DNA of 64,000 bases from Bacteroidota bacterium (GTDB lineage: Bacteria > Bacteroidota > Bacteroidia > Chitinophagales > Chitinophagaceae): contig CANHHX010000003.1 in assembly GCA_947461125.1 (NCBI GenBank), forward strand, positions 9,658 to 73,657. The letters are read 5' to 3'. The notes beneath the pieces are model-generated. The model was not told the DNA's origin. It did no database searches and was given only the letters and a program-made list of their open reading frames with translations. Positions within the stretch are counted from its first letter, which is position 1; each line of letters opens with the position of its first letter. The position numbers and the translations under genes are program-made. Positions 1 through 64,000 of this stretch are shown here, in pieces.

Positions 1-1448
1 GTATAGTGGTAGTTGTTTGATTCGATGGTGTGTGCTAAGTCTAAACTAGCCCACTTTGTAAACTTAACGTTTGCAGAGTAGTTACCAATCCATCTTTGAG
101 AAACGTCATCACGCTTATTTTTCCAAGTAGAATAAAACGGATTACGCTCGTTACTCCAATGGTTGTGGCGTAAGTAGTAGGGTTGACCATCTACTGGGTT
201 AGCTAAGTTTAAATTATTGTCTGGCTCGGCAAGTACAATGTTAAAGAAGATACCACCACCATCACCAGGATACTGGGTTCTGGTATTGATTACAAGGTTA
301 GTAGCAGAAAGCTTTAACCATGGTGCAATTTGGTGATCTAAATTTAAACGGAAGTTTTGACGTGCATAACCGTTGGTATTTTGAACGATACCCGTTTGCT
401 TGTTGTTTTCAAAAGAAGCAAACATGTTTGTTTTTGAATAACGGCTAGAAACAGCAACATAGTTGGTCATGTTTGTACCAGTACCAAAAAATTCTTTTTG
501 TAAATCTTTAGTTACAGCAAAAGGATTATCCAGGTAGTGGTCTGCAGAGATTCTTCTTGAACCTACAATGTTAGGGTTGTAACCACCTATGTAGTTTGCT
601 GGGTAAGTAACGCCTGCATATTTTGTATATGCTTTTTGGGTAGACCAATCAGAAGCCAATTCAAAAGCATGGTTTTCTGCAAGGTCAATGTAGTTAGCGA
701 TTTGTTGGAAACCAACTTCATTTCTAACAGTAACCTTAGAAGAACCAATGTCTAATTTATTACCTCTTTTAGAAACGATAGCGATTACACCGTTTGCCGC
801 TCTTGAACCATAAAGTGCAGATGCCGCAGCACCTCTTACCACTTCCATTGCTTCAATATCGTCTACGTTGATGTCCGCTAAAGAACCATCAAGGATAACA
901 CCATCCACTAAAATAAGTGGAGAAGAACCAATACCTAAGTTGTTGTCACCACGTAACAAGATGTCAACGCCAGCTCCCGGAGAACCAGAAGTCATGCTAA
1001 CTCTTGCACCGGCAACTTTACCAACTAGTGCACCTGCTGCAGAAACAGCTGGAACAGCACTCAATCTTTCTTCACCTACTCTTGTTACAGATACGGTCAT
1101 TTTTTTCTTTGAAGTGGCACTCGCAACACCCGTTACAATTACTTCATCAAGCGCGCTTGTTGAAGGTTGAAGTGTTACAGTCATTCCTTTTGCAGCTGAA
1201 ACCTTTGCATCGGTATAGCCTACATAAGAAACGGTAAGTGTTGTACCTACTGCTACTCTAATACTAAATTCACCATTACCGCCAGTTAGTGCGCTAATGT
1301 TTCCAGATTTAACAGTTGCTCCTGAAAGAGCAGCGCCTGAATTAGATAGTACTTTACCATCTATAACAGTTTGCTGCGCTAGCGCAAACTTACTTGACGT
1401 AAGCATGAGCACTGCAACCATGAAAAATAAAAATTTTCTCATTTGCAT
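1..1448 (-). CDS. SusC/RagA-family TonB-dependent outer membrane receptor (N-terminal part; continues beyond window start)
   Basis: Absent from ORF track because truncated. Manual minus-strand translation from ATG at 1448 (or 1442): MQMRKFLFFMVAVLMLTSSKFALAQQ...LTVSYVGY...LDEVIVTG...PLILVDGV...INVDDIEAMEVVRGAAASALYGSRAANGVIAIVSKRG, the SusC plug signature. Confidence 0.93.
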   Translation of the reverse strand, partial: MQMRKFLFFMVAVLMLTSSKFALAQQTVIDGKVLSNSGAALSGATVKSGNISALTGGNGEFSIRVAVGTTLTVSYVGYTDAKVSAAKGMTVTLQPSTSALDEVIVTGVASATSKKKMTVSVTRVGEERLSAVPAVSAAGALVGKVAGARVSMTSGSPGAGVDILLRGDNNLGIGSSPLILVDGVILDGSLADINVDDIEAMEVVRGAAASALYGSRAANGVIAIVSKRGNKLDIGSSKVTVRNEVGFQQIANYIDLAENHAFELASDWSTQKAYTKYAGVTYPANYIGGYNPNIVGSRRISADHYLDNPFAVTKDLQKEFFGTGTNMTNYVAVSSRYSKTNMFASFENNKQTGIVQNTNGYARQNFRLNLDHQIAPWLKLSATNLVINTRTQYPGDGGGIFFNIVLAEPDNNLNLANPVDGQPYYLRHNHWSNERNPFYSTWKNKRDDVSQRWIGNYSANVKFTKWASLDLAHTIESNNYHY

Positions 1449-1493
1449 ATTATTTGGTTAAAAAATAAGAACCTAAGTTAAGTGATAGTTAAT

Positions 1494-1599
1494 AATTGTT
1501 AAAATTTATTTAACAATTGAGTATATTGCGTTCATTTTCAATATATTACAAACTAACGGCCTTTAGTTTTTTTAAGTAAACCTTGATTTTTTTAAGTAA
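1494..1599. promoter_or_regulatory. Putative regulator sites in the susC/folD divergent region
   Basis: 10-bp inverted repeat AATTGTTAAA-N5-TTTAACAATT (1494-1518); 13-bp direct repeat TTTTTTTAAGTAA at 1567 and 1587 (period 20). Confidence 0.4.
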
Positions 1600-1617
1600 T
1601 AATTCAAAAAATAGGGT

Positions 1618-1647
1618 TTTGTAGAGCGTCATTTTAGGGTACTTTTG
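1618..1647 (+). promoter_or_regulatory. Bacteroidota housekeeping promoter for folD (-33 TTTG / -7 TACTTTTG)
   Basis: TTTG 1618-1621 and TACTTTTG 1640-1647 match the TAnnTTTG consensus; ATG at 1652. Confidence 0.7.
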
Positions 1648-1651
1648 CAAC

Positions 1652-2527
1652 ATGTTAGTATTAGACGGAAAAATTGCAGCAGCAGCTGTAAAAGCATCCT
1701 TGCAAAAACAAACCGCAGCCCTTGCTGCAAATGGTAAAAGAGCGCCTCATTTGGCGGCAATATTGGTAGGTAATAATGGAGCTAGCGAAACGTATGTAGC
1801 CAGTAAGGTTAAAAATTGCGAAGAAACTGGCTTTATTTCGTCACTTATTCGACTCGACGAAAAAGTGTCTGAGGAAACCCTACTAAAAACCATACAAAAG
1901 TTAAACAACGATAATACGGTAGATGGGATTTTAGTGCAACTTCCATTACCCAAACACATTAGTGATCAAAAAGTAATTGAAGCCATCGATCCTAAAAAAG
2001 ACGTGGATGGTTTTCATCCGGTAAACGTTGGAAAATTAGTACAAGGCCTCGAAACCTTTATTCCGGCTACACCATACGGCATCATGTTATTACTTGAACA
2101 TTTTAATATTGATACCAAAGGCAAACACGCTGTTGTAGTAGGGCGTAGTAATATTGTAGGACGTCCCATGAGTATTTTATTAAGCAGCAACGTTAACAAA
2201 GGCAATTGCACGGTAACCATTTGTCATTCACATACCCCTAACATCGAATCGTTTTGTAAAGAAGCCGACATACTTGTAGCTGCACTTGGTAAGCCCGGAT
2301 TTATTACCGCCAACATGGTAAAACCTGGCGCTGTAATTATTGATGTTGGTATCACAAGAGTGGCAGATGAAACAACCAAAAGTGGTTTTAGAATTAAAGG
2401 CGATGTGGCCTACAACGAAGTATCTGAAATAGCAAGTGCTATTACGCCAGTACCTGGTGGCGTAGGACTTATGACCATTGCTGGACTTCTAAAAAATACC
2501 ATGCAAGCTTATTTGCAAAACACTTAA
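1652..2527 (+). CDS. folD: Bifunctional methylenetetrahydrofolate dehydrogenase/cyclohydrolase
   Basis: DGILVQLPLP, KDVDGFHP, GRSNIVGRP, ITPVPGGVG motifs. Confidence 0.97.
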   Translation: MLVLDGKIAAAAVKASLQKQTAALAANGKRAPHLAAILVGNNGASETYVASKVKNCEETGFISSLIRLDEKVSEETLLKTIQKLNNDNTVDGILVQLPLPKHISDQKVIEAIDPKKDVDGFHPVNVGKLVQGLETFIPATPYGIMLLLEHFNIDTKGKHAVVVGRSNIVGRPMSILLSSNVNKGNCTVTICHSHTPNIESFCKEADILVAALGKPGFITANMVKPGAVIIDVGITRVADETTKSGFRIKGDVAYNEVSEIASAITPVPGGVGLMTIAGLLKNTMQAYLQNT

Positions 2528-2534
2528 TCATTAC

Positions 2535-3155
2535 ATGAAAAGCCCAACCCTAACAACAGCGTCGTTACCCGTGATGGAGTATTTTTATACGCTCCAAGGC
2601 GAAGGCTATCATCAGGGTAGAGCTGCCTATTTTATTAGACTAGGTGGTTGTGATGTAGGTTGTGTGTGGTGCGATGTAAAAGATAGTTGGGACGCCAGTA
2701 AACACCCTTTACAAACAGTAGAATTTTTAGTGTCGGAAGTACAAAAAACACCGGCCAAATTAGTAGTGATAACAGGGGGTGAACCACTTCTGCACAATTT
2801 AGATGGATTAACCGCGGCACTTCAGGCAGCAGGGTTTGAAACCAATATTGAAACCTCTGGATCCTCTCCACTTTCTGGTAGCTGGAACTGGATTTGTTTA
2901 TCGCCTAAAAAATTTAAAGCACCCTTAGATCATGTGGTACAAGTAGCACAAGAATTAAAAGTGGTGATTTTTAATAAACATGATTTTGAATGGGCCGAAA
3001 CTTTTGCGGCGCAGGTACCTTCTACCTGTAAATTATACCTCCAACCAGAGTGGGAAAAAGCGTCAAGTATGCTGCCTTTAATTACGGAATATATTAAAGA
3101 AAACCCAAAATGGGAACTGAGTGCACAACTGCACAAATATATTAACGTACCTTAA
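2535..3155 (+). CDS. queE: 7-carboxy-7-deazaguanine synthase (radical SAM)
   Basis: FYTLQGEG, FIRLGGCDVGCVWCD (CX3CX2C), TGGEP, LSPK, QLHK. Confidence 0.93.
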   Translation: MKSPTLTTASLPVMEYFYTLQGEGYHQGRAAYFIRLGGCDVGCVWCDVKDSWDASKHPLQTVEFLVSEVQKTPAKLVVITGGEPLLHNLDGLTAALQAAGFETNIETSGSSPLSGSWNWICLSPKKFKAPLDHVVQVAQELKVVIFNKHDFEWAETFAAQVPSTCKLYLQPEWEKASSMLPLITEYIKENPKWELSAQLHKYINVP

Positions 3156-3159
3156 TTGC

Positions 3160-5103
3160 ATGAAGCAAAAAAGTATTGTTACAGGTTGCATTTGGGGCCT
3201 CTTTTTTTGTTGCCTCCTCGTTTTTTTTGTGCCCAGTTCGCATGCACAAACACCACGCCAATCTAGTAATACAAAAGCGCTAAAAAAATACAACGAAGCC
3301 ATTGTTGCACTTGAAGACAACCGCAGTGCAGAAGGCATTGCACTACTTGCAAACGTCTTACAAATAGACTCCAACTTTATAGATGCTTATTTATCACTTG
3401 CTGGCGCATACGGCAATACCAAACAGTATAAAAAAGCGGTTATTGTTTATGAACGCGCGCGACTAAAAGACAGTATTTATTGTACACCTTATCTACTACC
3501 CTATTCTATAAACCTTGCTGGGCTTGGTCAATTTGAAGAGGCGCTTACAGCCATTAATAATTTTTTAACCCTCGAGGGTTTAAGTGGCAGAAGTATTAAA
3601 GCGGCACAGTACCGAAAAAAAACCTACGAATTTGCACTTAGCACTGCCCAAAAAAATATAAATACAGGGTATGTTTTTTCACCAAAAAATTTAGGGGACA
3701 GTGTAAACTCTACTAATTCCGAATATTATCCCTCTGTAACAGTTACCGATGACGCACTTGTGTTTACAAGACGCACGGGTAATGCCAGAGAAGATTTTAT
3801 GTTAAGTGGCATTCCGCACAAAGACAGTTTTAATAAAGCAGCGCCACTTGAAGGTGATATCAATTTGGAACCGCGCAAAGGCGCCATTACTGTATCGCAG
3901 GATGGCGACTGGTTATTTTTTGCGGCTGATATTGCGGGTGCTGGACTTGGTGATTTTGATATTTACAAATCCGTGTATACCCCAACAGGCTGGAGTATAG
4001 AAGAAAATTTGGGAGACTCGGTCAATACAGATTTTTGGGAAAGTTCGCCCGCCATTAGTCCCGACAAACGCGCACTGTATTTTAGTAGCACTAGACCTGG
4101 CGGATACGGTGGTGCCGACTTATACGTGAGTTATTTAAAACCAAATGGACGCTGGACCGAAGCAGTAAATATGGGTCCTACTATTAATACCGCTGGTGAT
4201 GAAATGGCACCTTTTATTCACGCGGATAATCAAACACTTTATTTTACATCGGACGGCTTACCCGGTTATGGTGGATCCGATTTATTTGTACTCAAAAAAT
4301 TATCAAATGGACAGTGGGGCAACCCAGAAAATATGGGCTACCCTATAAATACGATTGAAAATGAAGGTAGTTTAGCCGTTGCCGCCGATGGCTACACCGC
4401 TTACTATGCAAGCGATAGAGAAGATAGCAGGGGTGGACTCGATATTTATTCTTTTACATTACCTGCACATGCAAGGCCGTTTAAAACCATTTATGTAAAA
4501 GGGGTTGTTACAGATTTGATTTCTAAAAAAGGATTGCCTGCTAATTTAGAATTAACAGACAACGCAAGTGGCACACTCATTAATAAAGTACAAACCGACG
4601 AGCTCGGACATTATTTTATTACCCTCCCGGAAGGAAAAGATTATACGTTTACCGTGAACAGAAAAGGATATTTATTTTATTCGAGCGCGTATGCATTATC
4701 TAGTGCAGCACCGGATAGTACCTATATTAAAAATATTGCTCTAGAACCTATTAAACTGGCGTCAAATTTTGTGTTCACACAAGTCTTATTTGACAACAAT
4801 AGTTATGCGCTTTTACCAGCTTCATTACCGGAATTAAATAAGCTAGTACAAATTTTAGAAGAGAACCCTAGCATGCATATTCAAATTAGTGGTTACACAG
4901 ATAATGTTGGTAAGGCAGCCGATAATCTTGTACTCTCTTCAAACAGAGCTAAATCCATTGTAAACTATTTATCGGGTAAAGGCATTGCTACGGAAAGGCT
5001 TACCTACAAAGGGTTTGGAAGCGATAACCCTATTGCCACCAACGAAACAGCTGCGGGTCGTGCACTAAACAGACGCACGAGTTTTACCATCACACGCTTG
5101 TAG
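3160..5103 (+). CDS. OmpA-family protein with TPR, PD40 repeats and carboxypeptidase-regulatory-like domain (PorE-like architecture)
   Basis: ATG at 3160; signal peptide ending SHA-Q; repeated NLGxxVN...P...LYFSS..GGYGG.DLY units; C-terminal GYTDNVG...LSSNRA...GRALNRR OmpA-C domain. Confidence 0.88.
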   Translation: MKQKSIVTGCIWGLFFCCLLVFFVPSSHAQTPRQSSNTKALKKYNEAIVALEDNRSAEGIALLANVLQIDSNFIDAYLSLAGAYGNTKQYKKAVIVYERARLKDSIYCTPYLLPYSINLAGLGQFEEALTAINNFLTLEGLSGRSIKAAQYRKKTYEFALSTAQKNINTGYVFSPKNLGDSVNSTNSEYYPSVTVTDDALVFTRRTGNAREDFMLSGIPHKDSFNKAAPLEGDINLEPRKGAITVSQDGDWLFFAADIAGAGLGDFDIYKSVYTPTGWSIEENLGDSVNTDFWESSPAISPDKRALYFSSTRPGGYGGADLYVSYLKPNGRWTEAVNMGPTINTAGDEMAPFIHADNQTLYFTSDGLPGYGGSDLFVLKKLSNGQWGNPENMGYPINTIENEGSLAVAADGYTAYYASDREDSRGGLDIYSFTLPAHARPFKTIYVKGVVTDLISKKGLPANLELTDNASGTLINKVQTDELGHYFITLPEGKDYTFTVNRKGYLFYSSAYALSSAAPDSTYIKNIALEPIKLASNFVFTQVLFDNNSYALLPASLPELNKLVQILEENPSMHIQISGYTDNVGKAADNLVLSSNRAKSIVNYLSGKGIATERLTYKGFGSDNPIATNETAAGRALNRRTSFTITRL

Positions 5104-5113
5104 TTTTTGTTGT

Positions 5114-5145
5114 GCGTTTTTGACGTTGCGCGTTTTTGACGTTGC
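5114..5145. repeat. 16-bp tandem duplication GCGTTTTTGACGTTGC x2 in a G/T-rich intergenic tract
   Basis: Exact copies at 5114-5129 and 5130-5145. Confidence 0.85.
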
Positions 5146-5258
5146 GCGCGCAGGTGTTGCTGGTTTTGTGCCTGCGTTGTTGCGGGTTTGTGCCGGCGCA
5201 TATTTTCTAGTACAACTACCTGTTGTTGTTTGAAGCATATGCGTGAGCTTGCATCATC

Positions 5259-6374
5259 ATGGACACAAATATTTTCGACACCGAACTTCGCTATCAAATT
5301 GCACTTACACAAATAGACTCGATTGGACCTAGCCTTGCCAAACATTTGTTGGAACGTTTTGGAACCGCACGCGGCGTATTCAATGCTTCTAAAAAAGATT
5401 TATTAGACATCGAATATTTTGGCAATTACCGCGCCGAAAAAATTATCCGCTTCAATAATTTTACAAACGCCGATGCCGAAGTTTTATTTGTACAACAAAA
5501 ACAAATCACGCCCTTATTTATCAATGATGCGGCCTACCCAAAAAAATTAGCTGCCTGCTCCGATGCCCCTACCATACTGTATTACAAAGGAACGGCACCC
5601 ATCAATCAGTCCCGCGTTATCAGCATTGTTGGCACTAGACTGCCCACGCATTATGGCAAATGGCTCACCACATTAATTATAGAGCAACTCGCCCCATACA
5701 ATCCACTTATTATTAGTGGACTTGCCTATGGTATCGATGTAACCGCACACCAAAGCGCACTCAATTGCAACTTGCAAACAGTAGGTGTACTTGCACATTC
5801 ACTTGCTACGATTTATCCGGCCGCACATCAGCATATTGCAAATGATATGATCGCAAGTGGTGGTCTTTTAACAGAACTCTCCTCAACAGCACGCATCGAA
5901 AAATTTAATTTTCCAAAACGTAACCGCATCGTAGCAGGTTTATCTGATGCTACCATTGTTATCGAAACAGAAACAAAAGGCGGCAGCATGATTACCGCAA
6001 ACCTAGCCTTCGATTACGACAGACAAGTGTTTGCCTGCCCCGGAAAAATTACCGACAAAAAAAGTAGTGGTTGTTTGCAGCTCATTCAAACACACAAAGC
6101 CGCCATGTTAGATTCCGTAGCCACTTTTATTGAAGCACTGGGCTGGGCTCCCATCGCCACCAAACCAATGGCGCCAAAAGTGCAGCAAAACTTAACAGAC
6201 TCAGAAAAAACAATTCTAGCCCTACTGGATCATCAAATACCTGTTGCTATCGATGAAATTTACCTCAAAAGCATGCTCCCCAACGCCGTTTTAGCGGGCA
6301 GCCTGCTCAATTTAGAGCTCTATGGCCTCATTGGCGCACTGCCTGGCAAAACATACCTACGGCTACTGGGCTAA
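5259..6374 (+). CDS. dprA: DNA-processing protein DprA
   Basis: SIVGTR, ISGLAYGID, FPKRNRIVAGLS, GGSMITA; C-terminal winged helix. Confidence 0.95.
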   Translation: MDTNIFDTELRYQIALTQIDSIGPSLAKHLLERFGTARGVFNASKKDLLDIEYFGNYRAEKIIRFNNFTNADAEVLFVQQKQITPLFINDAAYPKKLAACSDAPTILYYKGTAPINQSRVISIVGTRLPTHYGKWLTTLIIEQLAPYNPLIISGLAYGIDVTAHQSALNCNLQTVGVLAHSLATIYPAAHQHIANDMIASGGLLTELSSTARIEKFNFPKRNRIVAGLSDATIVIETETKGGSMITANLAFDYDRQVFACPGKITDKKSSGCLQLIQTHKAAMLDSVATFIEALGWAPIATKPMAPKVQQNLTDSEKTILALLDHQIPVAIDEIYLKSMLPNAVLAGSLLNLELYGLIGALPGKTYLRLLG

Positions 6375-6382
6375 ATCATTTT

Positions 6383-6415
6383 TTTGGCTGAAATATGCGG
6401 TTCCTATTATCTTTG
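6383..6415 (+). promoter_or_regulatory. Housekeeping promoter for guaB (-33 TTTG / -7 TATCTTTG)
   Basis: TTTG 6383-6386, 21-nt spacer, TATCTTTG 6408-6415, ATG at 6419. Confidence 0.72.
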
Positions 6416-6418
6416 CAC

Positions 6419-7918
6419 ATGGCAACAAGAAATACAAAGACCGCCAACAAGGCAACAAGTGCTAGATTATTTGGAGAAGGGCTAACGTTCGACGACGTTT
6501 TACTCATGCCAGCCTACTCCGAAATTTTACCCCGAGACACCGACATCCGCTCTCAACTTACAAAGTCCATCACGCTAAATGTACCCATGTTATCCGCTGC
6601 AATGGATACGGTTACAGAAGCCAACCTCGCTATTGCGCTTGCGCGCGAAGGCGGCATTGGTATTTTACACAAAAACATGAGTATCGACAAACAAGCCGAG
6701 CAAGTAAGACGTGTAAAAAGAAGTGAAAGCGGCATGATTGTTGACCCCGTTACCCTTTTAGTAGACGCCACCATTGGAGACGCACTTAAATTAATGCGCG
6801 ACAATAAAATTGGCGGTATCCCTATTGTAGACGCCGGACAAAAATTGGTAGGTATTTTAACCAATAGAGACCTTCGTTTTGAAACAGACAAAAAACGCAA
6901 GGTAAAAGAAGTAATGACGAGAGAAAATTTAGTGATTGCGCCAGAAGGTACCGACCTCAAAAAAGCAGAAATTATTTTACGCAAACATAAGATCGAAAAA
7001 TTACCCGTTGTAAACAAACAAGGTAAACTGATTGGTCTGATCACCTACCGCGATATTTTACAACTACGTAATTTTCCAAACGCCGTTAAAGATGGCATTG
7101 GACGTTTACTAGTGGGTGCTGCACTTGGAATCACTTCCGATTTAATGGATAGAGCCGCAGCACTTCAATACGTTGGCGTAGACGTGGTAACACTCGATAG
7201 CGCACACGGACATAGCAAAGGTGTTATTGAAGCACTCAAAGCACTCCGCAAAAATTTTAAAGGACTACAAATTATAGCTGGTAATGTGGGTACGGCCCAG
7301 GGCGCCCTTGCGCTTGCCGCAGCCGGCGCCGACTGCGTTAAAGTGGGCATAGGGCCCGGTTCTATTTGCACCACTCGTATCGTAGCGGGTGCGGGTGTCC
7401 CGCAGCTTACGGCCATCATGGAAGCTAGCATGGCCCTAAAATCTAAGGGGATCCCGGTAATTGCAGATGGCGGTATCCGTTACACCGGCGACATGGTAAA
7501 AGCACTTGCTGCTGGCGCCAACGTAGTAATGATGGGATCTGTTTTTGCAGGTACCGAAGAAAGCCCTGGCGACACCATTATTTATGAAGGACGTAAGTTT
7601 AAAGAATACCGTGGCATGGGAAGCTTAGGCGCCATGAGTCAAGGAAGTGGCGACCGTTATTTCCAAGACGTAGAAGCGGATATTAAAAAATATGTTCCAG
7701 AAGGCATCGAAGGACGCGTTGCATACAAAGGAAATATCTCTGAAATTATTTACCAGTATGTGGGTGGATTAAGATCAGGTATGGGCTACTGCGGTGCTAA
7801 AAATATCAAAGCATTACAGCAAGCAACTTTTGTAAAAATTACAAACGCGGGCATGAAAGAAAGCCATGCACACGATATTGATATCACAAAAGAAGCCCCT
7901 AATTATAGCCGTAAATAA
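6419..7918 (+). CDS. guaB: IMP dehydrogenase with CBS pair
   Basis: [43 protein letters not shown]. Start placed at 6419, after the promoter. Confidence 0.97.
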
Positions 7919-7927
7919 TATCACGAC

Positions 7928-9508
7928 TTGAAAAAATCAACCCTACTCGGTTATAGTATTTTAACAGGCCTGTTACTCGTTGTAGCATGGCCTGTTTTTT
8001 GGTTGGCACTACTTTTATTTGTAGCCTGGGTGCCCCTACTTATTATTGCGAATAACGTTACCAAAAAACTACACTTTTTTGGCTACACATTTTTGTCGGT
8101 ACTCATTTGGAATGTTGGCACTACCTATTGGATGTGGAACTCCACCGATGTAGGTAGCGTAGCGGCCATCATCGCTAACAGCCTACTCATGTGCGTGCCC
8201 TGGCTATTTTATTTTACTGCCGCACAAAAAAATAAAAACATTGGCTTTTTTACACTCATTGTTTCGTGGCTCACTTTCGAATACATCCATTTAAACTGGC
8301 AAATTAGCTGGCCCTGGCTCACGCTAGGCAATGGGTTTGCGATGCACACCAGCGTGATTCAGTGGTACGAATACACCGGCGTAGCCGGTGGAAGTTTATG
8401 GATACTACTCATGAACATACTTGTGTTCAAATTAGTCCTCGCAAAAAAAGAAAAGCAGCCCATCAAAAAAAACATCGTTCAAATCGTATCGTTTTTTATT
8501 GTGCCAGTTGTTTGCTCAAACCTCATACTCAGCTATCAAAAAACACAAGCCAACACGAGTTCCAAAAATGCAAATAGTACACAAAATGTATTAGTGGTAC
8601 AACCCAATATTGATCCCTATCAAAAGTTTGAAATTTCTAGTGCGTCATCGCAAATTGCAGCGCTCATTAACGCCACCGAATCAAACATGGATAGTAGCAC
8701 CACCCTGGTACTATGGCCAGAAACAGCCATGAGCGTTGCCGACTGGCAGGACAATATTACCACCAACCCCTACTACCAACCCATATTTGAATTTAGTAAA
8801 AGACATCCAAGGCTTAATATTTTATCGGGTATCGAAACCTATAAAAAATATGGCGCCACCAAAGAAACACCCACCGCCAAACAATCGAGCGATGGCAGTT
8901 TTTACTACGACGCATTTAATGCAGCCGTATACATTAACAACGGAACGCCGCTTGCTTTTTACAACAAAAGTAAACTCGTGCCAGGTGTAGAAACCCTTCC
9001 TACCTTTTTAAATTTTTTAGGTCCGCTCCTCGAGCAGTTTGGGGGCTCCACCGGTGGGTACGGAAAATCAAAAGAAGCAGAGGTATTTACCAGTAATGGA
9101 TGCCAGTATATTAGTGCGCCCATCATTTGCTACGAAAGTATTTACGGCGCTTATGTAGGCACTTACAAACAAAAGAGTGCTAACCTGCTAGCCATTATTA
9201 CCAACGACGGTTGGTGGGGCAACACCAGCGGGCACAAACAGCATTTACTGTATGCTGCACTTAGAGCCATAGAAACAAGAACCTGGGTGGCGCGCAGTGC
9301 CAATACGGGCATATCAGCGGTAATTGATCCACTCGGAAACATAGTAGCACAAAAAGGTTGGGATGAAAAAGCGGTTATTAAATACAGTATACCAACAAAA
9401 TCTACCCTTACTTTTTACGCAAAATATGGCGACTGGTTGTATTTGATTTTTTCATGTTTTGCGGTTCTACTAATCCTACAAGGTGCATATAAGCGCTTTA
9501 AAAAATAA
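7928..9508 (+). CDS. lnt: Apolipoprotein N-acyltransferase
   Basis: N-terminal TM helices; VQPNI, LWPETA, YNKSKLVPGVE, ICYES, TNDGWW, RSANTGIS (E-K-C triad). Confidence 0.93.
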   Translation: MKKSTLLGYSILTGLLLVVAWPVFWLALLLFVAWVPLLIIANNVTKKLHFFGYTFLSVLIWNVGTTYWMWNSTDVGSVAAIIANSLLMCVPWLFYFTAAQKNKNIGFFTLIVSWLTFEYIHLNWQISWPWLTLGNGFAMHTSVIQWYEYTGVAGGSLWILLMNILVFKLVLAKKEKQPIKKNIVQIVSFFIVPVVCSNLILSYQKTQANTSSKNANSTQNVLVVQPNIDPYQKFEISSASSQIAALINATESNMDSSTTLVLWPETAMSVADWQDNITTNPYYQPIFEFSKRHPRLNILSGIETYKKYGATKETPTAKQSSDGSFYYDAFNAAVYINNGTPLAFYNKSKLVPGVETLPTFLNFLGPLLEQFGGSTGGYGKSKEAEVFTSNGCQYISAPIICYESIYGAYVGTYKQKSANLLAIITNDGWWGNTSGHKQHLLYAALRAIETRTWVARSANTGISAVIDPLGNIVAQKGWDEKAVIKYSIPTKSTLTFYAKYGDWLYLIFSCFAVLLILQGAYKRFKK

Positions 9509-9510
9509 GC

Positions 9511-10320
9511 ATGGAAACCCGTTCATTTGAATTTGACAAACACCAAATGTGTTATACAAAAACGGGCGCTGGGCCCGCCGTTATTTTACTACATGGCTTT
9601 GGAGAAGACCACCGCATATTTAATAGCACCGTTTCAGCACTCGAAAAAAATTATACGGTATACACACCTGATTTACTAGGTACAGGCATATCGTCCATAA
9701 ATACATTTTCATCAAATTTTTCGATCGAATATTTAGCAGATAGCATAGCAGCTTTCATTGAAAATGAAAAAATTGAAAACTGTACTTTACTCGGACATAG
9801 TATGGGTGGATACGTAACGTTGGCTTTTGCAAAAAAATACCCACAGGTTCTAAAAGGTTTTGGATTACTTCATTCAACCGCTTTACCAGACACACCCATT
9901 AAAATTGAAAATAGAACGCGGGGCATTTCTTTTATACAAAAATTTGGCGCCACTACTTTTTTAGAAACAACAGCGCCTAATTTATTTGGCACCTACACAC
10001 AAAAAAACCACCCGCAATTAATTACTGAATTTATACAGTCGATACCAGCATTTTCCAATGAGGCCCTTACTTTTTATTACCAAGCCATGATGGCCCGCCC
10101 AGATTTAACTTCAGTTTTAGAGACCACCTCCTCACCAGTGCTATTTATTTTAGGCGACCAGGACATGCCAGTAGCACTAGAAGACACTTTACCGCAAACA
10201 AAAATGCCCAAGACCGCGTATCTTTATGTGCTAGAAAATTGTGGCCACATGGGTATGCTTGAACAACCCACAAATTTCAACAACGCGGTACTCGATTTTT
10301 TGGATAAAGTCAATGCATGA
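9511..10320 (+). CDS. Alpha/beta hydrolase
   Basis: LLHGF, GHSMGG nucleophile elbow, C-terminal GH. Confidence 0.9.
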   Translation: METRSFEFDKHQMCYTKTGAGPAVILLHGFGEDHRIFNSTVSALEKNYTVYTPDLLGTGISSINTFSSNFSIEYLADSIAAFIENEKIENCTLLGHSMGGYVTLAFAKKYPQVLKGFGLLHSTALPDTPIKIENRTRGISFIQKFGATTFLETTAPNLFGTYTQKNHPQLITEFIQSIPAFSNEALTFYYQAMMARPDLTSVLETTSSPVLFILGDQDMPVALEDTLPQTKMPKTAYLYVLENCGHMGMLEQPTNFNNAVLDFLDKVNA

Positions 10321-12956
10321 AAAAATGGTTTATAATACTACTCGTTAGCGCTTGTGTTACCACTGCGCATGCATCACATATTTCGGGTGGTGAGATGTAT
10401 TATACCTACCTCGGCAAATCACCCACCGATGCCAACAAATTAAGATACGCTATTACCCTTTTATTATACAAAGACACCACCGTTACGGGACCTACCGTAG
10501 CATCACTATTAAGTAATTATAATATTTCTATTTATAGAGGCGACAACAACGCACTCGTTGGTAATTATGTGCTGAGCAGAAAGAGTTATGACTTTATGAA
10601 ACTAAGCACCTACGATAAATGCTTGTCTAGTTTTCCACGTGTAGAGTTTGCTGTTTCGGCTTATGAAGTAGTAGTAGATTTAGATCCTAATGCCGATGGT
10701 TATTTTGCAAGTCATTCGCAGTGTTGTAGGGTAAGTGGCGTATTAAATATGAACTCTAACACCGTGGGTACTAGCTACTGGGTAAAATTTCCGGGCATCA
10801 ACAACAATCCATTTGCACCCGAAAATTCAAGCGCTACATTTTTAAAAAAAGATACCATCCTTGTTTGTGTATCCTCGCCCCTCCAACTCGATTTTAGCGC
10901 AGTAGATCCAGACAAAGATTCGTTAGTATATTCATTTGCACCCGGCTATATTGGTGCAGGACCACCGCCCAATCAATTGCCACTTCAATCAGACGCACCA
11001 CCCTACAACACCGTATCTTACTTTGGAGGATTTAGTTTTGATAGACCTTTTGGAAATACCTCCACACAAATCAATGCAAAAACAGGATTGGTTTCCGGCA
11101 GAGCACCAGCAATTACGGGCATTTATTTAATAGCAGTAAAAGTAGAAGAATACCGAAACGGTAAAAAAATTAGTGAGCACCAAAAAGAATTTCAAGTAAA
11201 GGTTGAAAATTGTTCGATAACCGCCGCCGAATTAAAACCACAGTATGTTTCTTGCGATGGATTTACACTTAGGTTCGAAAACGAATCTACAAGTCCTAGC
11301 ATCAATGGCTATTTATGGAATTTTGGAGATGGCGCTACCAGTGTATCTACCTTACCTACGCCGACACATACCTATAAAGACACGGGTACTTATGTTTTAA
11401 AATTATTAGTAACAAGCACCGGTGGTTGTCAAGACTCTACCACATCCATAGTAAAAGTATACCCTACTTTTAAAACAGATTTTTCGGTTACTGGAACCTG
11501 CGTACTTAATAATTATGCATTCAAAGATTTAACCAGCAGCAGATATGGTATTGTAAATAGTTGGCGCTGGAGTTTTGGCGATGCTGCTAGCACTGCTGAC
11601 AGCGCTAGCACAAAAGATACGGTTTGGAAATATAGTAGTGCGCAAAAAGCAACCGTCACACTTATTTCAACCAATAACAAAGGTTGCATAGACACCCTCA
11701 CCAAACAAATTGATATTTTAGATAAACCACAAATCAATCTTCCATTTAAAGACACGCTTATTTGTAGTAACGATACCCTTCCCTTAAAAGCGGTGATTAG
11801 TAATACAACCTCCATTAGCTGGGTGCCTGGTAACAATGTCAATAAATTAAGAATTATTGGCGCAAATACTGCAAACCCTACTGTGTATCCAAATGATAGC
11901 ACCAAATATTATGTAACAGTAATGGACAATGGATGTACTTCCACAGATAGTGTGATGGTCAACGTACTTCAATTTATTAAAGTAGATTTAAAAACAGATA
12001 GCACCATATGTAGGGGCGATAGTTTTGCATTAGCACCCACTTCTTTTGCACTTTCTTATATATGGCGTAGCTCTGGTGGAGATGTAGTAGACCCACTTAA
12101 AAATCCAATTGTAAAACCGTTAAGTAACACCCAGTATTTTGTAACAGCCAATTTAGGAAAGTGTCAAGACAAAGATTCGATACTCATTAAAGTAGTGGCT
12201 ACACCTGCCGTTACTGCAACACCCGATACTACCATTTGTTTTGGTACGACGCTCCCTTTACAAGCAACCATTAGTGCTAGTAAATTTTCGTGGAGCCCTA
12301 CTAGTAGTTTAACGGGCTTTAATACCCTACGCCCTGTGGCAAGGCCTGTAAATTCTACAAACTATGTGATTGCCGTTTCTGATACACTTGGTTGTCCAAA
12401 AATTGTTACCGATACCATTCGTGTAACCGTTGTGCCGCGCATTATTCCAAATGCAGGAAACGATACCATTGCTGTTATTGGAAAACCCATGCAACTTGCC
12501 GCCAGTGGTGGTCTTAGCTACTTATGGACCCCTTCTACCTTTTTAAACAACCCGCTCATTGCCAACCCGGTATTTACAGGTGTAGCAGGAACCGACTCTG
12601 TTGTTTACACCGTGAGGGTATTTACACAGGCTGGCTGCTACGCCGAAGACAATGTTACCGTTACCATCTTTAACGGTATTTCAAACATATGGGTGCCTTC
12701 TGGATTTACACCTAATAAAGATGGCAAAAATGATATTTTAAGACCCATCACAAAGGGCATCAAACAATTGATTCATTTTAATGTTTTTAATAGATGGGGG
12801 CAACTCATTTATTCCACCAACCGTATGGGTGAGGGTTGGGATGGAACTTATAAAAATGAATTACAACCAAGTGGTGCCTATGTGTATGAAGCAGTAGGCA
12901 TCGATTACGCAGATAAAAAAGTTTACACCAAGGGAACAAGTGTTATTATCAGATAA
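10317..12956 (+). CDS. PKD-domain surface protein with T9SS type-B (gliding motility-associated) C-terminal sorting domain
   Basis: Signal peptide then ASHISGGEM; WNFGDG/WSFGD PKD motifs; Cys-containing Ig-like repeats; C-terminal VPSGFTPNKDGKND...VFNRWG...GWDG...KGTSVIIR. Confidence 0.9.
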   Translation: MKKWFIILLVSACVTTAHASHISGGEMYYTYLGKSPTDANKLRYAITLLLYKDTTVTGPTVASLLSNYNISIYRGDNNALVGNYVLSRKSYDFMKLSTYDKCLSSFPRVEFAVSAYEVVVDLDPNADGYFASHSQCCRVSGVLNMNSNTVGTSYWVKFPGINNNPFAPENSSATFLKKDTILVCVSSPLQLDFSAVDPDKDSLVYSFAPGYIGAGPPPNQLPLQSDAPPYNTVSYFGGFSFDRPFGNTSTQINAKTGLVSGRAPAITGIYLIAVKVEEYRNGKKISEHQKEFQVKVENCSITAAELKPQYVSCDGFTLRFENESTSPSINGYLWNFGDGATSVSTLPTPTHTYKDTGTYVLKLLVTSTGGCQDSTTSIVKVYPTFKTDFSVTGTCVLNNYAFKDLTSSRYGIVNSWRWSFGDAASTADSASTKDTVWKYSSAQKATVTLISTNNKGCIDTLTKQIDILDKPQINLPFKDTLICSNDTLPLKAVISNTTSISWVPGNNVNKLRIIGANTANPTVYPNDSTKYYVTVMDNGCTSTDSVMVNVLQFIKVDLKTDSTICRGDSFALAPTSFALSYIWRSSGGDVVDPLKNPIVKPLSNTQYFVTANLGKCQDKDSILIKVVATPAVTATPDTTICFGTTLPLQATISASKFSWSPTSSLTGFNTLRPVARPVNSTNYVIAVSDTLGCPKIVTDTIRVTVVPRIIPNAGNDTIAVIGKPMQLAASGGLSYLWTPSTFLNNPLIANPVFTGVAGTDSVVYTVRVFTQAGCYAEDNVTVTIFNGISNIWVPSGFTPNKDGKNDILRPITKGIKQLIHFNVFNRWGQLIYSTNRMGEGWDGTYKNELQPSGAYVYEAVGIDYADKKVYTKGTSVIIR

Positions 12957-12964
12957 AAGAAAGT

Positions 12965-13720
12965 ATGAGTAAAACAATTTTAATAACAGGTGCCACTTCT
13001 GGTTTTGGAGAAGCGATGGCGCATGTGTTTGCAGCGGCAGGTAACAAATTAATTATTACCGGCAGAAAAGAAACGCTATTAGCTACCTTAAAAGAAACCC
13101 TTGTTTCAAAACACAATGCTACCGTGCATACGTTATGCTTTGATGTACAAAATAAAGAAGCTGTTTTTGCAGCTATAAATACAATACCAGATGCTTTTAA
13201 AAATATTGATATACTCATTAATAATGCTGGTTTAGCACTGGGTCGCGACGCTTTTCAGGACGCCAATTTAGACGACTGGGAAACCATGATTGACACCAAC
13301 GTAAAGGGACTCCTCTACGTGAGTAAAGCAGTACTTCCTCTACTCATCAACAATAAAAAAGCGCATATTATTAATATTGGTTCTACAGCTGGTGTAGAAG
13401 TATACAAAGAAGGAAATGTATACTGTGCTAGTAAACACGCTGTGGCTGCTATTTCAAAATCGATGCGCATCGATTTATTACCACAACACATAAAAGTAAC
13501 GGCCATTCATCCGGGTGCTGCTGAAACTAATTTTAGTAATACTAGATTTAAAGGAGACGGTGCAAAAGCGGCGGCCGTTTACGAAGGATACAAAGCATTA
13601 GAAGCGGTTGATGTTGCAAATGTTGCCTACTATGTTACAACACTTCCCGATCATGTATGTATCAATGAACTTGTAGTTACTTGTACCAGTCAGGCCAATT
13701 CTTTTTATTTACACAAATAA
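12965..13720 (+). CDS. SDR oxidoreductase (YdfG-like)
   Basis: TGATSGFG, NNAG, YCASK. Confidence 0.92.
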   Translation: MSKTILITGATSGFGEAMAHVFAAAGNKLIITGRKETLLATLKETLVSKHNATVHTLCFDVQNKEAVFAAINTIPDAFKNIDILINNAGLALGRDAFQDANLDDWETMIDTNVKGLLYVSKAVLPLLINNKKAHIINIGSTAGVEVYKEGNVYCASKHAVAAISKSMRIDLLPQHIKVTAIHPGAAETNFSNTRFKGDGAKAAAVYEGYKALEAVDVANVAYYVTTLPDHVCINELVVTCTSQANSFYLHK

Positions 13721-13746
13721 AATTGCGCGCTTTTTTCGAAATGTGT

Positions 13747-14739
13747 TTATCCAAAATCAATTTCGGTATTGTCACCAATATTTAAACTACGCGACAAGCC
13801 TTTAACACTCGCGTCACTTCCAATTAAAGAATTGTCAAGTACTACTTCGTGTAAATTGGTGTAGCCACCAATAATACTATCTCTAATAATAGATTGTGTA
13901 ATAGTGGTGTTAGGACCAATGGTTACATGGGGTCCAATAATAGCATTTGAAATGGTGCAGCCTTCTGCAATACTCACCGGATGAACAATAATAGTGTCTT
14001 TATAGATATCTGCTGCGGGTACATGGCCCCCCATCTTTTTTAAGAGCGTTGCATTGGTTTCAAGTATCGATTCCTTTTTACCACAATCAAACCAATTGGC
14101 TACTTTAAATGACCTGAAACGGGTGCCCTTTTGTACCATGCAGGCAAGCGCATCCGTTAAATTGTACTCACCCCTGGTAGTAATATTTTCTACAAAAAGT
14201 TGATGCAAACATTCAAATAAAACAGCTGTTTCATTAATCTTATACAGTCCAACTAGCGCCATATTACTTTTGGGGATGGCTGGCTTTTCTACCAAATGTT
14301 CTATAAAACCATCTTCATCCATAGTAGCCACACCAAAATCGCGCGGATCATCTACTTTTCTTACCCCAATCATACTAACCGGGCTATCAATAATTTCCTT
14401 GACGTCAAAATCACAAATGGTATCTCCAAGAGCCACAAAAATGGGCTCGTCTCCAATGAGTTGCTTGGTTAATTCTACCGCATGACCTGTTCCCTGACGT
14501 TCATTTTGGTAAACAAAATGCGTTGTTAAATTTGGGTAGGTTTGTTTAACGTAATCCTGTATTTTTTCGCCTAGATAACCCACAATAAAAATAAACTCGT
14601 TGATACCCGCATCTCTTAACTGATCCACAATATGCGAGAGAATGGTTTTGCCTGCAATAGGTATTAATGCCTTGGGTTGCGTATACGTAAGCGGTCTCAA
14701 TTTTGTTCCAGCACCAGCTACAGGGATAACAGCTTTCAT
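13747..14739 (-). CDS. Sugar-phosphate nucleotidyltransferase (glucose-1-P thymidylyltransferase-like) with left-handed beta-helix tail
   Basis: VAGAGTKLRPLT.TQPKAL, EKP, WFDCGK; hexapeptide repeats at C-terminus. Confidence 0.88.
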   Translation of the reverse strand: MKAVIPVAGAGTKLRPLTYTQPKALIPIAGKTILSHIVDQLRDAGINEFIFIVGYLGEKIQDYVKQTYPNLTTHFVYQNERQGTGHAVELTKQLIGDEPIFVALGDTICDFDVKEIIDSPVSMIGVRKVDDPRDFGVATMDEDGFIEHLVEKPAIPKSNMALVGLYKINETAVLFECLHQLFVENITTRGEYNLTDALACMVQKGTRFRSFKVANWFDCGKKESILETNATLLKKMGGHVPAADIYKDTIIVHPVSIAEGCTISNAIIGPHVTIGPNTTITQSIIRDSIIGGYTNLHEVVLDNSLIGSDASVKGLSRSLNIGDNTEIDFG

Positions 14740-14908
14740 AACTTGGGGGATTTAAAAAGATTTACCCACATTGATTAGGGGTTCGAAAATAGTAAAATTA
14801 GGCATTATAACAACAATTGTGAATAGTTTGAGGCTTCACGCCTCAATTTGAAGCACCATAATGAAGGCCTTAACTTATCTTTGTACCCAAGCAAAAAAAA
14901 TAGCAACC

Positions 14909-16186
14909 ATGCAAAGAGATACCCTTGTTTTTGACATCATCAACCAAGAATTAGCACGCCAACGTAGAGGCATCGAACTCATTGCTTCTGAAAACTTTAC
15001 AAGTCTTCAAGTAATGCAAGCGATGGGCGGTGTGATGACGAATAAATATGCCGAAGGGTATCCAGGACGCAGGTATTATGGTGGTTGTGAAATTGTCGAT
15101 CAAACAGAGCAATTAGCCATTGATCGTTTAAAGCAAATTTTTAATCTGGAGTACGCCAACGTACAACCACACAGCGGTGCACAAGCCAATGCAGCACTCA
15201 TGCTTGCTATTTTACAACCCGGCGATTCTATTTTAGGATTAGACCTTAGCATGGGCGGTCACTTAACGCACGGATCTGGTGTTAATTTTTCTGGCAAAAT
15301 TTACAAGCCACATTTTTATGGTGTTGTAAAAGAAACAGGCTTAATCGATTATGAAATGCTTGAAGCGCAGGCAAGAGCAGCTAAACCAAAATTAATTATT
15401 TGTGGTGCCAGTGCTTACAGTAGAGATTGGGATTACGCGCGCATCAGAAAAGTAGCCGACGAAGTAGGTGCTTTTGTACTTGCTGATATTGCACATCCAG
15501 CTGGTTTAATTGCAAAAGGTTTATTAAGTTCTCCTTTTGATCATTGCCATTTTGTTACCTCTACTACCCACAAAACTTTACGTGGACCTCGTGGTGGTGT
15601 AATTATGATGAAAAAAGATGGCGAAAACACACTTGGCTTAAAAGACATTAAAGGAAATTTAAGACTATGGTCTAATGTGATTGATATGGCTGTGTTTCCG
15701 GGTACACAAGGTGGACCACTCGAACACGTGATTGCTGCAAAAGCCATTGCGTTTGGTGAAATTTTAACCGACGAGTTTTTAGTATACCAACAGCAGGTGC
15801 AAAAAAATGCGCAAGCAATGGCTAAAAACTTTACCGACAAGGGATATGAAATTATTAGTGGCGGTACCGACAACCACTTAATGCTCATTGATTTACGCAA
15901 CAAAAACATTAGCGGTAAAAAAGCCGAGCAAGTTTTAGGACACGCAGACATTACAGCCAATAAAAATATGGTACCTTACGATGACAAGTCTGCCTTTGTT
16001 ACCTCAGGGATCAGATTTGGTGTTGCAGCTGTTACCACAAGAGGCATGGTTGAATCAGATATGGCTTTTGTTGTAAATGCAATTGATAAAGCGCTGATGA
16101 ACCCAGATGATGCTGCACTTCTCCAAAAATTAAAAGGTGAGGTAAACGAGTTTATGTCTCAATTTGTTTTATACCCTGAGCTATGA
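14909..16186 (+). CDS. glyA: Serine hydroxymethyltransferase
   Basis: [40 protein letters not shown]; start at 14909 downstream of TATCTTTG (14876-14883). Confidence 0.97.
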
Positions 16187-16593
16187 TACAACGCATTCAA
16201 ACCCTATGGTTACTGTTAGCAAGTATTTGTGCATTTGCATCTGTGAAGCTGCCTTTTTATTTTGGTAGCTTAGAAATCCCAGGACCCACAATTACCATAA
16301 CACCATACGATCATTTTATGTTACTCGTATTTGTAATCGCTACGGGGCTCGTTGCACTAATCAATATTTTTTTGTACAGCAATAGAAGCCTGCAAATTAA
16401 AATAAGTGTAGTAGGACTTTTATTAGGGATTGTAAATCTTATGCATTACTTCCTCTATATGCGAGGCTTTAAATCAGGAGGACTATCCCTCTATTCGATT
16501 TTTAGTTTTTTAGTACCCGTATTTTTTATACTTGCTATAATAGGGATGTACAAAGATCAGAAGTTGCTCAAAAGCCTAGACCGCTTGCGTTAA
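16183..16593 (+). CDS. DUF4293-like small membrane protein
   Basis: Family-typical ends [10 protein letters not shown]... and ...[13 protein letters not shown]; 4 hydrophobic segments; ATGA overlap with glyA. Confidence 0.8.
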
Positions 16594-16624
16594 TAAATAG
16601 CTAACCTTCCATTATTTCAGGCAC

Positions 16625-19504
16625 TTACAAGTATTTAGCGGTATGAGAAGCGGCGCATTTTTTAATACCTAGTGGCACGCCTTCGTACACAACCGTTCCT
16701 CCACCATCTCCTGCTTCTGGCCCCATATCTATAAGCCAATCTGCCGATTTGATAACGTCTGTGTTGTGTTCAATAACAATGAGTGAATGTCCCTGATCGA
16801 TAAGTGCAGAAAAAGAATTGAGTAACTTTTTGATATCATGAAAATGAAGTCCGGTGGTAGGTTCATCAAAAATAAACAGCATTTGACCATGCCCTTTACC
16901 CTTGCCTAAAAAGCTGGCAAGCTTTACACGCTGGGCTTCTCCACCACTTAAAGTATCACTACTTTGTCCGAGTTTAATATACCCAAGCCCCACCGATTGT
17001 AGTGGCAGAATAGCGTTGTAAATATTTTTATCTTCTACAAAAAATTCCAGTGCCTGATCTACAGAGAGTTCCAATACATCAAAAATATTTTTGTCTTTGT
17101 AGTTAACTTCCAATACTTCTTCTTTAAATCTTTTACCCCCACAAGATTCACAAGTAAGGTGCACGTCAGCTAAAAATTGCATCTCTACTACTTGTTCCCC
17201 TTCTCCTTTACAGGTATCACAACGTCCACCATCCACATTAAAAGAAAAATGCTTGGGCATAAAACCACGCATTTTAGAAAGCGGTTGTTTCGAATATAAA
17301 TCTCTAATGCCATCATAGGCTTTTATATAGGTAACGGGGTTGCTTCGTGATGATTTTCCAATAGGGTTTTGATCAATGAGTTCTATTTGAGAAATAGAAT
17401 CGACATCACCAATAAGCTTGCTATGAAGTCCCACTTTATCGGCGGGTTCACCCTTATATTTTTGAAGTGCAGGATATAAAATTTGCTTTACCAGCGTTGT
17501 TTTACCACTACCACTCACGCCACTAATTACACAAAGTGTTTGTAGCGGAAATTTTACAGTAATATTTTTTAAGTTGTTTTGTCTAGCACCTTCTACCCCA
17601 ATAAAACGAGTACTCTTTCTTAATGTTTTTGGCGCTTCGATGGCTAGCGCACCTGATAAATACTTACCCGTTAAGCTATCTGAATTTTTTATAAGCTCGT
17701 TGTAATTACCTGCTGCTACTACTTCACCACCAAGATGCGAAGCAAATGGACCCATGTCAATAATATGATCAGCTTTACGCATAATCATTTCATCGTGTTC
17801 TACCACCACCACCGTATTACCTAAATCGCGTAACGATTGTAGCACACCAATTAGACGCTCCGTATCACGCGAATGAAGACCAATAGAAGGCTCATCTAAT
17901 ATATACAACGAGTTGGTTAAATTACTTCCTAAATTTCTAGTTAATTGTATGCGCTGACTTTCACCACCACTTAACGAATTAGCAAGCCTGTCTAGTGTCA
18001 AATAGCCAAGACCCACGTCTAGTAAGGTTTGTAGGCGCTGGTGGATTTCAATTAAAATACGTTTAGCAACGCTGTTGTCATGCTCCGATAGTACGAGCGC
18101 CTCAAACCATGTTTTCACATCTCTGACAGGCATTTTACATAGTTCACCAATATGTTTACCCCCTACTTTTATGTACAAGGCTTCTTTGCGTAAACGGTAT
18201 CCGCCACAACTTGTACAAGTAGTGCGTCCACGATACCTACTCAATAAAACACGGTATTGAACTTTGTATAAATTTTGCTCAACTTCTTTAAAAAAATCAT
18301 GAATACCATACACTTTACCCACACCATCCCACAGCTGTTGGTACTGGACTTTGGTTAATTGTGCAATGGGTTTATGGATAGGAAAATCAAATTTAGAAGC
18401 CCCTTTAATAAACTGGTCTTTCCACCAACTTAATTTTTCCCCTTTCCAAGGGGCCACCGCACCTTCAAATAAACTCAACCTTGTATCTGGAATTACTAGA
18501 TCTGCGTCTACCCCTAATACCTGACTAAACCCTTCGCAAGTATGGCAGGCACCAAATGGATTGTTAAATGAAAATAAATTAGGTACGGGCTCTTCAAACA
18601 CAATACCATCGAGCTCAAAACGGCTGCTAAAATGTTGCACTTTTTTTGTGTCCACCTCTATGTATACTTCGCCCTCCCCTTCGTAAAAAGCAGTTTGTAC
18701 CGAATCAGAAAGGCGGTGCATATCATCTTCGTCAAAGTCTTTAACCACAACGCGGTCTATGAGTACCCAAGTTTGTGGAATGGACTCGGTAACAGAGGTA
18801 GATTTAGCGAGTGGTAATATTTTTTTTAATGCAGCTGGCGTTTGTTCCATTAGCTCCTCAATGCGCATGATAGGCTCGGGGGCAGCTGCTACATATATTC
18901 TGGTAAATCCTTTTTGTAATAAAATAGTAAGCTCTTCAAGTACCGCTCTGTTTTTATGTTGCTTTAAAGCAACGCCAATTACTACTTTACTATTTTTTGG
19001 AAGGGCACAAATAGCTGCTACTACATCCGATACCTCATCTTTTTTTACTTCTTTGCCACTAACAGGAGAAATGGTTTTGCCTGCTCTTGCAAATAACAGT
19101 CGGAGGTAATCATAAATTTCAGTCATGGAACCCACCGTACTGCGGGGTGTGCGGGTAATTACTTTTTGCTCTACTGCAATAGCTGGGCAAAGGCCTTTAA
19201 TCATGTCCACGTCTGGCTTTTCCATACGGGCCATAAATTGTCTGGCATAGGCACTTAAACTTTCGGCATAGCGGCGCTGCCCTTCGGCAAATAAAGTGTC
19301 AATGGTTAGTGACGACTTACCACTTCCCGAAACGCCCGTTACTACAATAAATTGACCGCGCGGAAATGCCACGCTTACATTTTTTAAATTGTGCACGCGC
19401 GCACCCACCACCTCAATAGCGTCCAGACCCTTTAATGGATCCTTTGCCCCGATTACTTTTGCGCCCTTTACCTCCGCTGTATCTACTTGTTTTTTTGCTG
19501 CCAT
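16625..19504 (-). CDS. uvrA: Excinuclease ABC subunit A (Bacteroidota UvrA paralog)
   Basis: Two Walker A motifs (GVSGSGKS, GVSGSGKT), two LSGGE signatures, CxxC zinc motifs, GARVHNLKN. Confidence 0.95.
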   Translation of the reverse strand: MAAKKQVDTAEVKGAKVIGAKDPLKGLDAIEVVGARVHNLKNVSVAFPRGQFIVVTGVSGSGKSSLTIDTLFAEGQRRYAESLSAYARQFMARMEKPDVDMIKGLCPAIAVEQKVITRTPRSTVGSMTEIYDYLRLLFARAGKTISPVSGKEVKKDEVSDVVAAICALPKNSKVVIGVALKQHKNRAVLEELTILLQKGFTRIYVAAAPEPIMRIEELMEQTPAALKKILPLAKSTSVTESIPQTWVLIDRVVVKDFDEDDMHRLSDSVQTAFYEGEGEVYIEVDTKKVQHFSSRFELDGIVFEEPVPNLFSFNNPFGACHTCEGFSQVLGVDADLVIPDTRLSLFEGAVAPWKGEKLSWWKDQFIKGASKFDFPIHKPIAQLTKVQYQQLWDGVGKVYGIHDFFKEVEQNLYKVQYRVLLSRYRGRTTCTSCGGYRLRKEALYIKVGGKHIGELCKMPVRDVKTWFEALVLSEHDNSVAKRILIEIHQRLQTLLDVGLGYLTLDRLANSLSGGESQRIQLTRNLGSNLTNSLYILDEPSIGLHSRDTERLIGVLQSLRDLGNTVVVVEHDEMIMRKADHIIDMGPFASHLGGEVVAAGNYNELIKNSDSLTGKYLSGALAIEAPKTLRKSTRFIGVEGARQNNLKNITVKFPLQTLCVISGVSGSGKTTLVKQILYPALQKYKGEPADKVGLHSKLIGDVDSISQIELIDQNPIGKSSRSNPVTYIKAYDGIRDLYSKQPLSKMRGFMPKHFSFNVDGGRCDTCKGEGEQVVEMQFLADVHLTCESCGGKRFKEEVLEVNYKDKNIFDVLELSVDQALEFFVEDKNIYNAILPLQSVGLGYIKLGQSSDTLSGGEAQRVKLASFLGKGKGHGQMLFIFDEPTTGLHFHDIKKLLNSFSALIDQGHSLIVIEHNTDVIKSADWLIDMGPEAGDGGGTVVYEGVPLGIKKCAASHTAKYL

Positions 19505-19703
19505 AAATATTACACAATGTAAACAGATTATCGCAGCATAGGTTTAGTTACAGCTTAAATAAAGCCAGATTTTTTTGGGCCTCACACAATTTTTTTTCAA
19601 ATTATTCGATGTGAATAACCAAACACCTCTTTTGCAATGTATCCACAAGCGAGCAACCAGCATAAAAGTTGGCTAATTTGAACTCCGAGAAAGAAAATAG
19701 ACT

Positions 19704-20285
19704 ATGAAAACACTCGAGCAGGTTGCAGATTTAGATTTGATACGTTCCTTTCAAGCCGGTGACACAGAAGCATTTGATGTACTGGTAACACGCTACAAAG
19801 ACCGTATCTACTCCTCTATTTTGTTTTTTGTAAAGGACACTTATTTAGCCGAAGACCTGTTTCAAGACGTGTTTATCAAAATCATTGACACCCTAAAAAA
19901 CAAGCGCTACACCGAAGAAGGTAAGTTTTTACCTTGGGCACTCCGAATTGCACACAACCTATGTGTCGATTATTTTAGAAAAGTAAAGCGTACGCCTGCT
20001 ATCAAAACTTCGGACGATCAGGACATTTTTGAAGTGATCAATGTATCACAAGAAGCGCCGGATCAAAAGCTCATGCGCGGTGAAAGCCACGACAAAGTGC
20101 GCCGCATGCTCGATTTACTTCCAGAAGAGCAAAGAGAAATTATTGTGCTAAGGCATTACGCCAACCTTAGTTTTAAAGAAATTGCTGAAATTACCAATTG
20201 CAGCATCAACACGGCGCTGGGTCGTATGCGTTACGGACTCATCAACCTGCGCAAAATGATGACCGAAAATCAGATGACTTTATAA
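19704..20285 (+). CDS. ECF sigma-70 factor
   Basis: AEDLFQDVFIK...WALRIAHN (region 2); LPEEQREII..LSFKEIAE (region 4). Confidence 0.93.
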   Translation: MKTLEQVADLDLIRSFQAGDTEAFDVLVTRYKDRIYSSILFFVKDTYLAEDLFQDVFIKIIDTLKNKRYTEEGKFLPWALRIAHNLCVDYFRKVKRTPAIKTSDDQDIFEVINVSQEAPDQKLMRGESHDKVRRMLDLLPEEQREIIVLRHYANLSFKEIAEITNCSINTALGRMRYGLINLRKMMTENQMTL

Positions 20286-20322
20286 GTAAGGTCATTTAGC
20301 GCTAGAAAAACCAGGATTCATT

Positions 20323-22299
20323 TTATTTATTGGCTGCATCAAAAGCCGCTTTAACAGCGTCTAGGTGCTTTATAAAGCCCGCCACACTAGGGTCGTAGCC
20401 ATATTTTACATCACTTAACGGCTTTCCGTTTAAATCTAAAAACATATAGAGCGGCTGTGCATTAAAACCAAAGGTTTTAATTTCGTAGTCTAGGTTTTTA
20501 CCGCCTACGGTTTCAATTTTAACGCCGTTTTTGTCAGTGTAATGCTCGCTTGCAGGCAGTTCTTCTGTTTCGTCTACATATAAACTTACGAGTACAAAAT
20601 TTTCTTTGATGCGTGATAGTACCGCCGGATCCTTCCACACCTGTTCTTCCATTTTTCGGCAATTTGGACAGGTGTGTCCTGTAAAATCTAACATCACCGG
20701 CTTCTTTAAAATTTTAGCAGCAGCCATCCCTTCTTCCAAATCAAAATAAGCCGTTAATCCAAAAGGCACTTCTAATTTGTTGGTGTATTTTTTGGGAGGT
20801 GACGCCTGTGGTCCAGCGCTAGGGCTTACCACACCCGCGTTGCCAATTTTATATTGAAGGTCATTTAAATTAAATTCTTGTGTAGTAGATGGAGGGATAA
20901 AACCGCTGAGTGCCTTTAATGGTGCGCCCCATAAGCCTGGCACCATATACACAGCAAAACTAAAACTTGCTATCGCAAAAAATAAACGAGGCACCGACAG
21001 GTATGGCAAATCACTATCGTGCGCAAATTTTAATTTGCCTAGCAAGTAAACGCCTAGTAAGAAAAATACCACAATCCATAATACTAAAAACACATCTCTA
21101 TTTAAAATACCTAAATGATAAGAAAGGTCTACGTTGGATAAAAATTTAAGGGCTAATGCTAGTTCAATAAAACCAAAACTTACTTTGATGGTATTTAACC
21201 AACCGCCACTTTTTGGAAGTGATTGTAGCATGGATGGAAAAAATGCAAACAAAGAAAATGGAATAGCGAGGCCAACCCCAAAACCCATCATACCTACAAT
21301 GGGCGCGAGTCCTACGCCTTGCATACTGGTTTGTCCAAGCAGGGTGCCCACAATTGGTCCGGTGCAAGAAAACGAAACAATTACAAGGGTTAAAGCCATA
21401 AAAAAGATACCAAGTAATCCACCTTTGCCGGCTTTTTGATCGGCTTTGTTGGCCCAACTATTCGGAAGCGCTAATTCAAAAGCACCAAAAAAAGAAATGG
21501 CAAAAACAATAAACACCACAAAAAAGAAAATATTAGAAACCGGGTGCGTCGATATCGTGTATAAAATTTTATCACCAAAAATAAGTGTAAGTATAAGCGT
21601 TGGTATGGTATATATCAGCACAATCGATAGAGAATACCAAACTGCATTTTTTAAACCTTCTATTCTTGTTTTGCTACGCTTTAAAAAAAAGCTAACCGTT
21701 ACGGGTATCAGTGGGAACACACAAGGCGTAATAACAGCAAGCAACCCCGTTGCCAAACAAAGTAAAAAAATGCTCCACATAGAGCCTTCTGTATTTTCAG
21801 ATGCCGCGCCGGCGTCAGCTACATCATTAGTAGTAGCAGCACTCGCATCTGTAATAGTCACGTTTATCTTTTCTTCACCACTCGGAAATTCTTCTCCCTT
21901 TACGCCAAGCCAATTAAAGGTTCCCTTAATAGCCGATACACCCGGCTTAAAAAAAACAGTATACAAAAAAGTTACGCTATCATAAGCAGTTCCTTTATCT
22001 GTGCTGCCCGGAAGCGCCACAGCACCTGCTACGCCTTCTTCTTTAACAGCCGTGGTTACAGAAGCCGAACTATCTAATTGAAGTGAGGATACAAATACGT
22101 CGTCGTTGTTTTTTTTAACGGCTGTAAAAATGCGCGCGCCATTTAATGTGGTAGCTTTTACGAGTAAAGTAGCAGACGTGTCAGACAATTTAGTGGCCGA
22201 AAAAACAAACTGCACAGGTTGCTTAACGTCCTGTGCAGCTATAAACTGAAATGACTGCACCAAAAACAGTGCAACAATAAAAAATATTTTCTTAGTCAT
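20323..22299 (-). CDS. dsbD: DsbD/CcdA-family thiol:disulfide interchange membrane protein
   Basis: TM cysteines TPCVFP and FSCTGP; LPKSGGWL; C-terminal thioredoxin DFTGHTCPNCRKME. Confidence 0.88.
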   Translation of the reverse strand: MTKKIFFIVALFLVQSFQFIAAQDVKQPVQFVFSATKLSDTSATLLVKATTLNGARIFTAVKKNNDDVFVSSLQLDSSASVTTAVKEEGVAGAVALPGSTDKGTAYDSVTFLYTVFFKPGVSAIKGTFNWLGVKGEEFPSGEEKINVTITDASAATTNDVADAGAASENTEGSMWSIFLLCLATGLLAVITPCVFPLIPVTVSFFLKRSKTRIEGLKNAVWYSLSIVLIYTIPTLILTLIFGDKILYTISTHPVSNIFFFVVFIVFAISFFGAFELALPNSWANKADQKAGKGGLLGIFFMALTLVIVSFSCTGPIVGTLLGQTSMQGVGLAPIVGMMGFGVGLAIPFSLFAFFPSMLQSLPKSGGWLNTIKVSFGFIELALALKFLSNVDLSYHLGILNRDVFLVLWIVVFFLLGVYLLGKLKFAHDSDLPYLSVPRLFFAIASFSFAVYMVPGLWGAPLKALSGFIPPSTTQEFNLNDLQYKIGNAGVVSPSAGPQASPPKKYTNKLEVPFGLTAYFDLEEGMAAAKILKKPVMLDFTGHTCPNCRKMEEQVWKDPAVLSRIKENFVLVSLYVDETEELPASEHYTDKNGVKIETVGGKNLDYEIKTFGFNAQPLYMFLDLNGKPLSDVKYGYDPSVAGFIKHLDAVKAAFDAANK

Positions 22300-22754
22300 T
22301 ATTGAAGCTTAAGATCAAAGGTTTTTTTACTAGGCGGCAAGCACTGACGATCATCACAAACCATATATTCGACACTGCCACTGATATTTGTTTTAACACC
22401 TGCTCTCACTTTTAGGGTTTGCGTATAGGTAGCAGTTTCGCCAATATAACGCACATTGGTTTTAAAAATTTCGTCATATACCTGCTTTACTTTACCTACT
22501 TCTTTGGTAACACCAACTACGGTTACAAGCGGATTATTTTTAAAAGCAATTTTAGTAGCTACGGGCCCACCTTTACCAGTGGTTTGCGAATAAATATGCC
22601 AATCCCCTTCTATGTTTGCGGTAGCCGTAAAAGTATAGGTATCGGCACTCACTTTTTTTACCGAATAAGACCAGTCTACGGGGTCCTGAATTTGAGCCGA
22701 CGCCGCATAAGCAATAAACAAAAAAGCAAGTATTGAAAATATTTTTTTCATCAT
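22299..22754 (-). CDS. Stand-alone secreted DsbD N-terminal (Ig-like) domain protein
   Basis: Signal peptide ASA-Q; DPVDW, WHIYS and YMVCDDRQCLPP (nDsbD catalytic CX4C). Confidence 0.85.
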   Translation of the reverse strand: MMKKIFSILAFLFIAYAASAQIQDPVDWSYSVKKVSADTYTFTATANIEGDWHIYSQTTGKGGPVATKIAFKNNPLVTVVGVTKEVGKVKQVYDEIFKTNVRYIGETATYTQTLKVRAGVKTNISGSVEYMVCDDRQCLPPSKKTFDLKLQ

Positions 22755-22756
22755 CG

Positions 22757-23416
22757 TTAATTTAACCCAAGTAATTCAAACACCTTTTTCCCATCGATAT
22801 TACCAAGTATACTTGATGTCGCGCGCTCTGGGTGCGGCATCATACCAAATACATTTTTTGCTGCGTTGCTGATGCCCGCAATATTTCTGGTAGCACCATT
22901 GGGGTTACTTCCTTCCGTAGCAGCTCCGTTTTCGTCACAATAAGTAAAAATGACTTGTCCGTTTGCTTCTAATGCATCGAGTGTTTTGTTGTCTGCAAAA
23001 TAACGGCCCTCGCCATGTGCAATAGGTATTTTTAAAGCCCCTGTTTTGGGATTCGTGATAAATACATTTTTACAAATAAATTGCTGATTGGCATTTTGAA
23101 GCAATACACCCGGAAGCAATCCACTCTCACATAATATTTGAAATCCATTGCACACACCAAGTACTTTACCCCCTCTGTTTGCAAAATCAATTACAGATTG
23201 CATCATGGGGCTAAAACGAGCAATGGCTCCACAACGTAAATAATCGCCATAAGAAAATCCACCCGGAAGTACAATACAATCGTCTGTGGTAAACATGCTA
23301 AGGTCTTTGTCTTTATGCCATAACATAATTACTTCTTTACCCAAATCCTGGGCCAAAGCGTCCTGCATATCTCTGTCACAATTAGACCCTGGAAAAACGA
23401 CCACACCAAATTTCAT
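22757..23416 (-). CDS. purQ: Phosphoribosylformylglycinamidine synthase glutaminase subunit
   Basis: [37 protein letters not shown]; start moved to ATG at 23416. Confidence 0.96.
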
Positions 23417-23477
23417 AAAATGTATAATTATCTGATAGAATAACACAAAGGTAACCCTCAAAAAGATAAGCAAAAGG

Positions 23478-24467
23478 CTAAATTTTCACCAAATGCCAGT
23501 TGTTGATAATTATAAGGCCGAGAGCGGTCCAAAAAAGAAAATTAGGGAGTAAAAGGCTTCTGGGGTTACTATATCCGTTGGAAATGGTTGCAGAAAGAGG
23601 CACTAGACCCATGAGTAGCACTTGGGGACCTAAACTGCTAAATAAAAAAGGGCTAATAATCAATACAAAAAGGAGTACCATCATCACCCCCCAGTTTTTA
23701 CGTATTTGTATCACTAACCTGCCCACGTGTAATTGTAATTGATAGAGCCCAACAAGGGAGGCGAATACAATAAATCCAAGGTTAAGGAGGTAAAGATTTT
23801 CAACGCCAACAAGAGGTGATCCAAATGTAATAGTGGGCAAATAGTTGATAGCTGTTGACCAGGCATTATTTAAGTATAAAAGCACAAATACAAAATAGTA
23901 AGGAAGCAAAATACCTAATAACAATACCAGCCACTCGGCTATTCTAAACGGCCTTACCACAGCTAATGCAAATAGCACGACCACAATTAATATAGACAAA
24001 GGATGAAATAGAAGAATGGAGATGCCTGCTATCAACCCAATATTAAATAAGAGCGTTTTAGGCTCCGGATTATTGTAGAGCCTGCTAAGCTTAATAAACA
24101 TCCAAAGCGTCAATGAATTACTCACTAATGTTTCTGTTATCAAATCGGATTTCATCAGAAGCCCTGACAACAAAATATACGTCATAGCAGGCACATAGTT
24201 AACACTTGAAAACATGCGTAAATCCTGCATCACCATATTAAGGCGTAACGCCTGTGTAACCAGTAAAGCATGAAATAGTATAACTTGAATGGCAATGGGT
24301 AAATTGTAAATGTACTGAGCAAGTACATATGAAAACAGTCCATTTTGCTGGCCTGCTGCAACAGTTGGCGTGGTTAGATCTGCACCCAAATGAAAATGCA
24401 CACCCACACTCAACAGGAGCACCAGTAAGATATTTACAACAGATCTGTCTCTAAATAAAAAAACCAT
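23478..24467 (-). CDS. Polytopic membrane protein (DUF6427-like)
   Basis: About 9-10 hydrophobic segments; resembles a conserved Bacteroidota membrane family; family name from memory only. Confidence 0.6.
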
Positions 24468-24493
24468 GGAATACGTTTCGGTCTAAAAGTAAG

Positions 24494-26029
24494 CTAATAA
24501 TCAATTTTAGCAAAACAAGTATACCCTCTATACATGCATGGCACAATCATTTGCCTGAGTCCCACTTGCTTTGCAAGCCTTGGCATAAACTCATGACCCC
24601 GATCTACATTTTTAAAGCCAGGATTTCGATTAATTCTACCATCGGGGGTAATGGCCTGATTGGTTAACACGTTTTGGTTTTTTTCTTGCACGTTAAAAAT
24701 AAAATTGAGCTGATCACCTGAATTTAACATCGAAAACCCAATAAATTTTTCTGAATTATCGTCAAACTGATTTTTACGAATCATATTACTCCATTCCATA
24801 TTCCCTTTTGCGTCAAATGAAATGACAGCAATATTTTCCGCGAAATACCTGACCTGATTGTTGTTGTTAAAAAAAGCATTGTTGCGTCCCCATGGAGAGA
24901 GCCACATACCGCCCATGGGATTGTTCCATGAATAATAATCCATAGGGGACCAGAAAGGAGAGCCATATAAATAATCCCATCTATTAAGCGTGCTTCCCCT
25001 AGAGGAAGAAAAAACAGATTCTGAAATCATCATAAAACCTCCATCTCGCCTGACAAGAATATTTTTTAAAAAATAATCATTGAAAGCAGCCCTTGCTCCA
25101 TTTTGACCCTTTGCATCTTCTTTAAATTCATCCGAGAAATAGGTAGAAGCATTTAATAATTCCTTATCTGAATTTTTATCCCACAAAGTGAAATAAATTC
25201 CTTCAATATTTCCACGTCGTTGTTTTCCAAAAAAAGAAGTGATTAAATAATGCTTGTTTAAATTATCAACTTTGATATGAATATCATCTAAATAAATGCC
25301 TTTAACCCCTAAATCAGAAATATACACATTGTCGTAATTTGCTTTTTTAGAAATCAGTGAAACCTTATTTATATTGTCGTTTTGCGCCGTACCACTCGCT
25401 CTTATACAAATTAAATCACCATCATTATCAAGTGCAAACTCTGCTAAAAAATCGTTGCGTTGCGGCATTGGTAGTTCGATCCGCGATTTTCTAATGAGGC
25501 CAAAATCTTGATCAAACAAACATGTTGTTAATACATGTGATTTTTCATTTTGGCTATTGATTTTAAAAATCATTATTTTTTTCTTGTCTTCACTCACCAC
25601 CAAAGAGTACAATCTATTTGTACCGATAGAATTAGCATCGAGTGTACTATCTAGTTGCATGGGTTCCGACAATAAATTGCCATCACTATCCATTTTTACT
25701 GCCATGCAATACACCGTGCTTTTTCGTTGAAACTGATAGAGCATGTAAAAGTGATTGGCATAAGCTAAAAAGTCAGTTTGCATAAGACGGTCCGGCATAT
25801 TCAGTTGTTGCTTACCTAGTAGTTTCATCTCAGGGTCAAACACCGATATCGTATGTCCATCTCGATAGTTCTTGTATACTAAAATCTTACCGCCTATTTT
25901 ACCGAGCACCTCAAAACTATAAGAACGAGGATCGTCTCTATCCGGCTCGGAAACGGTAATTTGCTGTGCTTTTAAGGTAAAAGACAGCACCACAACAAGC
26001 GAAAAAAGCAATAAAAATGACTTTTTCAT
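24494..26029 (-). CDS. Secreted hypothetical protein (beta-rich, possibly propeller)
   Basis: Long ORF; signal peptide MKKSFLLL...LKA-Q; TAACTTTG promoter upstream; function not recognised. Confidence 0.7.
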   Translation of the reverse strand: MKKSFLLLFSLVVVLSFTLKAQQITVSEPDRDDPRSYSFEVLGKIGGKILVYKNYRDGHTISVFDPEMKLLGKQQLNMPDRLMQTDFLAYANHFYMLYQFQRKSTVYCMAVKMDSDGNLLSEPMQLDSTLDANSIGTNRLYSLVVSEDKKKIMIFKINSQNEKSHVLTTCLFDQDFGLIRKSRIELPMPQRNDFLAEFALDNDGDLICIRASGTAQNDNINKVSLISKKANYDNVYISDLGVKGIYLDDIHIKVDNLNKHYLITSFFGKQRRGNIEGIYFTLWDKNSDKELLNASTYFSDEFKEDAKGQNGARAAFNDYFLKNILVRRDGGFMMISESVFSSSRGSTLNRWDYLYGSPFWSPMDYYSWNNPMGGMWLSPWGRNNAFFNNNNQVRYFAENIAVISFDAKGNMEWSNMIRKNQFDDNSEKFIGFSMLNSGDQLNFIFNVQEKNQNVLTNQAITPDGRINRNPGFKNVDRGHEFMPRLAKQVGLRQMIVPCMYRGYTCFAKIDY

Positions 26030-26174
26030 AGCAAAAAGCTTAGACCTCAAAGTTAAGCCCCTTTATCAAGAAATTACAAACCAAAAGGTTAAATAAATCT
26101 TAGGCATATCCCTATTTATTTAGTACCCGAACTTCTTTTTTGCTATACATTTGTAAAGCAAAACCAACATATAC

Positions 26175-28181
26175 GTGAGCAAGAATCTAAACAAAGTCAC
26201 TTCTGCAGGACTTGTCATTGCACTAGGAATCATTTACGGAGACATTGGAACCTCTCCTTTATACGTTTTAAACGAAATTATTTCAGGTAGAGAAATTAGC
26301 GATTTGCTAATTATTGGTTCCCTATCTTGTATTATCTGGACCCTAACACTCCAAACCACTTTCAAATATGTGATATTGACTTTAAAAGCCGACAACAAAG
26401 GCGAGGGTGGTATTTTTAGTTTATACGCACTTGTAAGACGACGTAAAAAATGGCTCGTGATACCCGCCATGATTGGGGGTGCAGCCTTACTCGCAGATGG
26501 TATTATCACGCCACCTATTACCGTTACTTCGGCCATTGAAGGGCTCAGACAAATTCCTGCTTTTCATGATATTACACAGCAAACCATTGTAACCATTGTG
26601 ATTGCCATTATTAGTTTATTATTTTTTGTACAACAATTTGGCACCGCTTCTATTGGGAAATTATTTGGCCCTATAATGATGGTGTGGTTTGGTATGATTG
26701 CTATTTTAGGTCTTTCTCACATTGTAGATGAACTAAGTGTTTTTAAAGCTTTAAACCCTTATTACGGCGTTAAACTACTGGCCACTTATCCAAAAGGATT
26801 TTGGCTACTTGGCGCTGTGTTTTTATGTACTACTGGGGCAGAAGCACTATACAGCGATTTAGGACACTGCGGCAAAGGCAATATTCGTATTTCTTGGATT
26901 TTTGTAAAAGCATGTTTAATCATGAATTATCTTGGTCAAGGTGCTTGGCTCCTTGCACAATACAAGGGTCAAATTATTCCAGCAGCTGTTATGGCAGATG
27001 GCTTTAATCCTTTTATTGGTATCATGCCACAGTGGTTTAAACTGATAGGTATTATGATTGCCACTGCAGCAGCCATTATTGCGAGCCAGGCCTTAATTTC
27101 TGGATCCTTTACCCTGATCAGTGAAGCCATGCGTCTTAATTTATGGCCTAAAATGAAAATCAATTATCCAACCGAAGAAAAAGGACAACTATACATTCCC
27201 GGCATTAGCCTTTTATTGTTTGTAGGCTGCGTAGGCATTACCTTGTACTTTCAAAAATCTGCCAACATGGGCGCTGCGTATGGTTTAGCCATCACCCTTT
27301 GCATGATTAGCACTTCCATTTTGTTTGCCAACTTTTTAGTAAGCAAACGAACACTTCCAGCTTGGATTTATTTATACCTCGTTGTTTATTTACTTATTGA
27401 AACTTCATTTTTAATTGCCAACCTAGAAAAATTCATGCACGGTGGATACGTAACACTCATTGTAGGTGGTGCACTATTTACGGTGATGTATGTATGGTTT
27501 AGAAGTAGAAAAATTAAAAATAGCTATGTAGAGTTTGTGCATTTGGAAGATTATATTCCAATGATTCAGGAGCTCAGTAACGACAAATCAATTCCTAAAT
27601 ACGCGACGCACCTCGTGTACATGACAAGTGCTAACAACCACAAAGAAATTGAGCATAAAATCATCTATTCTATTTTAAATAAAAAACCGAAACGCGCCGA
27701 TATTTATTGGTTTGTACACGTAGATGTTATTGATGAACCCTACACTTGTGAATACTCGGTAGAACATATCATTCCCAACGATATAATTAGGGTCGAATTT
27801 AGACTCGGATTTAGAATGGAACAGCGTATCAACCTAATGTTTAGAAAAGTGGTAGAGGATTTGGTAACCAATAAAGAGGTAAATATTACCAGTCGTTACG
27901 AGAGCCTAGAAAAAAACAATGTGGTGGGCGATTTTCAATTTATTGTACTTGAAAAATATTTAAGTGGTGATAATGATCTTCCCATTGTTCAAAGAATGAT
28001 CATGAAACTTTATTTCTGGCTCAAAGAAATTAGCCTTGGCGAAGAACGTGGGTTTGGTCTCGATCCAAGTAATGTAACCATCGAAAAATTCCCGCTTATA
28101 GTAGCACCTGTTGCGAATTTAAATTTAAAGCGCATTTATTATGATGGTTTCGACGAAGACGAAGAAGATGAAATTGTATAA
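26175..28181 (+). CDS. kup: KUP/HAK/KT potassium transporter
   Basis: GIIYGDIGTSPLY, GEGG, TGAEALYSDLGH, AAYGLA; GTG start. Confidence 0.96.
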   Translation: MSKNLNKVTSAGLVIALGIIYGDIGTSPLYVLNEIISGREISDLLIIGSLSCIIWTLTLQTTFKYVILTLKADNKGEGGIFSLYALVRRRKKWLVIPAMIGGAALLADGIITPPITVTSAIEGLRQIPAFHDITQQTIVTIVIAIISLLFFVQQFGTASIGKLFGPIMMVWFGMIAILGLSHIVDELSVFKALNPYYGVKLLATYPKGFWLLGAVFLCTTGAEALYSDLGHCGKGNIRISWIFVKACLIMNYLGQGAWLLAQYKGQIIPAAVMADGFNPFIGIMPQWFKLIGIMIATAAAIIASQALISGSFTLISEAMRLNLWPKMKINYPTEEKGQLYIPGISLLLFVGCVGITLYFQKSANMGAAYGLAITLCMISTSILFANFLVSKRTLPAWIYLYLVVYLLIETSFLIANLEKFMHGGYVTLIVGGALFTVMYVWFRSRKIKNSYVEFVHLEDYIPMIQELSNDKSIPKYATHLVYMTSANNHKEIEHKIIYSILNKKPKRADIYWFVHVDVIDEPYTCEYSVEHIIPNDIIRVEFRLGFRMEQRINLMFRKVVEDLVTNKEVNITSRYESLEKNNVVGDFQFIVLEKYLSGDNDLPIVQRMIMKLYFWLKEISLGEERGFGLDPSNVTIEKFPLIVAPVANLNLKRIYYDGFDEDEEDEIV

Positions 28182-28185
28182 GAAT

Positions 28186-29094
28186 TTATAATTCTTGAAC
28201 ACTCACTTTTTTGGCCGATACTTGTAAAGTATAATGAGCACCATGTTTGATGGCATAATTTTCTTTGTCATGACTTACCGGAAAATCGTAACACACCGGA
28301 TAACTGTATTCCGCAACAGCAGACTGTATGATTTCATATACCGTTGCGCCAAAAGCCGGATCCGAATCTTTGGTTTGGGTAAACCCTCCAACTATAAGCC
28401 CAGCAAGGTTTGTAAGCATGCCGGCTCTTTTTAGTTGAATCATCATCCGGTCTATATTGTATTTGTATTCTCCAATATCTTCTAGAAATAAAATAGCATT
28501 TTTTGTTTGCAATTCTGACACCGTCCCAACTGCGTGAGCCACGAGTGTTAAATTACCACCCACCAATTTTCCGGTAGCTTTTCCGAGTCTATTAAGTGCA
28601 TGTGTGGCTGCTTTATAATTTGCTTTTTTTCCTTGTAAAGCATGTTTTAAAGAAAGTACCCACTCATTATTAGAACCTCCGTTATTAAACGCACCTGCCA
28701 TAGGTGCATGCAGCGACGCTGTTTTTAACACCTGCGTACAATGATTGTGTAGTAATGTAATATCGCTAAATCCAATTACCCATTTAGGATGCTTTTTAAA
28801 GTTTTTAAAATCGAGTACATCAATAATTCGACTCATACCATAACCACCTCTTCCACACAAAACCGCTTGCACATTTTTATCATCGAGCATTTCCTGTAAA
28901 TCTGCAGCGCGCGCCTCGTCTGTGGCCGAAAAATAATGATGCTGTGTGCCTAGTGTTTTACCAATTTTTACTTTGTAACCCCAGGCTTCTAGGGTACTTA
29001 TACAAGTAGCTGCTTTTTTTGCTGGTAGCGTACCCGAAGGGCATACTAGGCCAATGGTATCGCCCTTTTTTAGGTAGGGTGGAATTTTGATCAT
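28186..29094 (-). CDS. LD-carboxypeptidase (peptidase S66)
   Basis: PPYLKKGDTIG, RGGYG, IGFSDIT, GGNL, FLEDIGE; start moved to ATG at 29094. Confidence 0.92.
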   Translation of the reverse strand: MIKIPPYLKKGDTIGLVCPSGTLPAKKAATCISTLEAWGYKVKIGKTLGTQHHYFSATDEARAADLQEMLDDKNVQAVLCGRGGYGMSRIIDVLDFKNFKKHPKWVIGFSDITLLHNHCTQVLKTASLHAPMAGAFNNGGSNNEWVLSLKHALQGKKANYKAATHALNRLGKATGKLVGGNLTLVAHAVGTVSELQTKNAILFLEDIGEYKYNIDRMMIQLKRAGMLTNLAGLIVGGFTQTKDSDPAFGATVYEIIQSAVAEYSYPVCYDFPVSHDKENYAIKHGAHYTLQVSAKKVSVQEL

Positions 29095-29185
29095 GCGGCA
29101 ATTTAGCAATTTCAAGCAGTACTGACAAGAGGGGATCAAAAAGGCGTTCAACAACGCAGCTAAATTTGTACTTTTGTACCCTATT

Positions 29186-31306
29186 ATGAGTACACCCAAA
29201 CGATATTTAATTACAGCAGCCCTTCCGTATGCGAATGGGCAAAAACATATAGGACATTTGGCAGGCGCTTACCTGCCTGCCGATATTTACGTGCGTTATT
29301 TAAAAGCACAAAAAAGAGACGCCGTTTTTGTTTGTGGAAGTGACGAGCATGGCACTGCTATTCCTATTCAGGCTACCAAAGAAGGCACCACGGCGCAGGC
29401 CATCATAGACAAGTACCATCCTTTAATGGAGCAAAACTTTAAGGACCTAGGGATTGTATTTGATGTATACCACCGAACCAGTGATCCACTGCACCACCAA
29501 ACAGCGCAGGAATTTTTTACAAAACTTGAAGCCAACGGGGATTTAGAAACCAAAGAAACAGAACAATATTTTGACGAAAGCGCCCAAACATTTTTAGCAG
29601 ACAGATATATTAAAGGTACCTGCCCATCATGTGGTTATGATAGTGCCTATGGCGATCAGTGCGAAAAATGTGGCAAGAGCTTAAGTCCCGAAGAGCTTAT
29701 CAATCCAGTAAGTACTTTAAGTGGCAATGCACCCATTAAAAAAACAACCAAGCACTGGTATTTACCACTTAATAGACACGAAGAATTTTTACGCAACTGG
29801 ATTTTAGAAGAACACGGCAATGACTGGCGACCTAGTGTAGTTGGGCAGTGTAAGAGTTGGATAGACGGCGGTTTGCAGCCACGTGCTGTTACCCGTGATT
29901 TAGATTGGGGTGTTAAAGTACCCTTAGCAGGTGCCGACGGCAAAGTACTCTATGTATGGTTTGATGCACCTATTGGTTACATCAGTGCCACTAAACAGTG
30001 GGCCCTCAATACCGGTAACGATTGGAAACCTTATTGGGAAGATAAAGACACCAAGCTGGTGCATTTTATTGGAAAAGATAATATCGTTTTTCACTGTATT
30101 ATATTTCCGGTGATGCTCAAACTGCATGGTAATATTTTACCAACGGACGTTCCTGCCAACGAGTTTATGAATTTGGAAGGCGACAAAATGAGCACTTCTA
30201 GAAACTGGAAATTAGACATGCAGGATTACATCACCGACTTTGTCAACAAAGAAAATGGTGGCCAACAAATGGCGGATGCACTCAGGTACTACCTCACACA
30301 AATAGCACCTGAAACAAAGGATAGTGAATTTATGTGGAAGGGATTTCAAGACGCCATCAATTCCGAACTTGTTAGTGTGTTTGGAAATTTTGTAAACCGT
30401 TCACTCGTGCTCATGCACAAGCTTTGTAACGGCAAAGTGCCTCCTTACCACACAGATATAGAAGATAGTGAAGACGCCTCTGTTAAAGAAGCGATTGCTG
30501 CTACTGCTAAAAAAGTAAGCGACCTTATTGAAGGGTACCGTTTTAGAGAAGCCCTTTTTGAAGTGATTGCACTTGCCAGAATTGGTAATGGTTACATGCA
30601 AAAGAAAGAGCCTTGGATTGTTGCCAAGCAACTAGCCGAGAATCCGGCTGCGCAAAAACAAATTGACAACTGTTTGCACCTGTGTTTACAGCTCACGGCT
30701 AACCTAGCTATTTTGGCGCAACCATTTTTGCCATTTACGGCTAAAAAAATGTGTCACTTACTAAAAGTGGTAGATAAAATATTAGACTGGGAAAATGCGG
30801 GCAGCTTAAAACTATTAAGCGTGGGCTACACCCTTCGCGCACCAGAACTATTATTTAGAAAAATTGAAGACGAAGAAATTGCAGCGCAAATACAAAAATT
30901 AAATGACGCCGCTCAAACAAAAAAAATGGAAACAGCCAATACGCCAATAACATCAACATCTACCATTGCCCCTGTTAAGCCAGAAATTGTATTTGATGAT
31001 TTTGCAAAAATAGATTTGCGTGTAGGAACTATTGTTGCTGCGTCAAAAGTTGAAAAGGCCGATAAACTGCTACAACTCAGTGTAGACCTAGGTTTTGAAA
31101 CACGCACCATTGTATCTGGTATTGCACAGCATTTTGAACCAGAAAGCATTGTTGGAAAGCAAGTAACGGTAGTGGTTAATTTAGCACCACGCAAAATGAG
31201 GGGGATCGAAAGTAATGGTATGATACTCATGGCCGAAGATGCCAATGGAAAACTCCATTTTATTAACCCATCAGACAATATTAATCCAGGAAGTGGTGTG
31301 AGCTAA
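29186..31306 (+). CDS. metG: Methionine--tRNA ligase with C-terminal tRNA-binding domain
   Basis: ALPYANG..HIGH, CGSDEHG, zinc knuckle, KMSTS, C-terminal Trbp111-like domain. Confidence 0.97.
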   Translation: MSTPKRYLITAALPYANGQKHIGHLAGAYLPADIYVRYLKAQKRDAVFVCGSDEHGTAIPIQATKEGTTAQAIIDKYHPLMEQNFKDLGIVFDVYHRTSDPLHHQTAQEFFTKLEANGDLETKETEQYFDESAQTFLADRYIKGTCPSCGYDSAYGDQCEKCGKSLSPEELINPVSTLSGNAPIKKTTKHWYLPLNRHEEFLRNWILEEHGNDWRPSVVGQCKSWIDGGLQPRAVTRDLDWGVKVPLAGADGKVLYVWFDAPIGYISATKQWALNTGNDWKPYWEDKDTKLVHFIGKDNIVFHCIIFPVMLKLHGNILPTDVPANEFMNLEGDKMSTSRNWKLDMQDYITDFVNKENGGQQMADALRYYLTQIAPETKDSEFMWKGFQDAINSELVSVFGNFVNRSLVLMHKLCNGKVPPYHTDIEDSEDASVKEAIAATAKKVSDLIEGYRFREALFEVIALARIGNGYMQKKEPWIVAKQLAENPAAQKQIDNCLHLCLQLTANLAILAQPFLPFTAKKMCHLLKVVDKILDWENAGSLKLLSVGYTLRAPELLFRKIEDEEIAAQIQKLNDAAQTKKMETANTPITSTSTIAPVKPEIVFDDFAKIDLRVGTIVAASKVEKADKLLQLSVDLGFETRTIVSGIAQHFEPESIVGKQVTVVVNLAPRKMRGIESNGMILMAEDANGKLHFINPSDNINPGSGVS

Positions 31307-31963
31307 TTAAGAATAGCTCACACACTCTTTATTTTCTTTATCGGTATAGGCTAGGCCTTTCTCTTTTAAAACTTCGGCAGGTACCCCATTCCACTTATTA
31401 GGAACATTACCCGCATATCCTAAATCTTTAACACCCATTTCTGAAGTGTAAAATCCAGTAAGCGTTAAATCACGCATGAGGTTAAAAAAAGTAACACCTT
31501 GTTTGTTTTTTGGATCTGCTTTTTCGGGATAGGCAATTTGATCCACCATTTTAATTTGATCTGCGGCAGAACAGTCTACAAATGCTTTATCGAACTGCTT
31601 AAAGCACTGCATGTCAAGCCAGCGTAGGCCACCACGCATAGGCGTTTGATGCTCTGGCATATCTTTTACAATAAAAGCAATAAACTCAGGTACTTTAGCC
31701 TCTGTAGCGCTTCCACTAACCGCGTCTTTAGGTACGATGATATCCGAAAGTACGGTAATGGTAGCTAGTTCATGCGCTGTAAAAAATTCAGGCTCTGCTT
31801 CCACTTTTTTAAGGTGGTCTTTTTCTTCTTGCATACGGTCGGCAAGTAAGGCTTCCGCGTCTGCTGCTACTTTTTTATCATCAGAACTTTTACAGGCCTG
31901 CACTACTACACCCGTAGCTACGGTACCTACAACAAGGGCTTTGATGGATTTTCTTCTGTCCAT
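31307..31963 (-). CDS. Gluconate 2-dehydrogenase subunit 3 family protein (Tat-type lipoprotein)
   Basis: MDRRKSIK...VQAC signal; GSATEAKVPEFI; FFNLMRDLTLTGFYTSEMG. Confidence 0.87.
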   Translation of the reverse strand: MDRRKSIKALVVGTVATGVVVQACKSSDDKKVAADAEALLADRMQEEKDHLKKVEAEPEFFTAHELATITVLSDIIVPKDAVSGSATEAKVPEFIAFIVKDMPEHQTPMRGGLRWLDMQCFKQFDKAFVDCSAADQIKMVDQIAYPEKADPKNKQGVTFFNLMRDLTLTGFYTSEMGVKDLGYAGNVPNKWNGVPAEVLKEKGLAYTDKENKECVSYS

Positions 31964-31980
31964 AATAATCGTATTAAAAG

Positions 31981-33729
31981 TTACAGATTTTGTTTTTTAA
32001 GTTGGTCGATGATGTATTCGCTTGCACGCATACTAAGCGCCAAAATGGTCCAAGTGATATTTTTATCGGCTTGAGAAGTGAACTGACTTCCGTCTACACA
32101 AAATAAATTTTCACAATCATGCGCCTGACTCCATTTGTTTAACACCGATGTTTTTTTATCGTTACCCATGCGCGCTGTTCCTGCTTCATGAATAATGTTT
32201 CCTGGATTTGAAAGACCATAATTGTTAGACGCATCATCTTCTCCACCCCAAGTAATAATAGCACCCATATTGTGCATGATTTCCTTAAAGGTTTCTTTCA
32301 TGTGCTTGGCCTGTTTGATTTCATAATCAGAATGCTTGGTATGAAAACGAAGTACCGGAATTCCATATTTATCAACCACATTTGGATCAATTTCACAATA
32401 GTTATCGATGGTTGGAACCGCTTCCCCTCTTCCTCCCATACCTACGCTAGCGCCATAAAAAAAGCGCGCGTCTTCTTTTAAGGAAGCACCATATCCACCT
32501 GCCTCTTTTGTTTTGCCATGCACGGCAAATTTTCCGTTAAGACCCTGCATGCCAAATCCAAAACCATAAGAAGGTTGTGTCATACCACCCCAGTACTCGA
32601 TGTGGTATCCACGTGGGAAATCAAGTTTTGCTTTTTTATTATCAAGCCACCATGGTGTGTAAATATGCATACCACCAACGCCATCTTCGTTGTAACGTTT
32701 ACGATCAAATAAATCTGGGAGTACACCACCTAGTGCAGCACCGGTAGAATCATGTAGGTATTTACCAAGTACATTGCTACTGTTTGCAATTCCATTTGGA
32801 TGACGTTGTGATTTTGAATTGAGCATCAAGCGCGCTGTTTCACAAGCACTTGCAGCAAGCACCACCACTCGGCCCTGTACTTGATATTCAAGTCCATCCA
32901 TTTTATTTACATACGCGATACCGGTTGCCTTACCTTCTTTATTGGTAAGCACTTCACGAGCCATCGCTTGCGTTATCACGTCTACATTTCCTGTTTGTAC
33001 CGCAGGTCTAATAAGCGCGGTAGAAGAAGAAAAGTCAGCGGCGATTTTACAACTTCTATTACATTGACCACAATAAAAACATTCACCTCTATCTTTATTT
33101 ATTTGTTTGGTTAGTACAGAAAGTCGTGAAGGATATACAGGAATACCAGCGCTAATCGCTGCTTTTTTCATGTATAGTTCATGAAGCCTTGGTTTAGGTG
33201 GTGGTAAGAAAATACCATCCGGATCATTTTCTAATCCTTCATTGGTACCAAACACACCCAGTAGTTGATCTATTTTATCGTAATAAGGTTTTACATCTTC
33301 GTAACCAATTGGCCAGTCGGCGCCAAGGCCATCAATGCTATGACGCTTAAAATCTTTGGGTCCAAAACGTAGGGAGATACGTCCCCAATGGTTGGTTCTT
33401 CCACCCATCATACGCGCGCGCCACCATTCCCATTTTTGAGAACCTTCGGCCATGGTATACGGCTCACCATCAATTTCCCATCCCCAAAAACAGCCATCAA
33501 ATTCACCAAAAGGACGGTACTTAGAACTTGCACCTCTGCGCTTAGATTCCCATGGATTTTTTAATTGAGAAGAATGCTTTACTGGATCATAATCGGCACC
33601 TGCTTCTAACAAGCAAACCTTAAGTCCCGCACTCGCTAAAACGTATGCAGCCATACCACCACCAGCACCCGATCCCACAATTACTGCGTCGTACTGCTTA
33701 GCCGTTTTTTTAATTTGAAATTCTCCCAT
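31981..33729 (-). CDS. GMC-family flavin oxidoreductase (glycoside 3-dehydrogenase-like)
   Basis: VGSGAGGG FAD motif, GGRTNHWGR, CFYCGQCNRSC Fe-S motif, IHEAGTARMG, KNITWTI. Confidence 0.9.
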   Translation of the reverse strand: MGEFQIKKTAKQYDAVIVGSGAGGGMAAYVLASAGLKVCLLEAGADYDPVKHSSQLKNPWESKRRGASSKYRPFGEFDGCFWGWEIDGEPYTMAEGSQKWEWWRARMMGGRTNHWGRISLRFGPKDFKRHSIDGLGADWPIGYEDVKPYYDKIDQLLGVFGTNEGLENDPDGIFLPPPKPRLHELYMKKAAISAGIPVYPSRLSVLTKQINKDRGECFYCGQCNRSCKIAADFSSSTALIRPAVQTGNVDVITQAMAREVLTNKEGKATGIAYVNKMDGLEYQVQGRVVVLAASACETARLMLNSKSQRHPNGIANSSNVLGKYLHDSTGAALGGVLPDLFDRKRYNEDGVGGMHIYTPWWLDNKKAKLDFPRGYHIEYWGGMTQPSYGFGFGMQGLNGKFAVHGKTKEAGGYGASLKEDARFFYGASVGMGGRGEAVPTIDNYCEIDPNVVDKYGIPVLRFHTKHSDYEIKQAKHMKETFKEIMHNMGAIITWGGEDDASNNYGLSNPGNIIHEAGTARMGNDKKTSVLNKWSQAHDCENLFCVDGSQFTSQADKNITWTILALSMRASEYIIDQLKKQNL

Positions 33730-33784
33730 ATGAAAAGTTTTTACAGGTATTGTTTAGCAAGAATGAAAATAAGATTTTTTAAGC

Positions 33785-33820
33785 AAAAAAAACCGCTCCA
33801 AATGAATTTGGAGCGGTTTT
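33785..33820 (-). terminator. Intrinsic terminator of nrdJ
   Basis: AAAACCGCTCCAAAT-GA-ATTTGGAGCGGTTTT hairpin followed by a U-run on the minus strand. Confidence 0.88.
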
Positions 33821-33847
33821 GTGAAAATTGATTCAAAGTATGTTTAA

Positions 33848-36800
33848 CTAGCTACAACCCATGCTGTTTCCGCAGTTTAAACACTTGTAGCAAGTACCAC
33901 TTCTGATGGTGATATGTCCACAAGTATTACATGCCGGAGCGTCAGATTGCATGTTTTTTGCTGCTGCATTTACCGCGTCCATGCCAGCAGGTGCTGCTGC
34001 AGCAGCTGTTGCATGTTGTAGTTTTTGTGCAGGAGCCGGTGTAGAAGCAGGCGCTGTTACGCGGATGCTGCTTAATTCTGGCTTACCCAACAATGTTGCT
34101 TCACCATCATCGCCTGTATTTTCTACTTGTGGGCGGTCTAATACGTGTACTAAATCGGTTCTATTTAAGTACTCGTAAGCTAGTGCTCTAAACACGAAGT
34201 CTACAAGTGAAGTGGTTGTTTTAATATTTGGATGATCTACCATACCAGAAGGTTCAAATTTGGTAAACACAAACTTCTCTACAAACTCTTCTAGAGGCAC
34301 CCCGTATTGTAAGCCCACAGAAATGGCAATAGCAAAGCAGTTCATAAAGCTTCTTAAAGTAGAACCTTCTTTTGCAAGATCAATAAAGATTTCACCTAGG
34401 GTGCCATCTGCATATTCACCAGTGCGTAAGAAAATAACTTGTCCGCCAATTTTTGCTTTTTGCGTAAAGCCTCTGCGCTTAGAAGGTAAAGATTTCTTTT
34501 CTACGATACCAGACAACAAACGTTTTAATTTGGTATCGGTAGAAGCATTCATTCTTTTTTGAACCTCTTCTAATAATTCTTCTACCGTTAATTGACCTAA
34601 ATCAACAATGCTTGAACCCGCCTCAACACCAGCTACATCAGCTGTTTCAGCAGCTTCTGCGGTTGTATCATCGGTTTTCTTTTTCTTGTCAGATTTATTA
34701 CTTAATGGTTGACTTAATTTAGAACCATCTCTGTAAATCGCATTTGCTTTTAGGCCTAATTCCCAACTTAACATGTAGCTATCTGAGATATCAGAAACGC
34801 TTGCTTCGTTTGGTAGGTTGATGGTTTTTGAAATCGCACCAGATAAGAATGGTTGACAAGCACCCATCATTCGGATGTGACCGTGTGCATGAATAAAACG
34901 CTCCCCTTTTTGACCACACTTGTTAGCGCAATCAAACACAGATAAATGCTCGTCCTTTAAATATGGAGCACCTTCTACTGTCATGGTACCACATACATAA
35001 TCGTTTGCTTCTGCAATTTGATCTTCTGTGAATCCAATCGCTTCTAATAAATTAAAGCTCCAGTCTGCATATTCTTCTTCTTTAAATCCTAGACGCTCCA
35101 TACAAGCATCGCCTAGGGTAAAGCGGTTGAAAATAAATCCAATTTCGAATGCAGATTTTGCTGCACCATTTAATTTATCAATTTCTGCTTGAGAAAATCC
35201 TTTTGCTAATAAAGCTGCAGAATTCACGTGTGGCGCACCTTCGAAGCTTGCATGACCCACTGCATAATTTACAATGGCATCAACCTGGGCAGGCGTGTAT
35301 TTTAAATTCTTTAATGCCTGAGGTACAGATTGGTTGATGATTTTGAAATATCCACCACCAGATAATTTTTTAAACTTCACAAGTGCAAAGTCAGGCTCTA
35401 CACCTGTTGTATCGCAATCCATTACAAGACCAATCGTTCCTGTTGGAGCAATTACCGTTGTTTGTGCGTTTCTGTAACCATATTTTTCACCTAATTGTAC
35501 CGCGTCATCCCATGCTTTGGTGGCCGCTTTTAAAAGTACATCTGGTGTATATTTTGCTTTGATACCTTGAGGCTTAATTTCTAATCCTACATACGCATCG
35601 TCTGCATCGTAAGCAGCAGCACGGTGGTTGCGCATTACACGAAGCATGTCTTCTTTGTTTTCTTCGTACTTATCAAAAGCACCTAAAAACGAAGCCATTT
35701 CTGCAGAAGTTTTGTACGCAATACCCGTCATGATAGCGGTGATGGCACCAGCAATACCGCGCGCTTCTTCAGAATCGTACGCAATACCGCTTACCATTAA
35801 CATAGAACCAAGGTTGGCAAAACCTAAACCTGTTGTTCTGTAATCGTATGATAATTGCGCTACTTCTTTAGAAGGAAACTGCGCCATTAAAATAGATACC
35901 TCAAGTACGGTTTGCCATAATCTTGTGGTGTATTCAAAACCTTCTACATCAAACGAATTATCATCTTCATTGAAGAATTTACGTAGGTTTATAGAAGCTA
36001 GGTTACAAGCCGTATTATCTAAGAACATGTACTCCGAACATGGGTTAGAAGCGTTGATACGACCACCTTTAGGGCAGGTATGCCATTCGTTAATGGTAGT
36101 ATCGTATTGTGTTCCTGGATCTGCACAACGCCATGCCGCTTCAGAAATCGCATCCCATACTTTACGTGCAGGAATAGATTGCATCACACGACCATCGGTA
36201 CGCGCTATTAAATCCCAATTGCCATCTTCTTTTAATGCTTTAAAAAATGTGTTAGGAATACGTACAGAGTTGTTTGAGTTTTGACCCGAAACAGTTGCAT
36301 ACGCTTCTCCTTCGTAACTATTATCATAACCAGCTGCAATAAGTGCCGCTACTTTGTTCTCTTCTTGAACTTTCCAGTTAATGAAGTCCATGATTTCTGG
36401 ATGATCTAAATCGAGACAAACCATTTTAGCCGCTCTACGTGTTGTACCACCAGATTTGATCGCACCAGCAGCACGGTCACCAATTTTAAGGAAACTCATT
36501 AAGCCGCTAGAAGAACCACCACCCGATAATTTTTCGTTCGCGCCTCTAATTTGAGAGAAGTTGGTACCTACCCCAGAACCATATTTAAAAATACGCGCTT
36601 CACGTGTCCATAAATCCATGATACCACCTTCATTTACTAAGTCGTCGCTCACGCTTAGAATGAAACAGGCATGCGGTTGAGGACGCTCATACGCACTTGT
36701 AGAACGCTTTAATTGCTTGTCTGTTGGATCTACATAATAATGACCTTGTGCACCGCCGGTAATACCATAACTCTCGTGAAGTCCGGTATTAAACCATTGT

Positions 36801-37204
36801 GGCGAGTTAGGTACACAAGCCTGGTTTAAAATACTATATACGAGTTCTTCGTAAAATACTTGTGCATCCTGCTTAGTTGCGAAATAACCATAACGCTCAC
36901 CCCACACTCTCCAGCAGTTTGCCATACGGTGTGCAACTTGCTTCACCGTGGTTTCTCTACCTAGTGAACCATCCGCTTGTGGAACACCCGCTTTTCTAAA
37001 ATATTTTTGTGCTAAGATATCCGTAGCAATTTGGCTCCATTGTTTTGGAACTTCTACGTTTGTCATTTCAAATACCTTTTCACCATTCGGGTTTTTGATT
37101 ACGCTATCACGGTAGTCGTACTCAAATTGATCAAAAGGAGAAACACCATCCTTGGTGAATCGGCGGCTAAATTGTAAGCCTTTTTTTGTGCGAGCGTTGG
37201 CCAT
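33848..37204 (-). CDS. nrdJ: Class II (adenosylcobalamin-dependent) ribonucleotide reductase
   Basis: PNSPQWFNTG, QPHACFI, ASNPCSEY, CNLAS, IAPTGTI, SGAISKTIN; C-terminal TSCPD-like domain and zinc ribbon. Confidence 0.96.
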   Translation of the reverse strand: MANARTKKGLQFSRRFTKDGVSPFDQFEYDYRDSVIKNPNGEKVFEMTNVEVPKQWSQIATDILAQKYFRKAGVPQADGSLGRETTVKQVAHRMANCWRVWGERYGYFATKQDAQVFYEELVYSILNQACVPNSPQWFNTGLHESYGITGGAQGHYYVDPTDKQLKRSTSAYERPQPHACFILSVSDDLVNEGGIMDLWTREARIFKYGSGVGTNFSQIRGANEKLSGGGSSSGLMSFLKIGDRAAGAIKSGGTTRRAAKMVCLDLDHPEIMDFINWKVQEENKVAALIAAGYDNSYEGEAYATVSGQNSNNSVRIPNTFFKALKEDGNWDLIARTDGRVMQSIPARKVWDAISEAAWRCADPGTQYDTTINEWHTCPKGGRINASNPCSEYMFLDNTACNLASINLRKFFNEDDNSFDVEGFEYTTRLWQTVLEVSILMAQFPSKEVAQLSYDYRTTGLGFANLGSMLMVSGIAYDSEEARGIAGAITAIMTGIAYKTSAEMASFLGAFDKYEENKEDMLRVMRNHRAAAYDADDAYVGLEIKPQGIKAKYTPDVLLKAATKAWDDAVQLGEKYGYRNAQTTVIAPTGTIGLVMDCDTTGVEPDFALVKFKKLSGGGYFKIINQSVPQALKNLKYTPAQVDAIVNYAVGHASFEGAPHVNSAALLAKGFSQAEIDKLNGAAKSAFEIGFIFNRFTLGDACMERLGFKEEEYADWSFNLLEAIGFTEDQIAEANDYVCGTMTVEGAPYLKDEHLSVFDCANKCGQKGERFIHAHGHIRMMGACQPFLSGAISKTINLPNEASVSDISDSYMLSWELGLKANAIYRDGSKLSQPLSNKSDKKKKTDDTTAEAAETADVAGVEAGSSIVDLGQLTVEELLEEVQKRMNASTDTKLKRLLSGIVEKKSLPSKRRGFTQKAKIGGQVIFLRTGEYADGTLGEIFIDLAKEGSTLRSFMNCFAIAISVGLQYGVPLEEFVEKFVFTKFEPSGMVDHPNIKTTTSLVDFVFRALAYEYLNRTDLVHVLDRPQVENTGDDGEATLLGKPELSSIRVTAPASTPAPAQKLQHATAAAAAPAGMDAVNAAAKNMQSDAPACNTCGHITIRSGTCYKCLNCGNSMGCS

Positions 37205-37322
37205 ACTGGGTGTCGATTTAAACGAATTATTTAATGGGGTCCCGAATTCATAACAAATTGTTAAGCGGTCGACGAAAATATCTTTACCTAAGCAGAAAAC
37301 AACACCCTAAATATTAACAGGT

Positions 37323-37331
37323 TGTGGATAA
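37323..37331 (-). promoter_or_regulatory. Perfect DnaA box upstream of nrdJ
   Basis: TGTGGATAA reads TTATCCACA on the minus strand, about 45 bp upstream of a TATTTTCG -7 element (37273-37280). Confidence 0.55.
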
Positions 37332-37595
37332 GGAATTTGAACATTTTGAGAGTTCAAATCAGGCCTGAATTTGACCCATTTTCCCCCAAATGTTAGCAAC
37401 AAAAAAAATAATATTCGGGTTGATTTGCACTTTTTCCCTTAATAAAATAGGCGGTTTTGGCCCATTTTTACATGACTCATTGAAAATGAAGGAGTAACAG
37501 ATGTTTAGAATGCTAAATCGCAGAAACAAATGACCGATAATTGCGTTTAACAAAAACTTTTCTGCATTTTTGCAGGACTACTATTGTACCCTTAT

Positions 37596-38357
37596 ATGAA
37601 CCCAAACGTTTATTTGCAGCTACTGGAATCAAAAAAAGCAGGTCGTCCGCTTTTTACGGTTTTAATAGACCCTGATAAAGTAGATGCCAAGAGCCTAGAA
37701 CATTTGATAGGACTGGGTTTGGAGGCAAAGGTAGATTACTTTTTTGTAGGCGGAAGTTTGGTTATTTCCAATCACTTAGACGCCTGTATTCAGCAAATAA
37801 AAGCCGCTTGTAACATCCCGGTTATCTTATTTCCCGGATCACCTTCGCAGGTGTCCAAATACGCAGACGCCCTATTGTACCTGTCTCTGATATCTGGGCG
37901 TAACCCCGAATTACTCATTGGACAGCACGTTATTAGCGCTCCTTTTGTTAAAAAATCGGGCCTCGAAATCATGCCAACCGGCTATATGGTGATTGATGGT
38001 GGCGCACCTACCACCGTTTCCTACATTTCAAATGCAGCACCCATTCCATCCAATAAACATGAAATTGCGATGTGCACGGCTATGGCAGGCGAAATGCTTG
38101 GCATGAAGCTCATATACATGGATGCAGGCAGTGGTGCTCAAACGCCCATTACAGAGGCTATGATTAGCGCTGTGGCTAGTTCTATCAGCATCCCACTGAT
38201 TGTGGGTGGTGGTATTACAGATCCTGAAAAAGCATACCTCAACTGCAAGGCTGGTGCCAATATGATTGTTATTGGTAATGCCATCGAAAAAGACCCAAGC
38301 CTCATCAAAGAAATGAGCGCTGCGATTCACGCATCGGGCAAAATAACAGCGGGATAA
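37596..38357 (+). CDS. Geranylgeranylglyceryl phosphate synthase (PcrB/GGGPS family, group II-like)
   Basis: LIDPDK, FVGGS, LFPG, SLISGRNP, YMDAGSGA, PLIVGGGI, IGNAIE; start at 37596. Confidence 0.92.
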   Translation: MNPNVYLQLLESKKAGRPLFTVLIDPDKVDAKSLEHLIGLGLEAKVDYFFVGGSLVISNHLDACIQQIKAACNIPVILFPGSPSQVSKYADALLYLSLISGRNPELLIGQHVISAPFVKKSGLEIMPTGYMVIDGGAPTTVSYISNAAPIPSNKHEIAMCTAMAGEMLGMKLIYMDAGSGAQTPITEAMISAVASSISIPLIVGGGITDPEKAYLNCKAGANMIVIGNAIEKDPSLIKEMSAAIHASGKITAG

Positions 38358-38502
38358 TTTCTCTTTTTTATTGTATTTAACGCAGAATTTAATGGATTGT
38401 TAAATGTGCGGGAAATACAGGCTCATGTTGTAACTTAACAACATATGTTGCGGTTGTGAATGATCTGTCATAGATCTATTTGATAACATAAACCAATCCC
38501 CT

Positions 38503-39165
38503 ATGCGAATCAACAACATCTTACCGGTTACCCTGTTTGCAGCAAGTCTTATTGTGGCTAGTAGCCTTTACGCACAAACAAGTACAAGTACAAGTAAATT
38601 CAAACCTAAGCCAACTTACACGGCACACTTATCTGTGGGACAGGTGTTTTTTGGTACAGGCGATATTAATGGTTATGGACTTTTGGTAGCCGTAGAAAAA
38701 TCTGTTTTTAAAAAATCGGTGCGGCCTTTTCCAGCCTTTCAAGTTGGCTTTGGCCTCAATTTTGAAACAGGCATTAGAAAGCCTATAAATATTTTACATC
38801 CAAACGGTGATTTTGAAGAATCAAGTTATGGTCAAACCAGCAAAACATCGGGCTGGGCTACCTTTAAATACCATCCATTCAAACATTCGATGGATGGATT
38901 TAGTGTTACGGTAGGTCCAACATTAGGTATCACACAATCAACTTCCGAAAAAAGTAGAAGTTTTATTTACGATTCATTTTATGGTGTGATTCGAAGATCA
39001 GTTATTGAAACAGAAAATCATTTTGGTATGGGTTACCGCATTGCGGTGCAACAACAATTTGCCATCAAGGATCATTTTTTTATTGGTTTTCGCGCCGACT
39101 TTTCAAACGATGTACATGGCGATGTTAATACTTATTTAGGCGGTAGTCTGAGTTATCGTTTTTAA
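38503..39165 (+). CDS. Hypothetical small outer-membrane beta-barrel protein
   Basis: Signal peptide LYA-Q; alternating amphipathic strands; C-terminal YLGGSLSYRF beta-signal. Confidence 0.72.
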   Translation: MRINNILPVTLFAASLIVASSLYAQTSTSTSKFKPKPTYTAHLSVGQVFFGTGDINGYGLLVAVEKSVFKKSVRPFPAFQVGFGLNFETGIRKPINILHPNGDFEESSYGQTSKTSGWATFKYHPFKHSMDGFSVTVGPTLGITQSTSEKSRSFIYDSFYGVIRRSVIETENHFGMGYRIAVQQQFAIKDHFFIGFRADFSNDVHGDVNTYLGGSLSYRF

Positions 39166-39188
39166 ACAAATCTTGGAAATTTTTTCCG

Positions 39189-39222
39189 AAAATAACCGGC
39201 CCTTTGGGCCGGTTATTTTTTT
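39189..39222 (+). terminator. Intrinsic terminator
   Basis: AAAATAACCGGCCC-TTT-GGGCCGGTTATTTT followed by more T. Confidence 0.9.
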
Positions 39223-39391
39223 GATGTTCAGTCTACATCTGCGGAAAATATCAGAACTAATGCGCAACCTTATTTACCAATAGCATTGAAACTCATTTAT
39301 GCGGCTTCGCGTAACATAAACAGTGGTTTAATTGAATAGGTTACACTAGATAGCTATCCAACCATATTCTATTCACTTTAAATTAAGCACT

Positions 39392-40771
39392 ATGTTATTG
39401 AACGTAAAAAAAGGCTTGCTTGCGCTAACCCTTCTTACTGCTATGATCAGTTGTAAAAAAAATGCAATCGACTTCACAAACGGCGTTGTCGATGAAAGTA
39501 AAGTATACCAAAAACCAATTTCTTATGATCAAATCGAACTTGTAAATAACCTCGAAAAAATCACCCTGATTTTAGAGGACCTCTACAAAGAAAAAAAGAA
39601 CCTCAAACTCGTCAATGCGGCTATTTATGCAAAAGCCTACACCGACGAATCGGTTTTATTAAAAGACCTTATCAACCCCATGCATAGTGTCCTTCCTGGC
39701 AATAAAAAATTTGGGGAGCTCTGCGGAAAATGGAACGTACGCTTGCAAGATTTTTCGGATGCTTTTTGGAAAGCTGCACGAATCAAAAACGATACCCAAT
39801 TGATTGATTTTTTAGAGTTTGTTCAAACCAGTAACCTACCAGTTCAACAATTAAACAATAGCACATTTGGGACAAACGGTGGATCCATTCACAACAGCAA
39901 TAGTAGCCAAGTAAGTATTTACTTCCCGTACAGCAATGAATTTGACATTAGCGCCAGTGGTGACAGTTATGGCCCAATTTCTAGCTTAGTAACATCCGTC
40001 GCAGAAGCAGACGAAGCCCTTGGCTTTCAGCCCTATTATAGTGGTGGCGTATTAATGGAATACCGCCCAGTAATTGTTAATGACGACTATGCGTTTTCCC
40101 ATCCCACCCATATTGTGGGCATTAATGGTGTCGAACCCTATGAAACACAGGACGCCACATTAAATCCACCCAATGTTACAAACCCTCCAAACGTTAACCG
40201 GGTTTATGTAGGTGATGGTATTTGCAGGGTACAATATGACAGGCTTTTTAGCTTTACGGGTAATGGTGGCGGTTCTGAAATTACCTATTGCAGGGTAAGT
40301 GGTTACCTTAAACTAGCGGGTTATCAAATCACCGAATTTGAAGACAAAACTGAAGTAGAGTTTGAGCGCGGTACCATTCGCAAAAAACAATGGCTGCGTG
40401 TATATGCGGTTTGGGATGCCGATTGGGTGGTTGAAAATAAAGAGCAGGTTTTTGCAATCTATGAAGACGACAAAAATGCAGAAATTACCTTCACAGGATC
40501 TCTTAGCACAAAGCTCAAAGTTTCAGACGGAACTACCGTAGATGGCAGTATCGACTATCAAATAAAAAGGAGCTCCCAAGATGATATTATCAAGCAATTA
40601 AAAATATCGCGTGTCTCCTATTTTGCGGGGGCCCATAGGAATCAAGGATGGGGCTTTGGTATTGATAAATCATTTTTACCAGCATCTGCAACACAGGGAT
40701 GGCCATTTTATGACGCTGTATCAGATGGTGGTGCCAACGTAGGTTGGACCTGGCCTTATGACGGTTATTAA
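39392..40771 (+). CDS. Hypothetical lipoprotein
   Basis: Lipobox AMIS-C then KKN; 459 aa; no recognised enzyme motif. Confidence 0.8.
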   Translation: MLLNVKKGLLALTLLTAMISCKKNAIDFTNGVVDESKVYQKPISYDQIELVNNLEKITLILEDLYKEKKNLKLVNAAIYAKAYTDESVLLKDLINPMHSVLPGNKKFGELCGKWNVRLQDFSDAFWKAARIKNDTQLIDFLEFVQTSNLPVQQLNNSTFGTNGGSIHNSNSSQVSIYFPYSNEFDISASGDSYGPISSLVTSVAEADEALGFQPYYSGGVLMEYRPVIVNDDYAFSHPTHIVGINGVEPYETQDATLNPPNVTNPPNVNRVYVGDGICRVQYDRLFSFTGNGGGSEITYCRVSGYLKLAGYQITEFEDKTEVEFERGTIRKKQWLRVYAVWDADWVVENKEQVFAIYEDDKNAEITFTGSLSTKLKVSDGTTVDGSIDYQIKRSSQDDIIKQLKISRVSYFAGAHRNQGWGFGIDKSFLPASATQGWPFYDAVSDGGANVGWTWPYDGY

Positions 40772-40795
40772 TAGCATATCAATGATCAAATAACT

Positions 40796-40866
40796 AACAA
40801 GCCAACCCGAGTACTAGTAACCATCCTAATTCGCTGGGTACAAAATAGTAGTAGGGTTGGCTTGTT
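40796..40866. other. Long imperfect hairpin between convergent genes (terminator or structured RNA)
   Basis: 13-bp perfect outer stem AACAAGCCAACCC/GGGTTGGCTTGTT with inner TACTA/TAGTA and GTAACCA/TGGGTAC pairings. Confidence 0.7.
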
Positions 40867-40868
40867 TT

Positions 40869-42167
40869 CTATTTTAAATCGGCGGTATTCACACGCGTTG
40901 GCGTGTCTTTACCACTTACAATACCACGAGCACTAAGTGCTATGGCCTTGATAATTCTTGTCATATTATCTATATCAATCGTACCAATTTCATCGGTGGC
41001 TTTATGGTAATACGGATCGGTATCAATTTTAGTAGTAGAAATGGTATGGGCTGGAACCCCAAGTCTAGCAAGGGTTGCATTGTCTGAACGGTAAAATAAA
41101 TTTTGTGCAGGATAGGGATCCGGATAAAATGTAAAATCGGTGCCTTCTAAATTTGCTTGTAAAATTTTACCCATATCTGTTTTGTCGTACCCGGTAATAA
41201 ACGCAGAGTTTTTACCCCACTTACTTTCAGATCCAATCATTTCTAAATTAAACATCGCCATTACTTTTGCTGGGTCCAATTGATTTGAAAAATAAGTAGC
41301 ACCAAAACCACCTACTTCTTCTGCTGTAAATGCAGCAAATACAAGTGTACGCTCGTTGTTATTTGCCGCTTTATAATATTTTGCAAGCACCATCATAGCT
41401 GTGGTACCAGCTGCATCATCATTAGCGCCATTAAAGATTGAATCGGCTACTACATTACCATTTCTATCTTTACTATTAACGCCTAAATGATCATAATGTC
41501 CACTAAAAATTACAATTTCATCAGGTCTTGATTTGCCAGGTAGTACACCCACCACATTAGCAAGTGGCATTTCAGTAATTTCATGTTTAGCTTCAATACT
41601 ATAGCTAGTAGGGGTTATAGCGCTCAACACAAACACCACCGATTTATCAGATTTGAATAAATTAGACTTGAGTCTTGTTAGCCCGCTAAATGTTTTTGCA
41701 AAACTAGTATCCACAATAACAAGTGCATTCTTTTTTAAAGCCGCAAGCTTGCGCGCTTCACCCAGTAAATTGGCGGTTTTCCCAATCGTTATTTTTTCAT
41801 AACCCGATGTTTCGTTGATTGAAATTGAAGGCTGTGTTGTTACAACTACAATGTCTTTTTTATCAAGTGCAGCACCGTCAAAACTTCCTGATGCGCCTAA
41901 AAACTTGGTACGCACCATGGCAAAGGATTGCAGGTAAGTGCCACTGTTATTGAGGGTTTTAAGCCCGGTAGCTTTAAACTCATCTGCAATAAATGCAGCT
42001 GCTTTTTCGATACCTGGGGTAAATGTCCTACGCCCCTGCATATCATCTGCTGCAAGAATGGTTTCGATACGTCTTACCTCTTTTTCTTTGATGAGCTTAT
42101 CTACGTTTTGCGCCTGTGCAGTAACAAGGAGTAGCAAACCGGCAACTAGAATATTTATTTTTTTCAT
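40869..42167 (-). CDS. M28 family metallopeptidase, secreted
   Basis: SGHYDHLG, NGANDDAAG, FTAEEVG, NLEMIG, YRSDN, YYH; signal peptide AQA-Q. Confidence 0.92.
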   Translation of the reverse strand: MKKINILVAGLLLLVTAQAQNVDKLIKEKEVRRIETILAADDMQGRRTFTPGIEKAAAFIADEFKATGLKTLNNSGTYLQSFAMVRTKFLGASGSFDGAALDKKDIVVVTTQPSISINETSGYEKITIGKTANLLGEARKLAALKKNALVIVDTSFAKTFSGLTRLKSNLFKSDKSVVFVLSAITPTSYSIEAKHEITEMPLANVVGVLPGKSRPDEIVIFSGHYDHLGVNSKDRNGNVVADSIFNGANDDAAGTTAMMVLAKYYKAANNNERTLVFAAFTAEEVGGFGATYFSNQLDPAKVMAMFNLEMIGSESKWGKNSAFITGYDKTDMGKILQANLEGTDFTFYPDPYPAQNLFYRSDNATLARLGVPAHTISTTKIDTDPYYHKATDEIGTIDIDNMTRIIKAIALSARGIVSGKDTPTRVNTADLK

Positions 42168-42229
42168 AAGAATCATTTGATTGAAGGATATGTTGGAGTC
42201 AACTAAAATACAGTTAATTATTGGGATGA

Positions 42230-42961
42230 TTATAAGCTCATCATTTCTTTGAACTTAACGGTTTGGCGTCTGCTCACTTCAATTTTTTCGCCACCCTTTA
42301 ATTCTACAATGAGACCCCCATTAAAGTATGGTTCAATTTTGTCAATCCAACGTAGATTAATGATGTGCTTGCGATTGGCCCTAAAAAACATGCGATCATC
42401 TAGGCGCTCTTCAAGTGCATTTAAAGATTTTAAGATCAGCGGCTTATTGCCATCAAAAAATACTTTTGCATAGTTACCCACGCTCTCAAAAAGCCTGATT
42501 TCTCCCAGTTTCACAAACCAACAACGCTCCCCATCCTTTACAAACACCTGATCTTGCTCTGTTAAAGGACCGCGGTTGTTACCATGAAAACCAATTTGTT
42601 CTTTAAACAGTTCGGCCTGTAGTTTTTGAATGGCATCCGACAAACGCTTTGGCTCAATGGGTTTTAATAAATAATCAAGGGCGTTTACTTCAAATGCTTT
42701 AATAGCATAGTCGTCGTAGGCTGTGGTAAAAATTACCTTAGGTGCACGCTCTACTTCTGACAGTAAATCAAACCCTGTTTTACCGGGCATTTGAATGTCT
42801 AAGAAAATTAGGTCGGGATTGTGCTGTTCAATTTTTTCGATACCCTCATCTACATTGGACGCTTCGTCGAGGACTTCAATGTCGGAATGATCGAGTAATA
42901 ATTTTTTTAACTCATTACGCGCGAGCCTTTCGTCGTCAATAATAATTGCTTTTATGGCCAT
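42230..42961 (-). CDS. LytTR-family response regulator
   Basis: IIDDE, FLDIQMP, DYLLKP receiver domain; FFRANRKHIIN...VSRR LytTR domain. Confidence 0.95.
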   Translation of the reverse strand: MAIKAIIIDDERLARNELKKLLLDHSDIEVLDEASNVDEGIEKIEQHNPDLIFLDIQMPGKTGFDLLSEVERAPKVIFTTAYDDYAIKAFEVNALDYLLKPIEPKRLSDAIQKLQAELFKEQIGFHGNNRGPLTEQDQVFVKDGERCWFVKLGEIRLFESVGNYAKVFFDGNKPLILKSLNALEERLDDRMFFRANRKHIINLRWIDKIEPYFNGGLIVELKGGEKIEVSRRQTVKFKEMMSL

Positions 42962-42978
42962 ATTATTTTCTATTAAAA

Positions 42979-44040
42979 TTATTTATTGTTGGCGGTTAAA
43001 GGAAGTCTAACAACCGCCTCTACCATATGATCTTTTGTGTTTTGTATAAAAAAGTTTGCTTTGTCCCCAAAAAGTAACGCGAGTCTATTTTTGGTACTAC
43101 TAACACCAAAACCACTATTATCAATATCTAAATCATCCTCAATTGCACCCGTATTTTTAATAATTAACTGGTGTTGGTCATTTTTAAACTCGGACCATAT
43201 TTCAACAACGCCTCCTTCTCTTTGCTTACCAATACCATGCTTGATAGCGTTTTCTACAAGGGTTTGCAGCATCATAGGTGGCACCGGTTGATCCAGCGTA
43301 TCTTCATCGATATGATACACAACGCGTAACCTGCTTTCAAATCTAATGGTTTCAAGCGCTAAATAATCTTTTACAATCGACAGTTCTTTTTCTAGTGTTA
43401 CCGTTTCAAGTTTTTCGGCTTGCATACTGCTGCGCAAAATATTACTAAGCTCTGTAATGGCTGTTCTTGCTCGTTCTGGATTTTCATCTACAAGGGCTCT
43501 AATACTATTGAGTGCGTTAAAAATAAAATGCGGATTGATGTGCGCTTTAATTGTTTTTAATTCTAGTTCTTTTACAAGCGTTTCAAGTCTTACTTTTTGA
43601 ATTTCATTCATACGCCCTAACTGCACATAATGCCAGACATAATAAATACTCACCCAAATAAAAATCATGGGTGAATCAAAAATTAAATTGGAAAAGAAAC
43701 GCGTACTTACAGAAAATTTAATTTTTGGATCGTATAGTCCAACCCACTCTACAAGTGCACTATTGGTTAAACTATAAAATACAACCACACTAAAAAAAAG
43801 AAGTACCAAAAGCCACCATTTTTGAAGTGGGAAAGGTGGCCTTAATTTAAACCCGATAATGAGTGATCTAAAAAGGTGGGTAAATAAAATACCAGAAACA
43901 ATGGTAATGCCCAGTCTTGGATAAAATACAGGGTTGGGCTTGCTGTCAAAAATGAAAGCAAAAAAAATCATGGTTAACCCATAAGAAAACCAGCCTCCTA
44001 CTTGACACCACCAATAAACAAGGTTATTTCTTCTAGACAT
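42979..44040 (-). CDS. LytS-family sensor histidine kinase
   Basis: 4 TM segments; KAHINPHFIFNALN, LQTLVENAIKHG; start at ATG 44040 after TAACTTTG. Confidence 0.94.
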   Translation of the reverse strand: MSRRNNLVYWWCQVGGWFSYGLTMIFFAFIFDSKPNPVFYPRLGITIVSGILFTHLFRSLIIGFKLRPPFPLQKWWLLVLLFFSVVVFYSLTNSALVEWVGLYDPKIKFSVSTRFFSNLIFDSPMIFIWVSIYYVWHYVQLGRMNEIQKVRLETLVKELELKTIKAHINPHFIFNALNSIRALVDENPERARTAITELSNILRSSMQAEKLETVTLEKELSIVKDYLALETIRFESRLRVVYHIDEDTLDQPVPPMMLQTLVENAIKHGIGKQREGGVVEIWSEFKNDQHQLIIKNTGAIEDDLDIDNSGFGVSSTKNRLALLFGDKANFFIQNTKDHMVEAVVRLPLTANNK

Positions 44041-44230
44041 AGCTACAAAGTTAAAAATTAAGCACCCCATAAGGGGTAAATTAAGGAAGAAAGGCAAAAA
44101 CAACCCTTGGTTGGTATAAAATAAAGTGGAGAAGGGGTGAACCTTTGGTTTTGTGTGATGTTTGTATTGGAGGAAAGGTGTTTTGCTTCACAGTAAATGC
44201 CTATTTTTACAACCTAAACTAACTTTTTGC

Positions 44231-46153
44231 ATGGAAATAAGGCCAGGAGCACTCCTAGGGAACATCAACAACCCCGATGACCTCAAAAAGATCCCCAAAG
44301 ATCAGTTGCATCAAGTTTGCAATGAATTACGCCAATACATCATTGATATTGTGAGCGTGCACGGCGGGCACTTTGCTGCCAGTCTTGGTGTGGTTGAATT
44401 AAGCGTTGCCCTTCATTACATTTACAATACCCCATACGATCAGCTCGTTTGGGACGTGGGCCATCAGGCGTACGGACATAAAATATTAACGGGTCGCAGA
44501 GATCAGTTTGTGACCAACAGAAAATACAAAGGCCTTAGTGGCTTTCCTAAAAGATCAGAAAGCGAATACGACACATTTGGTGTGGGTCACTCTTCTACCT
44601 CTATTTCTGCCGCCCTAGGCATGGCCATGGCTGCTAAATACAAAGGTGAAAACCGAAAATCAATTGCAGTAATAGGCGATGGTTCCATGACCGCTGGTAT
44701 GGCTTTTGAGGCAATGAACCACGCGGGTGTTGCGGATAGTGATGTGCTTATTATTTTAAATGACAACTGCATGAGTATCGACCCAAATGTGGGTGCACTC
44801 AAAGAATATTTAACAGATATTGCTACCTCTCCAACGTACAATAAAGTAAGAGATGAAATTTGGAATCTACTTGGTAAAATGCCTGTTGGAAAATCCACTT
44901 CAAGATCACTCGCCTCTAAATTAGAAGCCAGCGTAAAAGGCATGGTAAGTGGTAGCAGCAACCTTTTCGAAGCTTTACAACTCCGTTATTTTGGACCTAT
45001 TGATGGTCATAACATTACCAACCTTGTAGATACCCTTAAAGATTTAAGAGACATACCAGGACCTAAATTGTTGCATGTAATTACCACAAAAGGTAAGGGA
45101 TATGAGCTTGCAGAAAAGGACCAAACAAAATGGCATGCGCCCGGATTATTTGATAAGTTAACGGGAGAAATTATCAAGAAAAAAATTGATACGCCACAAC
45201 CACCAAAATACCAAGACGTTTTTGGACATACCCTAGTAGAATTAGCAGAAGCCAACCCATTAATTATGGGCGTTACACCTGCAATGCCTAGTGGATCTTC
45301 CTTAAAGTTTATGATGGATAAAATGCCTAACCGTGCTTTTGACGTGGGCATTTGTGAGCAGCACGCCGTAACACTGAGTGCAGGACTTGCTACACAAGGG
45401 ATGCGCGTGTTTTGTAATATTTATTCTTCATTCATGCAGCGCGCTTTTGATCAGGTGGTGCATGATGTTGCCATTCAAAAATTACCGGTGGTACTTTGTT
45501 TGGACAGAGCCGGACTTGTGGGTGAAGATGGACCTACACACCACGGCTGTTACGATATTTCATACCTCCGTTGCATTCCTAATTTAATTGTAAGTGCCCC
45601 TATGAATGAGCAGGAGCTACGCAACCTCATGTATACCGCACAACTTGATAGCACGGGCCTTCCATTTGTTATTAGGTATCCAAGAGGTGAAGGTGTGATG
45701 CCAGAATGGAAAACACCATTAGCACCGATTGAAATTGGAAAGGGTCGTAAAATAAAAGACGGAAAAGAAGTGGCCATTTTAAGTTTTGGTCATCCTGGAA
45801 ATTTTGCAACAACAGCGATTAGAAATTTACGTTCGGAAGGTATTGACCCGGCGCATTACGATATCAGATTTGTTAAACCACTTGACGAAGCGTTACTCCA
45901 CGAAGTGTTTACCAACTATACTAAAATTGTAACGGTAGAAGACGGTACCGTGGTAGGTGGTTTTGGTTCTGCGATCCTAGAATTTATGAATGCCAATGGT
46001 TACAAAGCGGACGTTACAATTTTAGGTATTCCGGATAGACTTGTAGAACACGGTACACTTAAAGAATTACATAGAGAGTGTGCGTATGATGCTGCAGGAA
46101 TAGAAGCCGCCGTAAAAGAAATCTTTTCTACAAAAGCGTTACAAACTGTATAA
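44231..46153 (+). CDS. dxs: 1-deoxy-D-xylulose-5-phosphate synthase
   Basis: GGHFAASLG, WDVGHQAY, GDGSMTAG..ILNDN, DRAGLVGEDGPTHHG, IRYPRG. Confidence 0.97.
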   Translation: MEIRPGALLGNINNPDDLKKIPKDQLHQVCNELRQYIIDIVSVHGGHFAASLGVVELSVALHYIYNTPYDQLVWDVGHQAYGHKILTGRRDQFVTNRKYKGLSGFPKRSESEYDTFGVGHSSTSISAALGMAMAAKYKGENRKSIAVIGDGSMTAGMAFEAMNHAGVADSDVLIILNDNCMSIDPNVGALKEYLTDIATSPTYNKVRDEIWNLLGKMPVGKSTSRSLASKLEASVKGMVSGSSNLFEALQLRYFGPIDGHNITNLVDTLKDLRDIPGPKLLHVITTKGKGYELAEKDQTKWHAPGLFDKLTGEIIKKKIDTPQPPKYQDVFGHTLVELAEANPLIMGVTPAMPSGSSLKFMMDKMPNRAFDVGICEQHAVTLSAGLATQGMRVFCNIYSSFMQRAFDQVVHDVAIQKLPVVLCLDRAGLVGEDGPTHHGCYDISYLRCIPNLIVSAPMNEQELRNLMYTAQLDSTGLPFVIRYPRGEGVMPEWKTPLAPIEIGKGRKIKDGKEVAILSFGHPGNFATTAIRNLRSEGIDPAHYDIRFVKPLDEALLHEVFTNYTKIVTVEDGTVVGGFGSAILEFMNANGYKADVTILGIPDRLVEHGTLKELHRECAYDAAGIEAAVKEIFSTKALQTV

Positions 46154-46157
46154 AAAA

Positions 46158-46991
46158 TTATTCCATTTCTAATGGAACATCATTATCGGTAAAACTACTT
46201 GGAAGGTCTTCATCTGTAAGACCTTCTTCTTTTAGTTCTGCTTCACGGTTGTCATTCCATTCAATAATAAAGTTGTTCATACCCTCTCCCACAAGGAGTT
46301 TCATGTATTTCTGCTGGGTTAATTCGAGGGTCGACAAAAATAAAAATAACGCGTGAACGCGGTCGTTACAAATTTCAAATACTTTTTCAAAAGCCACTGT
46401 TTTTTCACCACGCACAAAATCCAACATATAATCTCTACTACCTTCCATGGTATAGTTATAACGCACCACCGTATGCACCGGTTTGTTTTGACGGTCATGT
46501 ACACGCTGCATCACTTTTTCAAAAGCTTTCATGAGCTTGAACATGGTGATGTTCTGAATTTCAGTTCCTTCAGAGGCGTCTTCTCCAATAGAAATAAGTT
46601 CCTTTTGAAGATTACCACGCTTCACCATTAGCATACGCACAGCTTCAAGCTCCGCCATTTGCGCAGAAGCTTCTTTAAAGCGTTTGTATTCTAATATTTT
46701 ATCAATCAGTTCTTGGCGAGGATCAATTTCATTTCCAGCAGCATCTATTTCTTTGCGAGGAAGTAACAATCTCGCCTTGATACGCATGAGGGTTGAAACA
46801 AATAAAATAAACTCACTACTTAGCTCGATATTTAATTTCTCTCCTTGATGAATAAATTCTAGGAAGTCTTTGATGATTTTTGTGATAGGGATATTGTATA
46901 TATCCAGTTCGTCTCTTTCTATAAAAAACAGCAATAGGTCAAAAGGACCTTCAAACTGATCTAACTTAATTTGATAATTGGGAACGTTCAC
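46158..46991 (-). CDS. scpA: Segregation and condensation protein A
   Basis: FEGPFDLLLFFI, KARLLLP, DPRQELI, FLSTLEL. Confidence 0.92.
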   Translation of the reverse strand: MNVPNYQIKLDQFEGPFDLLLFFIERDELDIYNIPITKIIKDFLEFIHQGEKLNIELSSEFILFVSTLMRIKARLLLPRKEIDAAGNEIDPRQELIDKILEYKRFKEASAQMAELEAVRMLMVKRGNLQKELISIGEDASEGTEIQNITMFKLMKAFEKVMQRVHDRQNKPVHTVVRYNYTMEGSRDYMLDFVRGEKTVAFEKVFEICNDRVHALFLFLSTLELTQQKYMKLLVGEGMNNFIIEWNDNREAELKEEGLTDEDLPSSFTDNDVPLEME

Positions 46992-47148
46992 AGCTTCACA
47001 CTTTTGCTACAAAGAAAACCCCTTCGGCCCTCAAATGCGCAGATTAAGGCCAAAATTTATCCACTTTACTGCCTTTGAAGGCCATAAATTGTTAGAAAAG
47101 GGGCTGTTTTTAGGTGCTAAATGGGGAACTTCGCCAAAATTCAATGCC

Positions 47149-48036
47149 GTGCGAGAAAAGATCATTAATTGGGTGCTATTTATAGTTTTGTCGATCATTT
47201 GGGGGAGCTCCTTTATGCTCATGAAAGTAGGCATGAAAGAAGGCGGAACTTTTACATTAAGCCCCTATCAGGTAGCTTCCCTACGTATGATTTTTTCGGG
47301 TTTAGCCCTTTTGCCTTTTTGTTATTCGGCCCTCAAACAAATCCCTACTAACAAACTTTTGGTGGTCATTCTTTCTGGTGTGATGGGTAGTTTTATTCCA
47401 GCTTATTTATTTTGTATTGCAGAAACTAAAATTGATAGCGCACTTGCCGGCATTTTAAATGCACTTACCCCACTGTTTACCATTATTGTAGGTATTGTAT
47501 TTTTTAATTTAAAATCTAGCAAGGAAAAAATTATTGGGATCCTACTTGGCTTTGCAGGTCTTATACTTTCAGTAACCGCTGGCAAAACGCTTCATTTTGA
47601 TAATTTCTCCTACAGCTTTTTTGTGGTGCTTGCTACTATCTTTTATGGATTCAATGTAAATATGGTAGGTAGCCAAATGCAAAAAGTGAGTGCCATTAAT
47701 ATCGCATCCGTTGCCTTTTGTTTTACGATGATACCAGCAGGCATTATATTATTTAGCACCGGATATTTTAACTATGATTTTTCTAATCAGGCGCTGATAG
47801 AAGCAAGTATGGCAGGCGGCACACTAGGTGTCATCAATACATCGATTGCCTCTATTTTATTTTATGTGCTTGTAAAAAGAGCGGGGATTATTTTTGCTTC
47901 TACCGTTACTTATGCTATACCTTTTGTATCGCTTGGAATTGGCGTATACTACAACGAGCCCATCCATCCGTTAAGACTTGTTGGGCTCGGTATTATTTTA
48001 TGCGGCGTTTATATTGTAAACAAACAAAAGAAATAA
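47149..48036 (+). CDS. EamA/DMT family transporter
   Basis: IWGSSF, LAGILNALTPLF; 10 TM; probable GTG start at 47149 (the longer ORF overlaps scpA). Confidence 0.88.
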   Translation: MREKIINWVLFIVLSIIWGSSFMLMKVGMKEGGTFTLSPYQVASLRMIFSGLALLPFCYSALKQIPTNKLLVVILSGVMGSFIPAYLFCIAETKIDSALAGILNALTPLFTIIVGIVFFNLKSSKEKIIGILLGFAGLILSVTAGKTLHFDNFSYSFFVVLATIFYGFNVNMVGSQMQKVSAINIASVAFCFTMIPAGIILFSTGYFNYDFSNQALIEASMAGGTLGVINTSIASILFYVLVKRAGIIFASTVTYAIPFVSLGIGVYYNEPIHPLRLVGLGIILCGVYIVNKQKK

Positions 48037-48042
48037 GTGCAT

Positions 48043-48606
48043 TTATATTGCCATCATTTCTTTTTCTTTAGCAGCTAAATGTTTTTCTACTAGGACAATA
48101 AATTTGTCAGTAATATCCTGAATTACTTTTTCTGCATCTTTTGCTGCGTCTTCGCTTAAACCGTCTTTTTGTAATTTTTTTATTTGCTCGATGGCGTCGC
48201 GTCTAATATTTCTAATGGCCACTTTTGATTGCTCTCCCTCACCAGCAGCTTTTTTTACAAATTCTTTTCTACGCTCTTCGGTAAGGGGTGGCATAAAGAG
48301 TCTAATTTGTACCCCATCATTTTGAGGTGTTACCCCAATATTGGCCATCATAATGGCTCTTTCGATAGGCGCGAGCATATTTTTTTCCCAGGGCTGAATG
48401 CTAATGGTTCTAACGTCTAAAACACTAATATTAGCCACCTGGCTAATAGGGGTTGGTGCGCCATAATAATCGGCAGTAATTCCATCTAGCATGGTAGGAC
48501 TGGCTTTACCAGCTCTAATTTTGGTTAATTCAAGCTCTAAGTGGCTTATCGCCTTATTCATAGATTCTTCGGCATCTACTGTTATTAGGTCAAGTTCTTC
48601 AGACAT
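48043..48606 (-). CDS. frr: Ribosome recycling factor
   Basis: IRAGKA, DYYG, PPLTEERR, RNIRRDA. Confidence 0.97.
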   Translation of the reverse strand: MSEELDLITVDAEESMNKAISHLELELTKIRAGKASPTMLDGITADYYGAPTPISQVANISVLDVRTISIQPWEKNMLAPIERAIMMANIGVTPQNDGVQIRLFMPPLTEERRKEFVKKAAGEGEQSKVAIRNIRRDAIEQIKKLQKDGLSEDAAKDAEKVIQDITDKFIVLVEKHLAAKEKEMMAI

Positions 48607-48709
48607 GATGTATTAATTTGATGGCAAAACTAATAAATAGTACCGAAAGCGTCATTTTTCATCGAAGAATTGGAATTTGAATTTTATCTTCGCAGCAAAC
48701 AATCAAATT

Positions 48710-49552
48710 ATGGCGTCTATTCAAACCCTAAAAGATACGGCAACACAAGTTAGAAGAGATATTGTTAGAATGGTACATGGTGTTCAAAGCGGACATCCTG
48801 GTGGATCTCTTGGTTGTACCGATTTTTTAACGGCGCTATACTTTCATACCCTAGATCATAATCCGGCATTTAGCATGGGTGGCAAGGGTGAAGATTTATT
48901 TTTCTTATCCAATGGACATATTTCACCGGTATTTTATTCGGTGCTTGCAAGATCTGGGTATTTTGAAGTGAACGAACTTGGGACTTTTAGAAAATTAAAT
49001 ACCCGTTTACAAGGTCACCCTACTACACACGAACATTTACCGGGTGTTAGAATCGCGAGTGGCTCACTTGGACAAGGGATGAGTGTTGCTATTGGCGCAG
49101 CGCTTACTAAAAAAATAAACAACGATTCAAAGCTTGTGTATTGCTTACATGGCGATGGCGAATTACAAGAGGGTCAAATTTGGGAATCAGTGATGTTTGC
49201 TGCCCATAACAATTGCGATAATTTAATTGCGACCATCGACGTGAACGGTCAACAAATTGATGGCCCTACTAAAAAAGTAATGAACCTTGATAGTTTACGC
49301 GCCAAATTTGAAGCGTTTAACTGGACGGTTATTGATATGGATGGAAACAATATGGAAGACGTTGTTGCTACACTTGATAAAGCAAAATCTTTAACGGGTC
49401 AGGGTAAGCCTATCTGTATTTTAATGAAAACAGAAATGGGTAAAGGCATTAGTTTTATGGAAGGAACACATGAGTGGCATGGTATCGCACCAAACGATGC
49501 ACAACTTGCTGATGCACTTTCGCAATTACCAGAAACCATGGGTGATTACTAA
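48710..49552 (+). CDS. Transketolase N-terminal (TPP-binding) subunit
   Basis: SGHPGGSLG, LSNGH, LQGHP, GSLGQG, GDGELQEG, WHG; only ~280 aa. Confidence 0.92.
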   Translation: MASIQTLKDTATQVRRDIVRMVHGVQSGHPGGSLGCTDFLTALYFHTLDHNPAFSMGGKGEDLFFLSNGHISPVFYSVLARSGYFEVNELGTFRKLNTRLQGHPTTHEHLPGVRIASGSLGQGMSVAIGAALTKKINNDSKLVYCLHGDGELQEGQIWESVMFAAHNNCDNLIATIDVNGQQIDGPTKKVMNLDSLRAKFEAFNWTVIDMDGNNMEDVVATLDKAKSLTGQGKPICILMKTEMGKGISFMEGTHEWHGIAPNDAQLADALSQLPETMGDY

Positions 49553-49560
49553 TCCGTAAG

Positions 49561-49602
49561 CGCCCCTCACTAGACTGCTAACGCCCCTCACTAGACTGCT
49601 AA
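49561..49602. repeat. 21-bp exact tandem duplication CGCCCCTCACTAGACTGCTAA x2
   Basis: Copies at 49561-49581 and 49582-49602; the second contains the stop codon of the permease gene. Confidence 0.9.
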
Positions 49603-50810
49603 CTTTTTAATGACAGGAGTTGCTGACTTGCCTTTTTCGCAGGTATCCATGCAGCCACTATCGCAATGATTGTGATGGTCGCAACAACAAGCACATAATC
49701 GGTGGCCATTAATTTTACAGGGTAGTAATCAATAATAAAACTACCACCACCACCTAGTGTAATGATTTTAAATTTTAATTGTAGCACGCAAATAATGGTA
49801 CCGAGCACTGTTCCAATAGCGGTACCTACGCCTGCAAGCACGAGCCCTTCTGTAATAAATATTTTTTGAATCAGTGACGCGCTTGACCCCATTGCTTTTA
49901 ATACCGCAATATCTTTTTGTTTTTCTAACACCAGCATGGTAAGTGCACCAATCATATTAAAGGCTGCTACAATTAATATCAAACTCAAAATGCCGTATAT
50001 CACCCACTTTTCCATTTGCATAACGGCATACAAATTTTTGTTTTGCTCGTAGCGTGTTTCAACCATGAAATTTTTTCCAAGCGCAGTTTGTAATTTTGCT
50101 TTTATTTTTTCAGGACTGCCATTTATTTTTATTTCAACACCACTTATCTGATTGGGTGTCATGGAAAGCATGTATTGCAAAAAAGACAGGTTGGTAAAAA
50201 TATATTTATTATCAAATTCTTGTTGCACTGCAAACACCCCCTGCCCTGATACATTAAATGCAAACATACCCTCCACAGCGTCAAAACCCGCGCCTTTATT
50301 GGGCGTATAGAGTGTTAATGGAAATCCACCTTTTGTAACATCGGCACCTACTGCGTTTTCAATGCCAGCCCCCATCACAATGCCCGGATTTTGTACATCC
50401 CCCGTTGTATACTTACCTCTAACAATATGTTTATGAATATGATTGGTGCGAGAGAAAACGGAATCAACACCTTTTACTACCACAATACTCTGGTAGTCGC
50501 CATTGGCAAGTAATGCTTTTTCTTCAATCACTTTACTTATGGCTACTATACCCTCAACTGATTTTATTGTATAGAGTGTACGTTCATCCATATGCATTCT
50601 TTTACCCTGTGCCGGAAGCACGCGCATGTCTGCATAAAAATCAGTGTAGAGTCCTTTTACTAAATCTTCGAAACCATTAAATACACTTAAAATAACAATA
50701 AGCGCTGCCGCGCCAACTGCAATGGCCGTAACGCTTACCCATGCAATAATATTAATCGCACTCGTAGACTTTTTTGATTTAAAATACCGCCAAGCAAATA
50801 AATATTGCAC
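49599..50810 (-). CDS. LolC/E-like (FtsX/MacB) ABC permease
   Basis: FAWRYF, LSVFNGFE, AAFNMIG, EKQKDIAVLKAMG, WIPAKKAS. Confidence 0.9.
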   Translation of the reverse strand: MQYLFAWRYFKSKKSTSAINIIAWVSVTAIAVGAAALIVILSVFNGFEDLVKGLYTDFYADMRVLPAQGKRMHMDERTLYTIKSVEGIVAISKVIEEKALLANGDYQSIVVVKGVDSVFSRTNHIHKHIVRGKYTTGDVQNPGIVMGAGIENAVGADVTKGGFPLTLYTPNKGAGFDAVEGMFAFNVSGQGVFAVQQEFDNKYIFTNLSFLQYMLSMTPNQISGVEIKINGSPEKIKAKLQTALGKNFMVETRYEQNKNLYAVMQMEKWVIYGILSLILIVAAFNMIGALTMLVLEKQKDIAVLKAMGSSASLIQKIFITEGLVLAGVGTAIGTVLGTIICVLQLKFKIITLGGGGSFIIDYYPVKLMATDYVLVVATITIIAIVAAWIPAKKASQQLLSLKS

Positions 50811-50819
50811 GAGATTGAA

Positions 50820-51245
50820 TTAATTTGATGTTGGATCGTCGTTGTCAGGATTTGTTACCTTCACAGATGGATCGGTATTTTCGTTTGCCTTTTTTTCAGC
50901 ATTGATTTGCTTGAAAATTTCTTCCATCTTAAACACATAATCTAGGGTGTCATCATGGTAAAAATGCAATACCGGAATACGTCTAAACTGATGCTTTACC
51001 CTATCGGCTAGCTCTTTTTTGATCTCCCAAGCCCTAGATTCTATCACTTTCATCACTTCTTTAGGGTCTGGTACCTGAAATATGCTGAGGTAAATACGGG
51101 CCTCCAAAAGGTCGGGCGTTACTTTTACGGATGAGATGGAAACCATGCCACCGGCTATCATAGAAAGGTTTAGCCTTCTAAATATTTCATTCATTTCTTC
51201 TTGAATAGCACCAGCTACCTGACGTTGACGTTTACCTTCCTCCAT
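50820..51245 (-). CDS. rbfA: Ribosome-binding factor A
   Basis: VKVTPDLLEARIYLS, RRIPVLHFYHDDTLDY. Confidence 0.93.
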   Translation of the reverse strand: MEEGKRQRQVAGAIQEEMNEIFRRLNLSMIAGGMVSISSVKVTPDLLEARIYLSIFQVPDPKEVMKVIESRAWEIKKELADRVKHQFRRIPVLHFYHDDTLDYVFKMEEIFKQINAEKKANENTDPSVKVTNPDNDDPTSN

Positions 51246-51309
51246 GTTCTTTGCGTTTAATTGGCTGTAAAATTAGTTACTTTGCCTTGTTTTAACGATT
51301 TTATCATTT

Positions 51310-53139
51310 ATGAAGCGTTTTTCACGAATTCTGTTTTACCTCCGGACCCAAAAAAGGAATATTGCCCTCTATGTGGTATTTAACCTCCTGGCCATCCTGT
51401 TTTCGCTGGTTTCGCTAGCTATGTTGGCCCCTTTTTTGCAGCTTTTATTTGGTACCGAAAAACTCATCACAGCTAAACCTGTTATGGAGGGGGCCAGCCT
51501 ATCTGCGGGGACTATTTTAAACTACCTCAAATATTTTATTTCTAGAATCATTATTGAACAAGGAACCGTGTATGCACTGGGCGCCATTTGCGGCATTATT
51601 ATAACGGCTATCTTCTTTAAAAACCTATTTACTTATTTGTCTTTTAGGGTGTTAGCGCCTATGCGCAATTATGTAATGACAACACTTCGTTCCGATTTGT
51701 ATAAAAAATTACTAGACCTTCCGATTGGCTATTTTACCGAACAACGCAAAGGTGATATTATCAGTAGAATGAGTAACGATGCCAACGAAATTGAATGGAG
51801 TGTAATGAGTACCCTAGAAGGACTTATTAAAGACCCGCTTAATATTTTAATCATTTTAATTTTCTTAGTTTTTCTAAGCCCGGTATTGTCGTTGTTTTTA
51901 CTCGTGCTACTTCCGGTAACAGGTTTTGTGATTGGACGCCTGAGCAGAAGTTTAAAAAAACAATCTACGAGCTCGCAAGAAAAATTAGGAACCCTATTAT
52001 CCATATTAGATGAAACCCTTGGGGGACTAAGGGTTATCAAGGCTTTCAATGCCGAAAAAATATTGTTGCAAAAGTTTTTAGACAACAATAATGCACTGAA
52101 TCATATCCGCAATAAAATGAATTTTAGAAAAGATTTGGCGTCACCGATGTCCGAATTTTTAGGGGTGATTGTACTGTCTTGCATCTTATGGTTTGGCGGA
52201 AGACTGGTATTAAATAACCAAGCAGGTTTAGGGCCAGAAAGTTTTATCACTTATATTTTATTTTTTACGCAAATCATTAATCCTGCAAAATCTTTATCCA
52301 GTTCTTTTTACAATGCGCAAAGAGGCAGTGCTGCTATTGAAAGGATTGAAGAAATATTAAAAGCGCCTGTTGCCATAGAAGACAAGCCCAATGCAAGAGT
52401 TTTAGAAAACTTTGAGCGCCGCATCGAATTTAAAAATGTAAGTTTCTCTTACGACGATACCACCATTTTAAAAAATATCAACCTTGTTATTGAAAAAGGA
52501 AAAACGGTGGCGCTTGTTGGATCATCTGGTGCCGGCAAAAGTACCTTAGCAGATTTAATTCCACGTTTTCATGACGTAACAGAAGGTGAGGTTTTAATTG
52601 ATGGCATTAATATCAAAGAGTATAGTTTACAAAGTGTGAGGGCTGCCATGGGTATTGTAACACAGGAGCCTATTTTATTCAATGATAGCATTGCGCAAAA
52701 TATAGCTTTAGGCGTCCAAACAGCAAGCCCAGCAGCCATTACAGCCGCCGCTACGGTAGCCAACGCCGCTGCTTTTATAAATAGCAAAGAAGATGGATAC
52801 GACGCAAATATTGGTGACAGGGGTAGTAAACTAAGTGGCGGTGAACGTCAGCGCATCACTATTGCAAGAGCTATTTTAAAAAATCCGCCCATCTTAATTT
52901 TAGATGAAGCCACTTCATCACTTGATACAGAAAGTGAAAGACTGGTACAAGACGCGATCAATAAAATGATGCAAAACAGAACCTCCATTGTTATTGCGCA
53001 CCGCCTTTCTACCATCCGTCACGCCGATGAAATTATTGTGTTGCAAAAAGGAGAAATTGCAGAACGTGGTACACACGATGAATTACTTGCAAAAGGCGGG
53101 ATGTACAAAAAGCTTATTGATATGCAGGAAGTAAAATAA
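51310..53139 (+). CDS. ABC transporter, fused permease/ATPase (MsbA-like)
   Basis: TM domain; GSSGAGKS, LSGGERQR, ILDEATSSLD, IAHRLST. Confidence 0.93.
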   Translation: MKRFSRILFYLRTQKRNIALYVVFNLLAILFSLVSLAMLAPFLQLLFGTEKLITAKPVMEGASLSAGTILNYLKYFISRIIIEQGTVYALGAICGIIITAIFFKNLFTYLSFRVLAPMRNYVMTTLRSDLYKKLLDLPIGYFTEQRKGDIISRMSNDANEIEWSVMSTLEGLIKDPLNILIILIFLVFLSPVLSLFLLVLLPVTGFVIGRLSRSLKKQSTSSQEKLGTLLSILDETLGGLRVIKAFNAEKILLQKFLDNNNALNHIRNKMNFRKDLASPMSEFLGVIVLSCILWFGGRLVLNNQAGLGPESFITYILFFTQIINPAKSLSSSFYNAQRGSAAIERIEEILKAPVAIEDKPNARVLENFERRIEFKNVSFSYDDTTILKNINLVIEKGKTVALVGSSGAGKSTLADLIPRFHDVTEGEVLIDGINIKEYSLQSVRAAMGIVTQEPILFNDSIAQNIALGVQTASPAAITAAATVANAAAFINSKEDGYDANIGDRGSKLSGGERQRITIARAILKNPPILILDEATSSLDTESERLVQDAINKMMQNRTSIVIAHRLSTIRHADEIIVLQKGEIAERGTHDELLAKGGMYKKLIDMQEVK

Positions 53140-53160
53140 TGAAACTGAAAAGTTTAGCAA

Positions 53161-53193
53161 ATAAGAAAGGCCGCAAATTGCGGCCTTTCTTAT
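53161..53193. terminator. Bidirectional intrinsic terminator
   Basis: Perfect inverted repeat ATAAGAAAGGCCGCAA-A-TTGCGGCCTTTCTTAT between convergent genes. Confidence 0.9.
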
Positions 53194-53212
53194 GATAGAT
53201 CAAGATCTACAA

Positions 53213-54415
53213 TTATTGTTGATCAGGACTTGGTTTTACAAGACCTAATTTAGCTTCTAAGCTAAGTGTAGCATGTGGTACAGCGCGTAAACGTGCTTTG
53301 TCAATTAACTTGCCAGTTACTCTACAAATACCATATGTTTTGCTTTCAATACGCATGATTGCTTTTTCAAGATGGTCGATGTAGGTAATTTGACGGCTAG
53401 CCATTTGAGACAACTGCTCTCTTTCCATGCTAACACTACCATCTTCCATGGTCATGTAACGCGCATCATCATTGTCACCACCCATTTCGTCTTTACGGGT
53501 AATTAAACCTTGGAGATACACAAGCTCTTTTTTAGCAGCTTCTAATTTTTTATTGATGAGCTCACGAAACTCGTTAAGTTCGGCGTCGCTGTATTTAACA
53601 AGTGTTTGATTACTCTTCGTCACAATTTGCACTCTTTTTTCTAATGGTGTATATCCAGGACTGTACGGTACGCTAGACTTTGTATTTGTCTTTGGCAATT
53701 TTACATCCTTAATAGGTTCTAATGGTTTTCTTACTGGCTTTTTAGGGGGCGCAGGCGGCAATTTCACTTCCGGCTTTTTAGGCATCGGAGGAAGTGGCGC
53801 TGGTTTTGCTTTTACCACTGGCGCAGGTGCTATTTTAGGAACCGGCTTACTTGGTAATACTACTTTGCCACCGGGTCTTACTGGTGCAGTTTTTACAATT
53901 ACTTTTGCAGGAGGTGCTTTAACCGCTGCAACTTTTGCAGGCTTTGCAGCTTTTACAGGAGCAGCTGGCTTTGCAGCAGGTGTAACTTTCGCAGGAGCTG
54001 CTTTCACTGGTGCCGCTTTTTTAACAGGCGCTGCTGATTTTGCAGGAGCTGCTTTAACCGGTGCCGCTTTTTTAACAGGCGCTGCTGGTTTTTTAGCTGG
54101 TGCTGCTACTTTTGCTGGGGCCGCTTTCACAGGAGCCGCTTTTTTTGCAGGTACTGCTACTTTTTTAGCTGGTGCTACTGGTTTTTTGGCTGGTGCTGCT
54201 GGTTTTTTTGCTGGAGCTACTGGTTTAGCAGGCGCTGCCTTTTTTGCAGGTGCCGCTTTTTTAGCAGGTGCTGCTGGTTTTGCAGGTGCTGCTTTTTTTA
54301 CAGGTGCAGCTACTTTTTTAGCAGGTGCTGCTTTTTTGGCCGGAGCCGCCTTTTTTGCGGGAGCTGCTACTTTTTTAGCAGGTGCTGCTTTTGGGGCTGG
54401 TTTCTTTGTAGCCAT
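53213..54415 (-). CDS. TraR/DksA-family transcription factor with long N-terminal Lys/Ala/Pro-rich (histone H1-like) region
   Basis: C-terminal YSDAELNEFRELI...EREQLSQMASRQ..IDHLEKAIMRIE.KTYGICRVTGKLIDKARLRAVPHATLS is the Bacteroidota DksA type; N-terminus is PAKKAA repeats. Confidence 0.9.
   Translation of the reverse strand: MATKKPAPKAAPAKKVAAPAKKAAPAKKAAPAKKVAAPVKKAAPAKPAAPAKKAAPAKKAAPAKPVAPAKKPAAPAKKPVAPAKKVAVPAKKAAPVKAAPAKVAAPAKKPAAPVKKAAPVKAAPAKSAAPVKKAAPVKAAPAKVTPAAKPAAPVKAAKPAKVAAVKAPPAKVIVKTAPVRPGGKVVLPSKPVPKIAPAPVVKAKPAPLPPMPKKPEVKLPPAPPKKPVRKPLEPIKDVKLPKTNTKSSVPYSPGYTPLEKRVQIVTKSNQTLVKYSDAELNEFRELINKKLEAAKKELVYLQGLITRKDEMGGDNDDARYMTMEDGSVSMEREQLSQMASRQITYIDHLEKAIMRIESKTYGICRVTGKLIDKARLRAVPHATLSLEAKLGLVKPSPDQQ
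53900..54410 (-). repeat. Degenerate 15-21 nt coding repeats (PAKKAA/PVKAA)
   Basis: About a dozen PAKK units plus PVKK, PAKP and PVKA variants. Confidence 0.9.
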
Positions 54416-54425
54416 ATGCGTGTTG

Positions 54426-57400
54426 TTATGCTTGTTTAGTTATTGAAACTTTTAGCAAATTATCATTTACGTCGAGTTCAGTTGCGTTGGCAACCTCGTC
54501 TACCCAATTGATGGAATCAGCTAAAATTTCGCGGCAAATATAGTCGTTATATTTAACAATCGACTCCTTAAGCCTGTCGCAATGCTCAAGGGTCACGAAT
54601 ATACGGTCTGTAAGGGCAAAACCGCTTTCTTTTCTAATATTTTGTACACGGTTTACGAACTCTCTTGCGTCCCCTTCCTGCTGTAAATCTGGGGATATTG
54701 TGATGTCGAGGGCTACAGTAAGGCTGCCTTTGCTCGCCACACTCCAACCTGGAATATCCTCGGCGGTAATGTCAACCTCGGTTAATGCAATGCTAAGTTC
54801 TTCACCTTCAATAGATAAGAGAATTTCACCCGTTTTTTCGAGGGTGGCAATTTGAGCTCCGGTCATAGCGGTGATGGCCGCGCCAGCCGCTTTCATTTTG
54901 GCACCCATTTTGGTACCAAGGGCCTTAAAGTTGGGTTTTATCTTTTTCTTAATAATCCCCTCCGTTTCGGTCAAATATTCAATTTCTTTAACATTTACCT
55001 CTGCCGTAATCAAATCCTGAATTAAAACCAGCTGATCCTGCATGGCAGGGTCTAGCACCGGAATGAGTATTTTTTGAAGTGGCTGACGCACTTTAATGTT
55101 TACTTTTTTACGAAGGCTTAATACCAACGAGCATACATCCTGTGCTAATTGCATTCTTTCTTCGAGTGCAGCATCAATGAATGAATCATTTGCTACCGGG
55201 AAATTAGCGTGGTGGATAGACGCCACCTGATGCTTACCCGTTACACTATTGAGGTTTGAAAAAACAGCATCGCTAAAAAACGGAGCAATAGGTGCCGTTA
55301 ATTGTATCACTGTTTCTAGACACTCGTATAAAGTTTGGTAGGCACTAATTTTATCCTGTTCATATTCACCTTTCCAAAATCTTCTTCTACAAAGTCTCAC
55401 ATACCAGTTACTCAGTTGCTCATCAACAAAAGACTCAATGGCTCTACCGGCAACGGTTGGCTCATAATCATCCATTGCCGCAGTTACTTTTTTAACAAGT
55501 GAATGTAAACTTGATAAAATCCAACGGTCAATTTCTGGACGCTCCGAAAGAGGCACTGGTGGCTCCGAAAAAGAGAAACCATCCACATTTGCATAGAGCG
55601 CAAAAAATTGATAGGTATTATAGAGTGTACCAAAAAATTTACGCTGTACTTCTTGAATACCCGCTATATCAAATTTTAAATTATCCCAAGGAGACGCATT
55701 GGTTACAAGGTACCAACGGGTTGCGTCGGCGCCATATTTTTCGATGGTTTCAAAAGGATTAACAACGTTCCCTAAACGCTTACTCATTTTGTTGCCATTT
55801 TTATCTAGCACCAATCCATTACTCACCACTGTCTTATATGCAACGCTATCAAAAAGCATTACACCAATAGCATGCAGGGTATAAAACCATCCACGCGTTT
55901 GGTCCACGCCTTCACAAATAAAATCGGCAGGAAAAGCTTGGCCCTTATCTACTAGGTCTTTGTTTTCAAATGGATAATGCCACTGCGCGTATGGCATCGC
56001 ACCACTATCAAACCATACATCAATTAAATCTGAAACGCGGTGCATGGGTTTACCCGACGCACTCACTAAAATAATATCATCCACAAATGGCTTGTGTAAA
56101 TCAAGTATACCGCCATGAAGATAATTTTGATTGACGCTACCACCAAGTACTTCATTTGCTTTTTTGATACCTGCGTTTAATTCCTCCACAGAACCAATAC
56201 AAACTTCTTCGGTACCGTCCTCTGTACGCCATACTGGAAGCGGCGTTCCCCAATACCTACTTCTGCTCAAATTCCAGTCTACCATGTTTTCAAGCCAGTT
56301 ACCAAAACGGCCTTCACCTGTAGATTTAGGTTTCCAATTGATGGTTTTATTGAGTTCCACCATACGGTCTTTAACAGCCGTTGTTTTAATAAACCAAGCA
56401 TCCAATGGATAGTATAAAATCGGCTTGTCTGTTCTCCAACAATGCGGATAACTATGTTCGTATTTTTCTACTTTAAACGCGCGGTTTTCTTTTTTGAGTT
56501 TTACGCAAATGTCAACGTTCACATCAACATAGTTAGGATCGTCTTTGTAGTTTTTTACATAGCGGTTACTAAATTCACCAACACCCTCTACAAATTTTCC
56601 TTCTCTATCTACAAGCGTTAAAATACCAATATTATTTTTTTGTCCAACACGGTAATCGTCTGCACCAAATGCAGGAGCAGTATGTACAATACCTGTTCCA
56701 TCCTCTGTAGTTACAAAATCACCTACTAAAATTCTAAATGGTTTTGCACCAGGTGTAATTGTATCAATGGCCTCCATGCTATTAGCATCAGAAGGCATGA
56801 GTTGTTCATACTGTGCACCTTCAATATCTGACCCTTTAAAATTGGCCACTATTTTCCAAGGCAATAATTTTTGCTCTGCATTATAATTTTCAAAATCTCC
56901 ATTTTCACCTTCTGGCTTAAAAAGCTTTGATAGCAATGCTTTGGCAAGCACAACATGCACAGGCAAATGGGTATAAGGGTTAAATGTTTTAACTAGTACA
57001 TATTCGATATTAGGTCCAACGGTTAATCCTAAATTAGAAGGAAGTGTCCAAGGCGTAGTTGTCCATGCTAAATAATACACTTCGTTATCACCCACTGCGT
57101 CTAGTAAAAATTTATTTTTTGCGTCGGTGGCTAGTGCCTTAAACATCGCAACAGCAGACGTATCTTTTACATCTTTGTACGTGCCCGGTTGGTTTAATTC
57201 GTGTGAACTTAAACCCGTTCCTGCAGCAGGTGAATAAGGTTGAATACTTACACTTTCATACAAGTATCCTTTTTTATACAACTCACTTAAAATCCACCAA
57301 AGTGTTTCAATATAATCATTTTCAAAAGTGATATACGGAGCATTTAAATCTACCCAGTAACCCATTTTAGTAGTAATCTCATCCCACTTGTCTTTGTAAC

Positions 57401-57782
57401 GAAGCACGGCTTCTCTACATTTTTGGTTGTATTCTTCTACTGTAATTTTTTTGCCAATATCTTCTTTGGTGATGCCTAACTCTTTTTCAACTCCAAGTTC
57501 TACCGGAAGTCCGTGCGTATCCCAACCACCTTTTCTTTTTACCTGAAAACCCTGCATGGTTTTATATCTACAAACCATATCTTTTAAAGTTCTAGAAATA
57601 ACGTGGTGAATACCTGGCATTCCATTAGCACTAGGCGGACCCTCATAAAATACAAAAGGAGTGTTACCTTCACGTAAACGCACACTTTGTTCAAACGCCT
57701 CTTCTTCTTTCCATTTAGCTAAAATTGATTGCTCAATGCTAGGCAGATGAAGGCCCTGGAATTCTGGATATTTTACACGCAT
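54426..57782 (-). CDS. ileS: Isoleucine--tRNA ligase (type 2)
   Basis: EGPPSANG.PGIHH, GWDTHGLP, WTTTPWTLP, DWNLSRSRYWGTP, EGVDQTRGWF, KMSKR; no C-terminal zinc finger. Confidence 0.97.
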   Translation of the reverse strand: MRVKYPEFQGLHLPSIEQSILAKWKEEEAFEQSVRLREGNTPFVFYEGPPSANGMPGIHHVISRTLKDMVCRYKTMQGFQVKRKGGWDTHGLPVELGVEKELGITKEDIGKKITVEEYNQKCREAVLRYKDKWDEITTKMGYWVDLNAPYITFENDYIETLWWILSELYKKGYLYESVSIQPYSPAAGTGLSSHELNQPGTYKDVKDTSAVAMFKALATDAKNKFLLDAVGDNEVYYLAWTTTPWTLPSNLGLTVGPNIEYVLVKTFNPYTHLPVHVVLAKALLSKLFKPEGENGDFENYNAEQKLLPWKIVANFKGSDIEGAQYEQLMPSDANSMEAIDTITPGAKPFRILVGDFVTTEDGTGIVHTAPAFGADDYRVGQKNNIGILTLVDREGKFVEGVGEFSNRYVKNYKDDPNYVDVNVDICVKLKKENRAFKVEKYEHSYPHCWRTDKPILYYPLDAWFIKTTAVKDRMVELNKTINWKPKSTGEGRFGNWLENMVDWNLSRSRYWGTPLPVWRTEDGTEEVCIGSVEELNAGIKKANEVLGGSVNQNYLHGGILDLHKPFVDDIILVSASGKPMHRVSDLIDVWFDSGAMPYAQWHYPFENKDLVDKGQAFPADFICEGVDQTRGWFYTLHAIGVMLFDSVAYKTVVSNGLVLDKNGNKMSKRLGNVVNPFETIEKYGADATRWYLVTNASPWDNLKFDIAGIQEVQRKFFGTLYNTYQFFALYANVDGFSFSEPPVPLSERPEIDRWILSSLHSLVKKVTAAMDDYEPTVAGRAIESFVDEQLSNWYVRLCRRRFWKGEYEQDKISAYQTLYECLETVIQLTAPIAPFFSDAVFSNLNSVTGKHQVASIHHANFPVANDSFIDAALEERMQLAQDVCSLVLSLRKKVNIKVRQPLQKILIPVLDPAMQDQLVLIQDLITAEVNVKEIEYLTETEGIIKKKIKPNFKALGTKMGAKMKAAGAAITAMTGAQIATLEKTGEILLSIEGEELSIALTEVDITAEDIPGWSVASKGSLTVALDITISPDLQQEGDAREFVNRVQNIRKESGFALTDRIFVTLEHCDRLKESIVKYNDYICREILADSINWVDEVANATELDVNDNLLKVSITKQA

Positions 57783-57876
57783 ACCTTTGTGGGTTAATCG
57801 GTTCTGTAATGCAATTACAGCCCTGTTTTTAAGGCTGCAAAGGTAATAAATATAAGCAAGGACTTACCTTTACCCT

Positions 57877-58869
57877 ATGAAAATTGCCTTTTTTTCTACC
57901 CAGCCCTACGACATCCCATTTTTCGAGTCTGCAAATCAAGCATTTGGACATGAATTGGTGTTTTTTACACAGGCCTTAGAGCCAGCCACCGCAGGTTTAG
58001 CGGCGGACGCCCAGGCAGTTTGCTTGTTTGTCAATGATCAGGCTTCAGAAGCGAGTATAGCGGCACTTGCAAAGCTTGGTGTTAGCACCATTGCTCTAAG
58101 GTGTGCTGGGTTTAACAATATTAGCCTCGATGCTGCTAAAAAGGCTGGCATGAGGGTATGTAGGGTAGGCGCCTATTCACCAGAAGCGGTGGCGGAGCAT
58201 GCGACTGCTCTTTTATTAACCCTTACCAGAAAAACACATAAAGCCTATAACCGCGTGAGGGAGCAAAATTTTGCATTAACAGGACTACTCGGATTTAACC
58301 TGCATGGCAAAAAAGTAGGGGTAATTGGTACCGGAAATATTGGCCAAGCATTTTGTAAAATCATGCTTGGTTTTGGATGCGAGGTAACCGCTTTTGACCT
58401 TATCGCCAACAAAGACATGGAAGCGCTTGGCGTAAAGTACGCACCACTCATTGAGGTGTTAGCATCTGATATTATTTCATTACACTGCCCACTTAATGAA
58501 CAAACAAAACATATTATAAATGCCGAAACAATTAGCTACTTAAAAAAAGGAGTGACGCTGATTAATACCGGAAGAGGTGGACTACTAGATACCAAGGCGG
58601 TTATTGATGCGCTCAAAAACGGAACTATTGGTGCGCTTGGATTAGATGTATATGAACAGGAAGAAAAATTGTTTTTTAAGGACTTATCAAGCACCATAAT
58701 TCAGGACGATACCATTCAACGGTTAATGAGTTTTTCAAACGTACTCATAACGGGACATCAAGGATTTTTTACTAGGGAAGCCATGGAAAAAATAGCCCAC
58801 ACCACACTTGAAAATATTTCGAACTTAGAAAAGAATTTACCCCTAGCTTCGGGCAATATTGTTGTCTGA
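57877..58869 (+). CDS. ldhA: D-2-hydroxyacid (D-lactate) dehydrogenase
   Basis: LRCAGFNN, YSPEAVAE, GTGNIG, SLHCPL, INTGRG, LDVYEQE, TGHQGF. Confidence 0.88.
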   Translation: MKIAFFSTQPYDIPFFESANQAFGHELVFFTQALEPATAGLAADAQAVCLFVNDQASEASIAALAKLGVSTIALRCAGFNNISLDAAKKAGMRVCRVGAYSPEAVAEHATALLLTLTRKTHKAYNRVREQNFALTGLLGFNLHGKKVGVIGTGNIGQAFCKIMLGFGCEVTAFDLIANKDMEALGVKYAPLIEVLASDIISLHCPLNEQTKHIINAETISYLKKGVTLINTGRGGLLDTKAVIDALKNGTIGALGLDVYEQEEKLFFKDLSSTIIQDDTIQRLMSFSNVLITGHQGFFTREAMEKIAHTTLENISNLEKNLPLASGNIVV

Positions 58870-59520
58870 ACTGGAATCAGAAGTACTACTTGAACTGCTT
58901 TCTGGCAAAGGATTTACAAAAAATTTGTTTTGAAAAATTAGGAGTATAAAAACGCCAAGTGAAATAGATGCGTCCGCTACATTAAAGACGGGTCTAAAAA
59001 ATTCAAAACTTTCACCGCCCCATATTGGAAACCAAGACGGGAAATGTCCATCTGTAATGATGGGGAAATAAAACATATCTACGACCCTTCCATGAAATAA
59101 AGAAGCATAGCCACCTGCTGCCGGAAATAAATGCGCTACATTTTGCGCAAAATAATCGCTTTGCTCAAAAATTAATCCGTAAAATAAACTATCAATTAAA
59201 TTACCAAGTGCGCCAGCGTATATCATTGCTGCACAAATAATAAACCCTTTGTGCATGCCCTTGCGTAAAAAATCACGGAGTAAAAAACTACCCCAAATAA
59301 CAGCGCCAAGTCTAAACAAAGTAAGCGCTACTTTACCAAAATCACCACCAAATTTCCATCCCCAAGCCATGCCCTCATTTTCTACAAAATGAAGTCTAAA
59401 CCAAGTGCCCACAACAAGATGCTCTTCGCCAATATAATAGTTGAGTTTGATATAAAATTTAAGTGCCTGGTCTATAAATAAGATGGCAATTATAATTCCA
59501 ATAAGATGTTTTGCTTTCAC
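58843..59520 (-). CDS. lspA: Lipoprotein signal peptidase II
   Basis: DQALK, ENEGMAWG, GALGNLID, VVDM, FNVAD. Confidence 0.95.
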   Translation of the reverse strand: MKAKHLIGIIIAILFIDQALKFYIKLNYYIGEEHLVVGTWFRLHFVENEGMAWGWKFGGDFGKVALTLFRLGAVIWGSFLLRDFLRKGMHKGFIICAAMIYAGALGNLIDSLFYGLIFEQSDYFAQNVAHLFPAAGGYASLFHGRVVDMFYFPIITDGHFPSWFPIWGGESFEFFRPVFNVADASISLGVFILLIFQNKFFVNPLPESSSSSTSDSSSDNNIARS

Positions 59521-59558
59521 TGTTGTAGCTTTTTATTAAACTAGATCAAAGATAAGAT

Positions 59559-62060
59559 TTACTCTTCTATGTAAATCCTTTTTACACGTGCATTAATGCC
59601 ACTCATCATTTCATACATATTGATACCTGACCATTTTGCAAGGGTTTCAATAGCTATATGTTCGCCAAAAATTTCTACCTCATCATCGATAGAAATATCT
59701 TTTAGTTCCGACACATCAATCATGGTCATATCCATACACACAAGCCCTACTACCGGACATAAAACGCCCTTAATATACATTTTGCCTACGCCATTACTAA
59801 AGCGTCTATCATACCCATCGGCATACCCAATACGAACGGTTGCAATATGGGTATCTTTTTCCATAATCGCTGCCCGCTCATAACCCACAGATGCACCAGC
59901 TGGCACTTGTCTAATTTGCGCAATAGTCGTTTTTAAGGTAGCCACTTTTCTAAACCCATTGTTTGCTGATGCACTTGTACCATACAGTCCAATGCCCACA
60001 CGCACCATATCTAATCTTGACGCTGGATGCCTTTGTACTGCATGAGAATTTGCAATATGCCTGATAAATGAATACCCGATAATTTCTTTTAGCGTGTTAC
60101 AAACCTTTTCAAATATAGCTACTTGAGCTATTGTATAGGCATCATGTTCCGGCGTATCACTCGCTACCAAATGACTCATCACCGATTTTACTACCATACA
60201 GTTATTGGCAATTAATTTTTGACCTAGTAAGGAGGCATCCGAGGGTTCAAAACCCAAGCGGTTCATCCCCGTATTTATTTTTAAGTGAACGCCATAGGAA
60301 CCAAGGCCTTGAATGTGTAAGAAAGAAGCAAAGGCCTCATACATTTCGAATGAATAAATTTCCGGTTCCAAGCCATACGCTACCATGGCTTCAAAACCCG
60401 CTGCATTGGGACTCATCACCATAATAGGCAAATGGATGCCAGCCCTACGTAATTCCACCCCTTCATCTACATAGGCTACGGCTAAATAATCAGTTTTTAC
60501 AGCAGCAAGGGTTCTTGCAACTTCGGCACTTCCGTTTCCGTATGAAAATGCTTTTACCACCGCCATTAATTTCGTAGACGACCCAATCGTATTTTGTATT
60601 TGCTTTACATTTTGGGCAAGCGCTGTTAAATTAATTTCGAGTACTGTTTCATGCATTTTTTGTTCTAGCCAATTTGCAATGCGTTCAAATTCAAAAATAC
60701 GTGCCCCTTTTAATAAAATAAATTCATTGGAAAAATCTTGTAATCGAAACTGTTGTAAAAATAACTCGGTGCTGTCAAAAAAATAAAGCGCTGTTGTCAC
60801 TCCCAAAAATTCTTTTTCAAAAACAGCTTGATTCTTTTTTATTTCAGGGCCAATCCCAATAAAACGCTTGAGGCCAAGGGCCGCAGCGTGCCTGGCCACT
60901 TTGCCATACAAGTCTTTGGAGCGCTGTCCTGTTTCTGAAAAATCAGATACAATAATACAAGCATCCCTTCCCGCAGACTGTGCTTGCAAATAAAACCCAG
61001 CAGCAACAAAAGAATCAAAGTCTAAATTATAGCTATCATTGATAAAAGTGCATCCATTCATTCCTTTTTTAAATTGCATGCGCATATCAACAGCTGTGAG
61101 CAGCTTCATACGTTCAGCAATAAAACTGAAATTTTTACCAATTGCGAGTAACGTAAGTATACAAAGCAAAGCGTTTTCAACAGATGCCTTATCTGTAAAT
61201 GGAACCTCAACCCTATAGTTCTCACTTTGATAGCAGAGTTCTAATTCGGTAGTATTACCTTTATTGATTTCACTTGTAACAACAAGCGTTGCTGGCGCTG
61301 TTCTACTCCAAGAATAAAAGGAAGTTAGCGCACCTTCCCATATAGAAGGGCGCGCTTCTATATCAATCCCTTGAAGCTGATCTTTTCCGTAAATTAAAGT
61401 GTCAACCGTTTCAAATAACCGAAGCTTTTCCTTTATTTTTTCAGTTATGTCTTTGAACCCTTCTGCATGCGCAGGGCCCATATGGGTTAACACCCCAATT
61501 GTAGGTTTAATGATTGGAGTTAAATGCTCCATTTCATGCGTGGTAGAAATACCCGCTTCAAAAATGGCCAATTCATGTGCGTCCTCCAATTTCCAAACAC
61601 TAAGCGGCACACCAATTTGAGAATTAAAACTGCGCGGGCTTCTAACAATATTAAAACTTGAATGCAAGAGCTGATACAGCCATTCTTTAACGGTGGTTTT
61701 GCCATTACTACCAGTAATGCCAATAACAGGAATATTAAATCGAGAACGGTGATGGGCTGCAATTTTTTGTAGGGCCATTAAACAATTAGATACCTCAAAA
61801 AAAATAGCCTCCGTGCAATAGGATTTGATTTTTGATAGGTCTACCTGCTTATTCACAACAAAACATCGAACACCCTGATCATATAAACTTTCTATAAATT
61901 CATGTCCATCTCTACGCGGACCAGGTAATGCAAAAAATAAAGTTTGAGGTGCAAATACGAATCGTCTACTATCCGTCAAAAGCTGCTCCACCACATATCC
62001 ACTTGCCGCCATGTGCGGAAGTTCTAGTATGGTTGCAATTTCATTTGCCGTGTATTTCAT
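59559..62060 (-). CDS. alr: Bifunctional MurF ligase / alanine racemase
   Basis: DSRR, GITGSNGKTT, SFNSQIG, NDSYN (Mur ligase); AVVKAFSYG, TGMNRLG, IGYADG, VCMDM (Alr); start at 62060. Confidence 0.94.
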   Translation of the reverse strand: MKYTANEIATILELPHMAASGYVVEQLLTDSRRFVFAPQTLFFALPGPRRDGHEFIESLYDQGVRCFVVNKQVDLSKIKSYCTEAIFFEVSNCLMALQKIAAHHRSRFNIPVIGITGSNGKTTVKEWLYQLLHSSFNIVRSPRSFNSQIGVPLSVWKLEDAHELAIFEAGISTTHEMEHLTPIIKPTIGVLTHMGPAHAEGFKDITEKIKEKLRLFETVDTLIYGKDQLQGIDIEARPSIWEGALTSFYSWSRTAPATLVVTSEINKGNTTELELCYQSENYRVEVPFTDKASVENALLCILTLLAIGKNFSFIAERMKLLTAVDMRMQFKKGMNGCTFINDSYNLDFDSFVAAGFYLQAQSAGRDACIIVSDFSETGQRSKDLYGKVARHAAALGLKRFIGIGPEIKKNQAVFEKEFLGVTTALYFFDSTELFLQQFRLQDFSNEFILLKGARIFEFERIANWLEQKMHETVLEINLTALAQNVKQIQNTIGSSTKLMAVVKAFSYGNGSAEVARTLAAVKTDYLAVAYVDEGVELRRAGIHLPIMVMSPNAAGFEAMVAYGLEPEIYSFEMYEAFASFLHIQGLGSYGVHLKINTGMNRLGFEPSDASLLGQKLIANNCMVVKSVMSHLVASDTPEHDAYTIAQVAIFEKVCNTLKEIIGYSFIRHIANSHAVQRHPASRLDMVRVGIGLYGTSASANNGFRKVATLKTTIAQIRQVPAGASVGYERAAIMEKDTHIATVRIGYADGYDRRFSNGVGKMYIKGVLCPVVGLVCMDMTMIDVSELKDISIDDEVEIFGEHIAIETLAKWSGINMYEMMSGINARVKRIYIEE

Positions 62061-62068
62061 GAAGTAGA

Positions 62069-63808
62069 TTATGCGTATTTTCTCTTTCGCCAAAATGAAA
62101 CAAGGATCCCAATCAATAACAATAATAGAATAGGTCCTATAGTAGCTACTACTTGCCAGATTGTTTTTTGATCTGCTACTTTTTGTTTGTCTAGTAAGCG
62201 TAATACCACTACTTTGTTTCTAGACTCAAATAAACCGTTGTCATTTACTAGATAATCAATGGCGTTTAGTAAAAAAGTTTTGTTGGCAAACTGAAACGCT
62301 TCAAAAGGTAGTTCCCCCATGGGAAGTGGGCCCGTTGTTTTTGTAACTGCATTGGTAACAATATCCGCGTCAGACACTACAATTTGCTTTGCTTCTTTAA
62401 TACCTTTTCGTAAAAAAGGAAGCCCTGTAAATCGCTGCACCGAGTCCATAACAGTAATGCCCAAATTATTGGCAAATAAAGAAGAAAATTTACCTTCTAA
62501 TAACACTGCTACTGGAATGTGACTTTTTGTAAACGTATATAAATCCGCTTCTGATTGTACACTATTTAAAGACACCATGGCCGGCGAAGCAATACTTCGA
62601 GAACTGGTATCGGTTGCAAGTAAAATTGTTTTTTTAATACCTGGCGCTTTAACGGTATCAATACTTGACGGAAAAATAGGCAGCACCCTATCCATATTTT
62701 TTGTAATTGGATTGTCGGAAGGGGTTGTTAAAAAAGGATAGTAAGGCCAAGGAATACGCTGCATGGTTGGCGAGCCATCTGGATTTTTGCCTACCACAAT
62801 GGGTAGTTTAGCGCAGTTTAAATCCTGCACCAAATCACCGTTAATGCGTACGCCGTATTTAAACAAAAGCGGATCAATATTTAGCCCTCTATCATAAGCG
62901 GTATAACCCGCTTGTGTGCGCATTAAACTATCCAACTCGGCGTGAAGTTTATCTACAAACCAAATAACTTTTCCGCCGTTTAAAATGTATTGGTCAATTT
63001 TTAATTGGTCTTCTTCTGAAAAAGGCGTTGTTGGCTTTACAATTAATAGCAAATCTATATTAGCAGCACTCGGGTAGCCTTCTTTTAAATCAAAAATGCC
63101 AAGGTTATAATCGTTTCTTAATGTTTCTGCTAGATCGCTCACCGTTAAATCGGTGGGCTGACCATTCCCTACTAAGTAAGCAACAGTAGGATAACTTGTT
63201 TTAGTGGCCTTATCTATGGCTGCCGCAAATTTATATTCCAAAAGTGCTTCTGCTGCATTGCGGGTAGCTTCTTTGTCTTCCTTGGGTTCTACGGCTTCAA
63301 TTACGTTGTAACTAGAAAATATTTTTTTGCTGCTTCTAAGATCTACAACAACAGGCGCTCTATTCCCATACCTTACAAGTGCGGAGGGCACAATAAGTTG
63401 AGAAGTTGATTTTTCGATACCCTCGTTTATAGCTGTTCTTTCAAATACTACACCAAGCGCAGCAAGGCTATCATATAATTTAACTTTTGCAGCTTCGTCC
63501 GTAATATCACTTCCAGCTTCAATAAATGAAACTTGAATAGAATTTGTTGTGGAGGATGAAAATGTCTCTAAGATTTCGGCAGTAGCGATGTTTAGTTTTT
63601 TATAATCAGCAGGCAAATCTCCAGTTAAAAAAACCTCTACAGTAATAGCACTATCCAGTTTTTTATCTAGCAATTTCTTAGTGGCGTCACTTAGGCTATA
63701 ACGCTTTTCAGCAGTGAGGTCTAGGCTTCCATGCAACCATGCATTGGAGGCATAAATGATAGCAACCAAGAAGCATCCTACAATAATATTTGAATATTTT
63801 TGAAACAT
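62069..63808 (-). CDS. gldG: Gliding motility ABC transporter auxiliary component GldG
   Basis: DLTAEKRYSLS, LEYKF, LKIDQYILNGG, LFKYGVRIN, NKTFLLNAIDYL; C-terminal TM. Confidence 0.92.
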   Translation of the reverse strand: MFQKYSNIIVGCFLVAIIYASNAWLHGSLDLTAEKRYSLSDATKKLLDKKLDSAITVEVFLTGDLPADYKKLNIATAEILETFSSSTTNSIQVSFIEAGSDITDEAAKVKLYDSLAALGVVFERTAINEGIEKSTSQLIVPSALVRYGNRAPVVVDLRSSKKIFSSYNVIEAVEPKEDKEATRNAAEALLEYKFAAAIDKATKTSYPTVAYLVGNGQPTDLTVSDLAETLRNDYNLGIFDLKEGYPSAANIDLLLIVKPTTPFSEEDQLKIDQYILNGGKVIWFVDKLHAELDSLMRTQAGYTAYDRGLNIDPLLFKYGVRINGDLVQDLNCAKLPIVVGKNPDGSPTMQRIPWPYYPFLTTPSDNPITKNMDRVLPIFPSSIDTVKAPGIKKTILLATDTSSRSIASPAMVSLNSVQSEADLYTFTKSHIPVAVLLEGKFSSLFANNLGITVMDSVQRFTGLPFLRKGIKEAKQIVVSDADIVTNAVTKTTGPLPMGELPFEAFQFANKTFLLNAIDYLVNDNGLFESRNKVVVLRLLDKQKVADQKTIWQVVATIGPILLLLLIGILVSFWRKRKYA

Positions 63809-63823
63809 ACTTTTCAGATGCAG

Positions 63824-64000
63824 TTAGCGCTTAATAATATTTTGCTTGGTGATATACAAACAAGTATAGGTGACAGCCAAAAAATATATGATGTCATCTA
63901 TTCTAATAACACCTCTACTCATACTTTTGTAATGAAACTTTATACCCAGTACTTCAATGAAGTACCCTAGTTTTCCTTCAAGAAATGAAAGCTTACTTAC
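63824..64000 (-). CDS. gldF: Gliding motility ABC permease GldF (C-terminal fragment)
   Basis: Manual translation: VSKLSFLEGKLGYFIEVLGIKFHYKSMSRGVIRIDDIIYFLAVTY...KR*; directly upstream of gldG. Confidence 0.88.
   Translation of the reverse strand, partial: VSKLSFLEGKLGYFIEVLGIKFHYKSMSRGVIRIDDIIYFLAVTYTCLYITKQNIIKR

Follow-up and report, generated by a model that had tools for sequence, protein, structure and literature searches.

According to a 2026 preprint, the LPS translocon is the general route of surface-lipoprotein export in Bacteroidota, and Slam is absent from the phylum. In the LptQ-LptR pair (bioRxiv 10.64898/2026.10.03.756453), the extracellular loops of an 8-stranded barrel, among them a large insertion between strands 5 and 6, anchor a lipoprotein at the surface. 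Another report describes Bt1927 as an S-layer lipoprotein and Bt1926, predicted to have eight strands, as its "anchor or secretion partner" (PMC12578637). Toxins are known as well: BSAP-1 (a MACPF protein) and BcpT are Bacteroidales SpII lipoprotein toxins with an adjacent protective gene, which encodes an outer-membrane barrel of the 14-stranded FadL type for BSAP-1 and a 57-aa lipoprotein for BcpT (PMC12853789, PMC9308784).

The locus described here lies in a 64,000-nucleotide stretch of DNA, referred to as the window. As claimed in the initial annotation, it contains two co-oriented ORFs, flanked on one side by the gene for GGGPS (PcrB, NF003198) and on the other by an M28 peptidase gene in convergent orientation. 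The first (38503..39165, plus strand) encodes a 220-aa protein with a Sec-type N-terminus and a C-terminal YRF, and the second (39392..40771, plus strand) a 459-aa lipoprotein with the lipobox MISC and Cys21; all of these features were confirmed on the ORFs. The spacers are indeed long: among comparable spacers of the same genome (1193 co-oriented and 304 convergent), only 8.0% reach the 145 bp between GGGPS and the barrel gene, 5.0% the 226 bp between the two genes, and 8.9% the 97 bp between the lipoprotein and M28 genes. Within one Sediminibacterium-like clade the cassette is an insertion between GGGPS and the M28 peptidase, and 7 of 30 relative loci have an empty site at this position; insertion is patchy and at variable sites, and the pair is mobile and non-core. 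No recombinase gene was found next to the cassette among the window ORFs. Among the metatranscriptome contigs of eight of nine listed RNA runs, short pieces of both genes are present (e.g. X4 40130-40280 and 40339-40489, X2 40629-40884, X8 38499-38587); such contigs give neither level nor strand and may include DNA.

Both genes are preceded on the plus strand by a conserved spacer that may contain a promoter of its own: 38358..38502 upstream of the barrel gene and 39221..39391, 3' of a terminator, upstream of the lipoprotein gene. The former has an imperfect inverted repeat (38372-38419) and an invariant CATATGTTG near 38442-38450. As regards an invertible promoter of the Bt1927 kind, this imperfect repeat was the only feature seen, and orientation is identical in all 13 aligned spacers. 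The upstream motifs said to be shared by the two genes fared less well; each spacer is separately conserved across the clade, but the longest common word, TAACATAAAC, was matched in 17 of 300 shuffles and has nine copies in the genome. The reported internal terminator proved real: an intrinsic-terminator-like hairpin of 15 pairs (39188..39220, plus strand; z -5.7) is kept in 13/13 aligned spacers. So did the long hairpin 3' of the lipoprotein gene (40796..40866, plus strand), a conserved 71-nt structure with a terminal T-run (z -4.9; 94% column identity over 14 loci, five of which show one compensatory pair), which is probably a terminator plus extra conserved structure. It matched no Rfam family at the gathering score, had no second copy in the genome, and was not recovered by a strict pattern search in any of 200 other family genomes.

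Searches of NCBIfam, PADLOC, PHROGs and PDB sequences gave no match for either window protein, and Pfam gave none beyond a single row at E 0.15. The 220-aa protein, assigned here to barrel family A, was modelled by AF2 with a pLDDT of 84.6 as eight strands with no additional domain. Its model resembles OmpA (Foldseek E 9.5e-8), NspA (VIA Z 17.3, rmsd 2.8, 147 aligned) and Dot/Icm porin III (VIA Z 16.0); its Atlas neighbours are OMP_b-brl and TraO(-like), and its homologs have sub-threshold OMP_b-brl_2 matches. With its predicted strands, signal peptide and C-terminal aromatic residue, the protein is predicted to be an outer-membrane barrel of the 8-stranded OmpA/OmpX type, a type that has no protein-sized lumen. 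A long extracellular hairpin joins strands 5 and 6 of the model, and the loop motifs (F/H)GTGD and N/QxDxxGD are conserved in the alignment. A PagL-like enzyme was also considered from weak matches (E 0.03-0.8; Z 15.5) and rejected, since the aligned sequences do not preserve the His-Ser pair of PagL. A second barrel family, B, has no detectable kinship with family A (HH probability 5.8%).

The pairing of the two genes extends well beyond the window. Lipoprotein homologs adjoin a small barrel at 42 of 49 loci (41 of 49 by the heuristic used for the background), compared to 1 of 51 lipoproteins of the genome, so that the lipoprotein almost always has a small barrel as its neighbour, and not the rare adjacency that would have refuted the initial annotation. 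A distant sister family of the lipoprotein lies beside a barrel of the same superfamily at 15 of 25 loci, which did not contribute to the profile used. Adjacency survives a reversal of gene order, and the pair occurs in freshwater and soil Bacteroidota. Of 300 genomes of the family, about 13 have the lipoprotein, and the close barrel-A profile matched one genome among 300 from the phylum.

A strict one-to-one dedication of the barrel, as suggested by the initial annotation, is not supported. Barrels often occur alone, with a lipoprotein within 1.5 kb in 3 of 8 strong family-A matches and 3 of 14 family-B barrels; lipoproteins L063, L053, L115 and L117 are followed by tandem barrels; and one chromosomal slot, which we take to lie between serC and a DUF1015 gene, holds the pair, the barrel alone or the lipoprotein alone (L061/L070; L072/L076/L079; L043). 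On a quick tree of 37 rows, which includes 4 of the 17 Sediminibacterium-clade loci and excludes short or split ORFs, the barrel class switches at least 5-6 times. Lipoproteins that are 72% identical exchange unrelated barrels. No region of the lipoprotein tracks the barrel class, and barrel and lipoprotein distances are uncorrelated (rho 0.08, 12 close loci). A Pseudobacter/Pseudoflavitalea clade has an intact lipoprotein, while a family-A or -B barrel was not found in three near-complete genomes, which shows that the lipoprotein can do without the barrel as an antidote. Purifying selection acts on both genes, with pN/pS values of 0.17-0.21 as compared to 0.04-0.07 in the flanks and no excess of amino-acid change. 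An in-frame stop occurs in L015.

The lipoprotein consists of a helical N-terminal domain (about residues 40-148) and a middle beta domain (about residues 170-250), delimited by the secondary structure of the model (together 39509..40141, plus strand), followed by a Pro-rich linker, after which comes a predicted C2 domain (residues 265-459; 40184..40768, plus strand). Over 70 rows, conservation of the lipobox Cys21 is at least 90%. The first two domains, which the fold search barely covered, yielded no fold match; they are common to relatives in which the C-terminal insert differs. For residues 265-459, C2 domains fill nearly all of the top VIA rows, and it is this consistency that carries the predicted C2 assignment, the best match (Z 6.9, rmsd 3.9, 117 aligned) being middling. 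Foldseek returned weak C2 rows for the lipoprotein model (E 0.02) and nothing at E<=0.001, and the Pfam C2 profile did not match the lipoprotein or its homologs. Five acidic residues, which we place in loops CBR1/CBR3 from C2 motifs, are conserved over 88 rows: D283 (0.99), E296 (0.86), E358 (0.99), D360 (1.00) and D397 (0.74).

Between E358-x-D360 and D397, presumably in loop CBR3, some 35 residues are inserted (residues 361-395; 40472..40576, plus strand), modelled as a beta-hairpin with strands at 364-376 and 382-394. C2 domains enter membranes via the corresponding lipid-contact loop. The hairpin is amphipathic, with a strict alternation of hydrophobic and S/T/G/N residues across the two 13-residue strands, a length sufficient to span a bilayer in beta-pore-formers. 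The insert is 27-43 residues long in 83 of 85 rows, and the alternation persists although the residues themselves change: L021 against L022 gives 0.50 in the hairpin and 0.75 overall.

The sister family is homologous over the full length (HH probability 98%, about 14% profile identity) and has the same hairpin insert, between EED and DDDLG. In L067 and in Bacteroidota DUF3103 proteins a hydrophobic helical insert is seen by eye at the equivalent place, and in L100, also by eye, none. The C2-loop insert may exist in a helical-hairpin version (L067-like and DUF3103 proteins) and a beta version (the lipoprotein and sister families). DUF3103 proteins are likewise lipoproteins, apparently with the same domain order and loop motifs, but differ in their helical insert and in having no neighbouring barrel at 3 loci; the profile link between the two families is weak (probability 41-76%). 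At the Pfam gathering score, DUF3103 (PF11301) matched none of 37 distant members, nor L067 or L078, and none of 66 sister-family members; G000 had no match. A secreted homolog in an actinobacterial-type (monoderm-type) context joins the module to a C-terminal F5/8 discoidin lectin domain and has no barrel. This could be the layout of a receptor-binding toxin, and it speaks for a pore-forming role.

Our favoured reading, which we put forward tentatively and with a little less than even confidence, is that the lipoprotein is a Ca-dependent, hairpin-inserting, membrane-piercing protein that is held on the producer's outer membrane by its partner barrel. The protein would be lipidated and carried to the surface by the general Bacteroidota route, with its N-terminal domains serving as a pro- or adaptor region before the flexible Pro/Gly linker. 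Ca2+ bound at D283/E296/E358/D360/D397 would bridge to lipid headgroups, the C2 domain would dock on the membrane and drive in the two-faced beta-hairpin, and the hairpins of several subunits may then build a beta-barrel pore in a competing bacterium or in a grazer. The partner barrel would bind the lipoprotein, probably via the long strand 5-6 loop, a step for which LptQ-LptR and Bt1926-Bt1927 are precedents; binding would provide anchoring and lessen self-damage, and other small barrels could replace it.

The pore-forming part of this reading draws on the C2 matches in VIA together with the five acidic loop residues (74-100% conserved), on an alternating hairpin that sits in the membrane-entry loop and keeps its pattern despite sequence change, and on the same insert in the sister family, with a helical or absent insert in other relatives. 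The role given to the barrel draws on the pairing frequencies in both families, and on orphan barrels, tandem barrels and class switches, the kind of asymmetry that toxin/protector pairs typically show; the patchy way in which the cassette is inserted at variable sites supports the reading as a whole. The toxin proposed in the initial annotation is thereby upheld in part, by the predicted C2 domain and the amphipathic hairpin, but its MACPF/CDC-like identity is not: no MACPF or CDC domain was matched in Pfam or NCBIfam, and the profiles had no PDB sequence match. Several observations count against our reading. The C2 match is middling and lacks Pfam support; any strand that buries one of its faces would be expected to alternate, and the modelled hairpin may simply be packed on the sandwich; and the linker of the window copy has no Lys/Arg, the targets of the usual activating proteases. 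Purifying selection, uncorrelated distances and the lack of a region tracking barrel class also argue against it, as do the six residues after Cys21, KKNAID, whose net charge of +1 (61 of 68 close homologs are positive) breaks the published Bacteroidota export-signal rule, a rule satisfied by only 2 of 6 parsed SusD controls of the genome.

Purifying selection on both genes and a patchy distribution like that of surface variants would also be expected of a surface coat or adhesin, a Ca-stabilised layer or patch on the producer, barrel-anchored as proposed for Bt1927/Bt1926, whose gene-pair logic the cassette matches. Its hairpin would give lattice contacts or dip into the producer's own outer membrane, and the benefit would be shielding from phage or grazers. 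We consider this the most serious alternative, if a rather unlikely one: frequent orphan barrels and the swapping of unrelated barrels among 72%-identical lipoproteins are hard to reconcile with a fixed anchor interface, neither the clade without barrels nor the secreted homolog with its lectin domain and monoderm-type context requires an anchor, and the cassette has no adjoining recombinase gene.

CsgG is the model for an oligomeric channel lipoprotein of the outer membrane, and the lipoprotein might similarly oligomerise in the producer's own outer membrane, with a Ca-gated hairpin pore and the barrel as a satellite subunit. The transmembrane-type hairpin pattern would suit such a channel, the net-positive residues after Cys21 would fit periplasmic retention, and 8-stranded barrels are satellites of large machines (the TraO-like Atlas neighbours; Dot/Icm porin III, Z 16.0). 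We regard this as improbable, since no conserved cargo or transporter gene was present in the neighbourhoods examined, one homolog has a monoderm-type context, and relatives exist with a helical insert or none.

We give as little credence to a replacement of receptors as in BSAP-1, with a toxin that targets the competitors' barrel and a resistant allele next door in the producer. The consecutive locus tags of B1R-R (BF638R_1645) and BSAP-1 (BF638R_1646), given in PMC12853789, the single slot that holds pair, lone barrel or lone lipoprotein, and a barrel-less clade that receptor loss would account for are all compatible with it. On the other hand, close lipoproteins swap unrelated barrels with no region changing in step, and in toxin-free Sediminibacterium relatives the site is empty, where a sensitive allele would be expected.

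Slightly less probable again is a loose co-travel of secreted accessory genes that gather in variable sites without any physical link. Adjacency at 41 of 49 loci, where one heuristic applied to both gives 1 of 51 for the background, its persistence after order reversal and its recurrence in the sister family, at about 14% profile identity, weigh against co-travel, in spite of the separate promoter-like spacers, the terminator between the genes, the barrels that are frequently alone and the uncorrelated distances. The dedicated Slam/T11SS-type exporter of the initial annotation, in which the barrel translocates the lipoprotein, is very improbable, as it has adjacency alone in its favour, besides the wording "anchor or secretion partner" used of Bt1926 in PMC12578637, while an 8-stranded OmpA-type barrel is too narrow, the lipoprotein persists without a barrel, and the 2026 preprint assigns export to the Lpt translocon and reports Slam absent from Bacteroidota.

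Returning to the favoured pore-former, we suggest still more tentatively that it may be the prototype of a class of pore-formers not yet described in bacteria, built on a Ca-binding C2 domain, with a beta- or helical hairpin plugged into the lipid-contact loop and interchangeable barrels as keeper or immunity proteins, a role that we did not find described for 8-stranded barrels in the literature searched. An analysis of 2012 held that only eukaryotes were known to have C2 domains (PMC3495828); bacterial cases have appeared since then, and a syNOS chain is among the VIA fold matches of residues 265-459. Papers dealing with DUF3103 or with C2 lipoproteins of bacteria were not found in our literature searches. 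If true, the proposal would define a new pore-former design, a Ca-site-like C2 domain with a modular membrane-entering insert, and provide a handle on C2 origins, as well as a testable function for DUF3103-like proteins and two unnamed Bacteroidota small-barrel families; in a freshwater clade that is abundant, the cassette could serve in competition or in defence against grazers. A barrel-anchored coat would instead be a further case of a known Bacteroidota pattern, of modest interest.

Compared with the systems described so far, the cassette resembles LptQ-LptR in its barrel and lipoprotein, its adjacent genes and a large strand 5-6 insertion; LptQR is, however, normally phylum-wide in Bacteroidota, whereas the cassette lipoprotein occurs in about 13/300 family genomes and its barrels are interchangeable. 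Bt1926/Bt1927 likewise combines an accessory lipoprotein with a predicted 8-stranded barrel encoded beside it, but Bt1927 is about 100 kDa and phase-variable by an invertible promoter, in contrast to a 459-aa C2-plus-hairpin protein without an adjoining recombinase. With BSAP-1 and BcpT the likeness would lie in an SpII lipoprotein toxin and an adjacent protector, which for BSAP-1 is an outer-membrane barrel, and with BcpT also in a removable N-terminal region. Unlike BSAP-1, the cassette lipoprotein has no MACPF domain, and the cassette barrel is predicted to be 8-stranded. Slam is a DUF560 outer-membrane translocon with more than eight strands and a periplasmic domain, and its cargo ends in a TbpB-like soluble barrel; the cassette barrel has eight predicted strands, no extra domain and no Pfam match, and the lipoprotein ends in a C2-like sandwich. 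In perforin the C2 domain merely docks and the MACPF domain forms the pore. The predicted sandwich fold and acidic loop residues are held in common with eukaryotic Ca-binding C2 domains (extended synaptotagmin, intersectin, perforin C2), from which the lipoprotein differs in being bacterial and lipid-anchored and in having a 27-43-residue hairpin in the lipid-contact loop.

Two genes without assigned function, encoding a 220-aa barrel (gene 1, 38503-39165, + strand) and a 459-aa lipoprotein (gene 2, 39392-40771, + strand), lie between GGGPS and a convergent M28 peptidase gene. The initial annotation had described both ORFs and their signals correctly, and likewise the terminator and the downstream hairpin; the three spacers it called long all fall within the longest 5-9% of their own class genome-wide. 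A common 10-mer does exist behind the claimed shared upstream motif, but it is marginal, being equalled in 17 of 300 shuffles. The genome holds one copy of each gene, the GC content of the cassette is unremarkable, and neither product matched Pfam, NCBIfam, PADLOC, PHROGs or solved sequences. Sediminibacterium MAGs are the closest named relatives; the lipoprotein was detected in 1 of 24 same-genus genomes (single-sequence query) and 13 of 300 family genomes (profile search). Among the best 30 GGGPS loci from 61 genus genomes, six carry the cassette, the window's own included (GGGPS ≥96% identical in all six), seven are empty sites with GGGPS directly facing M28, and the remainder have other genes or stop early. 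The cassette is an insertion at this site. The slot behind GGGPS is variable: other Sediminibacterium loci (L142-L145, L147) fill it instead, by eye, with an apparent AlkB-type gene and a transporter. In the cassette, purifying selection acts on gene 1 and gene 2 alike (pN/pS 0.17-0.21; flanking genes 0.04-0.07; 12-14 clade loci).

A 71-nt structured element 3' of the lipoprotein gene (40796-40866, + strand) has 94% column identity in 14 loci and, inner loop CCATCCTWATTCGCTGG included, is far more conserved than synonymous sites (pS about 0.4-0.6). It shows one compensatory pair, matched no Rfam family and is missing at those empty sites that were read; it is possibly a 3' regulatory RNA instead of a plain terminator. 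TGCGG/CGCA words, recurring and conserved in the clade, lie 5' of both genes (38372-38450, 39239-39305) and may be the site of a common regulator. Positions 42230-44103 encode what we take to be a LytTR-type two-component pair.

By structure prediction, the gene 1 product is an eight-stranded barrel whose strands 5 and 6 reach far outside the membrane; OmpA, OmpX, Ail and NspA are its best fold matches. In the alignment, its broad family (A) shares the loop motifs (F/H)GTGD and N/QxDxxGD, and profile comparison detected no relationship to family B, the second small-barrel family found beside lipoprotein homologs. The lipoprotein model (pLDDT 80.6) has two domains, one helical and one beta, followed by a Pro-rich linker and then a C-terminal sandwich. 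C2 domains fill nearly all top fold-search rows, the best match having a middling Z of 6.9 (rmsd 3.9, 117 aligned) and leaving about 75 domain residues as unaligned insertions. D283, E296, E358, D360 and D397, conserved at 74-100% in 88 diverse homologs, would, judging by C2 motifs, act as Ca ligands in loops CBR1 and CBR3. Between D360 and D397 sits a two-stranded hairpin with alternate columns (367, 371, 375, 387, 389 and 391) hydrophobic at 99-100% and the other face mostly S/T/G/N (70 close homologs); in 83 of 85 distant homologs it is 27-43 residues long. As to surface exposure, the export-signal rule was not passed by the lipoprotein, nor by 4 of 6 parsed SusD controls.

The superfamily comprises 408 representatives (50% clustering, E<=0.001), with an additional sister family of 89 proteins discovered beside a distant family-A barrel (L078). 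The latter aligns with the lipoprotein end to end (probability 98%) and carries an insert of the same kind between EED and DDDLG. A protein at L067 has the middle domain in common (42 bits) but a hydrophobic helical insert; Bacteroidota DUF3103 proteins resemble it by eye, a link with weak profile support plus an Atlas lead. One DUF3103-positive lipoprotein (L100, 1087-2169) is a candidate plain bacterial C2 lipoprotein: its C-terminal domain lacks the insert and shows a short C2-like loop (ERDGGLGGSDDHVD). Two metagenome loci (L124, L125) encode a secreted, barrel-less homolog with a C-terminal F5/8 domain; in L124 (1781-3949, 722 aa) an extra N-terminal domain precedes the N-domain/C2 module with its insert and the F5/8 discoidin domain. 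Surrounding genes look actinobacterial, and such a taxon is presumed.

A same-strand family-A or -B barrel lies <=1 kb from the lipoprotein at 42 of 49 genome loci, by class profiles partly built from neighbours in those same loci: family A lies upstream in 17 (one clade, a single event) and downstream in 9, family B downstream in 16. Of the seven unpaired loci, three are on contigs that stop no more than 420 bp downstream, and four, of Pseudobacter type, have no barrel. An independent heuristic placed a barrel beside the lipoprotein in 41 of 49 loci. Applied to the 51 large lipoproteins of this genome, it picked out 1, the lipoprotein of the cassette itself. For the sister family, a profile not derived from its loci found barrel A downstream in 15 of 25 metagenome loci (near-duplicates being two pairs, and some contigs short); several others have different barrel-like genes. 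The converse pairing is loose: in the 300 family genomes such a lipoprotein lies within the 1.5-kb flank of just 3 of the 8 strong family-A hits and 3 of the 14 family-B barrels. On a quick tree of 37 rows, the well-supported branches require at least 5-6 changes of barrel class, and lipoproteins 72% identical (L021, L024) are yet partnered by different families. Since barrel and lipoprotein distances did not correlate (12 close loci) and no lipoprotein region followed barrel class (26 loci), a tight co-evolved interface is disfavoured. The class profiles found no A/B barrel in three near-complete genomes of the barrel-less, Pseudobacter-type genus, whose lipoproteins retain the acidic residues and hairpin.

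A single chromosomal slot in Chitinophagaceae holds both genes, the barrel alone or the lipoprotein alone (L061/L070, L072, L076, L079, L043, L044, L046, L048, L065); flanked by what we take to be serC and DUF1015, it is a natural experiment for the pair. Taibaiella/Edaphocola-labelled contigs (L049-L051) carry a tandem lipoprotein-barrel-lipoprotein, and the start of the next gene in L051 resembles, by eye, a SIR2-type defence protein. An array at L088 (1113-3634) includes two barrels, one of them of family B, and two lipoproteins. One of these lipoproteins is small; the other ends in a glycine-zipper-like hydrophobic stretch and is a candidate for another membrane-active lipoprotein beside these barrels. 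Stops or frameshifts interrupt the lipoprotein ORF at L015, L025, L030, L117, L119 and L120, and the barrel ORF at L034, L071 and L072; the L015 lipoprotein has an in-frame stop beside an intact barrel. Some of these may be MAG assembly errors.

A lipoprotein plus a small barrel is an already known Bacteroidota pattern. The C2-plus-hairpin superfamily and barrel families A and B appear unnamed: in full texts from mainly open-access journals and from the main text of preprints, nothing on the superfamily came up under DUF3103, under bacterial/prokaryotic C2 domains or under C2 with pore formation. A 2012 paper considered C2 domains unknown outside eukaryotes (PMC3495828).

We tentatively read the lipoprotein as a putative pore-former, on the strength of its anatomy (a predicted Ca-site-like C2 domain, a transmembrane-type hairpin), of the exchange of hairpin for helical insert and of the lectin-bearing secreted relative. 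The hairpin would be placed in the membrane-entering loop of the C2 domain, and the barrel would bind the lipoprotein. Our confidence stays somewhat short of even because no diversifying selection was seen and one clade is barrel-less. That the lipoprotein is instead a coat anchored by the barrel seems less likely. Eight-stranded LptQ is reported to anchor the lipoprotein LptR, encoded adjacently, by loops that include a strand 5-6 insertion (10.64898/2026.10.03.756453), and Bt1926, also predicted to be eight-stranded, is a putative anchor or secretion partner of the S-layer lipoprotein Bt1927 (PMC12578637). From these two pairs, binding of the lipoprotein would be the best-precedented role for the barrel. 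An eight-stranded barrel is too narrow for exporting a protein. For this reason, and because, according to the 2026 preprint on LptQ, Bacteroidota lack Slam and export runs through an enlarged LPS translocon (10.64898/2026.10.03.756453), the exporter role raised in the initial annotation is unlikely.

A conflict system would fit the orphan and tandem barrels, the swaps and the scattered broken copies. BSAP-1 is reported to have a resistant barrel encoded adjacently and BcpT a removable N-terminus (PMC12853789, PMC9308784); the pattern seen here would be comparable to both conflict systems.
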